In this document: in pieces, positions 1 to 41,408 of the stretch
Position numbering within the stretch: position 1 is the stretch's first letter
Layout of the letters: every line of letters starts with the position of its first letter
Assembly: GCA_039932235.1 (NCBI GenBank)
Contig: JBDTQJ010000002.1
Location: 1-41,408 of the forward strand
Length of the DNA: 41,408 nucleotides
Source: Chloroflexota bacterium
Lineage (GTDB): Bacteria > Chloroflexota > Limnocylindria > QHBO01
Direction: 5' to 3'
Made by a program: the position numbers and the translations under genes
The notes under the pieces: generated by a model
What the model was told of the DNA's origin: nothing
Seen by the model: the letters and a program-made list of their open reading frames with translations, nothing else
Database searches by the model: none

Positions 1-40
1 GGCGGACGATGGCGTCCAGCTCGTCGATACGGCTGCTCAT
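1..40 (-). CDS. 5' end of a CDS running off the left edge (first 13 codons only)
   Basis: Reverse-complement ATG at 40..38 opens MSSRIDELDAIVR with no stop before the window edge, 67 nt downstream of the preceding minus-strand gene. Too short to assign a function. Confidence 0.25.
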   Translation of the reverse strand, partial: MSSRIDELDAIVR

Positions 41-107
41 GGTGGTGGCACTCCTGCTTGGACGCCCGGTCGGCGAGCGTCATCGAGCCGAAGCGTAGCA
101 GCCGGCG

Positions 108-2243
108 TTACGGTGCGGGTCCCTCCCAGTGGGCGAGATCGTCGTTCTCCCCAAGCTCCTCCCAGGTGCCCATCTCCTCGCCGCCCGCAACAGCCGGCCG
201 CGGCCGCCGCCGACCCGCGCGGAGGTACAGCACGACGCCGAGGAGAGTCGTGCTCGCGATGGCAAGGAGTGGCCAGGGAATCCAGCGATAGTCGAGGAAG
301 CCCACCACCGTCACCGTCACCACCGATTCGCGTCCCAGGGCGTCGGTGGCGACGATCCGCACGTCCGCCGGCCAAGGACCCGCATCGCGCTGGGCCGTGA
401 ACCTACCCTGCGGGTCGACCGGCACGGCGTCGCCGTCGATCGCCACCGTCGCGTAGGCGGAAACGGTGCCCGCTATCGCCGCTTCGAACGAGAACGGCGT
501 TGCCGCGGAGGCCGCCGACAGCGTCGGTGCGGCCAAGAGAACGGACACCCGCCAACGGGTGAGCGTCCCGTTACCGCCTGGCGTGACTGCGACCACGAAG
601 ACATCGCTCTCCCGCGCCAACGTGCCCGCGCGATGGAGGTCGGCGTCGATGACGAGCCGCTCCTCGCCAACCATCCCCTCCTGCGCGGATCCGTCGACCG
701 CGACCATGACACGCGTCCCCGGCGGTGCGTCAATCGTTATCGGGAGGGTCCCACCGGCGGTGAGGACCACACCGTCCGCGGCCGCGACCGCGCCATGGCC
801 CGGCGCAACATGGATCGGGTCGCCGGCACCGTCAGCGACCGAGCGCAGGCGAGTCACCGTCACGGTGGAATCAGCCGCGCCAACGTCGGCCAGGAAGACG
901 CTGCCGCCGGCCGGCTGTCCGAAACCACTGCTGATGACGAGCCACGGCTCATCGCCCCCCGCGACCCCGATCACCGCGCCGCCGACGACGAGGTCACCTT
1001 CGGCGCGCTCGGGGCCGCTGGCCGGGGCCACGACCAGCCGCCCGGACAGGAATATCGCCGGTGTGCCGTCGGGGAGGCCATCCGGCACCGCCCCGGAGAG
1101 GGGCCAGACGAAGTCGGTGGATACGTCCAGCCTCGGCAGGTTGACGAAGTCGAGCCAATCGTCGAATGCGTGGCTCCAGGATGGCAGCCGGCCGATCTCG
1201 TGAAACGCGGCGTCGATGACGCTGACCTCGCCGGACGACGCGGCGGCATCGTGCGTCACGACCATGGGAGGGAGACGATCTCGTGGCGCCCCGAGCGGCG
1301 CGGCGGACCACGTGTTCGGGACCACGTCGCGGATGGTCGGCGGACCATCGTCGGGCCAGTCGACCGCTGCGATGCTCGACGACCCGGCAACGAGGAGCAT
1401 CCCTTCGCCGGCGGCGAGCGGATGGGGCAGGTCGCCGGTGTCGTCACCGATGCGCGGCAGCCGCGCGCGGTCGGCCACCGCCTCACCGGCCGCGTCGAGT
1501 CGAAGGCGCACCGTCTCCCCGCCGAACGTCGGACCGAACAGCATCTCCTCGCCCGGTCGCCCATCGATATCGCCTGTGGCGAGCTGGCCGGCATCGATGC
1601 GGAGCGCGGCGCCGAGCGGCTCCAGCGTCGTCCCGGCGAGGCGGAGCGTTTGCACCGAGATCGGGGTGACTGGCGTAGGTGGCAGGCTGACGACGAGCTC
1701 ATCGGTCCCATCGCCGTCAAGGTCGACGCGTCCCACATTCGTCATCAGCCGCGGCATGCCCGCGAGCCGGTCGAGGATGAGATCCGCCCCGTCGTCGAGG
1801 CCCACCAACCAGGCATCGGTACAGCACACACCCGCGAAGGTGGAGCCGGAGCCGGCGGTGAAGAGGAGCACCGCGGGTGCGCCACCGCGACGGATCGGCA
1901 GCAGGGCCACCGCCGCGTCCGCCGCGATCCCGCCGCTGACCCGGACGAGTCGCCCAAGTCCACTGCTGTAGCGCAGCAGCGGAGCGCTGGCCCGCAGCCG
2001 CCAGGCGCCGCCATCGAGGTCCCAGACCTCGACCGCGGTCCGCCCCCCATCCTGACCGACGCGCACGATCTCCCGCACCCCGTCCGCGTCGATGTCGGCC
2101 ACCGTCGACGCGACCGTCGCACCGGGCAGGGTGATGGCGGCCGGCGGGCTCGCCGCCGCGACCCGCCCGACGGGCAGCCCGAGCACCATGATCGCCAGCG
2201 CGCCGAGGGCGCCGGCGAGGACCCGGCCGGGGGCCGCCACCAT
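108..2243 (-). CDS. Secreted, C-terminally membrane-anchored FG-GAP/VCBS (integrin-alpha-like) repeat protein
   Basis: 711-aa ORF with an N-terminal signal-like hydrophobic segment (LAGALGALAIMVLGLPVGRVAAA). It carries repeated DxDxDG-type motifs (DIDADGVREIV, VDLDGDGTDELVV, GDIDGRPGEEMLF), a C-terminal TM helix (WPLLAIASTTLLGVVLYL) and a charged tail. Confidence 0.7.
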   Translation of the reverse strand: MVAAPGRVLAGALGALAIMVLGLPVGRVAAASPPAAITLPGATVASTVADIDADGVREIVRVGQDGGRTAVEVWDLDGGAWRLRASAPLLRYSSGLGRLVRVSGGIAADAAVALLPIRRGGAPAVLLFTAGSGSTFAGVCCTDAWLVGLDDGADLILDRLAGMPRLMTNVGRVDLDGDGTDELVVSLPPTPVTPISVQTLRLAGTTLEPLGAALRIDAGQLATGDIDGRPGEEMLFGPTFGGETVRLRLDAAGEAVADRARLPRIGDDTGDLPHPLAAGEGMLLVAGSSSIAAVDWPDDGPPTIRDVVPNTWSAAPLGAPRDRLPPMVVTHDAAASSGEVSVIDAAFHEIGRLPSWSHAFDDWLDFVNLPRLDVSTDFVWPLSGAVPDGLPDGTPAIFLSGRLVVAPASGPERAEGDLVVGGAVIGVAGGDEPWLVISSGFGQPAGGSVFLADVGAADSTVTVTRLRSVADGAGDPIHVAPGHGAVAAADGVVLTAGGTLPITIDAPPGTRVMVAVDGSAQEGMVGEERLVIDADLHRAGTLARESDVFVVAVTPGGNGTLTRWRVSVLLAAPTLSAASAATPFSFEAAIAGTVSAYATVAIDGDAVPVDPQGRFTAQRDAGPWPADVRIVATDALGRESVVTVTVVGFLDYRWIPWPLLAIASTTLLGVVLYLRAGRRRPRPAVAGGEEMGTWEELGENDDLAHWEGPAP

Positions 2244-2249
2244 GTGCCC

Positions 2250-3401
2250 CTACATCGCCCGCACGCCGAGCAGGTTGCGCGCGATGACCATCCGCTGGAT
2301 CTGGCTCGTCCCCTCGCCGATCTCGGTCAGCTTCGCGTCACGCAGGAAGCGCTCGACGTGGTACTCGGTGATGTAGCCGTAGCCGCCGTGCACCTGGACG
2401 GCATCATTGGTGACGTCGCGTGCCACCTCGGAGGCGAACAGCTTGGCCATCGCCGCCTCGGTCGTGTACGACTTGCCACCATCCTTGAGCCACGCCGCCC
2501 GATAGGTCATCAGGCGCGCCGCGTCGATCTTCATCGCCATGTCGGCGATCATGAATGCGACCCCCTGGAAGGTCGCGATCTGGCGGCCGAACTGTTTGCG
2601 CTCCAGCGAATAGGCGGCAGCCGCCTCGTACGCCGCCTGGGCAAGCCCCAGCGCCATCGCCGCGATACCGATCCGTCCGCCGTCGAGGGTCTTGAGGAAC
2701 AGCTTGTCACCCTCCCCTTCGGCGCCCAGCAGGTTGTCGAGCGGGATGCGGCAGTCCTCGAAGATGAGCTCGCCGGTATTGCTGGCATGGAGCCCCATCT
2801 TCTCCTCCATGCGACCGATGGAGAAGCCGGGCGTATCGGCCTCCACGATGAAGGCGCTGATCTTGCCGCTCTGTTCCTCGCGGTCGGTCACTGCCGTGAC
2901 GATGTAGGTGCCCGCCACCCCCGCGTTGGTGATGAAGCGCTTGCCTCCGTTGAGGACCCATCCGTCACCGTCGCGGTGGGCACGCGTGCGCGTGCCACGG
3001 GAGTCGCTCCCCGCGCCGGGCTCGGTGAGGCCGTATGCACCGATCACTTCCCCGGACGCCATCGGGCGCAGGTACTTCTCCTTCTGCGCGTCCGTGCCGG
3101 AGAGCCAGACCGGGTTGCAGCCGAGCGAGGTGTGGGCGCTGACGATGATGCCCACGGATCCGCTGGCGCGGCTCAGCTCCTCGACGGTGATCGCGTAGGC
3201 CAGCGAATCGAGTCCCGTGCCCCCGATCGACTCGGGGTATGGGACGCCCAGCAGCCCAAGGCCCGCCGCCTCGCGGATGATCTCCATCGGGAACTCGCCA
3301 CTGCGCTCGAGGTCGTCGGCGACCGGCTTGATGCGGCGCTCGGCAAAATCGCGCACGGTGCGCCGGATTTCCTCGTGCTGGGGCGAGAGGGCAAAGTCCA
3401 T
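2250..3401 (-). CDS. Acyl-CoA dehydrogenase (short/medium-chain type)
   Basis: The ORF 2250..3722 was trimmed to the internal ATG at 3401 (MDFALSPQHEEIRR...). The ~383-aa length and motifs are typical of ACADs (GLTEPGAGSD, GGKRFITNA, QVHGGYGY, EIGEGTSQIQR). Confidence 0.95.
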   Translation of the reverse strand: MDFALSPQHEEIRRTVRDFAERRIKPVADDLERSGEFPMEIIREAAGLGLLGVPYPESIGGTGLDSLAYAITVEELSRASGSVGIIVSAHTSLGCNPVWLSGTDAQKEKYLRPMASGEVIGAYGLTEPGAGSDSRGTRTRAHRDGDGWVLNGGKRFITNAGVAGTYIVTAVTDREEQSGKISAFIVEADTPGFSIGRMEEKMGLHASNTGELIFEDCRIPLDNLLGAEGEGDKLFLKTLDGGRIGIAAMALGLAQAAYEAAAAYSLERKQFGRQIATFQGVAFMIADMAMKIDAARLMTYRAAWLKDGGKSYTTEAAMAKLFASEVARDVTNDAVQVHGGYGYITEYHVERFLRDAKLTEIGEGTSQIQRMVIARNLLGVRAM

Positions 3402-3469
3402 GGGTCGGTGCGGTGCCTCGATTGCGGATTCAGTGGGGCTGTATCCCAAAGAATAGTCGAGGCGGGCGA

Positions 3470-3604
3470 TCAACCCTGGCTGCGGCGCCAGCGCTCGATG
3501 TCGCGACGGGTCCGCTGCTCGGCCACCCGCAGGCGTGCGGACCGATGCCGGCGCGCGGGCGCCTGGCGGGGTCGGGAGCGCTTGGCGTGGTTGGGCTTTG
3601 CCAT
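3470..3604 (-). CDS. Hypothetical 44-aa arginine-rich small protein
   Basis: The ATG at 3604 opens MAKPNHAKRSRPRQAPARRHRSARLRVAEQRTRRDIERWRRSQG. About 88% of third codon positions are G/C, as in the real genes here. No clear Shine-Dalgarno sequence and no recognised family. Confidence 0.3.
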   Translation of the reverse strand: MAKPNHAKRSRPRQAPARRHRSARLRVAEQRTRRDIERWRRSQG

Positions 3605-3665
3605 CGGTACGCGTACGACGCCCGATTCGCCCCGTTGGTTGCACCGAAATCGCGCGCGTTTCGCG

Positions 3666-3694
3666 TTGACAGCCCGCTGAACCCGACGGATACT
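3666..3694 (+). promoter_or_regulatory. SigA/sigma-70-type promoter for the polyamine ABC operon
   Basis: TTGACA (3666..3671), a 17-nt spacer, then GATACT (3689..3694), about 70 nt upstream of the GTG start at 3765. A GAGGA Shine-Dalgarno lies about 9 nt before that start. Confidence 0.5.
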
Positions 3695-3764
3695 CCGCGC
3701 ACCTCCGCGAACCCTGTCGCAACGCGACAAGGTTGATCCGCGGGCCCGATGAGGATCTCGCCAG

Positions 3765-4916
3765 GTGCCGCAGCCGGACGTTCGGCTCGAACGGGTCACC
3801 AAGCGCTTCGGTGACGTGATCGCCGTCGACGATCTGACGCTCGATATCGAGCGCGGCGAGTTCTTCTCTCTCCTCGGTCCGTCAGGCTGCGGCAAGACCA
3901 CCACGCTGCGCATGATCGGCGGCTTCGAGGAGGTCACCTCGGGCACCATCCGCCTCGGCGACGAGGAGGTGACGGAGCTGCCGCCGTTCAAGCGCGACAC
4001 GAACACCGTCTTCCAGAACTACGCGCTGTTCCCCCACCTCAACGTCTACGAGAACGTCGCATTCGGCCTGCGCCGGCGCAAGATCCCCGCCGCGGAGATC
4101 CGCCACCAGGTCGAGTTCATGCTCAAGCTGGTCGAGCTGCCGGGGTACGAGTCCCGCAAGCCCCACCAGCTGTCGGGCGGACAGCAGCAGCGCATCGCCC
4201 TGGCGCGCGCGCTCATCAACCATCCCAAGGTGCTGCTCCTCGACGAGCCACTCGGCGCCCTCGACCTCAAGCTGCGCAAGCAGATGCAGGTCGAGCTGAA
4301 GCGCATCCAGGGCGAGATCGGAATCACCTTCATCTTCGTCACCCACGACCAGGAAGAGGCGATGACGATGTCGGACCGCATCGCGGTCATGCGCAACGGC
4401 CGCATCGAGCAGCTCGGGCCGCCGGAGGAGCTGTACGAGCGCCCGGCGACCGATTTCGTCGCCGGCTTCCTGGGCGTCAGCAACCTGCTCGACGGCGAGG
4501 TCGCCGAAACGGGCGACCCGCTCTCGGTCGTTCGACTCGGCGACGGAACGGTCCTGCGCGTCCCATCGGCATCGGTCAACGGCGGGGCGAAGGTGCGCAT
4601 CGGCGTGCGCCCGGAGAAGCTCCGCGTCGAGGCCGTCGCAGAGGGGAGCCAGGCTACGAGCAACGGATTCAACGCCCTCGACGGCACGGTGCTCGACGCC
4701 AGCTACATCGGTGTCAGCACCCAGTACCTCGTCGAGACACCCACCGGGCAGCGCCTCACCGTCTACGCCCAGAACATCGAAACCGGCGGCGCCTCGGAAG
4801 CGCACGCCGACGGACAGCGGGTGCGCCTCACCTGGCGCCCCGAGCACACCTTCGTCATCGGTGCCGCCCCGGTGGCATCAACAGACCAGGCTGGAGGAGA
4901 GACCACGGATGACTGA
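3765..4916 (+). CDS. potA: Spermidine/putrescine-type ABC importer ATP-binding protein
   Basis: Walker A GPSGCGKTT, signature LSGGQQQRIALARAL and Walker B LLLDEPLGALD are present. A C-terminal TOBE-like regulatory half is typical of PotA/MalK-class importers. Confidence 0.9.
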   Translation: MPQPDVRLERVTKRFGDVIAVDDLTLDIERGEFFSLLGPSGCGKTTTLRMIGGFEEVTSGTIRLGDEEVTELPPFKRDTNTVFQNYALFPHLNVYENVAFGLRRRKIPAAEIRHQVEFMLKLVELPGYESRKPHQLSGGQQQRIALARALINHPKVLLLDEPLGALDLKLRKQMQVELKRIQGEIGITFIFVTHDQEEAMTMSDRIAVMRNGRIEQLGPPEELYERPATDFVAGFLGVSNLLDGEVAETGDPLSVVRLGDGTVLRVPSASVNGGAKVRIGVRPEKLRVEAVAEGSQATSNGFNALDGTVLDASYIGVSTQYLVETPTGQRLTVYAQNIETGGASEAHADGQRVRLTWRPEHTFVIGAAPVASTDQAGGETTDD

Positions 4917-6201
4917 CCAGCGGAACGACCAGACGCAGGTCGAGCGCGCCATCGCGCGGGCGCTCGCCCAGGGACGGATCAGCCGTCGCCGATTCCTGCG
5001 CCAGGCAGGCAAGGGGGGCCTGATCACCGCATCGGCGCTGTCCCTGCCGGCGATCCTCGCCGCGTGCGGCATCACTCCCGGTGGCAGCGGCTCGCAGCGT
5101 GCGTCGGCAGTGCCGGCCTCCCTGCCCGCGGAGCCGGCGGGCACCCTCATCTGGGCGAACTGGCCGGCCTACATCGACATCGACGAGGAATCCGGGGAGT
5201 ACCCGACGATTCAGAAGTTCCAGGACGAGACCGGCATCGAGGTCAGCTACAGCGAGGACGTCAACGACAACGAGGAGTTCTTCGGGCGTATCCAGCCCGA
5301 CCTCGCCGCCGGCAACTCGACCGGCTATGACCTCATCGTCCTCACCGACTGGATGATCGAACGCATGATCCGCCTCGACTACCTCGAGCCGCTCGACAAG
5401 AGCAAGATTCCGAACTTCGACGCCAGCGCGCAGGACCTGTACAAGAACCCGTGGTACGACGACGGCAACGTGTACAGCATGGTCTGGCAGTCGGGCATCA
5501 CGGGCATCGGCTACGACCCGAACCTGACCGGCCGCGAGATCACCACGTTCGACGACCTGCTTGATCCGGCCTTCGCCGGCCACGTGGGCCTGTTCAGCGA
5601 GATGCGCGACACCATGAGCCTGGCGCTTCTCAGCAACGGCGTCGCCCCCGCCGAGGCCACCATCGAGCAGGTGACCGCCGCCAAGGACAAGCTGCTGGAA
5701 GCGGCCCAGCGTGGCCAGTTCCGCAACTTCTACGGCAACAACTACTACGACGAGCTGGCCAACGGGAACCTGTGGGCCACCGTCGCCTGGTCCGGCGACG
5801 TCAGCCAGATGAAGCTCTACGACAACGACGCGGTCGAGTTCGTGGTGCCCGAGTCCGGCGGCATGCTGTGGACCGACAACATGTGCATCCCCAAGAAGGC
5901 GGATCACCCGCTCGACGCGCACCTGATGATGAACTTCTGGTACGACATCGCCAACGCGGTGCCGCTCACCGAGTACGTCGGCTACTTCAGCCCCGTCAAG
6001 GGCGTCGCCGAGCAGGTCGCGGCGGACGCAGAGACCGCACGCGACGAGGGCGACACCGAATGGGCCGATGCGCTGGACGTCATCTCGGCCACCGCCTTCC
6101 CGGACGACGCGACGCTGCAGAACGTCTACCCGTACAAGCAGCTGACCGAGGAAGAGGAGACCCAGTGGAACGACCTGTTCAACGAGGTCGTGGCCGGCTG
6201 A
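4909..6201 (+). CDS. potD: Polyamine-type ABC substrate-binding lipoprotein with Tat signal
   Basis: The ATG at 4909 overlaps the potA stop. The N-terminus has the twin-arginine motif SRRRFLRQAG and the lipobox LAACG. The mature part is PotD/PotF-like (YDLIVLTDWM, WQSGITGIGYD, WTDNMCIPK). Confidence 0.85.
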   Translation: MTDQRNDQTQVERAIARALAQGRISRRRFLRQAGKGGLITASALSLPAILAACGITPGGSGSQRASAVPASLPAEPAGTLIWANWPAYIDIDEESGEYPTIQKFQDETGIEVSYSEDVNDNEEFFGRIQPDLAAGNSTGYDLIVLTDWMIERMIRLDYLEPLDKSKIPNFDASAQDLYKNPWYDDGNVYSMVWQSGITGIGYDPNLTGREITTFDDLLDPAFAGHVGLFSEMRDTMSLALLSNGVAPAEATIEQVTAAKDKLLEAAQRGQFRNFYGNNYYDELANGNLWATVAWSGDVSQMKLYDNDAVEFVVPESGGMLWTDNMCIPKKADHPLDAHLMMNFWYDIANAVPLTEYVGYFSPVKGVAEQVAADAETARDEGDTEWADALDVISATAFPDDATLQNVYPYKQLTEEEETQWNDLFNEVVAG

Positions 6202-6231
6202 GGAGCCCGTTGATCACGCCGCGATAGACCG

Positions 6232-7089
6232 ATGCTCGCGCGTCGCCTTCGCCGGCTCACGCCGTACCTCTTCCTGCTGCCGGGCGGCCTGTGGCTGCTC
6301 GTCTTCTTCCTGGTCCCGATGCTGGTCATGGCATCGGTCAGCCTGCAGACCGGGTCGCTCGGCAGCGGATTCGTCCAGACCTTCAACTTCGGCATCTATC
6401 CGGAGGCGATCGGCAACTGGTCGACCCAGTTCGTCCGCTCCATCGAGTACGCGCTGATCGTCACCGTCCTGACGATGGCGATCGGCTATCCGCTGGCCTA
6501 CACCATCGCCTTCCGCGGGGGGCGCTTCAAGAGCATCCTGCTATTGCTGGTGATCCTGCCGTTCTTCACCAGCTTCATCATCCGCACCCTGAGCTGGAAG
6601 CTCATCCTGGCCGACAACGGCTTCGTGCTGGGCACCCTCAAGGACCTGGGGATCCTGGGCGACGGATTCCGGCTCATCGCCACCCCGGTGGCAGTGATCA
6701 GCGGCATCACCTACAACTTCCTGCCGTTCGTGGTGCTGCCGCTGTACGTCGCGCTCGAGAAGATCGACGTCCGCCTGGTGGAGGCGGCGACCGACCTGTA
6801 CGCCAGCCGCTTCCAGGCGTTCCTGCGCGTCACCCTGCCGCTCTCCATGCCGGGCGTCTTCGCGGGAACCCTGCTGACCTTCATCCCGGCCGTGGGTGAC
6901 TTCATCAACGCCGAGATCCTCGGCAGCCGCGACACGACCATGATCGGCAACGTCATCCAACGCCTCTTCCTGAACAACAACAACTACCCGGAGGCGGCGG
7001 CCCTGAGCTTCGTCCTGATGGCCGCCATCCTGGTGCTGATCGGCATCTACGCCAAGGTCGTCGGCGCCGGCGAATTGACCCGCGGATGA
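6232..7089 (+). CDS. potB: Polyamine-type ABC permease
   Basis: About six TM segments and an EAA loop, EAATDLYASRFQAFLRVTLPLSMPG, closely resembling the PotB EAA motif. Confidence 0.85.
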   Translation: MLARRLRRLTPYLFLLPGGLWLLVFFLVPMLVMASVSLQTGSLGSGFVQTFNFGIYPEAIGNWSTQFVRSIEYALIVTVLTMAIGYPLAYTIAFRGGRFKSILLLLVILPFFTSFIIRTLSWKLILADNGFVLGTLKDLGILGDGFRLIATPVAVISGITYNFLPFVVLPLYVALEKIDVRLVEAATDLYASRFQAFLRVTLPLSMPGVFAGTLLTFIPAVGDFINAEILGSRDTTMIGNVIQRLFLNNNNYPEAAALSFVLMAAILVLIGIYAKVVGAGELTRG

Positions 7090-7952
7090 GCGCCGCCGTC
7101 GCCACCGCGCGGGTACCCGGGGACGCGCCCATCCCCCGCCGCTCGCTGCGCCATCGGCTGGCCACTGCCATCCTGCCGGTCTACACCGCGCTGGCGGTCG
7201 TCTACCTCTTCCTGCCGATCGCGGTCATGATCGCCTTCAGCTTCAACGACCCGGGCGGCCGCCAGAACATCACCTGGCAGGGCTTCACGTTCCGCAACTA
7301 CCTCGATGTGTGGGGCCGGCCGGACATCACCGGTCCGATGATCACCAGCCTGACGGTCGCGATCGTCTCGACGCTGGTGGCCACCACCCTCGGGACGCTC
7401 ATCGGGCTGGCCCTCACCCGCTACGAGTTCCGCGGCCGCGACGGCTTCAATTTGCTCATCTTCCTGCCCATGGCCACGCCGGAGATCATCCTCGGCGCCA
7501 GCCTGCTGTCCATGTTCGTGTCGATCGGCATCCAGCGCGACATCACGACCATCACCATCGCCCACGTCATGTTCAACATCAGCTACGTGGTGGTGACCGT
7601 GCGGGCGCGGCTGGCCGGCTTCAATCGCACCTTCGAGGAGGCGGCCATGGACCTCGGCGCCGACGAGTGGGCCACCTTCCGCAAGGTGACCTTCCCGCTC
7701 ATCTTCCCGGGCATCCTGGCCGCCGCCCTGCTCGCCTTCGCGCTGTCGATCGACGACTACGTGATCACCTCGTTCGTCTCCGGCCGCACCAGCACCTTCC
7801 CGCTGTGGGTCTTCGGCGTCAGCCGCATCGGTGTGCCGCCGGAGGTCAACGTGCTGGGCACGCTGATCTTCCTCGTCGCCTTCCTGTTCATCGCGCTTCA
7901 GATCTGGACGCAGCGCCGCCAGGCGCGGGCCGATGCGCTGGTGAATCCGTGA
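7086..7952 (+). CDS. potC: Polyamine-type ABC permease
   Basis: 4-nt overlap with potB, and a PotC-like EAA loop, EAAMDLGADEWATFRKVTFPLIFPG. Confidence 0.85.
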   Translation: MSAAVATARVPGDAPIPRRSLRHRLATAILPVYTALAVVYLFLPIAVMIAFSFNDPGGRQNITWQGFTFRNYLDVWGRPDITGPMITSLTVAIVSTLVATTLGTLIGLALTRYEFRGRDGFNLLIFLPMATPEIILGASLLSMFVSIGIQRDITTITIAHVMFNISYVVVTVRARLAGFNRTFEEAAMDLGADEWATFRKVTFPLIFPGILAAALLAFALSIDDYVITSFVSGRTSTFPLWVFGVSRIGVPPEVNVLGTLIFLVAFLFIALQIWTQRRQARADALVNP

Positions 7953-8722
7953 TCGGCCTGCGCATCGGCGAGGCGGCCAGCGCCGTCGGCGTCTCGCCAT
8001 CCGCGCTGCGCCACTGGGAGCGACAGGGCCTGGTGCGTCCCCAGCGCACGCGTGCCGGCTACCGCCTCTACACGGAGGCCGATCTCGGCCGACTGCGCGA
8101 CGTGCGACGCATGCGCCAGGTGGAGCGGGTCAACGCGCCGGGCATCCGGCGCATCCTCTCCGCGGACCGGCGCCGAGCGGCGACCCGCGAGCACCTGGAC
8201 GGCGCGCGTCTGCGCGCGCTGCGAGAGCAGGCCGGGCTCAGCCTGCGGGCAGGCGCCGCGCGAACGGGCGTCTCGCCGAGCCACCTGTCGGCGATCGAGC
8301 GCGGCACCGCCAACCCGAGCGTGGCCGCCCTGCGGCGCATCACGCATGCCTACGACACGACTCTCGCGGCCCTCTTCAGCGACGGCGCTCCCCAGCGGAT
8401 CGTGCGACGCGAAGCACGTACCGCCATGACCCTCGGCGACGGGGTGCGCATCGAGCGCCTCGCCGTCGGCGCGTCGCAACTGGAGCCGCAGCTCTTCGTC
8501 CTCGCCCCGGGTGCCTCCAGCGACGGCGACTACAGCCACGATGGCGAGGAGTTCCTCTTCGTCCTGGACGGTGCGGTCACGGTCTGGATCGGTCCCGACG
8601 AGTGCCACGACCTTGCGTCCGGCGACGCCCTCCACTTTCCATCCACCCTGCCGCATCGCTGGCGGAACGCCGCCAGTGGGGAGACGCGCCTGCTATGGAT
8701 CAACACGCCACCGACCTTCTGA
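7949..8722 (+). CDS. Transcriptional regulator with MerR-type HTH, XRE-type HTH and C-terminal cupin domain
   Basis: The GTG at 7949 overlaps the potC stop (GTGA) and is in frame with the tail of ORF 7310..8722. The MerR signature is IGEAASAVGVSPSALRHWERQGLV..GYRLYTEADL. The XRE signature is LREQAGLSLRAGAARTGVSPSHLSAIERG. The cupin part reads HDGEEFLFVLDGAV...GDALHFPSTLPHRWRN. Confidence 0.8.
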   Translation: MIGLRIGEAASAVGVSPSALRHWERQGLVRPQRTRAGYRLYTEADLGRLRDVRRMRQVERVNAPGIRRILSADRRRAATREHLDGARLRALREQAGLSLRAGAARTGVSPSHLSAIERGTANPSVAALRRITHAYDTTLAALFSDGAPQRIVRREARTAMTLGDGVRIERLAVGASQLEPQLFVLAPGASSDGDYSHDGEEFLFVLDGAVTVWIGPDECHDLASGDALHFPSTLPHRWRNAASGETRLLWINTPPTF

Positions 8723-10011
8723 CCGACTGGGGAGCGCTGCGCGACGGCGTCCCGGCCGTCTGGGCGCGCTACACCGATCTCATCATCGAGCGCGGCGACG
8801 GCGCCTGGCTGGAGACGGTCGACGGGCAGCGCTACCTCGACTACACCAGCGGCATCGGGGTCGTGAACACCGGGCACGCCCATCCACGGGTCGTTGCGGC
8901 GATCGCGGAGCAGGCGGCGCGCGGCATCCACCTCCAGCAGAACATCGTCTACCACCAGCCGGGCCTGGAGCTCCACGAGCGGCTGCCGCGGCGCTTCCCG
9001 AATGCGGCCCCCGCGACCGATTACGGGCTCTTCCTCTCCAACTCGGGGGCCGAGGCGATCGAGGCCGCGGTGAAGCTCGCCAAGATGGCCACCCATCGGA
9101 CGAACGTGGTCGCCTTCCGCGGCGGCTTCCACGGCCGGACGCACGGTGCGATGGCGCTCACCAGCTCCGGGGTCAAGTACCGCGGCCACTTCGAGCCGCT
9201 GCTCGGCGGGGTGCACTTCGTGCCGTTCCCCTACCCGCTGCGCCTGGGTGGTGAGGAGCAGGCCCTGGCGACCACCATGGCGGCGCTCGACGAGCTGTTT
9301 GCCACGCTCGTCTATCCCGATGACGTGGCCGCCTTCCTGGTGGAGCCGATCCTCGGGGAGGGCGGCTACGTGGTGCCGCCGGACGGCTTCCTGCCCGCCT
9401 TGCGCGAGCTGGCCGACCGGCACGGCATCCTGCTCGTCGTCGACGAGGTGCAGACCGGCTTCGCCCGCACGGGACGCTTCTTCGCCACCGAATGGACCGA
9501 TGCGCGGCCGGACATCGTGGTCATGGCCAAGGGCATCGCATCGGGGCTGCCGCTGTCGGGGATCATGGCCTCGCGCGAGCTGCTGGCCCGCTTCTCGCCG
9601 GGCGCCCACGGCGGCACCTACGGCGGCAACGCGGTCGCCTGCGCGGCCGCCCTCGCGACCCTCGATGTCATCGAAGACGAGCGACTTGCCGAGCGCGCCA
9701 CGGCCATCGGGAAGCGCCTGCTCGACGGCCTGCGCGCACATGCCGGCGGGCAGCCGTTCGTCGCAGAGGTACGCGGCCGCGGCGCGATGGTGGCGATCGA
9801 GTTCGCCGACCCGGACGGCCTCGCCCCACGGCCGGATCTCGCGAAGCGCCTCCTCGCCGAGGCGCTGGCCCGTAACATGCTGCTCCTCACCTGCGGCATG
9901 CACGGGCAGGTGGTACGGATCATCCCGCCGCTGGTGACCACGGACGCAGAGGTGGACCGCGCCCTCCAGATCATGGGCGAGGGGCTCGACGCCATGAACG
10001 CCACCGAGTAG
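8695..10011 (+). CDS. Class-III PLP aminotransferase (GabT / putrescine aminotransferase-like)
   Basis: The internal ATG at 8695 (MDQHATDLL) overlaps the regulator by 28 nt. Motifs are SGAEAIEAAVKLA, DEVQTGFARTGRFFA and MAKGIASGLPLSG (PLP lysine region). Confidence 0.9.
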   Translation: MDQHATDLLTDWGALRDGVPAVWARYTDLIIERGDGAWLETVDGQRYLDYTSGIGVVNTGHAHPRVVAAIAEQAARGIHLQQNIVYHQPGLELHERLPRRFPNAAPATDYGLFLSNSGAEAIEAAVKLAKMATHRTNVVAFRGGFHGRTHGAMALTSSGVKYRGHFEPLLGGVHFVPFPYPLRLGGEEQALATTMAALDELFATLVYPDDVAAFLVEPILGEGGYVVPPDGFLPALRELADRHGILLVVDEVQTGFARTGRFFATEWTDARPDIVVMAKGIASGLPLSGIMASRELLARFSPGAHGGTYGGNAVACAAALATLDVIEDERLAERATAIGKRLLDGLRAHAGGQPFVAEVRGRGAMVAIEFADPDGLAPRPDLAKRLLAEALARNMLLLTCGMHGQVVRIIPPLVTTDAEVDRALQIMGEGLDAMNATE

Positions 10012-10045
10012 CCGCCCGGCCGCCCGACCAGAAAGAAGGAGAAGC

Positions 10046-10480
10046 GTGAGCGGACCAGTCTGGATCGTCGACGACGAGCCTCTCATCCGCGCGGCCATGG
10101 TGGCGGTGCTGGAGGAGGTCGGCCATGCGGCGGAGGGGTTTGATACCGCCGAGGCGCTCTACACGCGTCTCGTCGATGGCGGCACCCAGCCGGCGCTGCT
10201 CATCCTCGACCACATGCTCCCCGACGAGAACGGCGCGCAGGTCGTCCGTTCGCTGCGCGAGCGCCCGCAGTATCGCGACATCCCGATCCTCTTCTGCACC
10301 GCGGTCGGCGACGAGGACGCCGAGCGGCTGGCCGACCTGGCGCCGGTCATCCGCAAGCCGTTCGACTTCCGCGAGCTGGTCGACTTCGTGGAGCAGCTGC
10401 TCGCCCACGAGGACGACGACGATCAGGCGCTGGCTGGATCCGAGCCGGCGAGCGGCGAGACGCCTGCGCCGTCCGCGTAA
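10046..10480 (+). CDS. Stand-alone response-regulator receiver protein (CheY-like)
   Basis: GTG start preceded by an AAGGAG Shine-Dalgarno. The receiver residues are intact (VDDEP, ILDHMLPD, FCTAVG, IRKPF). There is no output domain and the tail is acidic and low-complexity. Confidence 0.85.
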   Translation: MSGPVWIVDDEPLIRAAMVAVLEEVGHAAEGFDTAEALYTRLVDGGTQPALLILDHMLPDENGAQVVRSLRERPQYRDIPILFCTAVGDEDAERLADLAPVIRKPFDFRELVDFVEQLLAHEDDDDQALAGSEPASGETPAPSA

Positions 10481-11028
10481 GCGGCGAGCACCGAGGCGGG
10501 CACCGGCACGAGAGGCGGCCGCGGGGTGAGGATGGCGCGTGGGTCCCCCGAATCCAGCTCCAGGCGCGCCGCGAGCCACGGCACGCAGCGCCGGCCCTGG
10601 CACTCACCAAAGGCCACTCGCGTCGCCCGCTTGAGCTGATCGACCGTCGACCAGCCGTTTCCGATCGCCCGATACACCGCGTCGCTGCTCACCCCGCGAC
10701 ACGCGCACGCCTGTCGCTCCAGCTCACCGGCAGCCGCCACCGGTGCTCCCGAGCCGAGCAGCGCCTCCAGGCGTCCGTCGCCATTGACGACGCGCAGACT
10801 GCGCGCGCTGACCTCGTAGGGCGTTACGACGGCATCGTCCAGGAGCGCCGCCCGCACCACGTAGCCCTCCGGCACTGGCCAGGCGTCGAAGACGGTCGCG
10901 CCTTCGACGTCGGGGAGGTCGTGGTCATCGATGAGCAGTGTGGCGATCGTCATGCGCCGCACGGGTCGCACGACGAGCGGCCGCCGGTCCGCGGCGCGTA
11001 GACGCTCCCAGGCCGGGATGCCGCTCAC
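10423..11028 (-). CDS. BFD-like (2Fe-2S)-binding protein
   Basis: Cys pattern CAC...(~40 aa)...GECQGRRC in the C-terminal half, as in BFD-like/HcnA-type small subunits. 4-nt overlap with the upstream flavin reductase gene. Confidence 0.65.
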   Translation of the reverse strand: MSGIPAWERLRAADRRPLVVRPVRRMTIATLLIDDHDLPDVEGATVFDAWPVPEGYVVRAALLDDAVVTPYEVSARSLRVVNGDGRLEALLGSGAPVAAAGELERQACACRGVSSDAVYRAIGNGWSTVDQLKRATRVAFGECQGRRCVPWLAARLELDSGDPRAILTPRPPLVPVPASVLAAYADGAGVSPLAGSDPASA

Positions 11029-11576
11029 GGGTCCACCTCCGCGACGGGTGAGAGCGTGCGGTAGCGGCTGCCGAACCAGATGAGCGGATCGACCGACGGG
11101 TCGTAGCCGCCCGCCACGATCTCACCGATGAAGACCGAATGCGTGCCACCCTCGTGGCGCGCCGTCACTCGGCAGTCGAAGTACGCGATCGCTCCCTCGA
11201 GGATCGGGGAGCCGGTCTCGCCCTCGTGCCACGGCGCGTCGCAGAAGCGGCGCAGCTTCTCGGCGGTGGTCGGCTGGGCGAAGCAGTCGGCGACCGCACG
11301 CTGTCCATCGGACAGCACGCTGACCGCGAAGGCGTGGCTCTGCACGATGGCGGTGTGCGTCTCGGAACGCCGGTTCACGCTGGCCAGCAGGAGCGGCGGG
11401 TCGATGCTGATGCTCGCGATGGCGTTCGCCGTCATGCCTGCCAGCAGCGGACCGTGGCGCGCCGCGACCACGGTCACCCCGGTTGCGAAGCGCCCCATCA
11501 TCGACCGCAGGGCGCGCTGCTGTGCGTCCTTCATCGGCGACGCATCCTCGCGGTCGAAGCGGGTCTCGTCGTCCAT
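11025..11576 (-). CDS. Flavin reductase family protein (HpaC/NtaB-like)
   Basis: 183 aa with LRSMMGRFATGVTVVAA and ANAIASISIDPPLLLASV, typical of the flavin_reduct domain. Confidence 0.85.
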   Translation of the reverse strand: MDDETRFDREDASPMKDAQQRALRSMMGRFATGVTVVAARHGPLLAGMTANAIASISIDPPLLLASVNRRSETHTAIVQSHAFAVSVLSDGQRAVADCFAQPTTAEKLRRFCDAPWHEGETGSPILEGAIAYFDCRVTARHEGGTHSVFIGEIVAGGYDPSVDPLIWFGSRYRTLSPVAEVDP

Positions 11577-11584
11577 CGGTCAGG

Positions 11585-11917
11585 TCAGCGATAGCGCTCG
11601 AGCTTTTCGAGGATCGCGTTCGCCGTGCCCCACTGGGCCGGGCTCGCCTCACGGCCCCTGTGCAGGTGCACGAGCGGCACCGTGTTCCAGGTCGGCCCGT
11701 CCTCGCGGGGGATGTGGATGGCCAGGTCGCCGCGGTCGAGGAGCGCCACGATCGTCGCTCCACGCTCTCCGCCGCGCGCCAGGGCACGCTCGAGGGTGCT
11801 GGCGAACTCGGCGGGCGAACCGAACTCGAGCCCGATGCGCATCGCGATGATGCCGCTCGTCGGCGGCAGATTGGCCTGCCGTTCCGGGGGCGGGTCGCGG
11901 TCGACCGCGTTCCTCAT
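11585..11917 (-). CDS. Hypothetical small protein
   Basis: High GC3 throughout. The ATG at 11917 forms an ATGA overlap with the upstream gene stop. An alternative ATG at 11842 would start at MRIGLEFGSPAEF. No family recognised. Confidence 0.5.
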   Translation of the reverse strand: MRNAVDRDPPPERQANLPPTSGIIAMRIGLEFGSPAEFASTLERALARGGERGATIVALLDRGDLAIHIPREDGPTWNTVPLVHLHRGREASPAQWGTANAILEKLERYR

Positions 11918-12324
11918 CGGGAGCCCAGCGCGCTGCCGAAGAGCCATCCGAAGAAGGTGAGGCTGCCGAGCACCGCGAAGCCGACGATCGCCAACAGCAG
12001 CAGGAGGCCGATGGCGCTTGCCCACGTGGGAAGGGCGCCGCCACCGGCGGGTGCCGGTACGGAGCCGGAAGCGACGTACAGCGCCAGCGCGTCGCCGTCC
12101 ACTCGGACCTCGACCTCCTCGTCGAGCGGCATGACGAGAAGGGTCTCTCCGCTGCCGGAGCGGGTCGCCGCGACGAGGGCGCGGGTGCGGTCACCGTCGC
12201 GCACCAGCACGGCATGCTCGCCCGCGACGTTGGTGACCGGCTCTGCGCGCATGGCGCCGCTGCGTCCAATGGGGAGCGGCGGAAGGGATTCCTGCATGCG
12301 CGCCGAGGATAGCAGGCGCTTCAA
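11914..12324 (-). CDS. Hypothetical tail-anchored membrane protein
   Basis: High GC3, a soluble N-part and a single C-terminal TM helix (ASAIGLLLLLAIVGFAVLGSLTFFGWLF). The start is ambiguous, with internal ATGs at MQESL and MRAEP. Confidence 0.5.
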   Translation of the reverse strand: MKRLLSSARMQESLPPLPIGRSGAMRAEPVTNVAGEHAVLVRDGDRTRALVAATRSGSGETLLVMPLDEEVEVRVDGDALALYVASGSVPAPAGGGALPTWASAIGLLLLLAIVGFAVLGSLTFFGWLFGSALGSR

Positions 12325-12334
12325 CGAATCCCGC

Positions 12335-13246
12335 TCAGGCCGGGGAGGCGGCGAGCTCCCTGATGATCGGCTCGAGCGCCGCGACGGTCTCGACGGTGAT
12401 GGGGTCGAGCACCAGCTGCACGTGGCCGATGCCCTCCGCGGCGAACGCGCGCAGGACGGTAGCCAGTGGACCGGGTTCGTGAGGCAGCGCAGTGACGTCG
12501 GGCCGCGAGAGATCGCCGAGCTGGCGCCCCTGCTTTCCGGGGAATTGGACGAACAGCGCCACCGTGCGCTCGACGCTCGCCGGGTCGCGGCCCGCGGCCA
12601 CGCACGCCGCGTCGACCGTCGTCCGCAGCTCGCGGTAGCCCTCGACCGAATTGCCGAACCAGGTGAACCACGCGTTCCAGGCGTCGACGTGCGGAAGCGT
12701 GATGGCCAGCATGCGCGGGCCGATGCTGCCGACCATCAGCGGTGGCCCGTGCGTCCGCGGCCCGCGCGGCAGGAGGACGCAGTCGTCGAGCTCGTAGTGC
12801 TCACCGTGGAAGTCGATTCGACCGTCGCGCAGCAGGGTGCGAATAATAGTGAACGCCTCCTCGAAGCGGCTCACCCGGTGGTCGAACGGGAATCCGAACG
12901 CCCGGTACTCGGCCTCGTTCCAGCCGGCGCCGAGACCCAGGATCAACCGGCCGCCGCTGATCTCGTCGACGGTGGCCGCCTTCTTGGCCAGCATGGCGGG
13001 GTTGTGAAAGCTGGTGGCCGCGACAAGCGGCCCGAGCTCGACGCGCTCGGTGACCGCGGCGATGGCCGCGAGCGTCGACCACGCCTCCCAGGGACCGCGC
13101 TCCGGCAGCCCATCGCCGCGGTAGAGGAGATGGTCGCCGACCCAGATCGAGTCGAGGCCGATGCGTTCCGCGGTCTCCACCATTCGCCGCAGCTCGACCC
13201 ACGGGATGGTGTACTCGACCTCGGGGACCTGGACGCCGATCTTCAT
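12335..13246 (-). CDS. LLM-class (luciferase-like, probably F420-dependent) oxidoreductase
   Basis: MKIGVQVP..., LDSIWVGDHLL, GRLILGLGAGWNEAEY and a ~300-aa length are typical of LLM F420-type oxidoreductases. Confidence 0.9.
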   Translation of the reverse strand: MKIGVQVPEVEYTIPWVELRRMVETAERIGLDSIWVGDHLLYRGDGLPERGPWEAWSTLAAIAAVTERVELGPLVAATSFHNPAMLAKKAATVDEISGGRLILGLGAGWNEAEYRAFGFPFDHRVSRFEEAFTIIRTLLRDGRIDFHGEHYELDDCVLLPRGPRTHGPPLMVGSIGPRMLAITLPHVDAWNAWFTWFGNSVEGYRELRTTVDAACVAAGRDPASVERTVALFVQFPGKQGRQLGDLSRPDVTALPHEPGPLATVLRAFAAEGIGHVQLVLDPITVETVAALEPIIRELAASPA

Positions 13247-13284
13247 CTGCGCATCATGACCGGCTGATCCCCCGTGGCGTCACG

Positions 13285-14187
13285 TCACGCGACCAGCACC
13301 CGATCCAGGGAGGCCAGCGCCTCGTCACGGAGCGCCGGCAGCCCCTCGCGATCGCCGTACAGCGCGAGCACCGCACCCAGGAAGAGGCCAACCACTCGCG
13401 CCCGCACCGCCTGGTCCGGTGCGATCGGTCCGTAGGCCGCCCAGAAGGCGGGCCGGGCGAGGGGTGGCAGCAGGCTCCACGCGGTGTGCAGATCCATCGC
13501 CGGGTCGCCGCGGCACAGGTCGCCCCAGTCGATGATGCCCGTCAGCGGATCCGCGCCGCCAGCGTCGACGAGGACGTGCCGGAAATGGAGGTCGCCATGG
13601 ACCGTCACCCGGCGCGGGCTGAGCGGCAAATCGATCGCCGGCCGAAGGATGTCCTCCGCGACATGCCGATGGTCGACCAGCCCGCTGGCCGCCAGCTCGG
13701 CGATCCGTGCGCGGGCGAAGGGCACGCGGCGCGCCATGTCGACCCTGCCCATCGGGTCGTGGGGCAGGGCGCCGGACAGCTCCGTGTGGTGGAGGGCGCG
13801 CAGGAAGCGCCCCAGCGACGGTGCGAGGCGGGTCCGCGAGGCGTCGTCGAAGTCGGTCGTCGGCTCGTCGCCCGTCAGCAGGCGCGCGCCGAAGAATGGC
13901 CACCCGAACTTCGCGCTGGGCGTGCCCAGGAAGCGGGGCACCGGGATCGGGGCCGGCAGGCGCTGGGCAAATGCCGGAAGCAGGCGCATCTCACGCTCGA
14001 CGCCGGGGATGGCGATCGCGCGGCGCGGGAAGCGGAACGCCCACACCTCGTCGACGACGAACACGGTGTTGTCCCAGCCGGCGGCGAGGAGGCGTACCGG
14101 TGCATCGGCCAGCTCCGGGAACTGGTCGGCGATGAGCTGCCGCGCCAGCGGCTCCTCGACGGCCAGCTCGGGATCCCATTCAGACAT
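13285..14187 (-). CDS. Aminoglycoside/choline-kinase-fold phosphotransferase (APH family)
   Basis: Catalytic loop HGDLHFRHVLVD and metal-binding IIDWGDLCRGDPAMDL. The N-lobe reads GWDNTVFVVDEVWAFRFPR. Confidence 0.85.
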   Translation of the reverse strand: MSEWDPELAVEEPLARQLIADQFPELADAPVRLLAAGWDNTVFVVDEVWAFRFPRRAIAIPGVEREMRLLPAFAQRLPAPIPVPRFLGTPSAKFGWPFFGARLLTGDEPTTDFDDASRTRLAPSLGRFLRALHHTELSGALPHDPMGRVDMARRVPFARARIAELAASGLVDHRHVAEDILRPAIDLPLSPRRVTVHGDLHFRHVLVDAGGADPLTGIIDWGDLCRGDPAMDLHTAWSLLPPLARPAFWAAYGPIAPDQAVRARVVGLFLGAVLALYGDREGLPALRDEALASLDRVLVA

Positions 14188-14219
14188 GGCCGCGGAGTTT
14201 ATCGGTCCGCAGGCGGCCC

Positions 14220-16250
14220 TCAGGCGACTCGGCTGGTTCGCCCGTTGACGTAGTCGACGAGCACATACTCGCCCAGGTGCTCCGGCTCGACGTAGAAGGC
14301 GCGGCCGCGGTTGATGCGCGACATGAGGTCGACGAACTCCGACAGGTAGCGCGAGCGCTCGAGCATGAACGTATTGATGACGATCCCCTCGCGGGTGCAG
14401 CGCCCCACCTCGCGCAGGGTGGACTGCATGGTCTGCATGGTCGGCGGGTAGCTGAACTCGACCTGCCCATTGGCGATGTGCGCCGTCGGCTCGCCGTCGG
14501 TGATCACCACGATCTGCTTGTTGCCGCCGGATTGACGGCCGAGCAGCTGGCGCGCGATCAGCAGGGCGTGCTGCAGATTGGTGCCGTACTCGAACTCGTA
14601 CGGGCTCAGGGTGGCGATCGCTTCCGGCTTGATCTGGCGCGCGTAGTAGGCGAAGCCCACCACGAACAGACGATCCCGCGGGTACTTGGTAGCGATCAGC
14701 GCATGCAGCGCCATGGCCACCCGCTTGGCAGCCGTCGAACAGCCGCGCAGCAGCATCGAGCGGCTCATGTCGAGCAGCAGGACGGTGCTGGCCACCGTGG
14801 TCTCCTCCGACCGATGGACCTCGAAGTCCTCCGGACCGATGACCACGGGCACGCCCGGTCCACGCCGGCCCATGGCGTTGAACAGGGTGCGGTTGATGTC
14901 GACGCTGAAGCGATCCCCGAACTCGTAGCGCTTCGTCTCGTCGGTCGGCTCGCCGCCACGGCCGGGACGCGGCACCGCGTGGCCGCCGAAGCCCTCCCTG
15001 CGGAGGCGGCCGAAGATCTGGGCGAGGGCCTGGGTGCCGAGCTTGCGGGCCGCCCGCGGGGTGAGCTCCAGCCGCCCCCCATCCCGCTGCAGGTAGCCCG
15101 CGTCCTCGAGGGCCCTGGTCAGCTCGGCGAGCTGGTCGAGCTCGTCGATGGCGTCGTCGCCGCCGAGGTCACGCAGCGCGCCGCGGTCGAGCTTGGCGAG
15201 CGCATCGGGGTCGCGAGCGGCGAGCATCTCGGCCTCCATGGCGTCGAACTGCTGCTGCCGGTCGATGGCGGCCAGGGCGTCGCCGAGGCCCATCGGCTCG
15301 TCGCCGCCGAAGGGATACGGCTCGCCGAACGGGAGGTCGGGGCGCGCCTGCTGGAGGTTGCCGGCCAGACGGGCCATGTCCCAGCGCAGGCGGTCATCGC
15401 GCAGCAGGTCGTCCATCAGCTGCTGCAGCTCGGCACGCTGCTGCGGGCTCATGCTGGCGAGCAGCGACGCCATCTGGGACGCCTGGCGGTGGAGGTGCTC
15501 GACGAGCTCATCGACACTGCCGATCCCCGGCGGGAAATACTGGCCGTGGCTGGCCATGAAGCGGTCGAAGTCCGGCCGCGTGTCGGCGCCGCTGGCGTGC
15601 TTCTCCAGCAGCGCGTTCAGGTCCCGAACCATGTCGCGAATGCCGGTCAGATCCTCGGCGGTGACCTTCTCGACGCCGTCGCGGAGGCCGGAGAAGTACG
15701 TCTGCAGTACCTGCTGGCGCAGCTCATCGGTCAGGGAGCGGAAGGCGTCGCGGGCGGCGTCGTCCATGAACTCGTAGTCGGTGAGGCCATGGAGGCGGCC
15801 GGCCGCGTCATCGGGCAGTGCGTCAAGCCGGTCGCGGTGATGCTGCGCCGTGCGCCGCAGGACCTCCTCCGCCATGCGTGCCGCATCCTGGCCCGCTCCG
15901 GGAACGGCGTCCAGCGCCACTTGCTCGGCCTCGCGAACTCGACGCTCCAACCCCTCGCGCTCGAGGCGCAACACCTCGCTCAGCCGATCGGCGATCCCGT
16001 CCAGCACTCCGCCCAGCTGGCTGCGCTCCAGCTCCTCGCGACGACGGGCGCGGAGCCGCTCGATGATGTCGCGGAGCCCCGGCACGTCGCTGCCGCGTGC
16101 GCCCTGCATGCCGCGCTGCATGAGGCGCTGCAGGGCACGACGCACGTCACCCTCCGCAAGCAGGTCGTCGGCGAGCGACTCGAGGACGTCGTCGGCGTCG
16201 AGGGGCGGCAGCTCCTGGCTGCCGTCCCAGCGCGTGTAGCGGATGCTCAT
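14220..16250 (-). CDS. VWA-domain protein with a long acidic/coiled-coil N-terminal half
   Basis: 676 aa with a C-terminal VWA domain and MIDAS-type LLLDMSRSM. Its start lies 16 nt downstream of the ChlI-like AAA+ gene stop. Confidence 0.85.
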   Translation of the reverse strand: MSIRYTRWDGSQELPPLDADDVLESLADDLLAEGDVRRALQRLMQRGMQGARGSDVPGLRDIIERLRARRREELERSQLGGVLDGIADRLSEVLRLEREGLERRVREAEQVALDAVPGAGQDAARMAEEVLRRTAQHHRDRLDALPDDAAGRLHGLTDYEFMDDAARDAFRSLTDELRQQVLQTYFSGLRDGVEKVTAEDLTGIRDMVRDLNALLEKHASGADTRPDFDRFMASHGQYFPPGIGSVDELVEHLHRQASQMASLLASMSPQQRAELQQLMDDLLRDDRLRWDMARLAGNLQQARPDLPFGEPYPFGGDEPMGLGDALAAIDRQQQFDAMEAEMLAARDPDALAKLDRGALRDLGGDDAIDELDQLAELTRALEDAGYLQRDGGRLELTPRAARKLGTQALAQIFGRLRREGFGGHAVPRPGRGGEPTDETKRYEFGDRFSVDINRTLFNAMGRRGPGVPVVIGPEDFEVHRSEETTVASTVLLLDMSRSMLLRGCSTAAKRVAMALHALIATKYPRDRLFVVGFAYYARQIKPEAIATLSPYEFEYGTNLQHALLIARQLLGRQSGGNKQIVVITDGEPTAHIANGQVEFSYPPTMQTMQSTLREVGRCTREGIVINTFMLERSRYLSEFVDLMSRINRGRAFYVEPEHLGEYVLVDYVNGRTSRVA

Positions 16251-16266
16251 GTGCGGCGCTCCGGGA

Positions 16267-17697
16267 TCAGCGCGCGTAGCGGACGCCGCCGCCGCGACGC
16301 TCCTTGTTGAGGCGTCGGTTGAGGTGCAGCCCCTCCAGCACGAACTCGACCGCCGAGGCGACGCCCGCCGGTGATTCCCCCACCTCCAGCCGACTGATGG
16401 CCTGCCGCAGCTCGGGGAGCTCGGCCACCAGCCGTTCGTGGACGACGGAGGGCACCATGTCCCCCACCTCGGCCTCGGCTCCCTCCTCGAAGCGCTCCAG
16501 CAGGGGCGCCAGCTCGCTGACCGCCACGCGCCGGTTGAAGACGTTGATCACAGCCCGCGCCACGAGCTTGTCGATGACCCGATCCTCGCGCGTCTCGTCA
16601 CCGAGCGTCTCCAGCTCGATCTTGCCGGCGGTAGAGGCCACCACCGCCGAGAGATCGCTGATGCGAGGCGCGGCGCTCGGTTCGTCGAGCCGCACGGCAC
16701 GCTTGGTCGCGGCCGCCACCAGCGTCTCGAGGTTGGAGATGCTGACTCGGACGCTGACCCCGGAGCGCTGGCTGACCTCGGTTGAGCGGCGGGCGAGCTG
16801 CGAGAGCTCGGCCAGGATCTCGCGCATGAAGCCGGGAACCTCGACCGGGCGACCCTCCACCGCCTCGTCATCGGTGAAGGCCAGCCGCTCCTGCTCCATG
16901 ATCGCCATCTCGGTCTCGGCATCTTCGGGGTAGTGGGTCCGGATCTGGGCGCCGAAGCGGTCCTTGAGCGGGGTGATGATCCGGCCGCGGCTGGTGTAGT
17001 CCTCCGGGTTGGCGCTGGCGATCACGAACAGGTCGAGCTCGAGGCGCACCGTGTAGCCGCGGACCTGGACGTCGCGCTCCTCCATCACGTTCAGCAGGCT
17101 GACCTGGATCCGCTCCGCGAGGTCGGGCAGCTCGTTGAGGGCGAAGATGCCGCGGTTGGCGCGCGGCAGCATGCCGTAGTGGATGGTCAGCTCGTCGGAC
17201 AGGTACCGACCCTCGGCGACCTTGACCGGGTCCACCTCGCCGATCAGGTCCGCGACGCTGATGTCGGGCGTCGAGAGCTTCTCGGCGTAGCGCTCGTGGC
17301 GGTGGACCCAGCTGATGGGTGTGTCGTCGCCCCGCTCGGCCACCAGGGCCCGCGCGAATGGCGAGATGGGGCCGATCGGATCGTCGCGCAGCTCGGCCCC
17401 GGCGACGGCCGGGATCCACTCGTCGAGGAGGGCAGTCAGCGCCCGCGCGATGCGGCTCTTTGCCTGTCCGCGCTCCCCAAGGAGGATGACGTCCTGGCCG
17501 GCCAGGATGGCGTTCTCGAGCTGCGGCAACACCGTCGCGTCGTAGCCCAGGATGCCGCGCAGCAGCGGTGCGCTGTGTCGGAGCCGCTCGATGAGGTTGG
17601 CACGCATCTCGGCACGCACGCTGCGCGGCCGGTAGCCGGCCTCGCGCAGCTCGCGGAGGGTCGTGATCGGCGGACGGGTCGAGAGATCGGGGGTCAC
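16267..17697 (-). CDS. ChlI/BchI-like AAA+ ATPase
   Basis: GTG start in a GTGA overlap with the upstream gene. Walker A is GERGQAKS, the Walker-B region is IFALNELPDL, and the sensor region ASANPEDY...PLKDRF resembles Mg-chelatase subunit I. Confidence 0.85.
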   Translation of the reverse strand: MTPDLSTRPPITTLRELREAGYRPRSVRAEMRANLIERLRHSAPLLRGILGYDATVLPQLENAILAGQDVILLGERGQAKSRIARALTALLDEWIPAVAGAELRDDPIGPISPFARALVAERGDDTPISWVHRHERYAEKLSTPDISVADLIGEVDPVKVAEGRYLSDELTIHYGMLPRANRGIFALNELPDLAERIQVSLLNVMEERDVQVRGYTVRLELDLFVIASANPEDYTSRGRIITPLKDRFGAQIRTHYPEDAETEMAIMEQERLAFTDDEAVEGRPVEVPGFMREILAELSQLARRSTEVSQRSGVSVRVSISNLETLVAAATKRAVRLDEPSAAPRISDLSAVVASTAGKIELETLGDETREDRVIDKLVARAVINVFNRRVAVSELAPLLERFEEGAEAEVGDMVPSVVHERLVAELPELRQAISRLEVGESPAGVASAVEFVLEGLHLNRRLNKERRGGGVRYAR

Positions 17698-18587
17698 GGG
17701 GCAGCTCCATAGTCTGCGAGCGCCATCGAGACGCTCACCGGGTCACAGGCGCCGCGCTCGGCCAGCGCGGCAAGGAAGGCGGACCGATGCGCCAGCTCGG
17801 CCTCGAAGGTGGCGGCATCCCTCCCCAGGCTGGCCGCCAGGACGGCGTAGGCGGCGTGATCGTGCACCAGCGGCCGGTGCGCTCGACCACCGTCATCGGG
17901 CAGGAATGGCGGCTCCGGCAGGCGCTGGGCGCCGGTCAGCGACGGGGAGCGCTCGCCCTCGATGGCGGCCAGTCGGACGGGTGCCAACGCACCACGCTCG
18001 TCGAGGCGCAGATGCCACGCCTCCTCGACGCGGCGGTACATGCCGGCGGGGGTCTGATACGCCGACCACTGGAGGTAGATGGTGAGGCCGGCGAGGTCCG
18101 CATCGGTCGCGCCGAGGTCGTCGCGCAGCGCGTCGAGCGCCTCCGGAAGGGAATCCGCGTGCATCGTGGCGCCAAGCCCGTAGCCGCTTCCGGCGAGGCG
18201 CAGGGCGCCCTGCGCCGCACGGCCCCAGACGTAGATCGGGAGGTGGTCGCTCATCTCGTTGATGAGCAGGTAGCCGCGTTCAGCCGGGACCTCATCGGTC
18301 CAGTCGAAATCGGCGAACCAGCCACGCAGGAAGATGCCGACCGTCCCCTCCGGGAGGAAGTCGACGAGCGCCGAGAGGGTCGTCGTCTTGCCGGCCTGCG
18401 GTGCCTCGCTGCTGAGCATGACGCTCTTGCGCCGCGCCATGACCGCCCAGAGGGTGGCCATCAGCCGCTGGTCGATGGCGCCCGAGCCCACGATCTCGAC
18501 CGCGCTCATCGGCTGCGGGGGCGCCCAGTGGTAGCCCCACCAACCCTCGGGGAAGCGGTTCACCCAGGCGCTCAGGGAGCCGGACAT
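17694..18587 (-). CDS. Minimal T2SS/T4P/T4SS-type (VirB11/CpaF-like) P-loop ATPase
   Basis: Walker A APQAGKTTTLSAL, Glu-box GYLLINEM and His-box GATMHADS. The ATG at 18587 is preferred because the longest ORF (to 18626) would start at TTG. There is no N-terminal domain. Confidence 0.65.
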   Translation of the reverse strand: MSGSLSAWVNRFPEGWWGYHWAPPQPMSAVEIVGSGAIDQRLMATLWAVMARRKSVMLSSEAPQAGKTTTLSALVDFLPEGTVGIFLRGWFADFDWTDEVPAERGYLLINEMSDHLPIYVWGRAAQGALRLAGSGYGLGATMHADSLPEALDALRDDLGATDADLAGLTIYLQWSAYQTPAGMYRRVEEAWHLRLDERGALAPVRLAAIEGERSPSLTGAQRLPEPPFLPDDGGRAHRPLVHDHAAYAVLAASLGRDAATFEAELAHRSAFLAALAERGACDPVSVSMALADYGAAP

Positions 18588-18660
18588 CGTGCGGGCCACG
18601 GTACGCGGGGGACGAGGTGCCTGCAACCACGCGTCGGCCGGGGGCCCCGGGCCGGTGGGG

Positions 18661-18800
18661 TTGCACTAGATGTAGGCAAGTGGCGGAGGAGCGGCTGCGT
18701 TGACCGGGTTCTGTGCGGCGGGTGCACGGCACGCTGCCGAAAGGAGCGGCAAGAGGCTGCTACTCCGCTGGTTGCCACCACCCGATGCAACGCATCGGTC
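18661..18800. repeat. Copy 1 of a diverged 140-bp direct repeat
   Basis: It aligns without gaps to 19508..19647 (102/140 identical by my hand count, offset 847 bp). The perfect 24-nt core gaggctgctactccgctggttgcc lies at 18753..18776. Confidence 0.85.
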
Positions 18801-18805
18801 GAGGC

Positions 18806-19468
18806 TCAGATGAACACGATCCCGTTGGCGCTCGGGTCGCGTCCCTCGTGCAGGGCGGCGAGGACCTGGCGCGTGGTGAGCGGGAAGGAACGGCGCAGCG
18901 CCTCGCCGGCTTCGCGAACCTGACGGCGGTTGGCCTCGGTCTCGGCGAAGACCAGGATGAGCCTGTCGGCGCCGCCATCGAGCTGCTTGCGAAGGCTCGC
19001 GCGTGCCTGGGCCTGCACGTCGCGCACCCGTGACCAGATGTCGAACGCGACGCGGCAACCAGGCTGGAGCGCGCCGGCATCGAAGGCGCGCAGATCGTGC
19101 GGGGCCACGAGCATCTCGATGATCCATCTCCACGGTGGACCGATATGCGGCGCCAATCTGTTCAGGACGCGCAGCTGTCCCGCGTCCCGGATCGCCGAAC
19201 CAAGCGGCAGCATGTTGATCCGCAGCACGAGGCCCAAGACGGCGGCATGTCGCGCGAGATGCCGAATGGTCAGCCGGGAGACGCGGCCACGTTCGACGCG
19301 GCTGATGGTCGCAGCGGAGCAGCCGAGCGCCCGTCCCACGCTTCCCTGGCTGATTCCGGCGATCAGGCGTGCTCGACGCAGCTCGTCGCCCAGTTCACGG
19401 CGGAGCCTGTCCCCTAGCCTGTTGGCCTCGTCGAGGCGGCGAACTGAAGCGGGCATGAGACCGATCAT
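18806..19468 (-). CDS. XRE-family HTH protein with an uncharacterised ~130-aa C-terminal domain
   Basis: The HTH_3 signature is LRRARLIAGISQGSVGRALGCSAATISRVERG. I do not recognise the C-terminal region. Confidence 0.85.
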   Translation of the reverse strand: MIGLMPASVRRLDEANRLGDRLRRELGDELRRARLIAGISQGSVGRALGCSAATISRVERGRVSRLTIRHLARHAAVLGLVLRINMLPLGSAIRDAGQLRVLNRLAPHIGPPWRWIIEMLVAPHDLRAFDAGALQPGCRVAFDIWSRVRDVQAQARASLRKQLDGGADRLILVFAETEANRRQVREAGEALRRSFPLTTRQVLAALHEGRDPSANGIVFI

Positions 19469-19507
19469 GGCGCGGCGGCGTTACCGGGCCCTTAGCGGCG
19501 GATTAGC

Positions 19508-19647
19508 TTGCATCCGATGTCGGGGTCCGGCGGAGGATCCGATGAATTGACCGCCTCTTGTGCACGCGGTGCACTGGACCCTGCCGAAACGACCTGACGG
19601 AGGCTGCTACTCCGCTGGTTGCCGCCACCGGATGCAAAGGACCGTCG
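19508..19647. repeat. Copy 2 of the diverged 140-bp direct repeat
   Basis: See copy 1. The identical 24-nt core lies at 19600..19623, and the copy contains TTGACC-N17-TGCACT on the plus strand. Confidence 0.85.
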
Positions 19648-19679
19648 CGAAATCAAGGTGCCGCCGGTACCCTCGGTCC

Positions 19680-20600
19680 ATGCAGCTCCTGCAGCGGCGG
19701 CGTTCCTGGGCCGGAGCCACCCTCTGGGCGCTGGCCACCATCGGGATGATCAGCTTCGCGGCGTACCTGGTTGAGATCATCGTCCTCGACGGGGGCATCG
19801 GCTACGACCTGCATGCCTACGTGCTTGCCGGCCGCCATGCCCTGGAGGGGCAGCCGCTGTACGGCGAGATGATGATCGGCGACCCGGGGGCGTACCGCTA
19901 CCCGCCGACCTTCGCGTACCTCGCCATTCCGCTCGCCCTCCCGCCCGAGCTGGCGGTCACATGGGCCTATCGCGCCGCCTGCGTCGGGTGCGTCCGGGTC
20001 CTGACCGGCTCGTGGCGCTGGACAGGGGTTGCGCTCCTCTTCCAGCCGCTCCAGATCGAGCTCGTCTCTCTGAACGTGACGCTGCCGATCGCGTGCGCCG
20101 CTCGTGCCGCTCTGCGCGGGTCGCGATCCGGCGCCGTGCTGACGCCCGCGTCGGCGGCGCTGAAGTATGGGAGCGCGCTGTTGATCCCCTTCCTGTGGTG
20201 GCGGGCCCCATGGCTGCGCCGGTCGCTCCTCGTGGGGGCCCTGGCGCTGCTTGCGCTGTTCGCCATCCACGCCGCCCTGCGGCCAGCCGACTGGACGGAC
20301 TACGTCGCATCCCTCGTCCAGCAGTCGGCATCCGCCAACCAGGCACCGTTCGTCGGCGACCAGCTGCTGGTGCTCGTCCCATCGACGCTGTGGGACTTCG
20401 CGCTGCGCTTCGCGCTGTGCGGCGTGGCGATCTGGCTCGCGATCTGGCGTGGCTGGGGGTGGCTCGCGTTCGCCGCCGCCGCGCTGGCCGTTCCCACGCT
20501 GTGGGTGGCACGCCTCGCGGCGCTGGTCGGCGTGCCGCGGCTGTGGTGGGAGGAGCGGGTCAGGCGCGCAGAATCCGCCGCCCCAGCGCCGCGCGCATGA
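19680..20600 (+). CDS. Polytopic membrane protein, GT87/DUF2029-like glycosyltransferase
   Basis: Internal ATG at 19680 (MQLLQRRRSWAGATLWALATIG...). It has multiple TM helices and an N-terminal loop YDLHAYVLAGRHALEGQPLY resembling the DUF2029 motif. It is shorter (306 aa) than I would expect for the family. Confidence 0.6.
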   Translation: MQLLQRRRSWAGATLWALATIGMISFAAYLVEIIVLDGGIGYDLHAYVLAGRHALEGQPLYGEMMIGDPGAYRYPPTFAYLAIPLALPPELAVTWAYRAACVGCVRVLTGSWRWTGVALLFQPLQIELVSLNVTLPIACAARAALRGSRSGAVLTPASAALKYGSALLIPFLWWRAPWLRRSLLVGALALLALFAIHAALRPADWTDYVASLVQQSASANQAPFVGDQLLVLVPSTLWDFALRFALCGVAIWLAIWRGWGWLAFAAAALAVPTLWVARLAALVGVPRLWWEERVRRAESAAPAPRA

Positions 20601-21015
20601 CGAAGATGGCTCGCATGGCAACGCCCGCGGCGGCGTCGACAACGAGGCCGAGGAGGCCGTCCGGACCCACGTGGTAGTCGATCTCGTCGATCACCCAGGT
20701 GCCGCGGCGGCGCGCCGGCTCGAAGGCGTGGGTATGGTCGAAACGCCGCATCGGCCCGGAGACCGTCTCGTCGCGGAACCGGACGCCGGGCACGTGCTCC
20801 ACGAGGCGCACGGTCCACGACCCCAGCATCCACGGACCGATGCCGTAGCGGAACGTGAACTCGCTCCCCTTCTGCGGCGGGTCAGGTTCCACCCGGTCGA
20901 CGATGATCGTCGCCGGCGGCGGGCTCAGGCGCGCCAGGTTACGCGGTTCGTCGAAGAACGCGAAGACCTCGTCCACCGTGGCGGAGACCCAGGCGCGGCT
21001 CCGAATGCGTGGCAC
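20560..21015 (-). CDS. SRPBCC (polyketide cyclase/dehydrase-like) family protein
   Basis: The GTG at 21015 lies 5 nt after the ALDH stop. VSATVDEVFAFFDEPRNLARLSPP... is typical of SRPBCC ligand-binding proteins. The 3' end overlaps the convergent gene by 41 nt. Confidence 0.7.
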   Translation of the reverse strand: MPRIRSRAWVSATVDEVFAFFDEPRNLARLSPPPATIIVDRVEPDPPQKGSEFTFRYGIGPWMLGSWTVRLVEHVPGVRFRDETVSGPMRRFDHTHAFEPARRRGTWVIDEIDYHVGPDGLLGLVVDAAAGVAMRAIFVMRAALGRRILRA

Positions 21016-21020
21016 GGCGG

Positions 21021-22511
21021 TCAGGCGCCGAACGGGTTGACCGGCTTGGCGCTCGTCCCCACCAGGATCGCCTTCGTCTCCGTGTACAGGTCCAGCGCAT
21101 CGATCGACTGCTCGCGGCCGTAGCCGGAGTCCTTGAAGCCGCCGAACGGGATGCCGGGGAAGGCGACGAACGGGGTGTTGATGCTCACCGCGCCGGAGCG
21201 GATCTTCTGGCCCAACCGGTGCCCGCGCGCCGAATCGCCGGTCCACACCGTCGCCGCCAGGCCGTAGCGCACCTCGTTGGCGAGGCGCAGCGCCTCCGCC
21301 TCGTCGCTGAAGCGGGACAGGGTGACGACCGGACCGAAGATCTCTTCCTGGGCAACCTGCCAGGCATTGTCGACGCCACCGATGACGGTCGGGCGCACGA
21401 AGGCCTCGGCATCCAGGCCGTTCCCGAGTGAGCCGTCCAGGTCGCCTCCGGCGAGCAGCTCACCCCCCTCCTCGATGCCGATCGCGATCAGCCCGCGCAC
21501 CTTCGCCGCATGCGCACGGCTGATGAGCGAGCCAACCTGGGTCGTCTCGCCAAGCGGATCGCCGATGCGCAGCGCGGCCGCCTTGGCGCTGAACGCCGCC
21601 GCGAACTCGTCATAGATCGAGTCCTGTACCAGCAGCCGCGAGCGCGCCTCGCAGGACTGGCCGGCCGAGTAGTAGATCCCCCACAGCGACCCGTTCACGG
21701 CCGCGTCCAGGTCCGCGTCGCTGAAGACGAGGTTGGGCGATTTGCCACCGAGCTCGAGCGAGACCCGCTTCAGCGTCTCGGATGCCGCCGCCGCGATGCG
21801 ACGGCCGGTGGTCGTTTCCCCGGTGAAGGCGATCTTGTCGATCCCCGGGTGGCGGGCCATTGCCTCGCCGACCTCGTCGCCCGGACCGGTGACCACATTG
21901 AGCACGCCGGCCGGGATGCCGGCCTCGAGGGCCAGCTCACCGAGACGAATCGCGGTCAGCGGAGTCGCGGAGGCGGGCTTGAGGATCATGGTGCAGCCCG
22001 TTGCGAGCGCCGGCGCCACCTTCCAGGCGGCCATCATGAGCGGGTAGTTCCACGGGATGATGGCGCCCACCACGCCCACCGGCTCGCGGAGCGTGTACGT
22101 CACCACCGACGGGTTGACGACGTGAGAGCGGCCGTAGACGTGCTGCGCCAGCCCGGCGAACAGCTCGAGGGTCGCGACGCCGGTCTTCAGCTCGGCGAGG
22201 CATTGCCAGCGCGCCTTGCCGTTGTTGCGGCTCTCGAGCGTCGCCAGCTCGTCGGCGTTCGCGTCCAGCAGCTCGGCGAGCTTCAGCAGCATGCGCGAGC
22301 GCTTGGCGGGCGAGGTCCTGGCCCAGGCTCCCTCGAGCGCCCCGCGAGCGGCCGCGACGGCCGCGTCGACATCGGTCGCAGCGCCGCGGGCGACGCTGCC
22401 CAGCTCGGTGCCGGTGGCCGGTGAGAAGGTGGTGAAGGTGGCGCCAGAGGCGGCATCGCGCAGCTCGCCGTCGATCAGGAGCCGGCCCTGGAAGGTGGTC
22501 GCATCGGTCAT
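21021..22511 (-). CDS. NAD(P)-dependent aldehyde dehydrogenase (aminobutyraldehyde/betaine-aldehyde DH-like)
   Basis: Motifs are FTGETTTGRRI, ELGGKSPNLVF (catalytic Glu), GQSCEARSRLLV (catalytic Cys) and EEIFGPV. Start is the ATG at 22511, with an alternative GTG at 22517. Confidence 0.9.
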   Translation of the reverse strand: MTDATTFQGRLLIDGELRDAASGATFTTFSPATGTELGSVARGAATDVDAAVAAARGALEGAWARTSPAKRSRMLLKLAELLDANADELATLESRNNGKARWQCLAELKTGVATLELFAGLAQHVYGRSHVVNPSVVTYTLREPVGVVGAIIPWNYPLMMAAWKVAPALATGCTMILKPASATPLTAIRLGELALEAGIPAGVLNVVTGPGDEVGEAMARHPGIDKIAFTGETTTGRRIAAAASETLKRVSLELGGKSPNLVFSDADLDAAVNGSLWGIYYSAGQSCEARSRLLVQDSIYDEFAAAFSAKAAALRIGDPLGETTQVGSLISRAHAAKVRGLIAIGIEEGGELLAGGDLDGSLGNGLDAEAFVRPTVIGGVDNAWQVAQEEIFGPVVTLSRFSDEAEALRLANEVRYGLAATVWTGDSARGHRLGQKIRSGAVSINTPFVAFPGIPFGGFKDSGYGREQSIDALDLYTETKAILVGTSAKPVNPFGA

Positions 22512-22543
22512 GCGCACGATGGTAGAGCACGTATCATCGCGGC

Positions 22544-23128
22544 ATGACGACCCCCATGCTGCGCGGTCATCGCGTGTGGCTGCGGATGACCGAGAAGGCC
22601 GACGTGCTGGCCACCGATATCGACGATCGCGATCTCGGGCACTACGCGGGCTTCAAGTTCGCGTTCAGCAACGACATGGTCGACGGCTGGTTCCGCGAGC
22701 TGACCGAGGAGATGGGATCCGGAAGCGCCTACCAGTTCACGATCTGCCCGCTCGGCTCGCGGGAGGGAATCGGCGCAATTGGGCTTCGTGGCATCGACAC
22801 CGCCAACGGCAGCGCCTGGGCCAGCATCTTCGTGACCGATGCCAGCCGCTGGGGCACGGGGGTCGGAACTGATGCCATGAACGTGCTCCTCGACTTTGCC
22901 TTCGGGGAGCTGCGCCTGGAACGCGTCTCGCTCGAGGTCTTCGACTACAACCCGCGCGCCATCCGCAGCTACGAGAAGGCGGGGTACCGGGTAGAGGTGC
23001 GGCGGCGGCGCTCGCGGTTCCACCGCGGGGACTTCCACGATGTGATCGGGATGGCCATCCTGCGCGAGGAATGGCTGGCCCTCGACCGGGTGCGCAGCTG
23101 GGAGCTTCCGGCGCTCGATCCGGCCTGA
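22544..23128 (+). CDS. GNAT family N-acetyltransferase (RimJ/RimL-like)
   Basis: 194 aa with a GNAT core (RWGTGVGTDAMNVLLDFAF, NPRAIRSYEKAGY). Confidence 0.9.
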   Translation: MTTPMLRGHRVWLRMTEKADVLATDIDDRDLGHYAGFKFAFSNDMVDGWFRELTEEMGSGSAYQFTICPLGSREGIGAIGLRGIDTANGSAWASIFVTDASRWGTGVGTDAMNVLLDFAFGELRLERVSLEVFDYNPRAIRSYEKAGYRVEVRRRRSRFHRGDFHDVIGMAILREEWLALDRVRSWELPALDPA

Positions 23129-23234
23129 GCGCCCTTCGGCGCGTCACATTCGGGGCGCATCGGGCATCGATTGAACCGCTAGGCGCCCAACCAGGCTAGG
23201 TACTGACGCACGACATGATGAGCGACGCGCGGGG

Positions 23235-26200
23235 ATGCAACGTCGGGTACCCGGTGGACGGGTGTCGCGCCTCGGCGCGGCGCGCGTGAACGGATTGCTC
23301 GCCGGCCTGCGGCTCGTCCTCCAGCGCGCCCGGCACGATTGGTTGGTCGTCGGCGCTGCCGCCGTCATCACCCTGCTGGCAGCTGCCTTCCTGGCGGGTG
23401 GCCTGATCTACGCCGATGCCGTCGCGTCGGCCGGCCTGCAGCGTTCGCTCGCCAGCGCAGAAGCCCAGTCGGCGGGCCTGCAGGTCAGAGTGGGCGGGCC
23501 GCCTGACCTGCTGGCGCGCACCGACGAGGCGGTTCGCGACGAGGCGGCGCTCCTCTTCGCGAACGAGTCACCCACCGTCCAGCGCCGTGGTGACACCGGC
23601 TCGTGGACCCTTCCCGGCCAGGATGCGGACGACATCACCCAGCTGACCGTCTTCGCCTATCTCGACGACCTGGCCGCCCACGCGACGCTGGTGGACGGCG
23701 CCTGGCCGACCGGGGCCGGCGAGGACGTCGAGGTCGCCCTAAACGCGGAGGCGGCCGCCGGCCTGGGCTACGCCGTCGGCGACGAGCTGGACCTGGTGAG
23801 CCGCCTCGACCCCGAGGCAACGACGACGGCGCGCCTCGTCGGCACGTGGCTCCCGGCCGAGATCAGCGATCGCTACTGGTGGGGCGAGCGGCTGGACCTC
23901 GAGGGGGTGGATGTCGGCCAGACGTACACCACCTGGGGACCGATGGTCGTCGACGAGTCGCGCTATGACGAGGTCGCCACGGCCGGCGGCTCCGCCGTCT
24001 CCTGGCGCGTCTTCCCCGACCCGGCGCGGGTCACCGCGGCGCGGCTGTCTGCGATCGCCGCCGACCTCGAGGGCCTGCAGGCGCGGCTGCGGTCGCGAGT
24101 CGCCAGCTCGCAGCTCAACGTGGTGAGCGACCTGGGCGAGAAGCTGGCCGCCGCCGACCGGTCGCTCGTCGTTGCCCAGATGAGCGTCACCGTTCTGGCT
24201 ATCCAGCTGGCCGTGCTGGCGGGCTACGCCCTGGTGCTCACCGCCGGGCTGCTCATCGAACAGCGGCGGGGCGAGACGGCACTCCTCCGCGCACGCGGCG
24301 CCGGTGCCTGGCAGCTTGGCCTCGCGGCGCTCATCGAGGCGCTTGTCCTGGCTGTGCCCGTGGCGATCGTGGCGCCGTTGTTGGCCACGTGGGCTCTCGG
24401 GGCGTTCAATGCTGCCGGGCCGCTGCACGAGATCGGACTGAGCATCACGCCCCGGGTCACCGCGCTCTCGCAGGCGGTGGCGGCGGCCACTGCGGCAGCA
24501 TGCGCCCTCGCCCTCGCGATGCCCTCGCTGTTGCAGGGCAGATCATTCGTCGCGCTGCGCGCGCGGCGGGGTCGCCAGGCGAGCAGTGGGATGGTCGAGC
24601 GCGCCGGGCTCGATGTCGCGCTGCTCGTCATCGCGGGGGTCGGGATCTGGCAGCTGCGTGCCTTCGGCGCACCGCTCACCGGGGCGGTGCGCGGCCAGCT
24701 GGGGGTCGATCCGCTCCTGGTTGCGGCCCCCGCGATCGGGCTGCTGGCCGGCGCGGTGATCGCGCTGCGCATCCTGCCCCTGGTCGCGCGGCTCGCCGAC
24801 GCGGGCATGACCCACGGCCGAGGCCTGGTGGCGTCGTTGGGGGCCTGGCAGATCGCCCGCCGGCCGCTGCGCTACGCCCCAGCGGCACTGCTCCTGATCG
24901 TGACCATGGCCCTCGGCATCTTTGCCATCTCCTACGGACGGACCTGGGCCGTCTCCCAGGCCGACCAGGCCGCCTACCAGGTGGGTGCGGATCTGCGCGT
25001 CGTGCCGAATCGCTTCGCCGGCGCCGTTCCGTCGCTCGACCTCGCATCGGCCTACCGCGCGGCGGGAGCCTCCGACGTCATGGCCGCGCATCGCGAGGGC
25101 GTCACCTTCGGCGGGCGCAGCGGGGGCCAGGTGCTGCTGCTCGATGCGCGCCGGGGCGACGAGGTGGTGGCCTTCCGCGGCGACCTGGCCAACGACCCAT
25201 TCGCGGCAATGATGGCGCGCCTCGCCGACGCGCGGCCGGAGCTCGACGTCCCGCGGCTCCCCGACGGCGCGGAGGCGGTGGCGGTTACCGCCCTGCTGGC
25301 CGTCGACGACCCGCCGCCCTTCGATCCGCAGGAGGTACCGCAGAACCAGCGGCCCGGGCCGGTATCCCCCTTCTCCCTGGCGCTGGTGGTGGTGGATGGC
25401 GACGGGATCTTCCATCGCGTCGAGCTCGGCGAGATGGCGCCGGGGGCGACCCCGAGCCGCCTCGTTGCACCGCTCGTCACCGCCTCGGTTGCGGGCGGCG
25501 CCCCGACCGGGCCGCTCTCCCTGGTGGCGATCGAGCTGCACGGGACTGCCGGCGACAATCGTGCCGTGGGCGGCCACCTCGACATCGTCGGCCTCGAGGC
25601 CTCGGTCGCGGGCACGTGGCAGGCGTGGGCGCCCGCACCGGCAGGCGGGTTCGAGGCCGCAGCGTACGAATCGAGCGGGCAGCTGACGTTGGAGGCAGGC
25701 CTCGAGGAGGCACCCGATGGCGTGACGGACCGGCTCGGATTCCTGATCGGCGCGGCGCTCGACCGTCGCCGCCTGGCGCCGGTGACGTGGAGCCTGCGCC
25801 CGGCTGGCGTCGCGGCGGGCCGGGTCACTCCAAAGATCCTCGTCAACGGGTCGCTCCTGGGTGCCACCGAGGCGGGGCTCGGCGACGATGCCACCGCGGA
25901 CCTGGGCTACGGGATCGTGCCATTACGCCTGGAGGAGGACCTCGACGCGTTCCCAACACTCGACCCGGGCGAGGCGATCATCGTCGGCGACCTCGGCACC
26001 GTGGCGCTCGATGCCTACCTCGCGCGCGCCACCGTGCTCGAGCCGGACGAGTGGTGGATGACCGCCGCCGAGCCGGTGGCCCTCGGCGACGCGCTGCGGG
26101 CGCCGCCGTTCGAGAGTGTCGAGACCATCGCATCGGTCACCCGCACTGCCGCCCTGCAGACCGACCCGGTCGCCTTGGGCATCCTCGGCGCGCTGCTGCT

Positions 26201-26603
26201 CGGCGTCGTCGCTGCGGCGGCCTTCGCGGCCATCGGATTCGCCGTCTCCACCTCGGTGGCGGCGCGCGAGCGCATGACAGAGTTCGCGGTGCTGCGCGCG
26301 CTCGGCCTCTCGCCTCGCCAGCTGGCCGGCTGGCTGTCGCTTGAGAACGCCATCCTGGTGGTGGTCAGCCTGCTCATCGGTACCGGCCTGGGCCTGCTCA
26401 TCTCGTGGGTGGTGCTGCCGTTCGTGACCCTCACCCAGGCCGGCACGCGGCCGGTGCCCGACCTGCAGATCAGCATCCCGTGGGGCCAGATCGCGCTGCT
26501 CGAGGCGGTGGCACTCGTCTCGCTGACCGTGACCGTCGGGGTGCTGGCCTTCGTGCTGCGACGGGTGGGCCTCGGCTCGGCATTGCGAATCGGCGAGGAC
26601 TGA
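23235..26603 (+). CDS. Very large ABC permease with two FtsX domains (MacB/BceB-like, ~10 TM) and two large extracytoplasmic domains
   Basis: 1122 aa. There are two FtsX-type modules (…[20 protein letters not shown]… and …ARERMTEFAVLRALGLSPRQL…), each preceded by a long non-TM segment. The start is uncertain (ATG 23235 or GTG 23262). Confidence 0.85.
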   Translation: MQRRVPGGRVSRLGAARVNGLLAGLRLVLQRARHDWLVVGAAAVITLLAAAFLAGGLIYADAVASAGLQRSLASAEAQSAGLQVRVGGPPDLLARTDEAVRDEAALLFANESPTVQRRGDTGSWTLPGQDADDITQLTVFAYLDDLAAHATLVDGAWPTGAGEDVEVALNAEAAAGLGYAVGDELDLVSRLDPEATTTARLVGTWLPAEISDRYWWGERLDLEGVDVGQTYTTWGPMVVDESRYDEVATAGGSAVSWRVFPDPARVTAARLSAIAADLEGLQARLRSRVASSQLNVVSDLGEKLAAADRSLVVAQMSVTVLAIQLAVLAGYALVLTAGLLIEQRRGETALLRARGAGAWQLGLAALIEALVLAVPVAIVAPLLATWALGAFNAAGPLHEIGLSITPRVTALSQAVAAATAAACALALAMPSLLQGRSFVALRARRGRQASSGMVERAGLDVALLVIAGVGIWQLRAFGAPLTGAVRGQLGVDPLLVAAPAIGLLAGAVIALRILPLVARLADAGMTHGRGLVASLGAWQIARRPLRYAPAALLLIVTMALGIFAISYGRTWAVSQADQAAYQVGADLRVVPNRFAGAVPSLDLASAYRAAGASDVMAAHREGVTFGGRSGGQVLLLDARRGDEVVAFRGDLANDPFAAMMARLADARPELDVPRLPDGAEAVAVTALLAVDDPPPFDPQEVPQNQRPGPVSPFSLALVVVDGDGIFHRVELGEMAPGATPSRLVAPLVTASVAGGAPTGPLSLVAIELHGTAGDNRAVGGHLDIVGLEASVAGTWQAWAPAPAGGFEAAAYESSGQLTLEAGLEEAPDGVTDRLGFLIGAALDRRRLAPVTWSLRPAGVAAGRVTPKILVNGSLLGATEAGLGDDATADLGYGIVPLRLEEDLDAFPTLDPGEAIIVGDLGTVALDAYLARATVLEPDEWWMTAAEPVALGDALRAPPFESVETIASVTRTAALQTDPVALGILGALLLGVVAAAAFAAIGFAVSTSVAARERMTEFAVLRALGLSPRQLAGWLSLENAILVVVSLLIGTGLGLLISWVVLPFVTLTQAGTRPVPDLQISIPWGQIALLEAVALVSLTVTVGVLAFVLRRVGLGSALRIGED

Positions 26604-26606
26604 CCG

Positions 26607-29393
26607 ATGCCGATCGCGCCGTTCCTCCTCTGGCTGCGCCGCCTGCGGGTCGACCGCGTGCCGCTGCTCGTGCTGGGGCTGACCGTCCTGCTCACGGCCG
26701 GCCTGGCCGCCGCGGCGCCGATGCTCGCGGTGCGCGGCGCCGCCGACGCACTGGCGGCCCAGCTGCGACGTGCCGGGCCGGCAGAGCGCAGCGTGGTGCT
26801 GACCACGGGACAGCTGCTGCAGACCTCGGTGGCGTCGGAGCTCCTCGACGAGGCCGACCGGCTCGCCGCCGCCTTCGACGCGCAGATGCCGCCGCCCGTC
26901 TCCGCGGTCCTCGAACCGGCGTCCCTGACGTTGGAGACGGAAGCCTATGACGTCGCGGTGCAGGGCGTTCCGCCCAACCCCTTCCGGCGCTCCCTCATCC
27001 TGCTGGCGCGCGACGGTGCCGACACACACATCCAGCTCACCGAGGGCCGCCCCCCACGGAGCATCACCATCGTCCCGCCGCTGCCGGTGACGAGCCAGCT
27101 GGACCCGCCGAATCCCGCCACCGTGCGGCTCGAGCTGGCGATCTCCGCGGCCACCGCGTCGGCGATGGGCATGCAGCTCGGCGATCGCCTCGACATGGTC
27201 GAGGCTGGGCGGTTCGGCGGCATCACCTTTCCGGACCAGGCCGAACCGCTGGTCATCGGGGAGGTGGTCGGCATCTTCACGATCCCGGATCCGGAGGAGC
27301 CGTTCTGGGCCGGCGAGCGGCGCCTTGTGGCACCCAATGGGGGCGATGCCAGCGCCGCCGGCGCGGCACTCGTGACGGCGGACCAGCTCGGGACCCTGCT
27401 CACGGCCTGGCCGCGGATCATGACCTTCACCTTCGCCTACCAGGGCGATGGGGCGCGCATCGCGGCCGGCTCCCCGCAGCGGCTGTCGGTGGCATTCAAC
27501 GACCTGCGGGCCGACTTCGCGGGCTTCGACGTCGGGACGTTCCTGCCGGTGGAGCTGCGGACCGGGATCCCCGGCCTTCTGGCGGCCTACCTGGCCGGGG
27601 AGCGCCAAGCGTTCCTGCTGCTCGGGCTGGTGGGCCTCGGCGTGGCCGGGATCGCGGTGGCGGCCCTGGTGCTGCTGGGCGTCCTGCTGGCGGACCGACG
27701 GCGTGCCGCCCTCCTCATGCAGCGCGAGCGCGGCGCCGGTGCCTGGCAGCTCCTGCTGCCGGCCCTGGCGGAGGCGGCGCTGGTGTGCCTGCCGACAGCC
27801 CTCGCCGGCTGGCTCGCCGCACGCCTGATCGTGCCCGCGGATGCCGGCGATCTGCCTCTCCGCCTCGCCCTTGGCGTCGCCGGGGTGGCGGTAGCGGCCT
27901 GCGTGGTGATGGTCGTGCCGGTCGCGGTTCGCGACCTGCGAACGCTGCTCCGCCGCGGCGTTGCACCGGAGCACCCGACCCTGCGGCGCCTGGTGGCGGA
28001 GGGATTGGTCGTGGCGCTGGCGGTGATCGGCCTGGTCTTCATCCGCTCGCGTGGCATCGCCGGGTCCGGCGAGGGGGGCGGCGGTCTCAACGCCTACCTC
28101 GCCGGCGTGCCGCTCCTCGCCGGCCTCGCCGCGGGGCTGGTCGTGCTGCGCCTGTACCCGTATCCGGTGCGCGGCCTGGCGCGCCTCTCCGGCCGGCTGC
28201 GCGGCCTGGTCACCCCGCTCGCCCTGCGGCGCGCGGGCCGCGCACCTGGAGCGGTACATGTGCCGCTCGTCGCGCTCCTCGTCGCCGCCGCGCTGGGGGC
28301 CTTCGGGGCGACCGTCGCGGCCAGCATCGAGCGCGGCCAGTCGCTTGCCGCGTGGCGCGAAACGGGCGCGGACTACCGGGTCACGAGCCTGACCGGCGGC
28401 CTGCCCACGACCATCGACCTGGGGTCCATCGCCGGGGTGGATGCGGTAGCCTCCGCATGGACCGATCCGGATGTGCCCCTGGTGACCTCGAGCGGCAGCA
28501 CGGACGTGATGCTGGTGGGCATCGACCCCGTTGATCTGGCGGCCGTGACACGCGACACGCCGGCCGATCCCTCGCTCCCACCGGGGCTCGATACCCCGCC
28601 CGCCGACGCCGGGTCTCCCACCGCGCCCATCCCGGCCCTCATCAGCGCCAACCTGGGCGGCTTCCGTCGCCAGGTCAACGTGGGCGAGCGCTTCGAGCTG
28701 GTGATCGCCGCTGCGCGATACTCGTTCGCCGGGCTCGAAAGTCGCGCGGCCTTCCCGGGCGTGCCGGTCGGGATGCGGTTCGTGGTGGTGTCCCGCGCCG
28801 TGCTGGCGGCGGCGCTCGGGCTGCCGGAGCTGCGCGCCGGAACGATCTACGTTCGCGGCGCCGAGGGCATCGTCGACGCGCTGCGCGCCGAGGTCGGCGG
28901 CTCCGGCGAGGTCGCGTCCGTCGTCTCGCGCGCCGAAGTCGCGGCCAGCCTGCGGGATGCCCCGCTGGTCACGACCGTGACGAGCGGCTTCCTCATCTCG
29001 CTGGTCGTGGCGGCGCTGTACGTGACCCTGACCCTCATCATCGGCCTGCTGCTCGTCGCCGCGGCGCGCGCCCGCGACGTGGCCTACCTGCGGACGATGG
29101 GTCTCTCCGCCGGCCAGACCCTGCGCATGGCGATCCTCGAACAGGTGCCCCCCATCCTGATCGCCGTGCTGGCCGGAGCGGCGCTTGGGCTCGGGATCAC
29201 GGCCCTCATCGGCGGGGCGCTTGATCTCGGCGCGTTCGCCGGCGCCGACATCGCGGCCGACATGACCATCGACTGGCCGATCCTGGGCCTGGCGGGAGCC
29301 TGGCTCCTCGCCGTCGCGGCGATCGGGGTGACCGCGGGTGCCCTGGCGGCGCGGCGCGTGGACCCGGCACGCGCCCTTCGCATCGGTGAATGA
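26607..29393 (+). CDS. Second very large double-FtsX ABC permease
   Basis: 928 aa, beginning 3 nt after the previous stop. The FtsX modules are …[20 protein letters not shown]… and …[20 protein letters not shown]…. It ends with the same ALRIGE motif as its neighbour. Confidence 0.85.
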
Positions 29394-30427
29394 AAGGTAA
29401 GGTGCCGCACATGAATCGACTCCGCGACGACATCGTCGACCTGCCGGCGGGGACCGGCATCGCCGAGGAGGTGAAGGGCCGCGAGTCGCCGTGGGCGGCG
29501 CGTCCGACGCCGACCCGCGGGCCGGCGTTCGGAGCGGGATCGGCGATCATCTGCGACAACCTCGTCAAGATCTACAAGGTCGCCGACCTCGAGGTGGTCG
29601 CCCTGCAGGGGCTCGACCTGCTCGTCGAGCCGGGCGAGTTCATCGCGATCGTCGGCGCCTCGGGTAGTGGCAAGTCGACCCTCCTCAACGTCCTTGCCGG
29701 GCTCGACGTCCCGTCTGCCGGGCGCGCCGTCGTCGCCGACCACGACCTGGGGGCCATGCGGGTGGTGGAGCGCACCGCGTACCGGCGCCGGGTGATCGGC
29801 TTCGTCCGGCAGCAGACCGCCGCCAACCTGCTCCCCTACCTCAGCGCGCGCGAGAACGTCGAGATGCCGATGCTGCTCGACGGCACCCCCAGCCGCACGC
29901 GCCGCGAGCGCGCGCGGCGGCTGCTCGAGCTGGTCGGCCTCGGCGAGCGCGGCGACCATCGGCCGGACCGGCTCTCGGGCGGTGAGCAGCAGCGGGTGAG
30001 CGTGGCGGTCGCCCTTGCCAATGAGCCGCCGGTGCTGCTCGCCGATGAGCCGACCGGCGAGCTGGACACGACCACCAGCCGCGAGGTGTTCGACGTGCTG
30101 CGCGCCATCAACGCCGAGTTCGGGACGACCATCGTGGTCGTTACCCACGACCCCCTGGTCGCCGGCCAGGTGCGACGGACGGTGGCCATCCGCGATGGCC
30201 GCACCGCGACCGAGACGCTGCGCCGCGACGCGACCGCCGAGGAGACGGAGCTGCACGGCGACACCGTCTCCGAGGAGTACGCGGTGCTCGACCGTGCCGG
30301 CCGCCTGCAGCTGCCGCGCGAGCACGTCGAGGCGCTCAACCTCGAGCGCCGGGTGCGCCTCACCCTGGAGCCCGACCACATCGGGGTGTGGCCCGACGGG
30401 CGCCGCACGCCGGAGGAGGACCGATGA
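29390..30427 (+). CDS. ABC ATP-binding protein (MacB/LolD class) with N-terminal extension and C-terminal AbrB/SpoVT-like tail
   Basis: ATGA overlap with the permease stop. Walker [10 protein letters not shown], signature [15 protein letters not shown] and Walker [12 protein letters not shown]. The ~75-aa tail contains [37 protein letters not shown]. Confidence 0.85.
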
Positions 30428-31146
30428 GCGCCGTCCGCGCCTTCAGCCGCAGCACGACTCCGCTGGTGGAGGCGACCGAGCTGGTCCGCGACTTCCCGAT
30501 GGGCAGCGGGATGGTGCATGCCCTGCGCGCCATCAGCCTCTCCATCCCGCGCGGCCAGCTGGTGGCCGTGGTCGGGCGCTCCGGATCGGGCAAGACCACC
30601 CTCCTCAACCTGGTCGGCGGCCTCGATCGGCCGACCTCGGGCAGCGTTCGGTTGGACGGCCAGGAGCTTGCCCACCTTCCCGAGTCTGCCCTCGTCCAGC
30701 TGCGCCGGCGGCGGGTCGGCTTCGTGTTCCAGGCGTTCGGCCTGCTGCCCATCCTCTCGGCGGCCGAGAACGTCGAGGTACCGATGCGCCTGCTGCACAC
30801 CGATCCCGGCGAGCGTGGCGCACGGGTGCGCAGCCTGCTCGAGCTGGTCGGCCTCGGGGAGCGGGCAGGCCACCGGCCGCACGAGCTCTCCGGCGGGGAG
30901 CAGCAGCGCGTCGCGCTGGCCCGCGCGCTGGCCAACCACCCCGAGCTGCTCGTCGCCGACGAGCCGACCGGGCACCTGGACTCGCAGACCGGGCGCACGA
31001 TCATGCGGCTCATCCAGTCCCTGGTGCGCAACGAGGGCGTGACGGCCATCGTCGCGACCCACGACCCGGTGCTGATGGACCTCGCCGACCGGATCATCGA
31101 GCTCAGCGACGGCCGCATCACCGGCGACCACGCCGCCAGCCGCTAG
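30424..31146 (+). CDS. ABC ATP-binding protein (MacB/LolD class)
   Basis: ATGA overlap with the preceding ATPase. Walker [10 protein letters not shown], signature [15 protein letters not shown] and Walker [12 protein letters not shown]. Confidence 0.9.
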
Positions 31147-31168
31147 CGCGTCAGCGCAGGGTCGTTGC

Positions 31169-32407
<1,239 letters not shown>

Positions 32408-32434
32408 GGCGCCGATGCTACCCCACCCCCTCGA

Positions 32435-32656
32435 TCAGCGATGCACCGCCTGCGGGTGGGTGGCGGTGACGGCGTCGAGCAGCCGGCGCGATGTATCGGC
32501 GATCTCGTGGACCGCGGAGAGGAACGCCGCCTCGTTTGCCGTCGATGGCTTGCGGTACCCGCTCACCTTGCGGACGAACTGGAGGGCGGCGGCCTCGATC
32601 TCGTCGGGTGTCGCCGGCTGCGCCCCGGTGCGGAGCGTCTTGATGGATCTGCACAT
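32435..32656 (-). CDS. DUF2277-like small protein
   Basis: The ATG at 32656 opens MCRSIKTLRTGAQPATPDEIEAAALQFVRKVSGYRKPSTANEAAF..., which matches my recollection of the conserved DUF2277 N-terminus. Confidence 0.65.
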   Translation of the reverse strand: MCRSIKTLRTGAQPATPDEIEAAALQFVRKVSGYRKPSTANEAAFLSAVHEIADTSRRLLDAVTATHPQAVHR

Positions 32657-32672
32657 GCGACACAGGGTACCG

Positions 32673-33323
32673 CTACGCCTCGATGAGCAGCTCCTCGAGC
32701 GAGTCGATGACCCGGTCGGCGGCCCGCACATCGGCCTCCGCGAACTGCGGCACCGCGATGCAGGCCATCCCCGCCGCCTTGGCCGCCGCGATCCCGGAAG
32801 CCGAATCCTCCAGCGCCAGCGCGTCGGCGGGCACGACCCCCAGGCGGCGGCACGTCTCGAGGTAGATGTCCGGCGCCGGCTTGGCGTGCACCACGTCATC
32901 CGAGCTGACGATCGCGCCGAAGGCATCGGTCAGGCCCGCTGACGCGAGCGCGGTGTCGATCAGGCGGCGAGGCGAGTTGGAGGCGAGGCCCAGCAGGACC
33001 CGGCCCCTGAGTCGCTCGACCAGCTCAATGGCGCCCGGCCGCCCGGCGACCTCCTGCTGCAGCTGCTCGTGCATGAGCTCGATCATCTCGGCGACCAGCG
33101 CGCGCCCCTCGTCGAGGCTGCGCCCCAGGCGCTCCGCGAAGTAGTGCGCCGTCGACTCGAAGCTCGTCCCGATGACGGCCATCTTGTCGTCCCAGCTGAA
33201 GGCGTCGCCATGGCGCCGGAAGAGCTCGACCTCGGCGGTGTGCCACAGCAGCTCGGTGTCGAGCAGGAGTCCATCCATGTCGAAGACGACCGCCCGGTAC
33301 CGATGGTGGAGCGACTCCCCCAC
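32673..33323 (-). CDS. HAD-superfamily hydrolase (beta-phosphoglucomutase-like subfamily IA)
   Basis: The GTG start immediately follows the upstream TGA. Motif I is VVFDMDGLLLDTE, and the later motifs are LASNSP and EDSASGIAAAKAAG. Confidence 0.85.
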   Translation of the reverse strand: MGESLHHRYRAVVFDMDGLLLDTELLWHTAEVELFRRHGDAFSWDDKMAVIGTSFESTAHYFAERLGRSLDEGRALVAEMIELMHEQLQQEVAGRPGAIELVERLRGRVLLGLASNSPRRLIDTALASAGLTDAFGAIVSSDDVVHAKPAPDIYLETCRRLGVVPADALALEDSASGIAAAKAAGMACIAVPQFAEADVRAADRVIDSLEELLIEA

Positions 33324-34535
33324 TCAGCCTCCGCCGAAGAAGGACGCGCCTCGTTCGGCGAGCGAGCGGAGCAGCGGCGCGACCCGGTAGCGACCATCGG
33401 GCGCCGAGGCATGCAGGACGTCCAGTGTCCCGACCACCTGCGCCAGGCCGAGGCGTTCCGCCCACTCCAGGGGGCCGTGCGGGTAGTTGGTGCCGAGGCG
33501 CATGGCGGTGTCGACCGCCCTCGGCCCGGCGACGCCGTCACCGACCGCCGAGGCGGCCTCGTTGACGATGGTCGCCAGGATGCGTGCCTCGATCGCGGCG
33601 GTGTCCAGCTGCGGCGGCCGCGGGGCGTCGGCGGGCCGGCGCAGCAGGCCGCCCCACGGCACTGGATCGCCCTCTGCGGGGTAGTCGTAGAAGCCCCCGC
33701 CGGACTTGCGACCCAGGCGGCCGGCATCGACCAGCGTCCGCTGGAGCGGGTGCGGGCGATAGCGCGGATCGCCGAAGAACTGCTCCCAGACGCTGATGCT
33801 GACCGCCAGGTTGACGTCGGCACCGATCGCGTCGATGAGCTCGAAGGGTCCCATCCGGAAGCCCGCCGCGCGCATCGCCGCGTCGACGGACGGAACGTCC
33901 GCCAGCCCATCGCCCACGATCCGCAGCGCCTCCAGGTAGAACGGCCGCGCCACGCGGTTGACGATGAAGCCCGGTGTGTCGGCCGCCACCACGGGCGTCT
34001 TGCCGAGCCGCTCAGCGAGGGCCACGATGGCGGCCGTCGCCGCCGGATCGGTCAGCGGTCCGGCGATCACCTCGACCAGCGGCAGCAGCGGCACGGGGTT
34101 GAAGAAATGCATCCCCACCACCCGCTCGGGGTGTGCGGTGGCCGCGGCGATGCGCGCCACCGAGAGCGAGCTCGTGTTGGTCGCCAGCAGCGTCGCGGGC
34201 GCAGCGGCGGCGTCCAGCCGCCGAAACGCCTCGCGCTTGAGCTGCAGGTCCTCGGGGATCGCCTCGATCACCACGTCCGCCGCGGCCAGCGCCTCCAGGC
34301 TCTCGGCGGCGGCCAGGTGCGCCATGGCGGTGTCACGCGCCGCGCCATCCAGCTGGCCCTTCTCGACCCGCCGATCCAGGAACCCGCCGACCCTCGTCCG
34401 GCTCCGCTCCCACGCCCCGGCGACCGGGTCGTGGACCAGCACCTCGAGTCCCGCCTCGGCCGCGATCTGCGCGATGCCGGCGCCCATCGTCCCGGCCCCC
34501 AGGACGCCGATCCGCCGCACGTCGCCGGGTGTCAC
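33324..34535 (-). CDS. 3-hydroxyacyl-CoA dehydrogenase with extended C-terminal domain
   Basis: Rossmann fold [22 protein letters not shown] and [14 protein letters not shown]. An extra C-terminal 3HCDH-like repeat is present. Confidence 0.9.
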
Positions 34536-35320
34536 CCTCCGGTGAAGCGCGGCTCGCGCTTCTCCGCGAAGGCGGCCACGCCCTCGGCATGATCCTCGGT
34601 GCGGCCCGCCAGCTCCTGCAGCGCCGCCTCGTCACGCAGGCTCGCGTCGAGGTCGTCGTTCTCGGCGGCGTTGACGAGCCGCTTGGTGAGACCGATGGCG
34701 CGGGTCGGCCCATCCGCCAGCTTGCGCGCCAGCTCCGTCGCGCTCCCCGCCAGCTCGGCAGCGGGCACCACTCGCAGGACAAGCCCCGCATCCCGCGCCT
34801 CGGCCGCGCCGAGCGGCTCGCCGGCGATCAGGATGGCGGTGGCACGGTGGCGTCCAAGCGCGCGGACAAGCGTGCGAGTCAGCCCGGAGTCGGGTACCAG
34901 GCCGATGCGGCCGAAGGCGGGCACGAAGCGCGCGTCCTCGGCGGCGAGCACGAGGTCGGCGGCGAGGGCCAGGCTCATGCCGGCACCCGCTGCGACGCCG
35001 TTCACCGCCGCGAGCACCGGCTTCGGAAGGTCGCGCAGTGCGCGGACCAGCGGGTTGTACTGGCTGGTCAGGACGCGGCGAAACTCGCGCTCGCCGCTCC
35101 CGCCGCGCAGGTCCGCTCCGGCGCAGAAGGCACGACCGGCACCGGTCAGCACCACGCAGCGCACCGCATCGTCGCGGGCCACGGCCCTGAGGGTGGTCAG
35201 CAGCTCCCCGCGCAACGTGGCATTGAGCGCGTTGAGCGCGTCGGGCCGGTTCAGGGTCAGCGTGGCGACCCCATCGGTCACATCGACGGCCAGGTGCTCG
35301 AGGGCGGGTGCGTCAGGCAT
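34532..35320 (-). CDS. Enoyl-CoA hydratase/isomerase
   Basis: The ATG at 35320 overlaps the MFS stop by 8 nt. Motifs are [13 protein letters not shown] and [20 protein letters not shown]. Confidence 0.9.
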
Positions 35321-36797
35321 CGGCGCCGATTGTAGGGCGGGACGCATCGGTCACGTGGGCCTGCGGCATCGCGCGGACGGTCAGCCCCAGCGCGGCGACC
35401 GAGGTGCCGAGCAGGATGAGGTAGATCCAGCCGAGGCCGCTGACCAGCCCCTCGCGGGCGGCGGCCAGCTCCGCGGGGGCGATCCCCGAGCGCCCGATGG
35501 GGTCAAGCACCGTCGACGCGAGCGGCCCCACCGCGGCGGCCAGGATGGCGCCCATCACCCCGACGCCCACCGATCCGCCGATGGTGCGGCTGAACTGGAT
35601 GAGCCCGGTGGCCTGGCCGCGCCGTCCCCAGTCCACCGCGTTCTGCACCGTCACCACGGTCGTGGTGCTGACGAAGCCGAGCCCGCAGCCGACGATCCCG
35701 CAGGCCGCCGCGGCGACCAGCGGTCCGTCGAAGGAGGCTGCCCGGGTGAGCAATGCCGCCCCTGCGACGAGCATGGCGGTCCCGGCCAGCATGAGCGGCC
35801 GCGCGCCGAAGACGAGCAGCAAGCGGCCGGCGACGATGGCCGCGATGGGCCAGCCGACGCTCATCGCCCCGACCGCCAGCCCCGCCTCGAGCGGGCTGCG
35901 ACCCTGCACCCCCTGCACGAGCGGCGGCACGTAGGCGGTCAGCCCGAACATCACGATGCCCGCCAGCGTACCGATGGCCAGTCCCGCCGCGACGACCGGG
36001 ATGCGGAACAGCGACAGGTCAATGAGGGCATCCGCACGGGCGGTCGCGCCGCGCAGGAAGAGCCACAGCAGCAGCGCGGCACCTGCGAAGCTGGCGACGA
36101 CGAGCGGCGAGCCGATCCCCGCATCCGCGACCTCGGTGACGGCCAGCAGGAGCAGGCTCACCCCACCGGTGAGGGTGAGCACCCCGGCCCAGTCGAGCCG
36201 ATGGGTGCGGCGCTCGACACGCTCGTGCAGCACGAGCCCGATGATCGTCACCGCCAGCAGGCCGACCGGCACGTTGATGAAGAAGGCCCAGCGCCATCCG
36301 ACGGTCGAGGTCAGCACGCCGCCCAGAAACGGGCCGGCAATGGCCGAGATGCCCCACACGCTGCTGAAGAAGCCCTGCATCCGGGCACGCTGCCTCGGCT
36401 CGAAGATGTCGCCCACGATGGTGAACGCGATCGGCTGCACGGCGCCCGCCCCGAGGCCCTGGATGGCGCGGAAGATGATCAGCTGCAGCATCGACTGCGA
36501 GAGGCCGCACAGCACGGAGCCGCCCACGAAGATGGCGAGGCCGATGAGGAAGATCGGCTTGCGACCGTGCTGGTCGGCCAGGTTGGACCAGATGGGGACG
36601 GTGGTCGTGGCGGTCAGCAGGTACGCCGCGAAGACCCAGCCATATTGGTCGATTCCCCCCAGCTGGCCGATGATCGTCGGCATCGCCGTTCCCACCACCG
36701 TCGCGTCGAGCGCCGCGACCGCGATGCCGGCCATCACCCCCGCGGTGACGAGCTTCTGCTCGCGGGTGATGGGGGCGACCGGCGGCTGAAGCGACAT
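35313..36797 (-). CDS. MFS transporter, DHA2 (14-TMS, EmrB/QacA-like)
   Basis: ATG at 36797 (MSLQPPVAPITREQKLV...), ~494 aa, many TM helices and motif-A-like DQHGRKPIFLIG. Confidence 0.9.
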   Translation of the reverse strand: MSLQPPVAPITREQKLVTAGVMAGIAVAALDATVVGTAMPTIIGQLGGIDQYGWVFAAYLLTATTTVPIWSNLADQHGRKPIFLIGLAIFVGGSVLCGLSQSMLQLIIFRAIQGLGAGAVQPIAFTIVGDIFEPRQRARMQGFFSSVWGISAIAGPFLGGVLTSTVGWRWAFFINVPVGLLAVTIIGLVLHERVERRTHRLDWAGVLTLTGGVSLLLLAVTEVADAGIGSPLVVASFAGAALLLWLFLRGATARADALIDLSLFRIPVVAAGLAIGTLAGIVMFGLTAYVPPLVQGVQGRSPLEAGLAVGAMSVGWPIAAIVAGRLLLVFGARPLMLAGTAMLVAGAALLTRAASFDGPLVAAAACGIVGCGLGFVSTTTVVTVQNAVDWGRRGQATGLIQFSRTIGGSVGVGVMGAILAAAVGPLASTVLDPIGRSGIAPAELAAAREGLVSGLGWIYLILLGTSVAALGLTVRAMPQAHVTDASRPTIGADA

Positions 36798-36852
36798 CGG
36801 TGGATTGTGGCATGCACGGCCGGGGATCCGGCGAGTCACCGGTCACCATGCC

Positions 36853-36882
36853 TTGACTGGTGACGCCGGTGAGCCCTACCAT
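36853..36882 (+). promoter_or_regulatory. Candidate promoter TTGACT-N18-TACCAT overlapped by an imperfect inverted repeat
   Basis: TTGACT at 36853..36858 and TACCAT at 36877..36882, ~21 nt upstream of the ATG at 36904. The flanking arms are TCACCGGTCACC (36836..36847) and GGTGACGCCGGTGA (36859..36872). Confidence 0.3.
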
Positions 36883-36903
36883 GCCATTCCGCCCACGAGA
36901 CCG

Positions 36904-37320
36904 ATGGAGGACCGACACATGGACCGAGCCGGCGTGGAACGCTGGATGGAGGCGTATCGGAAGGCCTGGACGACCGACGCACCGGGCGACATCGCGGACC
37001 TGTTCACCGATGACGTCAGCTACTCCCCGTACCCCTGGCCGCGTGGGGAGCGCGTGTGGAAGGGTCGCGACGTGGTGGTCGGCAAGTGGATCGAACGGGG
37101 CGACTCGAGCTCAGGCTGGCGCTTCGACCACGACGTCGTGGCCGTCGACGGCGACACGGCGGTCATCGAAGGCTGGACCTACTACGAGCCGACTGCCGAG
37201 ACGGCGTACGAGGATGCCTACGCCAACATCTTCGTCATCCGCTTCGCGGACGACGGGCGCGCGCGCTCCTTCGCCGAGTGGTGGGTGCAGCGACCGGTGC
37301 CGGAGGCCGACGCGGGCTGA
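36904..37320 (+). CDS. SnoaL-like / NTF2-fold protein
   Basis: VERWMEAYRKAWTTDAPGDIADLFTDDVSY... is typical of the NTF2-like SnoaL superfamily. Start is ATG 36904 or ATG 36919. Confidence 0.7.
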   Translation: MEDRHMDRAGVERWMEAYRKAWTTDAPGDIADLFTDDVSYSPYPWPRGERVWKGRDVVVGKWIERGDSSSGWRFDHDVVAVDGDTAVIEGWTYYEPTAETAYEDAYANIFVIRFADDGRARSFAEWWVQRPVPEADAG

Positions 37321-37334
37321 GGCAGACGCAGAAA

Positions 37335-37358
37335 AGCCGTCGCCCGCGGGCGACGGCT
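37335..37358. terminator. Bidirectional intrinsic terminator hairpin between convergent genes
   Basis: Perfect 10-bp stem AGCCGTCGCC / GGCGACGGCT with a 4-nt loop. On the minus strand it is followed by TTTTC (downstream of the GlsB-like gene). The plus-strand tail CTTCC is weaker. Confidence 0.6.
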
Positions 37359-37384
37359 CTTCCGTAGAACGGGTTGCGGCGAGG

Positions 37385-37654
37385 TCAGACCCCGCGGCGT
37401 CGCCCGGTCATCATCTGGAAGAGGAACACGACGATGATCGCGCCGACGATGGCAGCGAGGATCGTGGTGAGGTCGATGCCGGTCAGCCAGTCTGACTTGT
37501 TGGTCAGCAGCGAGAAGAGCCAGCCACCGAGGAAGGCGCCGACGATGCCGGCGATCAGCCCGCCGATGGGGCCGTAGCCCTCATCACCGGGAACCACCTT
37601 GCTCGCGACCCAGCCGGCGATTGCGCCGACGACCAACCATGCAATGAGTCCCAT
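37385..37654 (-). CDS. GlsB/YeaQ/YmgE-family (transglycosylase-associated) stress membrane protein
   Basis: 89 aa with Gly-rich TM helices, MGLIAWLVVGAIAGWVASKV...GGLIAGIVGAFLGGWLF. Confidence 0.85.
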   Translation of the reverse strand: MGLIAWLVVGAIAGWVASKVVPGDEGYGPIGGLIAGIVGAFLGGWLFSLLTNKSDWLTGIDLTTILAAIVGAIIVVFLFQMMTGRRRGV

Positions 37655-37777
37655 TGGTAATCAATACCTCTCGATATGCCCTGCACGCAACGCGTCGCAG
37701 GGAGAATCCCCCGACAAAGGGTGTGCTGCAGTGAGCAATCGCAAGTTATGTACCACGTCTCACTCGATGGCGGTCAC

Positions 37778-38731
37778 TCACGCTGCAAGGACGTGGAAGA
37801 CACCAAGATCGGCGAATCCGGCGGCAGCATACAGCGCGTGCGCAACCGCTCTCTGCGGTCCGGACTCCAGGACGCACGCGTAGGCGTCCGCCTCGGCGGC
37901 CGTGGCGAGCGCCGAATCCAGCAGCGCCGAGCCGATGCGCACCCCGCGCGCACGATCGGCGACCACCAGCTCGGGAATCCAGGCCTGCGGCCGCGGCATG
38001 AAGAAAGGGTGTCGCAGCACCAGGGTGCAGACGCCGACCACCTCCCCGTCACGCACGGCGACGCGGGAACGGTTTGCGGGGTCGCGAAGGTGAGCGACGA
38101 AGACCCGACGCATGGTTGCCATCCGCTCTTCGGCGGGAACGGGCACCCCCAGCTCACCGAGCAGGCGGGTCACCGGCTCGAAGTCGTCGGGGGCCATGGG
38201 GCGCAGCTCGATTCCCGCAGCGGGCGCCACGCCCCGCGGCTGGATCGGGCGCTGCTGGAGGTGATGCCCGGTCTCCACGAAGCCTAGGGACGCGTACAGG
38301 CGGCGCGCCGCCTCGTTGTCCCTCGCCACCTCCAGCATGATCGAGTCGCCCTGGCGCAGCCGCCACTCCGCGATGCAGGCCCGCACCATGGCGCTGCCGA
38401 TCCCGCGACGTCCATGGGCGGGCCGCACGTAGAGGTCGGAGAGCCAGCCCTGGAAGCGGGCGTGGCCGAGGCGTCGGCGGAACCAGAAGAGCGCCATCCC
38501 CGCCGCCTCGCCGTCGACGAGCGCAAGGAACGGTGATGCGTCCGGGGAGTTGACCATCGCGTCGTACGCGGCACGGAACGGCTCCGCATCGGTCGCGGGA
38601 AGGTGGTAGAGCTCGCGGGCGAGCTCCAGCGCGACCGCGAAGTCGTCGCGCGCCAGGGGGCGCAGCTCCACGCCGGCCGGCAGCGGGACGGCCAGCCCGC
38701 CCACCGGGTGATCGGGGTTCCCCAGGTTCAT
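37778..38731 (-). CDS. Tandem-GNAT (two acetyltransferase domains) protein
   Basis: The ATG at 38731 forms an ATGA overlap with the upstream crotonase stop. There are two GNAT cores (…YVRPAHGRRGIGSAMV…RRLYASLGF… and …VVADRARGVRIGSALL…HALYAAAGF…). Confidence 0.8.
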   Translation of the reverse strand: MNLGNPDHPVGGLAVPLPAGVELRPLARDDFAVALELARELYHLPATDAEPFRAAYDAMVNSPDASPFLALVDGEAAGMALFWFRRRLGHARFQGWLSDLYVRPAHGRRGIGSAMVRACIAEWRLRQGDSIMLEVARDNEAARRLYASLGFVETGHHLQQRPIQPRGVAPAAGIELRPMAPDDFEPVTRLLGELGVPVPAEERMATMRRVFVAHLRDPANRSRVAVRDGEVVGVCTLVLRHPFFMPRPQAWIPELVVADRARGVRIGSALLDSALATAAEADAYACVLESGPQRAVAHALYAAAGFADLGVFHVLAA

Positions 38732-39510
38732 CGGCCGGTGAAGTCGGGCGTCCGCTTCTCCAGGAAGGCGGCCATTCCCTCCTTCTGGTCCTCGCTGGCG
38801 AAGAGCAGGTAGAAGAGCCGCCGCTCGTGGGCGAGCGCATCGGTCAGGCTCATCTCGTACGCCGCGTTGACCGCCTCCTTGGCGAGGCGCAGGGCCAGCG
38901 GCGAGCGGGTCGCGATGTTCGCCGCAAGAGCGAGGGCATCCTCCACGCACAGCTCGTCCTGGGTGACCCGCGCGACCAGGCCGGCCGCCTCCGCCTCGCG
39001 GGCCGAGATCGGCTCACCGGTGAGGATCATGGCCATCGCCTTCGACTTGCCGATGGCCCGCGTCAGGCGCTGCGTGCCGCCGGCTCCCGGGATGATGCCG
39101 ATCCCTATCTCCGGCTGGCCGAACTTCGCCCCCTCGCCGGCGACGATCAGGTCGAGCGCCATCGCCAGCTCGCAGCCGCCACCCAGGCACCAGCCGTTGA
39201 CGGCGGCGATGACTGGCTTGCTGATCCTGCGCACCCGGTCCCACTGGCCGATGCGGTTGCTGACCAGCATGTCGATGGGCGTGGCATCCGCCATCTCACC
39301 GATGTCGGCGCCCGCGGCGAAGGCGCGCTCGCTGCCGGTCACCACGATGGCTCGCACGGCGTCGTCGCGATCCAGCTCCTCCAGCGCGGCGCACAGGGCG
39401 TCCATGGTCGGCCCGTTCAACGCGTTGAGCTGCCTGGGGCGGTTGAGGCGTACCAGCGCGGTCCGCTGCTCGGCCTGGTGCTCGACGAGGACGAGCTGCT
39501 CCTCGTTCAC
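38728..39510 (-). CDS. Enoyl-CoA hydratase (crotonase)
   Basis: The GTG at 39510 forms a GTGA overlap with the upstream gene. Motifs are GSERAFAAGADI and AAVNGWCLGGGCELAMALD. The upstream half of the 520-aa track ORF is off-frame overlap and not part of this gene. Confidence 0.9.
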   Translation of the reverse strand: MNEEQLVLVEHQAEQRTALVRLNRPRQLNALNGPTMDALCAALEELDRDDAVRAIVVTGSERAFAAGADIGEMADATPIDMLVSNRIGQWDRVRRISKPVIAAVNGWCLGGGCELAMALDLIVAGEGAKFGQPEIGIGIIPGAGGTQRLTRAIGKSKAMAMILTGEPISAREAEAAGLVARVTQDELCVEDALALAANIATRSPLALRLAKEAVNAAYEMSLTDALAHERRLFYLLFASEDQKEGMAAFLEKRTPDFTGR

Positions 39511-40469
39511 GCCGGTTCTTCGCCCATCGCCGGGGTCGGCAGCGCGTTGCCGCAGACGCCGCAGAAGCCGTGCTGCGCGGGCAGGCCGGTCGCGCCGCAG
39601 CGCGGGCAGGCGCGCGGGAACGCCTGCGCGAAGCGCAGCTCGTCGTAGCGCGGCGCGCGCTTGTCGTGGAAGGCGGCGACTGCCTCGAGCGTCTCGTCGG
39701 AGCCGGAGTGGACCGCCAGCCAGTCGCGGGCATGGGTGATGGTCCCGGACCACGCCAGGTCGCGCCAGAAGTTGAGCTGTGCCTTGGTGTAGCGGATGGT
39801 CTCCGGCAGCTTGCGGCGCAGCTTGGCCGCCAGCTCCGCGACGGTGGCGTCCAGCTCGGCACGTGGCACGACGCGCGTCACGAGGCCCCACTCGAGGGCC
39901 TGTGTGGGGCTGATCTTCTCGCAGAGCATGATGATCTCGCGGGCCCGGCGATCCCCCACCGTGACGGCCAGCCACTGCGTCGCCCCGCCGGCGGGGACCG
40001 AGCCATGCTCCGGTCCGACGTGGCGGATGTACGTGTCGTCGACGATCACCGACAGGTCGCAGGCCAGCTGCAGTTCCTGTCCGCCGCCGACGCATACCCC
40101 GTTGATGCGCGCGATGGTCGGCTTGCCGATCGTGCGCAGCCGGTCGTGCATCTCGATGAAGGCGCCCATCCAGCGCCAGTACTGGCCGCTGGTGGCGCCG
40201 AACGTGGCCTGCTCGTCGAGGTCGGCGCCGGTGCAGAAGGCGCGATCGCCGGCGCCGGTGATCACGACGCACGAGACGGTGTCGTCCCACGAGGCGTCCT
40301 CGAAGGCGCGGGCCAGTTCGCGCAGGGTACGGAAGTCGAAGCAGTTGAGGACGTCGGGGCGGTCGATGGTCACCGTGGCGACCCCGCTCTCGGCGTCCTT
40401 GGCGTAGCGGATGCGCTCGAATCCGAGGCTTGCCGGGTCGACCGGCAGCGGCGCCTCAGGCTCAGTCAT
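39507..40469 (-). CDS. MenB/BadI-like crotonase-fold protein with C-terminal zinc ribbon
   Basis: ATG at 40469. Motifs are TGAGDRAFCTGADLDE and INGVCVGGGQELQLACD. The C-terminal ~34 aa carry CPRCG...(13 aa)...CGVCG. Confidence 0.85.
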   Translation of the reverse strand: MTEPEAPLPVDPASLGFERIRYAKDAESGVATVTIDRPDVLNCFDFRTLRELARAFEDASWDDTVSCVVITGAGDRAFCTGADLDEQATFGATSGQYWRWMGAFIEMHDRLRTIGKPTIARINGVCVGGGQELQLACDLSVIVDDTYIRHVGPEHGSVPAGGATQWLAVTVGDRRAREIIMLCEKISPTQALEWGLVTRVVPRAELDATVAELAAKLRRKLPETIRYTKAQLNFWRDLAWSGTITHARDWLAVHSGSDETLEAVAAFHDKRAPRYDELRFAQAFPRACPRCGATGLPAQHGFCGVCGNALPTPAMGEEPA

Positions 40470-40758
40470 CGGCGACGAAGAGCTCGACCCCGGCCTGGGC
40501 GAAGTTGCGCAGGTCCTTGCCGCTCTCGCGTCCCGCGTCGGAGGCGAGCGCGGCATCCAGGTCGGCGCGCGAGGCGAAGCGCATCTCTGCCATCTGGTAG
40601 AAGACCGGGTCCTGGCCGCCGACGCCGCCGAGCCGGGTGACCTTCAGGTCGGTCAGGCCCGGGTAGCGGCGCACGATAGGGGCGTGAACATCGGCGTAGT
40701 GACTGTCGAAGGACCTCGGATCCGGGGGCTGGCGGAAGAGCGCGATCAATCGGACCAT
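40462..40758 (-). CDS. EthD-family protein
   Basis: 98 aa. MVRLIALFRQPPDPRSFDSHYADVHAPIV...FYQMAEMRFASRADLDAAL fits the EthD/TIGR02118-type fold pattern. Confidence 0.75.
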   Translation of the reverse strand: MVRLIALFRQPPDPRSFDSHYADVHAPIVRRYPGLTDLKVTRLGGVGGQDPVFYQMAEMRFASRADLDAALASDAGRESGKDLRNFAQAGVELFVADD

Positions 40759-40767
40759 GCAGATCGG

Positions 40768-41013
<246 letters not shown>

Positions 41014-41095
41014 GGCCTGCCTTGAACTCCTCTGGGATTGGCTGCAGGTCGGTCCGTCGAGTCTACACCGATGCCGCCGCCCTACGATGGTGCAC

Positions 41096-41408
41096 ATGAT
41101 CTTCGACGACCTCGGCCACCGTCCGCTCATCGTGGCGGCCCTCACCCCCCTGACCGATGCGGGCGCTCGGCTCGACCTCGACGCCGTGCCCGGCTATGTC
41201 GCCTTTCTCGAGGCGCACGGGGCCGACGGCGCGTTCGTGAGCGGCACCACCGGGGAGGGCGTGCTGCTCACCCTCGATGAACGACGTGCGGCGACGGTGG
41301 CGTGGCGGGCGGCCCTCGGCGGCCTCCTCGTGGTGCATGCCGGCGCGCAGACTACCGCCGACTCGGTGGCCCTGGCCGCCCACGCGGCCGAGGCGGGAGC
41401 TGACGCGG
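41096..41408 (+). CDS. DapA/dihydrodipicolinate-synthase-family lyase, 5' part (runs off right edge)
   Basis: My own translation from the ATG at 41096 reads MIFDDLGHRPLIVAALTPLTDAGARLDLDAVPGYVAFLEAHGADGAFVSGTTGEGVLLTLDERR..., containing the family GTTGE motif. There is no stop before the window end. Confidence 0.75.
   Translation, partial: MIFDDLGHRPLIVAALTPLTDAGARLDLDAVPGYVAFLEAHGADGAFVSGTTGEGVLLTLDERRAATVAWRAALGGLLVVHAGAQTTADSVALAAHAAEAGADA

What the first reader, a model, noticed from the sequence alone, without database searches (positions are those of the whole stretch)
14220..18626. Coupled three-gene module: minimal secretion-type ATPase + ChlI-like AAA+ + coiled-coil/VWA protein, with no chelatase or secretion partners
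Seen: three minus-strand CDSs are tightly linked. These are the ATPase (18587 or 18626 to 17694), the AAA+ (17697 to 16267, GTGA start-stop overlap) and the VWA protein (16250 to 14220, 16-nt gap). An APH-fold kinase gene follows 32 nt later.

Protein 1 has VirB11/CpaF-type Walker A (APQAGKTT), Glu-box (LLINEM) and His-box (GATMHADS), but is only ~300 aa with no N-terminal domain. Protein 2 has ChlI/BchI signatures (GERGQAKS, ASANPEDY, LKDRF), but its Walker B reads ALNE, with Asn where Asp is usual. Protein 3 has a long acidic coiled-coil half and a VWA domain with a DMSRS MIDAS.

Established: ChlI-type AAA+ proteins pair with VWA proteins (ChlD, CoxE, NorD types) as ATP-driven insertion or remodelling machines. 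AAA+/vWA pairs also occur in signalling and conflict systems.

Inference: there is no ChlH/CobN-type large subunit and no pilus, secretin or membrane-platform gene in the window. Neither 'Mg chelatase' nor 'secretion ATPase' therefore explains the module. Two unrelated ring-ATPase types wired to a VWA adaptor, next to a repeat-flanked XRE gene, look like an uncharacterised ATP-driven remodelling or sensing system.
Basis: partly seen in the sequence, partly recalled or inferred. Interest (0 to 1): 0.7.

Follow-up and report, generated by a model that had tools for sequence, protein, structure and literature searches.

The report
Secretion-type ATPase core joined to AAA+/VWA pair
Three tightly packed genes form a module conserved across Chloroflexota: the uncharacterised AAA+ ATPase/VWA protein pair also found in mycobacteria (Rv0958/Rv0959), preceded by a previously undescribed small ATPase that is only the catalytic half of an archaeal-type secretion motor.

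Summary
All three minus-strand genes, their spacing and every quoted motif are present.

- **P1 (17694-18587, 297 aa)** has no Pfam hit. A confident model (pLDDT 90.8) matches only the C-terminal ATPase domain of FlaI and archaeal GspE2. It defines a family of about 300 sequence clusters; every named member is from Chloroflexota.
- **P2** is a ChlI-like AAA+ protein. Its Walker B Asn-Glu is invariant across the family, including in Actinobacteria.
- **P3** belongs to the Rv0959/Mb0984 family and has an intact MIDAS motif.

P2 lies downstream of P1 on the same strand in 73 of 74 testable Limnocylindria loci and in 20 of 23 divergent loci. This includes cultured Thermomicrobium roseum. P1, P2 and P3 are the only genes shared between distant neighbourhoods. 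Actinobacteria carry P2-P3 without P1, and one P1 clade is never linked to P2 (0 of 32 loci).

No chelatase H/CobN gene, pilus or platform gene, defence hit, riboswitch or sigma-54 feature was found. The XRE gene is a genome-specific insertion, and the APH gene is a local neighbour only.

Best reading: a cytoplasmic AAA+/VWA remodelling machine with a lineage-specific NTPase partner and an unknown client. This is a new variant of a known kind.

The parts
17694..18587 (-). P1: stand-alone 297-aa P-loop NTPase, equivalent to the C-terminal ATPase domain of FlaI and archaeal GspE2. An alternative TTG start at 18626 is less likely.
   Evidence: ORF. Start chosen from alignment A1. No Pfam hit. Weak FlaI NCBIfam hit. 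PDB sequence hit to 2oap. AF2 model pLDDT 90.8. Foldseek top hits FlaI and GspE2, TM 0.69-0.71.
18381..18404 (-). P1 Walker A motif, APQAGKTT (aa 62-69).
   Evidence: G66 is invariant. K67 and T69 are nearly invariant across the family.
18222..18269 (-). P1 Walker B strand with the catalytic Glu, followed by the family-specific insertion: LLINEMSDHLPIYVWG (aa 107-122).
   Evidence: Alignments A2 and A3. The pattern NE[IML]SxHLP[IV]Y retrieved 300 genome stretches and 211 metagenome stretches. Strand assignment comes from the model's secondary structure.
18150..18173 (-). P1 His box, GATMHADS (aa 139-146).
   Evidence: T141, H143 and A144 are nearly invariant.
16267..17697 (-). P2: 476-aa ChlI/BchI-like AAA+ ATPase of the Rv0958 type. 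Its GTG start overlaps the P1 stop codon.
   Evidence: It is 51-52% identical to the actinobacterial partners of Rv0959-type VWA proteins.
17455..17478 (-). P2 Walker A motif, GERGQAKS (aa 74-81). Chloroflexota have Ala where Actinobacteria have Gly.
17131..17142 (-). P2 Walker B, ALNE (aa 186-189). Asn replaces the usual Asp.
   Evidence: NELPDL is invariant in all 20 aligned orthologues, including the actinobacterial ones. It aligns to the DE of ChlI.
14220..16250 (-). P3: 676-aa Rv0959/Mb0984-family protein. It has an acidic helical N-terminal half, a middle domain and a C-terminal VWA domain.
   Evidence: Orthologues carry PF27532, PF27098 and VWA_2.
14223..14786 (-). P3 VWA domain (aa 489-676), with the MIDAS residues DMSRS (14757-14771), GTN and TDGEPTA.
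   Evidence: Pfam VWA_2 over aa 489-587. The MIDAS residues are invariant in 17 orthologues.

Best explanation
The region encodes a cytoplasmic three-protein module that is vertically conserved in Chloroflexota.

**Core (P2 + P3).** The core is the AAA+/VWA pair known in mycobacteria as Rv0958/Rv0959. P2 is a ChlI-clade AAA+ ATPase. P3 is its adaptor, with an intact MIDAS metal-ion site in its VWA domain.

**Likely mechanism (inferred).** The analogies are BchI-BchD, CobS-CobT, NorQ-NorD and CoxD-CoxE. On that basis P2 probably forms a ring and engages P3. The MIDAS site of P3 would capture an acidic residue or peptide of a client protein. Nucleotide-driven movement would then be passed through the long helical/acidic part of P3 to remodel the client, for example to mature a cofactor or metal site or to assemble a complex. 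The client is not encoded next to the module.

**P1.** P1 is a previously undescribed stand-alone homologue of the catalytic C-terminal domain of archaeal-type secretion ATPases (FlaI, GspE2). It keeps the Walker A Lys, the catalytic Glu and the His box. It has lost the N-terminal domain and all membrane partners. P1 is made together with P2 and most likely acts as a nucleotide-dependent partner or regulator of the P2-P3 machine in this phylum.

**Shown:** the gene structure, family assignments, motif conservation and conserved linkage.

**Inferred:** physical interaction, ring formation, ATP turnover by P2 despite its Walker B Asn, and the remodelling role.
For: **P1 identity**
- AF2 model pLDDT 90.8, pTM 0.90.
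- Foldseek top hits are FlaI 4ihq (E 2.8e-15, TM 0.69) and GspE2 2oap (TM 0.71) over about 300 columns, followed by CpaF, PilT and VirB11.
- Sequence hits to 2oap and FlaI lie around Walker A.
- The family has 297 representative clusters at E<1e-10, mostly 250-310 aa, with conserved WWG, GKTT, NE-SDHLP-Y-WG and TMHA motifs.

**P2 identity**
- Best solved relatives are ChlI and BchI.
- Sensor-1, Arg-finger and sensor-2 motifs are invariant, and P2 is 51-64% identical across phyla.

**P3 identity**
- VWA domain with invariant MIDAS residues.
- Rv0959/Mb0984 Pfam domains on orthologues.

**Linkage**
- P2 downstream of P1 in 73/74 and 20/23 testable loci. Fifteen of the 78 directly adjacent P1-P2 pairs (61 + 17) have an estimated gap of 0 nt or less (touching or overlapping).
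- P3 follows P2 in 27/56 and 12/12 loci.
- The trio occurs in T. roseum, L088-90 and L177.
- Linked members are spread over the P1 tree.
- P1, P2 and P3 are the only genes shared between Limnocylindria and divergent neighbourhoods.

**Localisation:** all three are predicted soluble.

**General mechanism of AAA+/VWA pairs:** PMC13036017 (NorQD) and PMC7159879.
Against: - No experiment exists for any of the three families. Literature searches found no functional study of Rv0958/Rv0959.
- Actinobacteria run P2-P3 without P1.
- One large P1 clade and scattered members are never next to P2 (0/32). P1 can therefore function, or at least persist, apart from the pair.
- P3 is missing from the locus in 24 of 56 Limnocylindria cases.
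- The invariant Walker B Asn, and Ala in the Walker A of P2, may mean weak or no hydrolysis.
- Secretion-type ATPases normally need their N-terminal domain for hexamer packing, so P1 may not form a ring.
- No client was identified.
Confidence: 0.6

Rival explanations
1. P1 is only a neighbour. It works in an unrelated process and is carried along in the operon, so the real functional unit is the two-gene P2-P3 pair.
For: - Actinobacterial loci have P2-P3 without P1.
- Clade-A P1 homologues sit between a Zn-dependent alcohol dehydrogenase and a HAD hydrolase, with no P2 or P3 in 0/32 loci.
- Orphan P1 genes are seen.
Against: - P1-P2 adjacency on the same strand holds in 93 of 97 testable loci from two deeply separated groups, often with start-stop overlap.
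- Linked members are spread across the P1 tree, so linkage looks ancestral.
- Nothing else in the neighbourhood is conserved.
Confidence: 0.2
2. The module is an NTP-dependent conflict or defence, or signalling, system of the MoxR-vWA type, with P1 as sensor or effector.
For: - AAA+/vWA pairs are cores of such systems (PMC7159879).
- P2 has a marginal bpMoxR Pfam match, 27.3 bits against a cut-off of 27.
- An inserted XRE gene and an APH kinase gene lie next to the module in this window.
Against: - None of the three proteins matched a defence-system model in PADLOC. P2 had only weak AAA-domain matches to RtcR models; P1 and P3 had none.
- No effector domain is present.
- P2 is 51% identical between phyla, and the pair sits in a stable housekeeping context next to purH in Actinobacteria.
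- No relative was found in viral contigs.
- XRE is a genome-specific insertion, and APH occurs only in the closest relatives.
Confidence: 0.08
3. P2-P3 are the I and D subunits of a true tetrapyrrole metal chelatase (Mg, Co or Ni). The H/CobN subunit is encoded elsewhere.
For: - The best solved and NCBIfam relatives of P2 are BchI/ChlI and a putative cobaltochelatase.
- The VWA domain of P3 weakly matches TIGR02442.
- A transposon insertion 49 bp upstream of the M. marinum Rv0958 orthologue was recovered among B12-resistant mutants (PMC11237697).
Against: - Scores are far below the curated cut-offs: 46 vs 779 bits and 42 vs 467 bits.
- P3 lacks the AAA-like N-terminal domain of BchD/ChlD.
- The Walker B Asp is replaced in the whole family.
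- No CobN/ChlH gene was found among the Pfam-annotated ORFs of the window or in 12 annotated neighbourhoods.
- No cobalamin or other riboswitch was found.
Confidence: 0.07
4. The current database names are right: P1 is a type II secretion or pilus ATPase and P2 is a sigma-54-dependent transcriptional activator.
For: RefSeq names in T. roseum are 'type II secretion system protein E' and 'sigma 54-interacting transcriptional regulator'. P2 has a weak Sigma54_activat Pfam hit.
Against: - P1 lacks the N-terminal domain and gave no hit to any Pfam model, T2SSE included. No platform, pilin or secretin gene lies nearby.
- P2 has no GAFTGA loop and no Pfam-detectable DNA-binding domain.
- The M. smegmatis orthologue showed no DNA association (PMC7092591).
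- Actinobacteria lack sigma-54 (from my own knowledge, not tested here).
Confidence: 0.03

Closest known systems
Rv0958 / Rv0959 (Mb0984) pair of mycobacteria and other Actinobacteria
   Same: P2 is 51-52% identical to the actinobacterial AAA+ partner, and P3 is 35-39% identical to the VWA partner. Both pairs are adjacent and in the same order. The Walker B Asn-Glu and the MIDAS motif are shared. Orthologues of P3 carry the Pfam domains named after Rv0959/Mb0984.
   Different: The actinobacterial loci have no P1 gene; in Tsukamurella the upstream gene is an HTH_67 protein. Actinobacterial P2 has the canonical GQGKT Walker A, whereas Chloroflexota have GQAK[ST]. Neither version has a known function.
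AAA+/VWA remodelling pairs: BchI-BchD, CobS-CobT, NorQ-NorD, CoxD-CoxE, RavA-ViaA
   Same: A helix-2-insert-clade AAA+ ATPase is encoded next to a VWA/MIDAS protein with a long linker. These pairs share a general mechanism: the VWA domain captures the client and the AAA+ ring drives remodelling (PMC13036017, PMC7159879). ChlI and BchI are the closest solved relatives of P2.
   Different: No client or large subunit is encoded nearby. P3 has a helical N-terminal half instead of the AAA-like domain of BchD. The Walker B Asp is replaced by Asn. A secretion-ATPase-like third gene is present, which none of these systems has.
FlaI and archaeal GspE2 (PDB 4ihq, 2oap), and the wider T2SS-E/PilT/VirB11 ATPases
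   Same: P1 matches the whole C-terminal ATPase domain (TM 0.69-0.71). It keeps Walker A, the catalytic Glu after the Walker B strand, and the His box.
   Different: P1 is C-terminal domain only (297 aa against about 510). It has a conserved N-terminal WWG motif and an 8-residue SDHLPxYxWG insertion after the catalytic Glu. The Asp box is not conserved. P1 falls below the Pfam T2SSE threshold. It is bacterial (Chloroflexota), predicted soluble, and has no FlaJ/GspF-type platform partner.
MoxR-vWA ternary conflict systems (Kaur et al. 2020, PMC7159879)
   Same: Three-component logic: an AAA+ ATPase, a vWA protein and a third protein.
   Different: In those systems the third component is a VMAP protein carrying effector or sensor domains. 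Here it is a secretion-type NTPase core. That paper does not mention FlaI, PilT or VirB11. None of the three proteins matched a defence-system model in PADLOC.

Membership tests
T2SS-E / PilT / VirB11 / FlaI secretion ATPases (Pfam PF00437) | RecA-like C-terminal ATPase fold of this superfamily | tested here: met
   Foldseek top 50 hits are almost all from this superfamily. FlaI E 2.8e-15, GspE2 TM 0.71.
T2SS-E / PilT / VirB11 / FlaI secretion ATPases (Pfam PF00437) | Walker A, Walker B with catalytic Glu, and His box | tested here: met
   GKTT, xxxNE and TMHA are conserved family-wide. The residue before the Glu is Asn instead of Gly, and an 8-aa insertion follows.
T2SS-E / PilT / VirB11 / FlaI secretion ATPases (Pfam PF00437) | Asp box between Walker A and Walker B | tested here: inconclusive
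   The position aligned to EDT of GspE2 reads EGT here. It varies among orthologues: EGT, DDT, PQT.
T2SS-E / PilT / VirB11 / FlaI secretion ATPases (Pfam PF00437) | N-terminal (N1/N2) domain packing against the neighbouring C-terminal domain | tested here: not met
   P1 is 297 aa and aligns only to residues of about 228-510 of FlaI/GspE2. Family members are 250-310 aa.
T2SS-E / PilT / VirB11 / FlaI secretion ATPases (Pfam PF00437) | Passes the curated family model | tested here: not met
   No Pfam hit at E<=0.01. NCBIfam FlaI 28 bits against a cut-off of 550.
T2SS-E / PilT / VirB11 / FlaI secretion ATPases (Pfam PF00437) | Encoded with a membrane platform, pilin or secretin partner | tested here: not met
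   None among the Pfam-annotated ORFs of the window or in 12 annotated neighbourhoods.
Mg/Co chelatase I subunit (BchI/ChlI, TIGR02030; CobS) | Passes the curated equivalog model | tested here: not met
   41.8 bits against a cut-off of 467. TIGR02442 46.3 bits against 779.
Mg/Co chelatase I subunit (BchI/ChlI, TIGR02030; CobS) | Canonical Walker B Asp-Glu | tested here: not met
   NELPDL is invariant in 20 orthologues. It aligns to the DE of ChlI.
Mg/Co chelatase I subunit (BchI/ChlI, TIGR02030; CobS) | Partner D subunit with an AAA-like N-terminal domain, plus an H/CobN subunit | tested here: not met
   The N-terminal half of P3 is helical with no AAA match. No CobN/ChlH gene in any neighbourhood examined.
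Rv0958/Rv0959 AAA+/VWA pair | VWA protein with Mb0984_helical (PF27532) and Rv0959_3rd (PF27098) domains | tested here: met
   Precomputed Pfam hits on the 93%-identical orthologue and on distant orthologues. These models are not in the local Pfam copy, so P3 itself could not be scanned against them.
Rv0958/Rv0959 AAA+/VWA pair | Adjacent ChlI-like AAA+ gene directly upstream, orthologous to the actinobacterial one | tested here: met
   P2 is 51-52% identical over its full length to the Tsukamurella and Nonomuraea genes that precede the VWA gene. The Mtb genes themselves were not retrieved.
Bacterial enhancer-binding proteins (sigma-54 activators) | GAFTGA loop and a DNA-binding HTH domain | tested here: not met
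   No GAFTGA-like motif. Only a partial Sigma54_activat match covering the Walker B/sensor-1 region. No Pfam HTH domain detected in P2.
Known anti-phage defence systems (PADLOC) | Match to a defence-system protein model | tested here: not met
   P1 and P3 had no hit. P2 had only weak AAA-domain hits to RtcR models.

The most novel reading that the evidence does not exclude
P1, P2 and P3 form one physical machine in which two evolutionarily unrelated NTPase motors act on the same VWA/MIDAS adaptor or client. One motor is a RecA-type secretion-ATPase core that has been freed from the membrane. The other is a ChlI-type AAA+ ring with a naturally altered Walker B. P1 would supply, gate or replace the hydrolysis step that the Asn-containing P2 performs poorly. 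That would be a new architecture among AAA+/VWA systems and a new cytoplasmic use of the secretion-ATPase fold.
Probability: 0.3. Interest if true: 0.75.

Novelty: new variant of a known kind. Interest (0 to 1): 0.55.

Why it matters
- **A route into Rv0958/Rv0959.** This pair is conserved from Mycobacterium tuberculosis to Chloroflexota, and the searches here found no functional study of it. The Chloroflexota version adds a third, co-translated NTPase. That gives a new handle on the function: an interaction partner, a cultured host (Thermomicrobium roseum DSM 5159), and natural sequence variants to test.
- **A new protein family.** P1 defines a sizeable family with no Pfam model. It is currently mislabelled 'type II secretion system protein E', EcfA2 or hypothetical.
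- **A new context for the fold.** The catalytic domain of archaeal-type secretion motors can persist as a soluble protein with no secretion apparatus.
- **Annotation corrections.** The names 'Mg chelatase', 'sigma-54-interacting regulator' and 'T2SS protein E' are not supported for these genes.

Tried and rejected
- Pfam and PADLOC gave nothing for P1.
- The first AF2 run, with only close homologues, was poor in the ATPase core (pLDDT 67.7). It was replaced by a run on the diverse family alignment.
- The first search for related loci attempt, with the 46-sequence alignment, failed for lack of a conserved stretch.
- The genome scan then returned only Limnocylindria orthologues. Distant members had to be reached by contig look-ups and a metagenome scan with a non-Limnocylindria first sequence.
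- The viral-contig scan found no relatives.
- The promoter/terminator scan was uninformative: no terminator, one chance-level promoter.
- The Rfam scan of the window and six related loci found only two tRNAs and no riboswitch.
- The profile search of P3 against the PDB matched only the VWA domain.
- My first neighbour clustering used longest ORFs and picked antisense shadow ORFs in these GC-rich contigs. One example was an apparent conserved 'upstream partner' of clade-A P1. After recalling genes by codon-position GC it turned out to be a Zn-dependent alcohol dehydrogenase on the other strand.
- The 286-aa gene upstream of the Tsukamurella pair was tested as a possible hidden P1. It is an HTH_67 protein.
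- Literature searches for Rv0958, Rv0959, Mb0984, COG4867 and MSMEG_5512 found only screen tables and one negative DNA-association test.

Full report
**1. The observation**

- P1 and P2 overlap by four bases (GTGA).
- P2 and P3 are 16 nt apart, with a GGAG 10 nt before the P3 ATG.
- The APH-fold kinase gene follows P3 after 32 nt.
- Every quoted motif is present.
- Codon-position GC supports all three reading frames.
- An alignment of 49 homologues shows the ATG at 18587 is the usual start, so P1 is 297 aa.

**2. P1**

Sequence searches are nearly blind to P1.
- It has no Pfam or PADLOC hit.
- NCBIfam gives only a 28-bit match to FlaI around Walker A.
- The PDB sequence search gives a weak match to the Archaeoglobus GspE2 structure 2oap.

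A HMMER search of 1.84 billion representative proteins found 503 clusters at E<=1e-3 and 297 at E<=1e-10. Almost all are 250-310 aa. The family alignment has these conserved features:
- an N-terminal WWG motif;
- Walker A P-x-x-AGKTT;
- a Walker B strand ending in N-E, followed by a family-specific SDHLPxYxWG insertion;
- a TMHA His box;
- an invariant Arg.

With this diverse alignment, AlphaFold2 gave a confident model (pLDDT 90.8, pTM 0.90). Foldseek against the PDB placed it on the C-terminal ATPase domain of FlaI (E 2.8e-15, TM 0.69) and archaeal GspE2 (TM 0.71). CpaF, PilT, DotB and VirB11 followed.

P1 is therefore a C-terminal-domain-only member of the secretion-ATPase superfamily. It is nearest to the archaeal type and lacks the N-terminal domain. 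It is predicted soluble. Source names for family members are 'hypothetical', 'EcfA2' or 'type II secretion system protein E'. Every named organism is a Chloroflexota lineage: Limnocylindria, Thermomicrobiales, Dehalococcoidia. No relative was found in viral contigs.

**3. P2**

P2 is an AAA+ protein whose best solved relatives are ChlI and BchI. Its curated-model scores are far below the chelatase cut-offs.

Twenty orthologues from Chloroflexota and Actinobacteria were aligned:
- SANPEDY, PLKDRF and QRSGVS are invariant.
- Walker B reads NELPDL in every sequence.
- Walker A is GQAK[ST] in Chloroflexota and GQGKT in Actinobacteria.
- P2 has no GAFTGA loop, so the RefSeq name 'sigma 54-interacting transcriptional regulator' is not supported.

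**4. P3**

P3 has a C-terminal VWA domain. The MIDAS residues DxSxS, GTN and TDGEPTA are invariant. The N-terminal 440 residues are acidic and helical (pI 4.8) and include a variable low-complexity insert.

Orthologues carry the precomputed Pfam families Mb0984_helical, Rv0959_3rd and VWA_2. This ties P3 to the mycobacterial protein Rv0959.

A tblastn search of plasmid records found the pair in Tsukamurella, Nonomuraea and Nocardia. In Tsukamurella the AAA+ and VWA genes overlap and lie near purH. No P1 relative is present there, even by profile search. The gene upstream is an HTH_67 protein.

The literature holds no functional study of Rv0958/Rv0959. I found only screen tables and one negative DNA-association test for the M. 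smegmatis orthologue.

**5. Synteny**

| Locus set | P2 downstream of P1, same strand | P3 right after P2 |
|---|---|---|
| 80 Limnocylindria species-level genome loci (72-93% P1 identity) | 73 of 74 testable (61 directly, 12 with inserted genes) | 27 of 56 testable |
| Divergent metagenome set (35-43% identity to P0142, first sequence of the metagenome-scan query; roughly 33-49% to window P1) | 20 of 23 testable | 12 of 12 testable |
| Clade A (related to P0142) | 0 of 32 | not applicable |

The full trio also occurs in:
- the Thermomicrobium roseum DSM 5159 megaplasmid, TRD_RS11475-11485;
- loci L088-90;
- L177, where it is broken by assembly frameshifts.

L085 shows a 4-nt P1-P2 overlap.

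Clade-A genes sit between a Zn-dependent alcohol dehydrogenase and a HAD hydrolase. A few other P1 members are orphans. On a crude neighbour-joining tree the linked state is spread over several deep branches, which suggests it is ancestral.

Gene families were clustered across 11 Limnocylindria and 17 divergent neighbourhoods. P1, P2 and P3 were the only widely shared families. The module is therefore exactly these three genes, and no client is encoded beside it.

**6. What the module is not**

- **Not a chelatase or secretion locus.** The Pfam-annotated ORFs of the window encode ABC transporters, beta-oxidation enzymes, an aldehyde dehydrogenase, FtsX-type permeases and the like. There is no CobN/ChlH, pilin, secretin or platform gene. 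The same is true of the annotated homologous neighbourhoods.
- **No regulatory RNA clue.** Rfam found no riboswitch in the window or in six related loci.
- **XRE is not part of it.** The XRE gene and its 148-nt flanking repeats are absent from the same intergenic region in close relatives. They are an insertion.
- **APH is not part of it.** The APH gene follows P3 only in the closest relatives.

**7. Interpretation**

The best-supported reading is a cytoplasmic AAA+/VWA remodelling pair of the Rv0958/Rv0959 type. It would work as described for NorQ-NorD and other MoxR/chelatase-clade systems (PMC13036017, PMC7159879). In Chloroflexota a co-translated, secretion-ATPase-derived NTPase has joined it.

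Shown here: the family assignments, motif conservation and linkage.

Inferred: physical interaction, ring formation by P1, ATP turnover by the Asn-Glu P2, and the nature of the client.

The rivals are less likely but not excluded. They are: P1 as a mere neighbour, a conflict system, a true chelatase, and the database names taken at face value.

**8. Verdict**

It is a new variant of a known kind. The AAA+/VWA pair belongs to a recognised but uncharacterised family. The P1 family and its linkage to that pair appear to be undescribed. Interest is moderate to fairly high.

Noticed in passing
window 18650-19644 (XRE gene 18806-19468, minus strand): The XRE/HTH_31 gene is bracketed by a 148-nt direct repeat (18650-18797 and 19497-19644, 72% identical). 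The upstream copy (19497-19644) contains a 28-nt inverted repeat (arms 19508-19535 and 19610-19637). Close relatives (L005, L006) have neither the gene nor the repeats at this site. It looks like a small inserted cassette that duplicated or carried its flanks.
   Followed up: partly
window 19560-20600 (+); L091 5586-6854: A GT87-like (DUF2029-type) membrane glycosyltransferase gene lies divergently upstream of P1 in this lineage. The same is seen in a Thermomicrobiales genome only 33% identical in P1. This could be coincidence or a weak association.
   Followed up: no
L096-L144 (metagenome loci): A distinct clade of P1 homologues is never next to P2 or P3. These genes sit between a divergent Zn-dependent alcohol dehydrogenase and a convergent HAD hydrolase. 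In five loci a stand-alone Lon substrate-binding-domain protein lies just upstream.
   Followed up: partly
L145/L146 4985-7822: An alternative arrangement: the P3 orthologue is followed 30 nt later by the P1 homologue, with no P2 within 7 kb on either side.
   Followed up: no
L085 392-1303: In one short contig a LigD primase-polymerase-domain gene ends exactly where the P1 homologue starts, and P1 in turn overlaps P2 by 4 nt.
   Followed up: no
L003 10955-14527 and other Limnocylindria loci (L015, L018, L024, L029, L033, L040, L058, L062, L066, L076, L082): In 12 Limnocylindria genomes one or more genes have been inserted between P1 and P2. One example is a 1190-aa adenylate/guanylate cyclase-AAA_16-TPR gene on the opposite strand. 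The P1-P2 junction is therefore not always translationally coupled.
   Followed up: partly
window 108-2243 (-) and 37320-39500: A 711-aa ORF with good coding statistics has no Pfam hit. A stretch of about 2.2 kb, with lower GC nearby (0.68-0.70), yielded no ORF that passed the codon-position GC filter.
   Followed up: no
L029, L036, L037, L066, L071, L075, L076, L079 (genome contigs titles): Contigs carrying P1 genes 70-76% identical to the window's are filed under Angelobacter, Steroidobacteraceae, Dormiibacterota and Binatia MAGs. These are probably mis-binned Limnocylindria contigs rather than real occurrences in those lineages.
   Followed up: no

Follow-up and report, generated by a model that had tools for sequence, protein, structure and literature searches.

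The diverged direct repeats that bracket an XRE-type regulator gene in the 41,408-nucleotide stretch of DNA analysed here (the window) are a real and tidy regulatory element of soil Chloroflexota (Limnocylindria), not a new kind of system. Judged from sequence, the repeat units are probably helically phased arrays of sites for the XRE regulator, through which it would control both its own gene and the promoter of the neighbouring ATPase/AAA+/VWA module. A shared operator had been one of several options in the original prediction and it is the best supported of them, with three phased 15-bp palindromes in each unit, but the units proved to be tied to the XRE gene rather than to the ATPase module and, judged from the promoter-like elements, would lie outside transcribed leaders. 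The coordinates are collected in Table 1.

Table 1. Features of the XRE locus and its flanks, in window coordinates.
Feature	Position	Strand	Remarks
First gene of the ATPase/AAA+/VWA module	17694..18587	-	297 aa; candidate second target of the arrays
ATPase promoter-like element	18585..18626	-	TTGCAG (18621-18626), N17, TACCGT (18598-18603), N10, ATG (18585-18587)
Unit 2-XRE-unit 1 block, 1,052 bp	18629..19680		21 bp instead in the closest relative, L071 (blastn)
Unit copy 1	18650..18798	-	nhmmer profile 77 bits, E 1.6e-23; 7 nt past XRE stop
Copy 1 box C	18661..18675	-	CTACATCTAGTGCAA; centre 42 nt upstream of -35-like TTGCAG
Copy 1 box B	18713..18727	-	GTGCACCCGCCGCAC
Perfect 24-nt core	18753..18776, second copy 19600-19623	-	GGCAACCAGCGGAGTAGCAGCCTC in XRE sense
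Copy 1 box A	18776..18790	-	TTGCATCGGGTGGTG
XRE-type gene	18806..19456	-	216 aa (MPA...); HTH_31 at residues ~25-80 (Pfam), C-terminal domain 88-216
-10-like hexamer CATGAT (putative)	19464..19469	-	7 nt before XRE ATG, leaderless-type geometry
Three GNTAA(G/C/T) hexamers	19480..19507	-	GCTAAT, GCTAAG, GGTAAC; 11-nt period, lying between box C and the -10-like element
Unit copy 2	19497..19651	-	nhmmer profile 83 bits, E 1.7e-25; upstream of XRE gene
Copy 2 box C	19508..19522	-	CGACATCGGATGCAA; centre 59 nt upstream of XRE ATG
Copy 2 box B	19560..19574	-	GTGCACCGCGTGCAC; perfect 6-N3-6 palindrome
Copy 2 box A	19623..19637	-	TTGCATCCGGTGGCG; right half-site degenerate
Divergent GT87-like gene	19680..20600	+	own TACCCT-N6-ATG; in alignment its start falls on the GTG start of L071

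A search for direct repeats returned a single family in the window (18650-18797 and 19497-19644; 148 nt, 72% identical, gapless, offset 847). The 140-bp repeat described previously was recovered at the same coordinates with 101 identities out of 140, where 102 had been counted, compared with 41.2 ± 6.4 (maximum 72) among 200,000 random 140-mer pairs drawn from the window, which is 71% GC; the runner-up placement of copy 2 elsewhere in the window gave 64. The perfect 24-mer was likewise confirmed, occurring exactly twice (18753 and 19600) even with three mismatches tolerated, and shuffled sequences predict no occurrence. It consists of a family-conserved CAAC..GGAG island beside box A and 10 nt of a spacer that is variable elsewhere; TAGCAGCCTC differs between loci (alignment A3), which indicates homogenisation within the locus. 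When delimited as the 140-bp repeat, copy 1 does stop 5 nt short of the XRE termination codon (18806-18808), but copy 2 does not lie 40 nt upstream of the XRE start, which is the ATG at 19456 in all homologues and not the codon at 19468; the distance from the end of copy 2 to this ATG is 51 nt, or ~41 nt by the profile match. The ATPase gene, formerly started at TTG 18626, begins at ATG 18587, as in the ~120 homologues listed. A plus-strand promoter reading of the repeat (TTGACC-N17-TGCACT) also fails, as relatives carry GAAT(C/G) at this position (alignment A3) and the motif is not conserved.

Across loci the unit measures ~115-155 bp and carries three palindromes of 15 bp, the boxes, which conform to (T/G)TGCAY-N3-RTGCA(A/C) and fall within the 13-17 bp expected of the two-fold-symmetric operators of the XRE family. 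Perfect 6-N3-6 palindromes are found in the window, in two further loci (L013, L016) and in several distant clades; boxes A and C of the window are half-degenerate and retain their outer half-sites alone, which counts against the operator reading. With box centres placed from alignment A3, and two degenerate units excepted, the A-B distance takes only the values 61-63, 72, 82, 93/94 and 103 bp and the B-C distance only 51/52 and 62/63 bp, the window having six helical turns between boxes A and B and five between B and C. Since the distances are whole helical turns, the indels between boxes arrive in quanta of ~10 bp. The Rayleigh statistic for a 10.3-bp period is R = 0.89 with a phase near 0, a value inflated by shared ancestry and drawn from about five independent indel classes. 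That 10-bp indels leave three sites in register makes for unusually clean phasing, and the locus offers a good natural system for the study of cooperative binding, wrapping or looping. No convincing conserved hairpin had been seen in the repeats before, and the core had been called not palindromic; the 24-nt core is indeed non-palindromic, but taken in its full length the unit forms a quasi-palindrome with an inverted repeat (I1) whose 28-nt arms are 79% matched, in addition to its three palindromic boxes. Further conserved symmetric islands (CAAC/GTTG, GGAG/CTCC and GATTC/GAATC) are present in the unit. These islands go beyond a simple site for an HTH dimer and to that extent count against the operator reading. 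A small ORF following GGAG was considered and ruled out, its frame and length differing between the copies of one locus (L005).

In metagenomic sequence of Candidatus Limnocylindria the unit profile detects 37 copies, distributed over about 20 loci; all 37 lie in the flanks of XRE orthologues, in the sense of the XRE gene and with fixed polarity and position; the window itself contains two. In most loci the downstream unit starts 3-25 nt past the XRE stop codon, and some loci carry units in tandem, separated by ORF-free gaps of 8-26 nt. Exact matches to TGCAC-N3-GTGCA in three of these loci (L002, L003, L005) all fall within the XRE flanks, and ~240 kb of sequence, ~180 kb from XRE loci and 60 kb from XRE-less ones, yielded no unit distant from the gene. 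The two possible partners can be separated in both directions, since one locus (L002) has an XRE gene with units on both sides in an unrelated context without the ATPase module, whereas nine loci with the module and no XRE gene (the same 60 kb) have no unit, and no box except for one coding match. The units therefore follow the XRE gene and not the ATPase module. Two observations here count against the operator reading: the downstream unit of L002 faces a convergent gene, where there is no promoter to regulate, and another locus (L004) has no upstream unit.

XRE regulators are commonly autoregulatory dimers binding to palindromes, according to a published abstract (PMC12565409). The closest structures to the HTH of the window protein are ClgR, C-proteins, HipB and SinR, and the half-sites of the boxes change together with its recognition helix. 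Proteins with SA(A/S)T or D(K/R)AT in the helix accompany TGCAC boxes, SxAR/SVSR accompanies TTGCGC-N3-GCGCAA, SRFH accompanies GAGCGC-N3-GCGCTC and STSH accompanies TCCCGC-N3-GCGGGA; put by residue, T is the partner of TGCAC, R/H/K of TGCGC and similar half-sites, and E (L045/L048) of unrelated repeats. This covariation extends across clades, in a comparison that is qualitative and takes no account of kinship. From it and from the strict co-occurrence of unit and gene we infer that the XRE protein is probably the binder. The family of the protein comprises ~1,021 clusters (50% identity), almost all of them ~217 aa long, so that a uniform and uncharacterised family of about 1,000 clusters, with an HTH joined to a restriction-endonuclease-like domain, can now be defined. 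PADLOC assigned neither the XRE gene nor the ATPase module to a defence system.

The candidate promoters of the two genes are identified by conservation. The -10-like hexamer before the XRE gene is one instance of a NANNAT-N6/7-ATG pattern that recurs in near and distant clades among the upstream regions of 30 loci and would serve as a leaderless-type promoter, and the GNTAA(G/C/T) hexamers beside it are present in nearly all loci of all clades. The ATPase element conforms to TTGCRS-N17/18-(CG)CGTACCGT-N9/10-ATG, which is shared by eight XRE-bearing loci and by the XRE-less L071 and L073; it is non-coding, as no conserved reading frame runs across it. A scan for consensus promoters and terminators found none, and the proposed elements match the consensus at the TTG and TA...T positions only. 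If the conserved -10-like elements are taken as a guide, both units would be upstream of transcription starts. Across loci the centre of the proximal box precedes the XRE ATG by ~59-108 nt and the conserved TTGCRS-N17/18-TACCGT element by 30-47 nt, with values of up to 127 nt. In the window 24 nt separate the end of copy 1 from the -35-like hexamer of the ATPase gene. The units thus sit upstream of the promoter-like elements without covering them. Such a position would be unusual for the sites of a simple repressor and counts against the operator reading; like the promoter assignments, any sign given to the regulation would be inferred.

We therefore picture the operator arrays, conditionally, as follows. 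The three two-fold-symmetric boxes of each unit would be held on one face of the helix and most likely bound by dimers of the adjacent XRE-type HTH protein, whose C-terminal domain probably joins the bound dimers, giving cooperative binding, wrapping, or looping between arrays 847 bp apart. The array of copy 2, ~60 bp upstream of the putative leaderless-type promoter of the XRE gene, would then mediate autoregulation, and that of copy 1, ~40 bp upstream of the -35 of the presumed ATPase/AAA+/VWA operon promoter, would control the module. The module (Rv0958/Rv0959-like) keeps its own presumed core promoter, and most relatives have it without XRE or units, suggesting that the array would be an optional layer of control which the closest relative has lost. 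The analysis names a likely control region for a conserved module and provides a concrete, testable assignment of regulator to site in Candidatus Limnocylindria, to our knowledge an abundant soil class without a cultured model.

The history of the locus bears on the main rival explanation. In the closest relative (L071; ATPase 93% identical) the sequence on either side of the XRE block is continuous by blastn (window 22998-19681 with L071 124-3438, and window 18628-14195 with L071 3460-7894), the block being cleanly absent, and each of its ends is no more than ~30 nt from the outer end of a unit. This discrete presence and absence agrees with the earlier suggestion that the repeats are the scar of a cassette-like insertion, as does the patchy occurrence of XRE on the ATPase tree, which needs at least two events; however, no target-site duplication was found at the junctions relative to L071, the XRE and ATPase trees are congruent with the window basal in both, and the upstream and downstream units of two other loci (L006/L007) are positionally orthologous. 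The congruent trees and this orthology favour an old arrangement with vertical descent and repeated losses over a recent insertion.

A rival reading holds that the units are DNA substrates and not operators, quasi-palindromes extruded as hairpins or cruciforms and recognised or cut by a restriction-endonuclease-like domain, and that unit, gene and unit together make up an excisable, insertable or homing cassette. The C-terminal domain of the XRE protein lends this some substance. A full-length fold search matched the HTH only and the domain was accordingly modelled alone; the AlphaFold models (pLDDT 91 and 93, the latter for the C-terminal domain) give it a restriction-endonuclease-like alpha-beta-beta-beta-alpha-beta fold (topology H-E-E-E-H-E), which is the core fold of the PD-(D/E)xK type. 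D126 on beta-2 is invariant and D/E139 on beta-3 is conserved, and R143, Q148, Q150 and K157 nearby are invariant too, among many other invariant charged residues, but the lysine of the (D/E)xK motif is replaced by W or I at x+2. The leading Foldseek matches (R2 RLE, Bax1, AF1548, OkrAI, Hjc, Can2, EcoT38I and PaqCI) are weak (E 7e-3 to 0.1, TM 0.3-0.56). Mobility of the block is also suggested by its unrelated context in L002, by the clade of L045/L048, where different 141-nt direct repeats (95% identical) bracket the gene and the end of an IS481-like transposase adjoins, and by the position of the perfect 24-mer, partly in the variable spacer, which points to homogenisation specific to the window. 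Against this, complementarity between the arms of the unit is only ~70%, with transversions in large number, a spacing quantum of 10.3 bp is characteristic of B-DNA and not of hairpins, and neither phage nor plasmid collections contained a homologue. We consider the substrate reading unlikely. Its strongest version, in which the block is an autonomous DNA-processing cassette whose HTH docks on the boxes while the nuclease-like domain acts on the quasi-palindromic units, is distinctly improbable. If it were true, the cassette would bring about its own excision, homing or change in copy number, which would account both for the clean presence and absence of the block at one position in the chromosome and for the homogenisation of its flanking repeats within the locus. 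Chloroflexota would then have a kind of small mobile or self-editing element not described before.

The boxes could also be sites for another protein, a host factor or a regulator encoded elsewhere, their linkage to the XRE gene being incidental. The GGAG/CTCC islands and the GNTAAG repeats with their 11-nt period do suggest more than one factor, but unit and XRE co-occur strictly in different genomic contexts and half-site changes track those of the XRE recognition helix, so we regard this as quite unlikely.

We judge it very unlikely that the units act as structured RNA, whether as a 5' leader or attenuator of the XRE gene and the ATPase operon, as a terminator or processing hairpin downstream of XRE, or as an sRNA. 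Single-sequence folds are somewhat stabler than shuffles on both strands (z = -2.0 to -3.5), the unit contains the long inverted repeat I1, the downstream unit closely follows the stop codon in most loci, and some symmetric positions covary (columns 21/228, 36/213 and 56/202, for example), but the same covariation is expected if all half-sites track the specificity of one protein. Rfam gave no match at gathering thresholds over the whole window, and between 18500 and 19800 only chance-level matches at E ≤ 10 (E ≥ 1.1). A weak Moco-II match at 18580-18625 corresponds to the conserved ATPase promoter-like element and was discarded. The RNAalifold consensus reaches only -3.4 kcal/mol with 14 pairs, and in the full symmetric structure 74% of cells pair, compared with 70% from column composition alone. 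Wobble-compatible mismatches favour neither strand (54 sense, 61 antisense), and a further 150 mismatches are transversions; in addition the box spacers are unpaired, the indels come in 10.3-bp quanta and the upstream copy is 5' of the conserved leaderless-type -10. The earlier option of a structured RNA or repeat element is thus not supported by Rfam, consensus folding, covariation or copy number. A generic dispersed repeat of the REP/REPIN/MITE type, present here by chance, is extremely unlikely. The unit is a quasi-palindrome of ~150 bp with TIR-like ends (TTGCA...TGCAA), on arms that are ~70% complementary, and is tandem in some loci; no duplication is seen at the L071 junctions. However, there are only two copies in 41 kb and none distant from XRE in the loci surveyed, all copies keep one polarity and one placement with respect to the gene, and the exact 20-mer core has no true match in 185,579 species-representative genomes. 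The single 20-mer hit, in a coding region of an unrelated Chloroflexia MAG, was dismissed as a chance match.

Among known systems, the proposed operator arrays resemble those of phage lambda in outline. Lambda OL and OR each have three two-fold-symmetric sites and bracket the gene for CI, an XRE/Cro-C1-type HTH protein with a C-terminal oligomerisation domain, which binds cooperatively, forms long-range loops and regulates both itself and a neighbouring promoter; in the window, too, two three-site arrays bracket the gene of an XRE-type regulator. The lambda sites are ~17 bp long and adjacent (~23-24 bp from centre to centre) and overlap their promoters, whereas the boxes of the units are 52-103 bp apart across loci and upstream of promoter-like elements, and the two arrays are direct repeats of each other. 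The XRE locus has no prophage context and no match among phage records, and the C-terminal domain has a nuclease-type fold in place of an S24 peptidase; the window arrays thus have neither the adjacent, promoter-overlapping sites nor the prophage immunity region of a lambda-type tripartite operator. Coliphage 186 CI with FL/FR, DeoR and GalR form oligomers that wrap or loop DNA, with distal flanking sites assisting proximal ones. The window shares with them multiple helically phased sites over more than 100 bp, but there is no homology in protein or sites. As in RAYT/REPIN and integron attC systems, a single gene, here with a nuclease-type fold, lies between imperfect palindromic repeats of ~60-150 bp. 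RAYTs, however, are HUH/Y1 enzymes and REPINs are dispersed in hundreds, whereas the window units show no dispersal. Integron attC sites depend on an integrase and have RYYYAAC/GTTRRRY as their outermost motifs. An attC or integron was ruled out by the end motifs and the tandem units: the outer ends of the units are TTGCA/TGCAA, CAAC/GTTG lie ~15 nt inside and follow G-rich positions in place of pyrimidines, and no ORF separates the tandem units; synteny is stable as well. Autoregulated XRE regulators (PMC12565409; ClgR, C-proteins, HipB, SinR) have one or two sites that usually overlap the promoter, without a 130-residue nuclease-fold C-terminal domain or a two-sided 150-bp three-box unit; what the window protein has in common with them is the sequence and fold of the HTH and the palindromes upstream of its own gene.

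The window holds a single family of direct repeats, two 148-nt copies aligning without gaps at 72% identity and an offset of 847, and the 140-bp pair of the original prediction was borne out, with 101 of 140 positions identical compared with 41.2 +/- 6.4 (maximum 72) for 200,000 random pairs of 140-mers at the window's 71% GC. The next-best placement of copy 2 within the window scored 64, and searching the 41 kb with a profile of the repeat unit gave no match beyond these two copies. Each unit contains three boxes of 15 bp, A to C, with the pattern (T/G)TGCAY-N3-RTGCA(A/C). They are separated by conserved islands in a symmetric layout (CAAC..GGAG follows A, GATTC and GAAT(C) flank B, CTCC..GTTG precedes C); the entire unit is a quasi-palindrome centred on box B, which accounts for the inverted repeat I1. 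The perfect 24-mer noticed earlier occurs exactly twice, still twice with three mismatches allowed, and comprises the CAAC..GGAG island plus 10 nt of a spacer that varies between loci, which points to homogenisation of the two copies within the source genome.

Coordinates of the repeat units, neighbouring genes and related features (window positions unless a locus is named)
Feature	Location	Strand	Remark
Direct repeat, copy 1	18650-18797		
Copy 1 boxes A, B, C	18776-18790; 18713-18727; 18661-18675		
Direct repeat, copy 2	19497-19644		
Copy 2 boxes A, B, C	19623-19637; 19560-19574; 19508-19522		B is a perfect palindrome
XRE gene	18806-19456	-	ATG 19456, 216 aa, MPA...
First ATPase-module gene	17694-18587	-	ATG 18587, 297 aa
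VWA protein gene	14220-16250	-	676 aa
ATPase promoter-like element	18585-18626	-	TTGCRS-N17/18-TACCGT-N9/10-ATG; TTG at 18626
GNTAA(G/C/T) hexamers	19480-19507	-	
GT87-like start hexamer	19665-19679	+	TACCCT-N6-ATG
GT87-like start hexamer, L071	L071:3440-3461		TAGGCT-N7-GTG
Segments aligned with L071	22998-19681; 18628-14195		
GT87-like/ATPase interval	18629-19680		L071:3439-3459
Tandem units downstream of XRE	L005:6127-6444; L007:1808-2122; L008:1476-1782; L019:2155-2463		
Tandem units upstream of XRE	L013:821-1160		
Direct repeats, L045	L045:1311-1451; L045:2163-2303		141 nt, 95% identical
IS481-like DDE transposase ORF, L045	L045:1-1296		

Relatives of the XRE protein in public data numbered 117, the named ones coming from Candidatus Limnocylindria (Chloroflexota) soil MAGs, and their loci were gathered by look-ups by identity and a single scan of metagenomes (65 loci). 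With both copies of the window and three from the homologous locus L005 as seeds, iterated profile searching with nhmmer recovered 37 units in about 20 loci, in each of which the XRE protein is at least 62% identical to that of the window; all 37 lie in the flanks of the XRE gene and in its sense. In most loci 41-74 nt (maximum 153) separate the end of the upstream unit from the XRE ATG, and the downstream unit, frequently a tandem pair, begins 3-25 nt past the stop. Copy number varies: in several relatives a pair in tandem, 8-26 nt apart and 62-92% identical, takes the place of the single unit. An exact 20-mer scan of a genome collection returned a chance match only.

The units track the XRE gene, not the ATPase module. 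At locus L002 the gene has unrelated neighbours (encoding glycosidases and an FAD oxidoreductase), yet has units on both sides, whereas nine loci with the ATPase module and without XRE (60 kb in total) contained no unit, and no box except one coding match. In a qualitative comparison across XRE clades, the recognition helix of the HTH and the half-site vary together: SA(A/S)T or D(K/R)AT accompanies TGCAC, SxAR/SVSR accompanies TTGCGC-N3-GCGCAA, SRFH accompanies GAGCGC-N3-GCGCTC, STSH accompanies TCCCGC-N3-GCGGGA, and SPSE/SASE (loci L045 and L048) accompanies unrelated repeats. XRE regulators are described in one source (PMC12565409) as typically autoregulatory dimers bound to palindromes. 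Of the readings originally proposed, the shared operator is the best supported, with the units linked to the XRE gene and not to the ATPase module.

The HTH domain of the protein (residues ~25-80) matches ClgR, C-proteins, HipB and SinR, and residues 88-216 matched no family in Pfam, NCBIfam or PADLOC. Modelled alone, the latter gave a pLDDT of 93 and an alpha-beta-beta-beta-alpha-beta topology, for which the leading Foldseek matches, although weak (E 7e-3 to 0.1), are restriction-endonuclease-like (R2 RLE, Bax1, AF1548, OkrAI, Hjc, Can2, EcoT38I, PaqCI); D126 and D/E139 are conserved, with W/I in place of the canonical lysine. Clustered at 50% identity, the family of this domain comprises ~1,021 clusters, of which 673 are found at E <= 1e-10, nearly all members being ~217 aa long with the domain at residues 88-217. 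Phage and plasmid collections yielded no homologue.

The possibility that the repeats are the scar of an insertion finds partial support, since the closest relative, L071 (ATPase 93% identical, same GNAT-ALDH-SRPBCC-GT87 synteny), has 21 bp in place of a discrete 1,052-bp unit-XRE-unit block. No target-site duplication was seen at the junctions of the block against L071, and its composition (68.4% GC, GC3 0.81) is slightly lower than that of its neighbours (72%, 0.89). In the ATPase tree the window clusters with the XRE-less L071 and L073 (support 100/99), which requires at least two gain or loss events for XRE; in the congruent XRE tree the window copy branches as sister to the whole remainder of the close clade (support 85/83). 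The congruence of the trees, together with the positional orthology of the upstream and downstream units of loci L006 and L007, speaks more for an arrangement of long standing that was completely lost more than once than for a recent insertion. A different reading, that the block is a cassette or the units a nuclease substrate, draws in part on the L045/L048 clade, in which a different pair of 141-nt direct repeats brackets the gene and adjoins the end of an IS481-like transposase; we consider it improbable. At L045, which belongs to a distant XRE clade (41% identity), these repeats hold GGCCA-N5-TGGCC palindromes and directly follow the 3' end of the transposase ORF. Gene flux in Limnocylindria has a hotspot in the interval between the GT87-like and ATPase genes: where the window has the XRE block, L073 has a metallophosphatase and L077-L079 have a guanylate cyclase, whereas in L071 the interval is empty, with 61 nt separating the two start codons. 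In L071 and L073 the orthologues of the VWA protein match the Pfam families Mb0984_helical and Rv0959_3rd, a link between the module and the Rv0958/Rv0959 pair of mycobacteria.

The spacing of the boxes is evidence that the unit would act as duplex DNA. Box centres are separated only by 61-63, 72, 82, 93/94 or 103 bp (A-B) and by 51/52 or 62/63 bp (B-C), that is, by 5 to 10 helical turns, with a Rayleigh R of 0.89 at a 10.3-bp period and a phase near zero. Shared ancestry inflates this value; even so, of the roughly five independent classes of indel none departs by more than ~1 bp from a multiple of 10.3 bp. In the distant clade of L054, three TTGCGC-N3-GCGCAA boxes lie 82 and 83 bp apart. The structured RNA also proposed originally is disfavoured by the fold tests, the aligned units giving a weak RNAalifold consensus (-3.4 kcal/mol, 14 pairs) and the full symmetric structure pairing 74% of cells against 70% expected from column composition alone. 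Complementarity between the arms is ~70%, and 150 of their mismatches are transversions; mismatches that wobble pairing would tolerate show no strand preference (54 vs 61), and the region had no match in Rfam; some symmetric columns do covary, as is also expected if all half-sites track the specificity of one protein.

The starts first assigned to both genes were revised, to an XRE ATG matching every homologue and an ATPase ATG as in ~120 best homologues. In all XRE genes, of near and distant clades, NANNAT precedes the ATG by 6-7 nt in a leaderless-type geometry, and between this -10-like box and the unit ~30 loci have GNTAA(G/C/T) hexamers, two or three in number and repeated every 11 nt, a direct-repeat spacing over the -35 region that is reminiscent of OmpR/PhoB-type activator boxes. 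In loci L004 and L005 a response regulator/kinase pair is encoded upstream, at a distance of a few genes. The ATPase gene is preceded by TTGCRS-N17/18-(CG)CGTACCGT-N9/10-ATG in eight XRE-bearing loci and in L071 and L073. No conserved reading frame spans this element, so it is non-coding; the TTG that opens the longest ATPase ORF is its -35-like hexamer. A Moco-II match (Rfam, E = 1.1) coinciding with the element was dismissed as chance. A simple consensus scan found no strong sigma-70 promoter, so the promoter assignments are drawn from conservation only. The GT87-like gene has a TANNNT hexamer 6-7 nt ahead of its start, consistent with leaderless-type promoters elsewhere in the source genome.

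The proximal box centre lies 59-108 nt upstream of the XRE ATG and 30-47 nt (maximum 127) upstream of the ATPase -35-like hexamer, positions which suggest that the arrays are upstream elements of two putative promoters, not transcribed leaders. The repeats are probably two arrays, each of three helically phased boxes, to which the adjacent HTH/nuclease-fold regulator would bind. The one near the XRE promoter would serve autoregulation and the other would act on the promoter of the ATPase/AAA+/VWA operon, and the two arrays may cooperate or be brought together by looping. Binding by the XRE protein, any nuclease activity, the promoter assignments and the sign of regulation are all inferences here. 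The nearest analogy is the OL/OR arrangement of lambda CI, although the element does not belong to that family.
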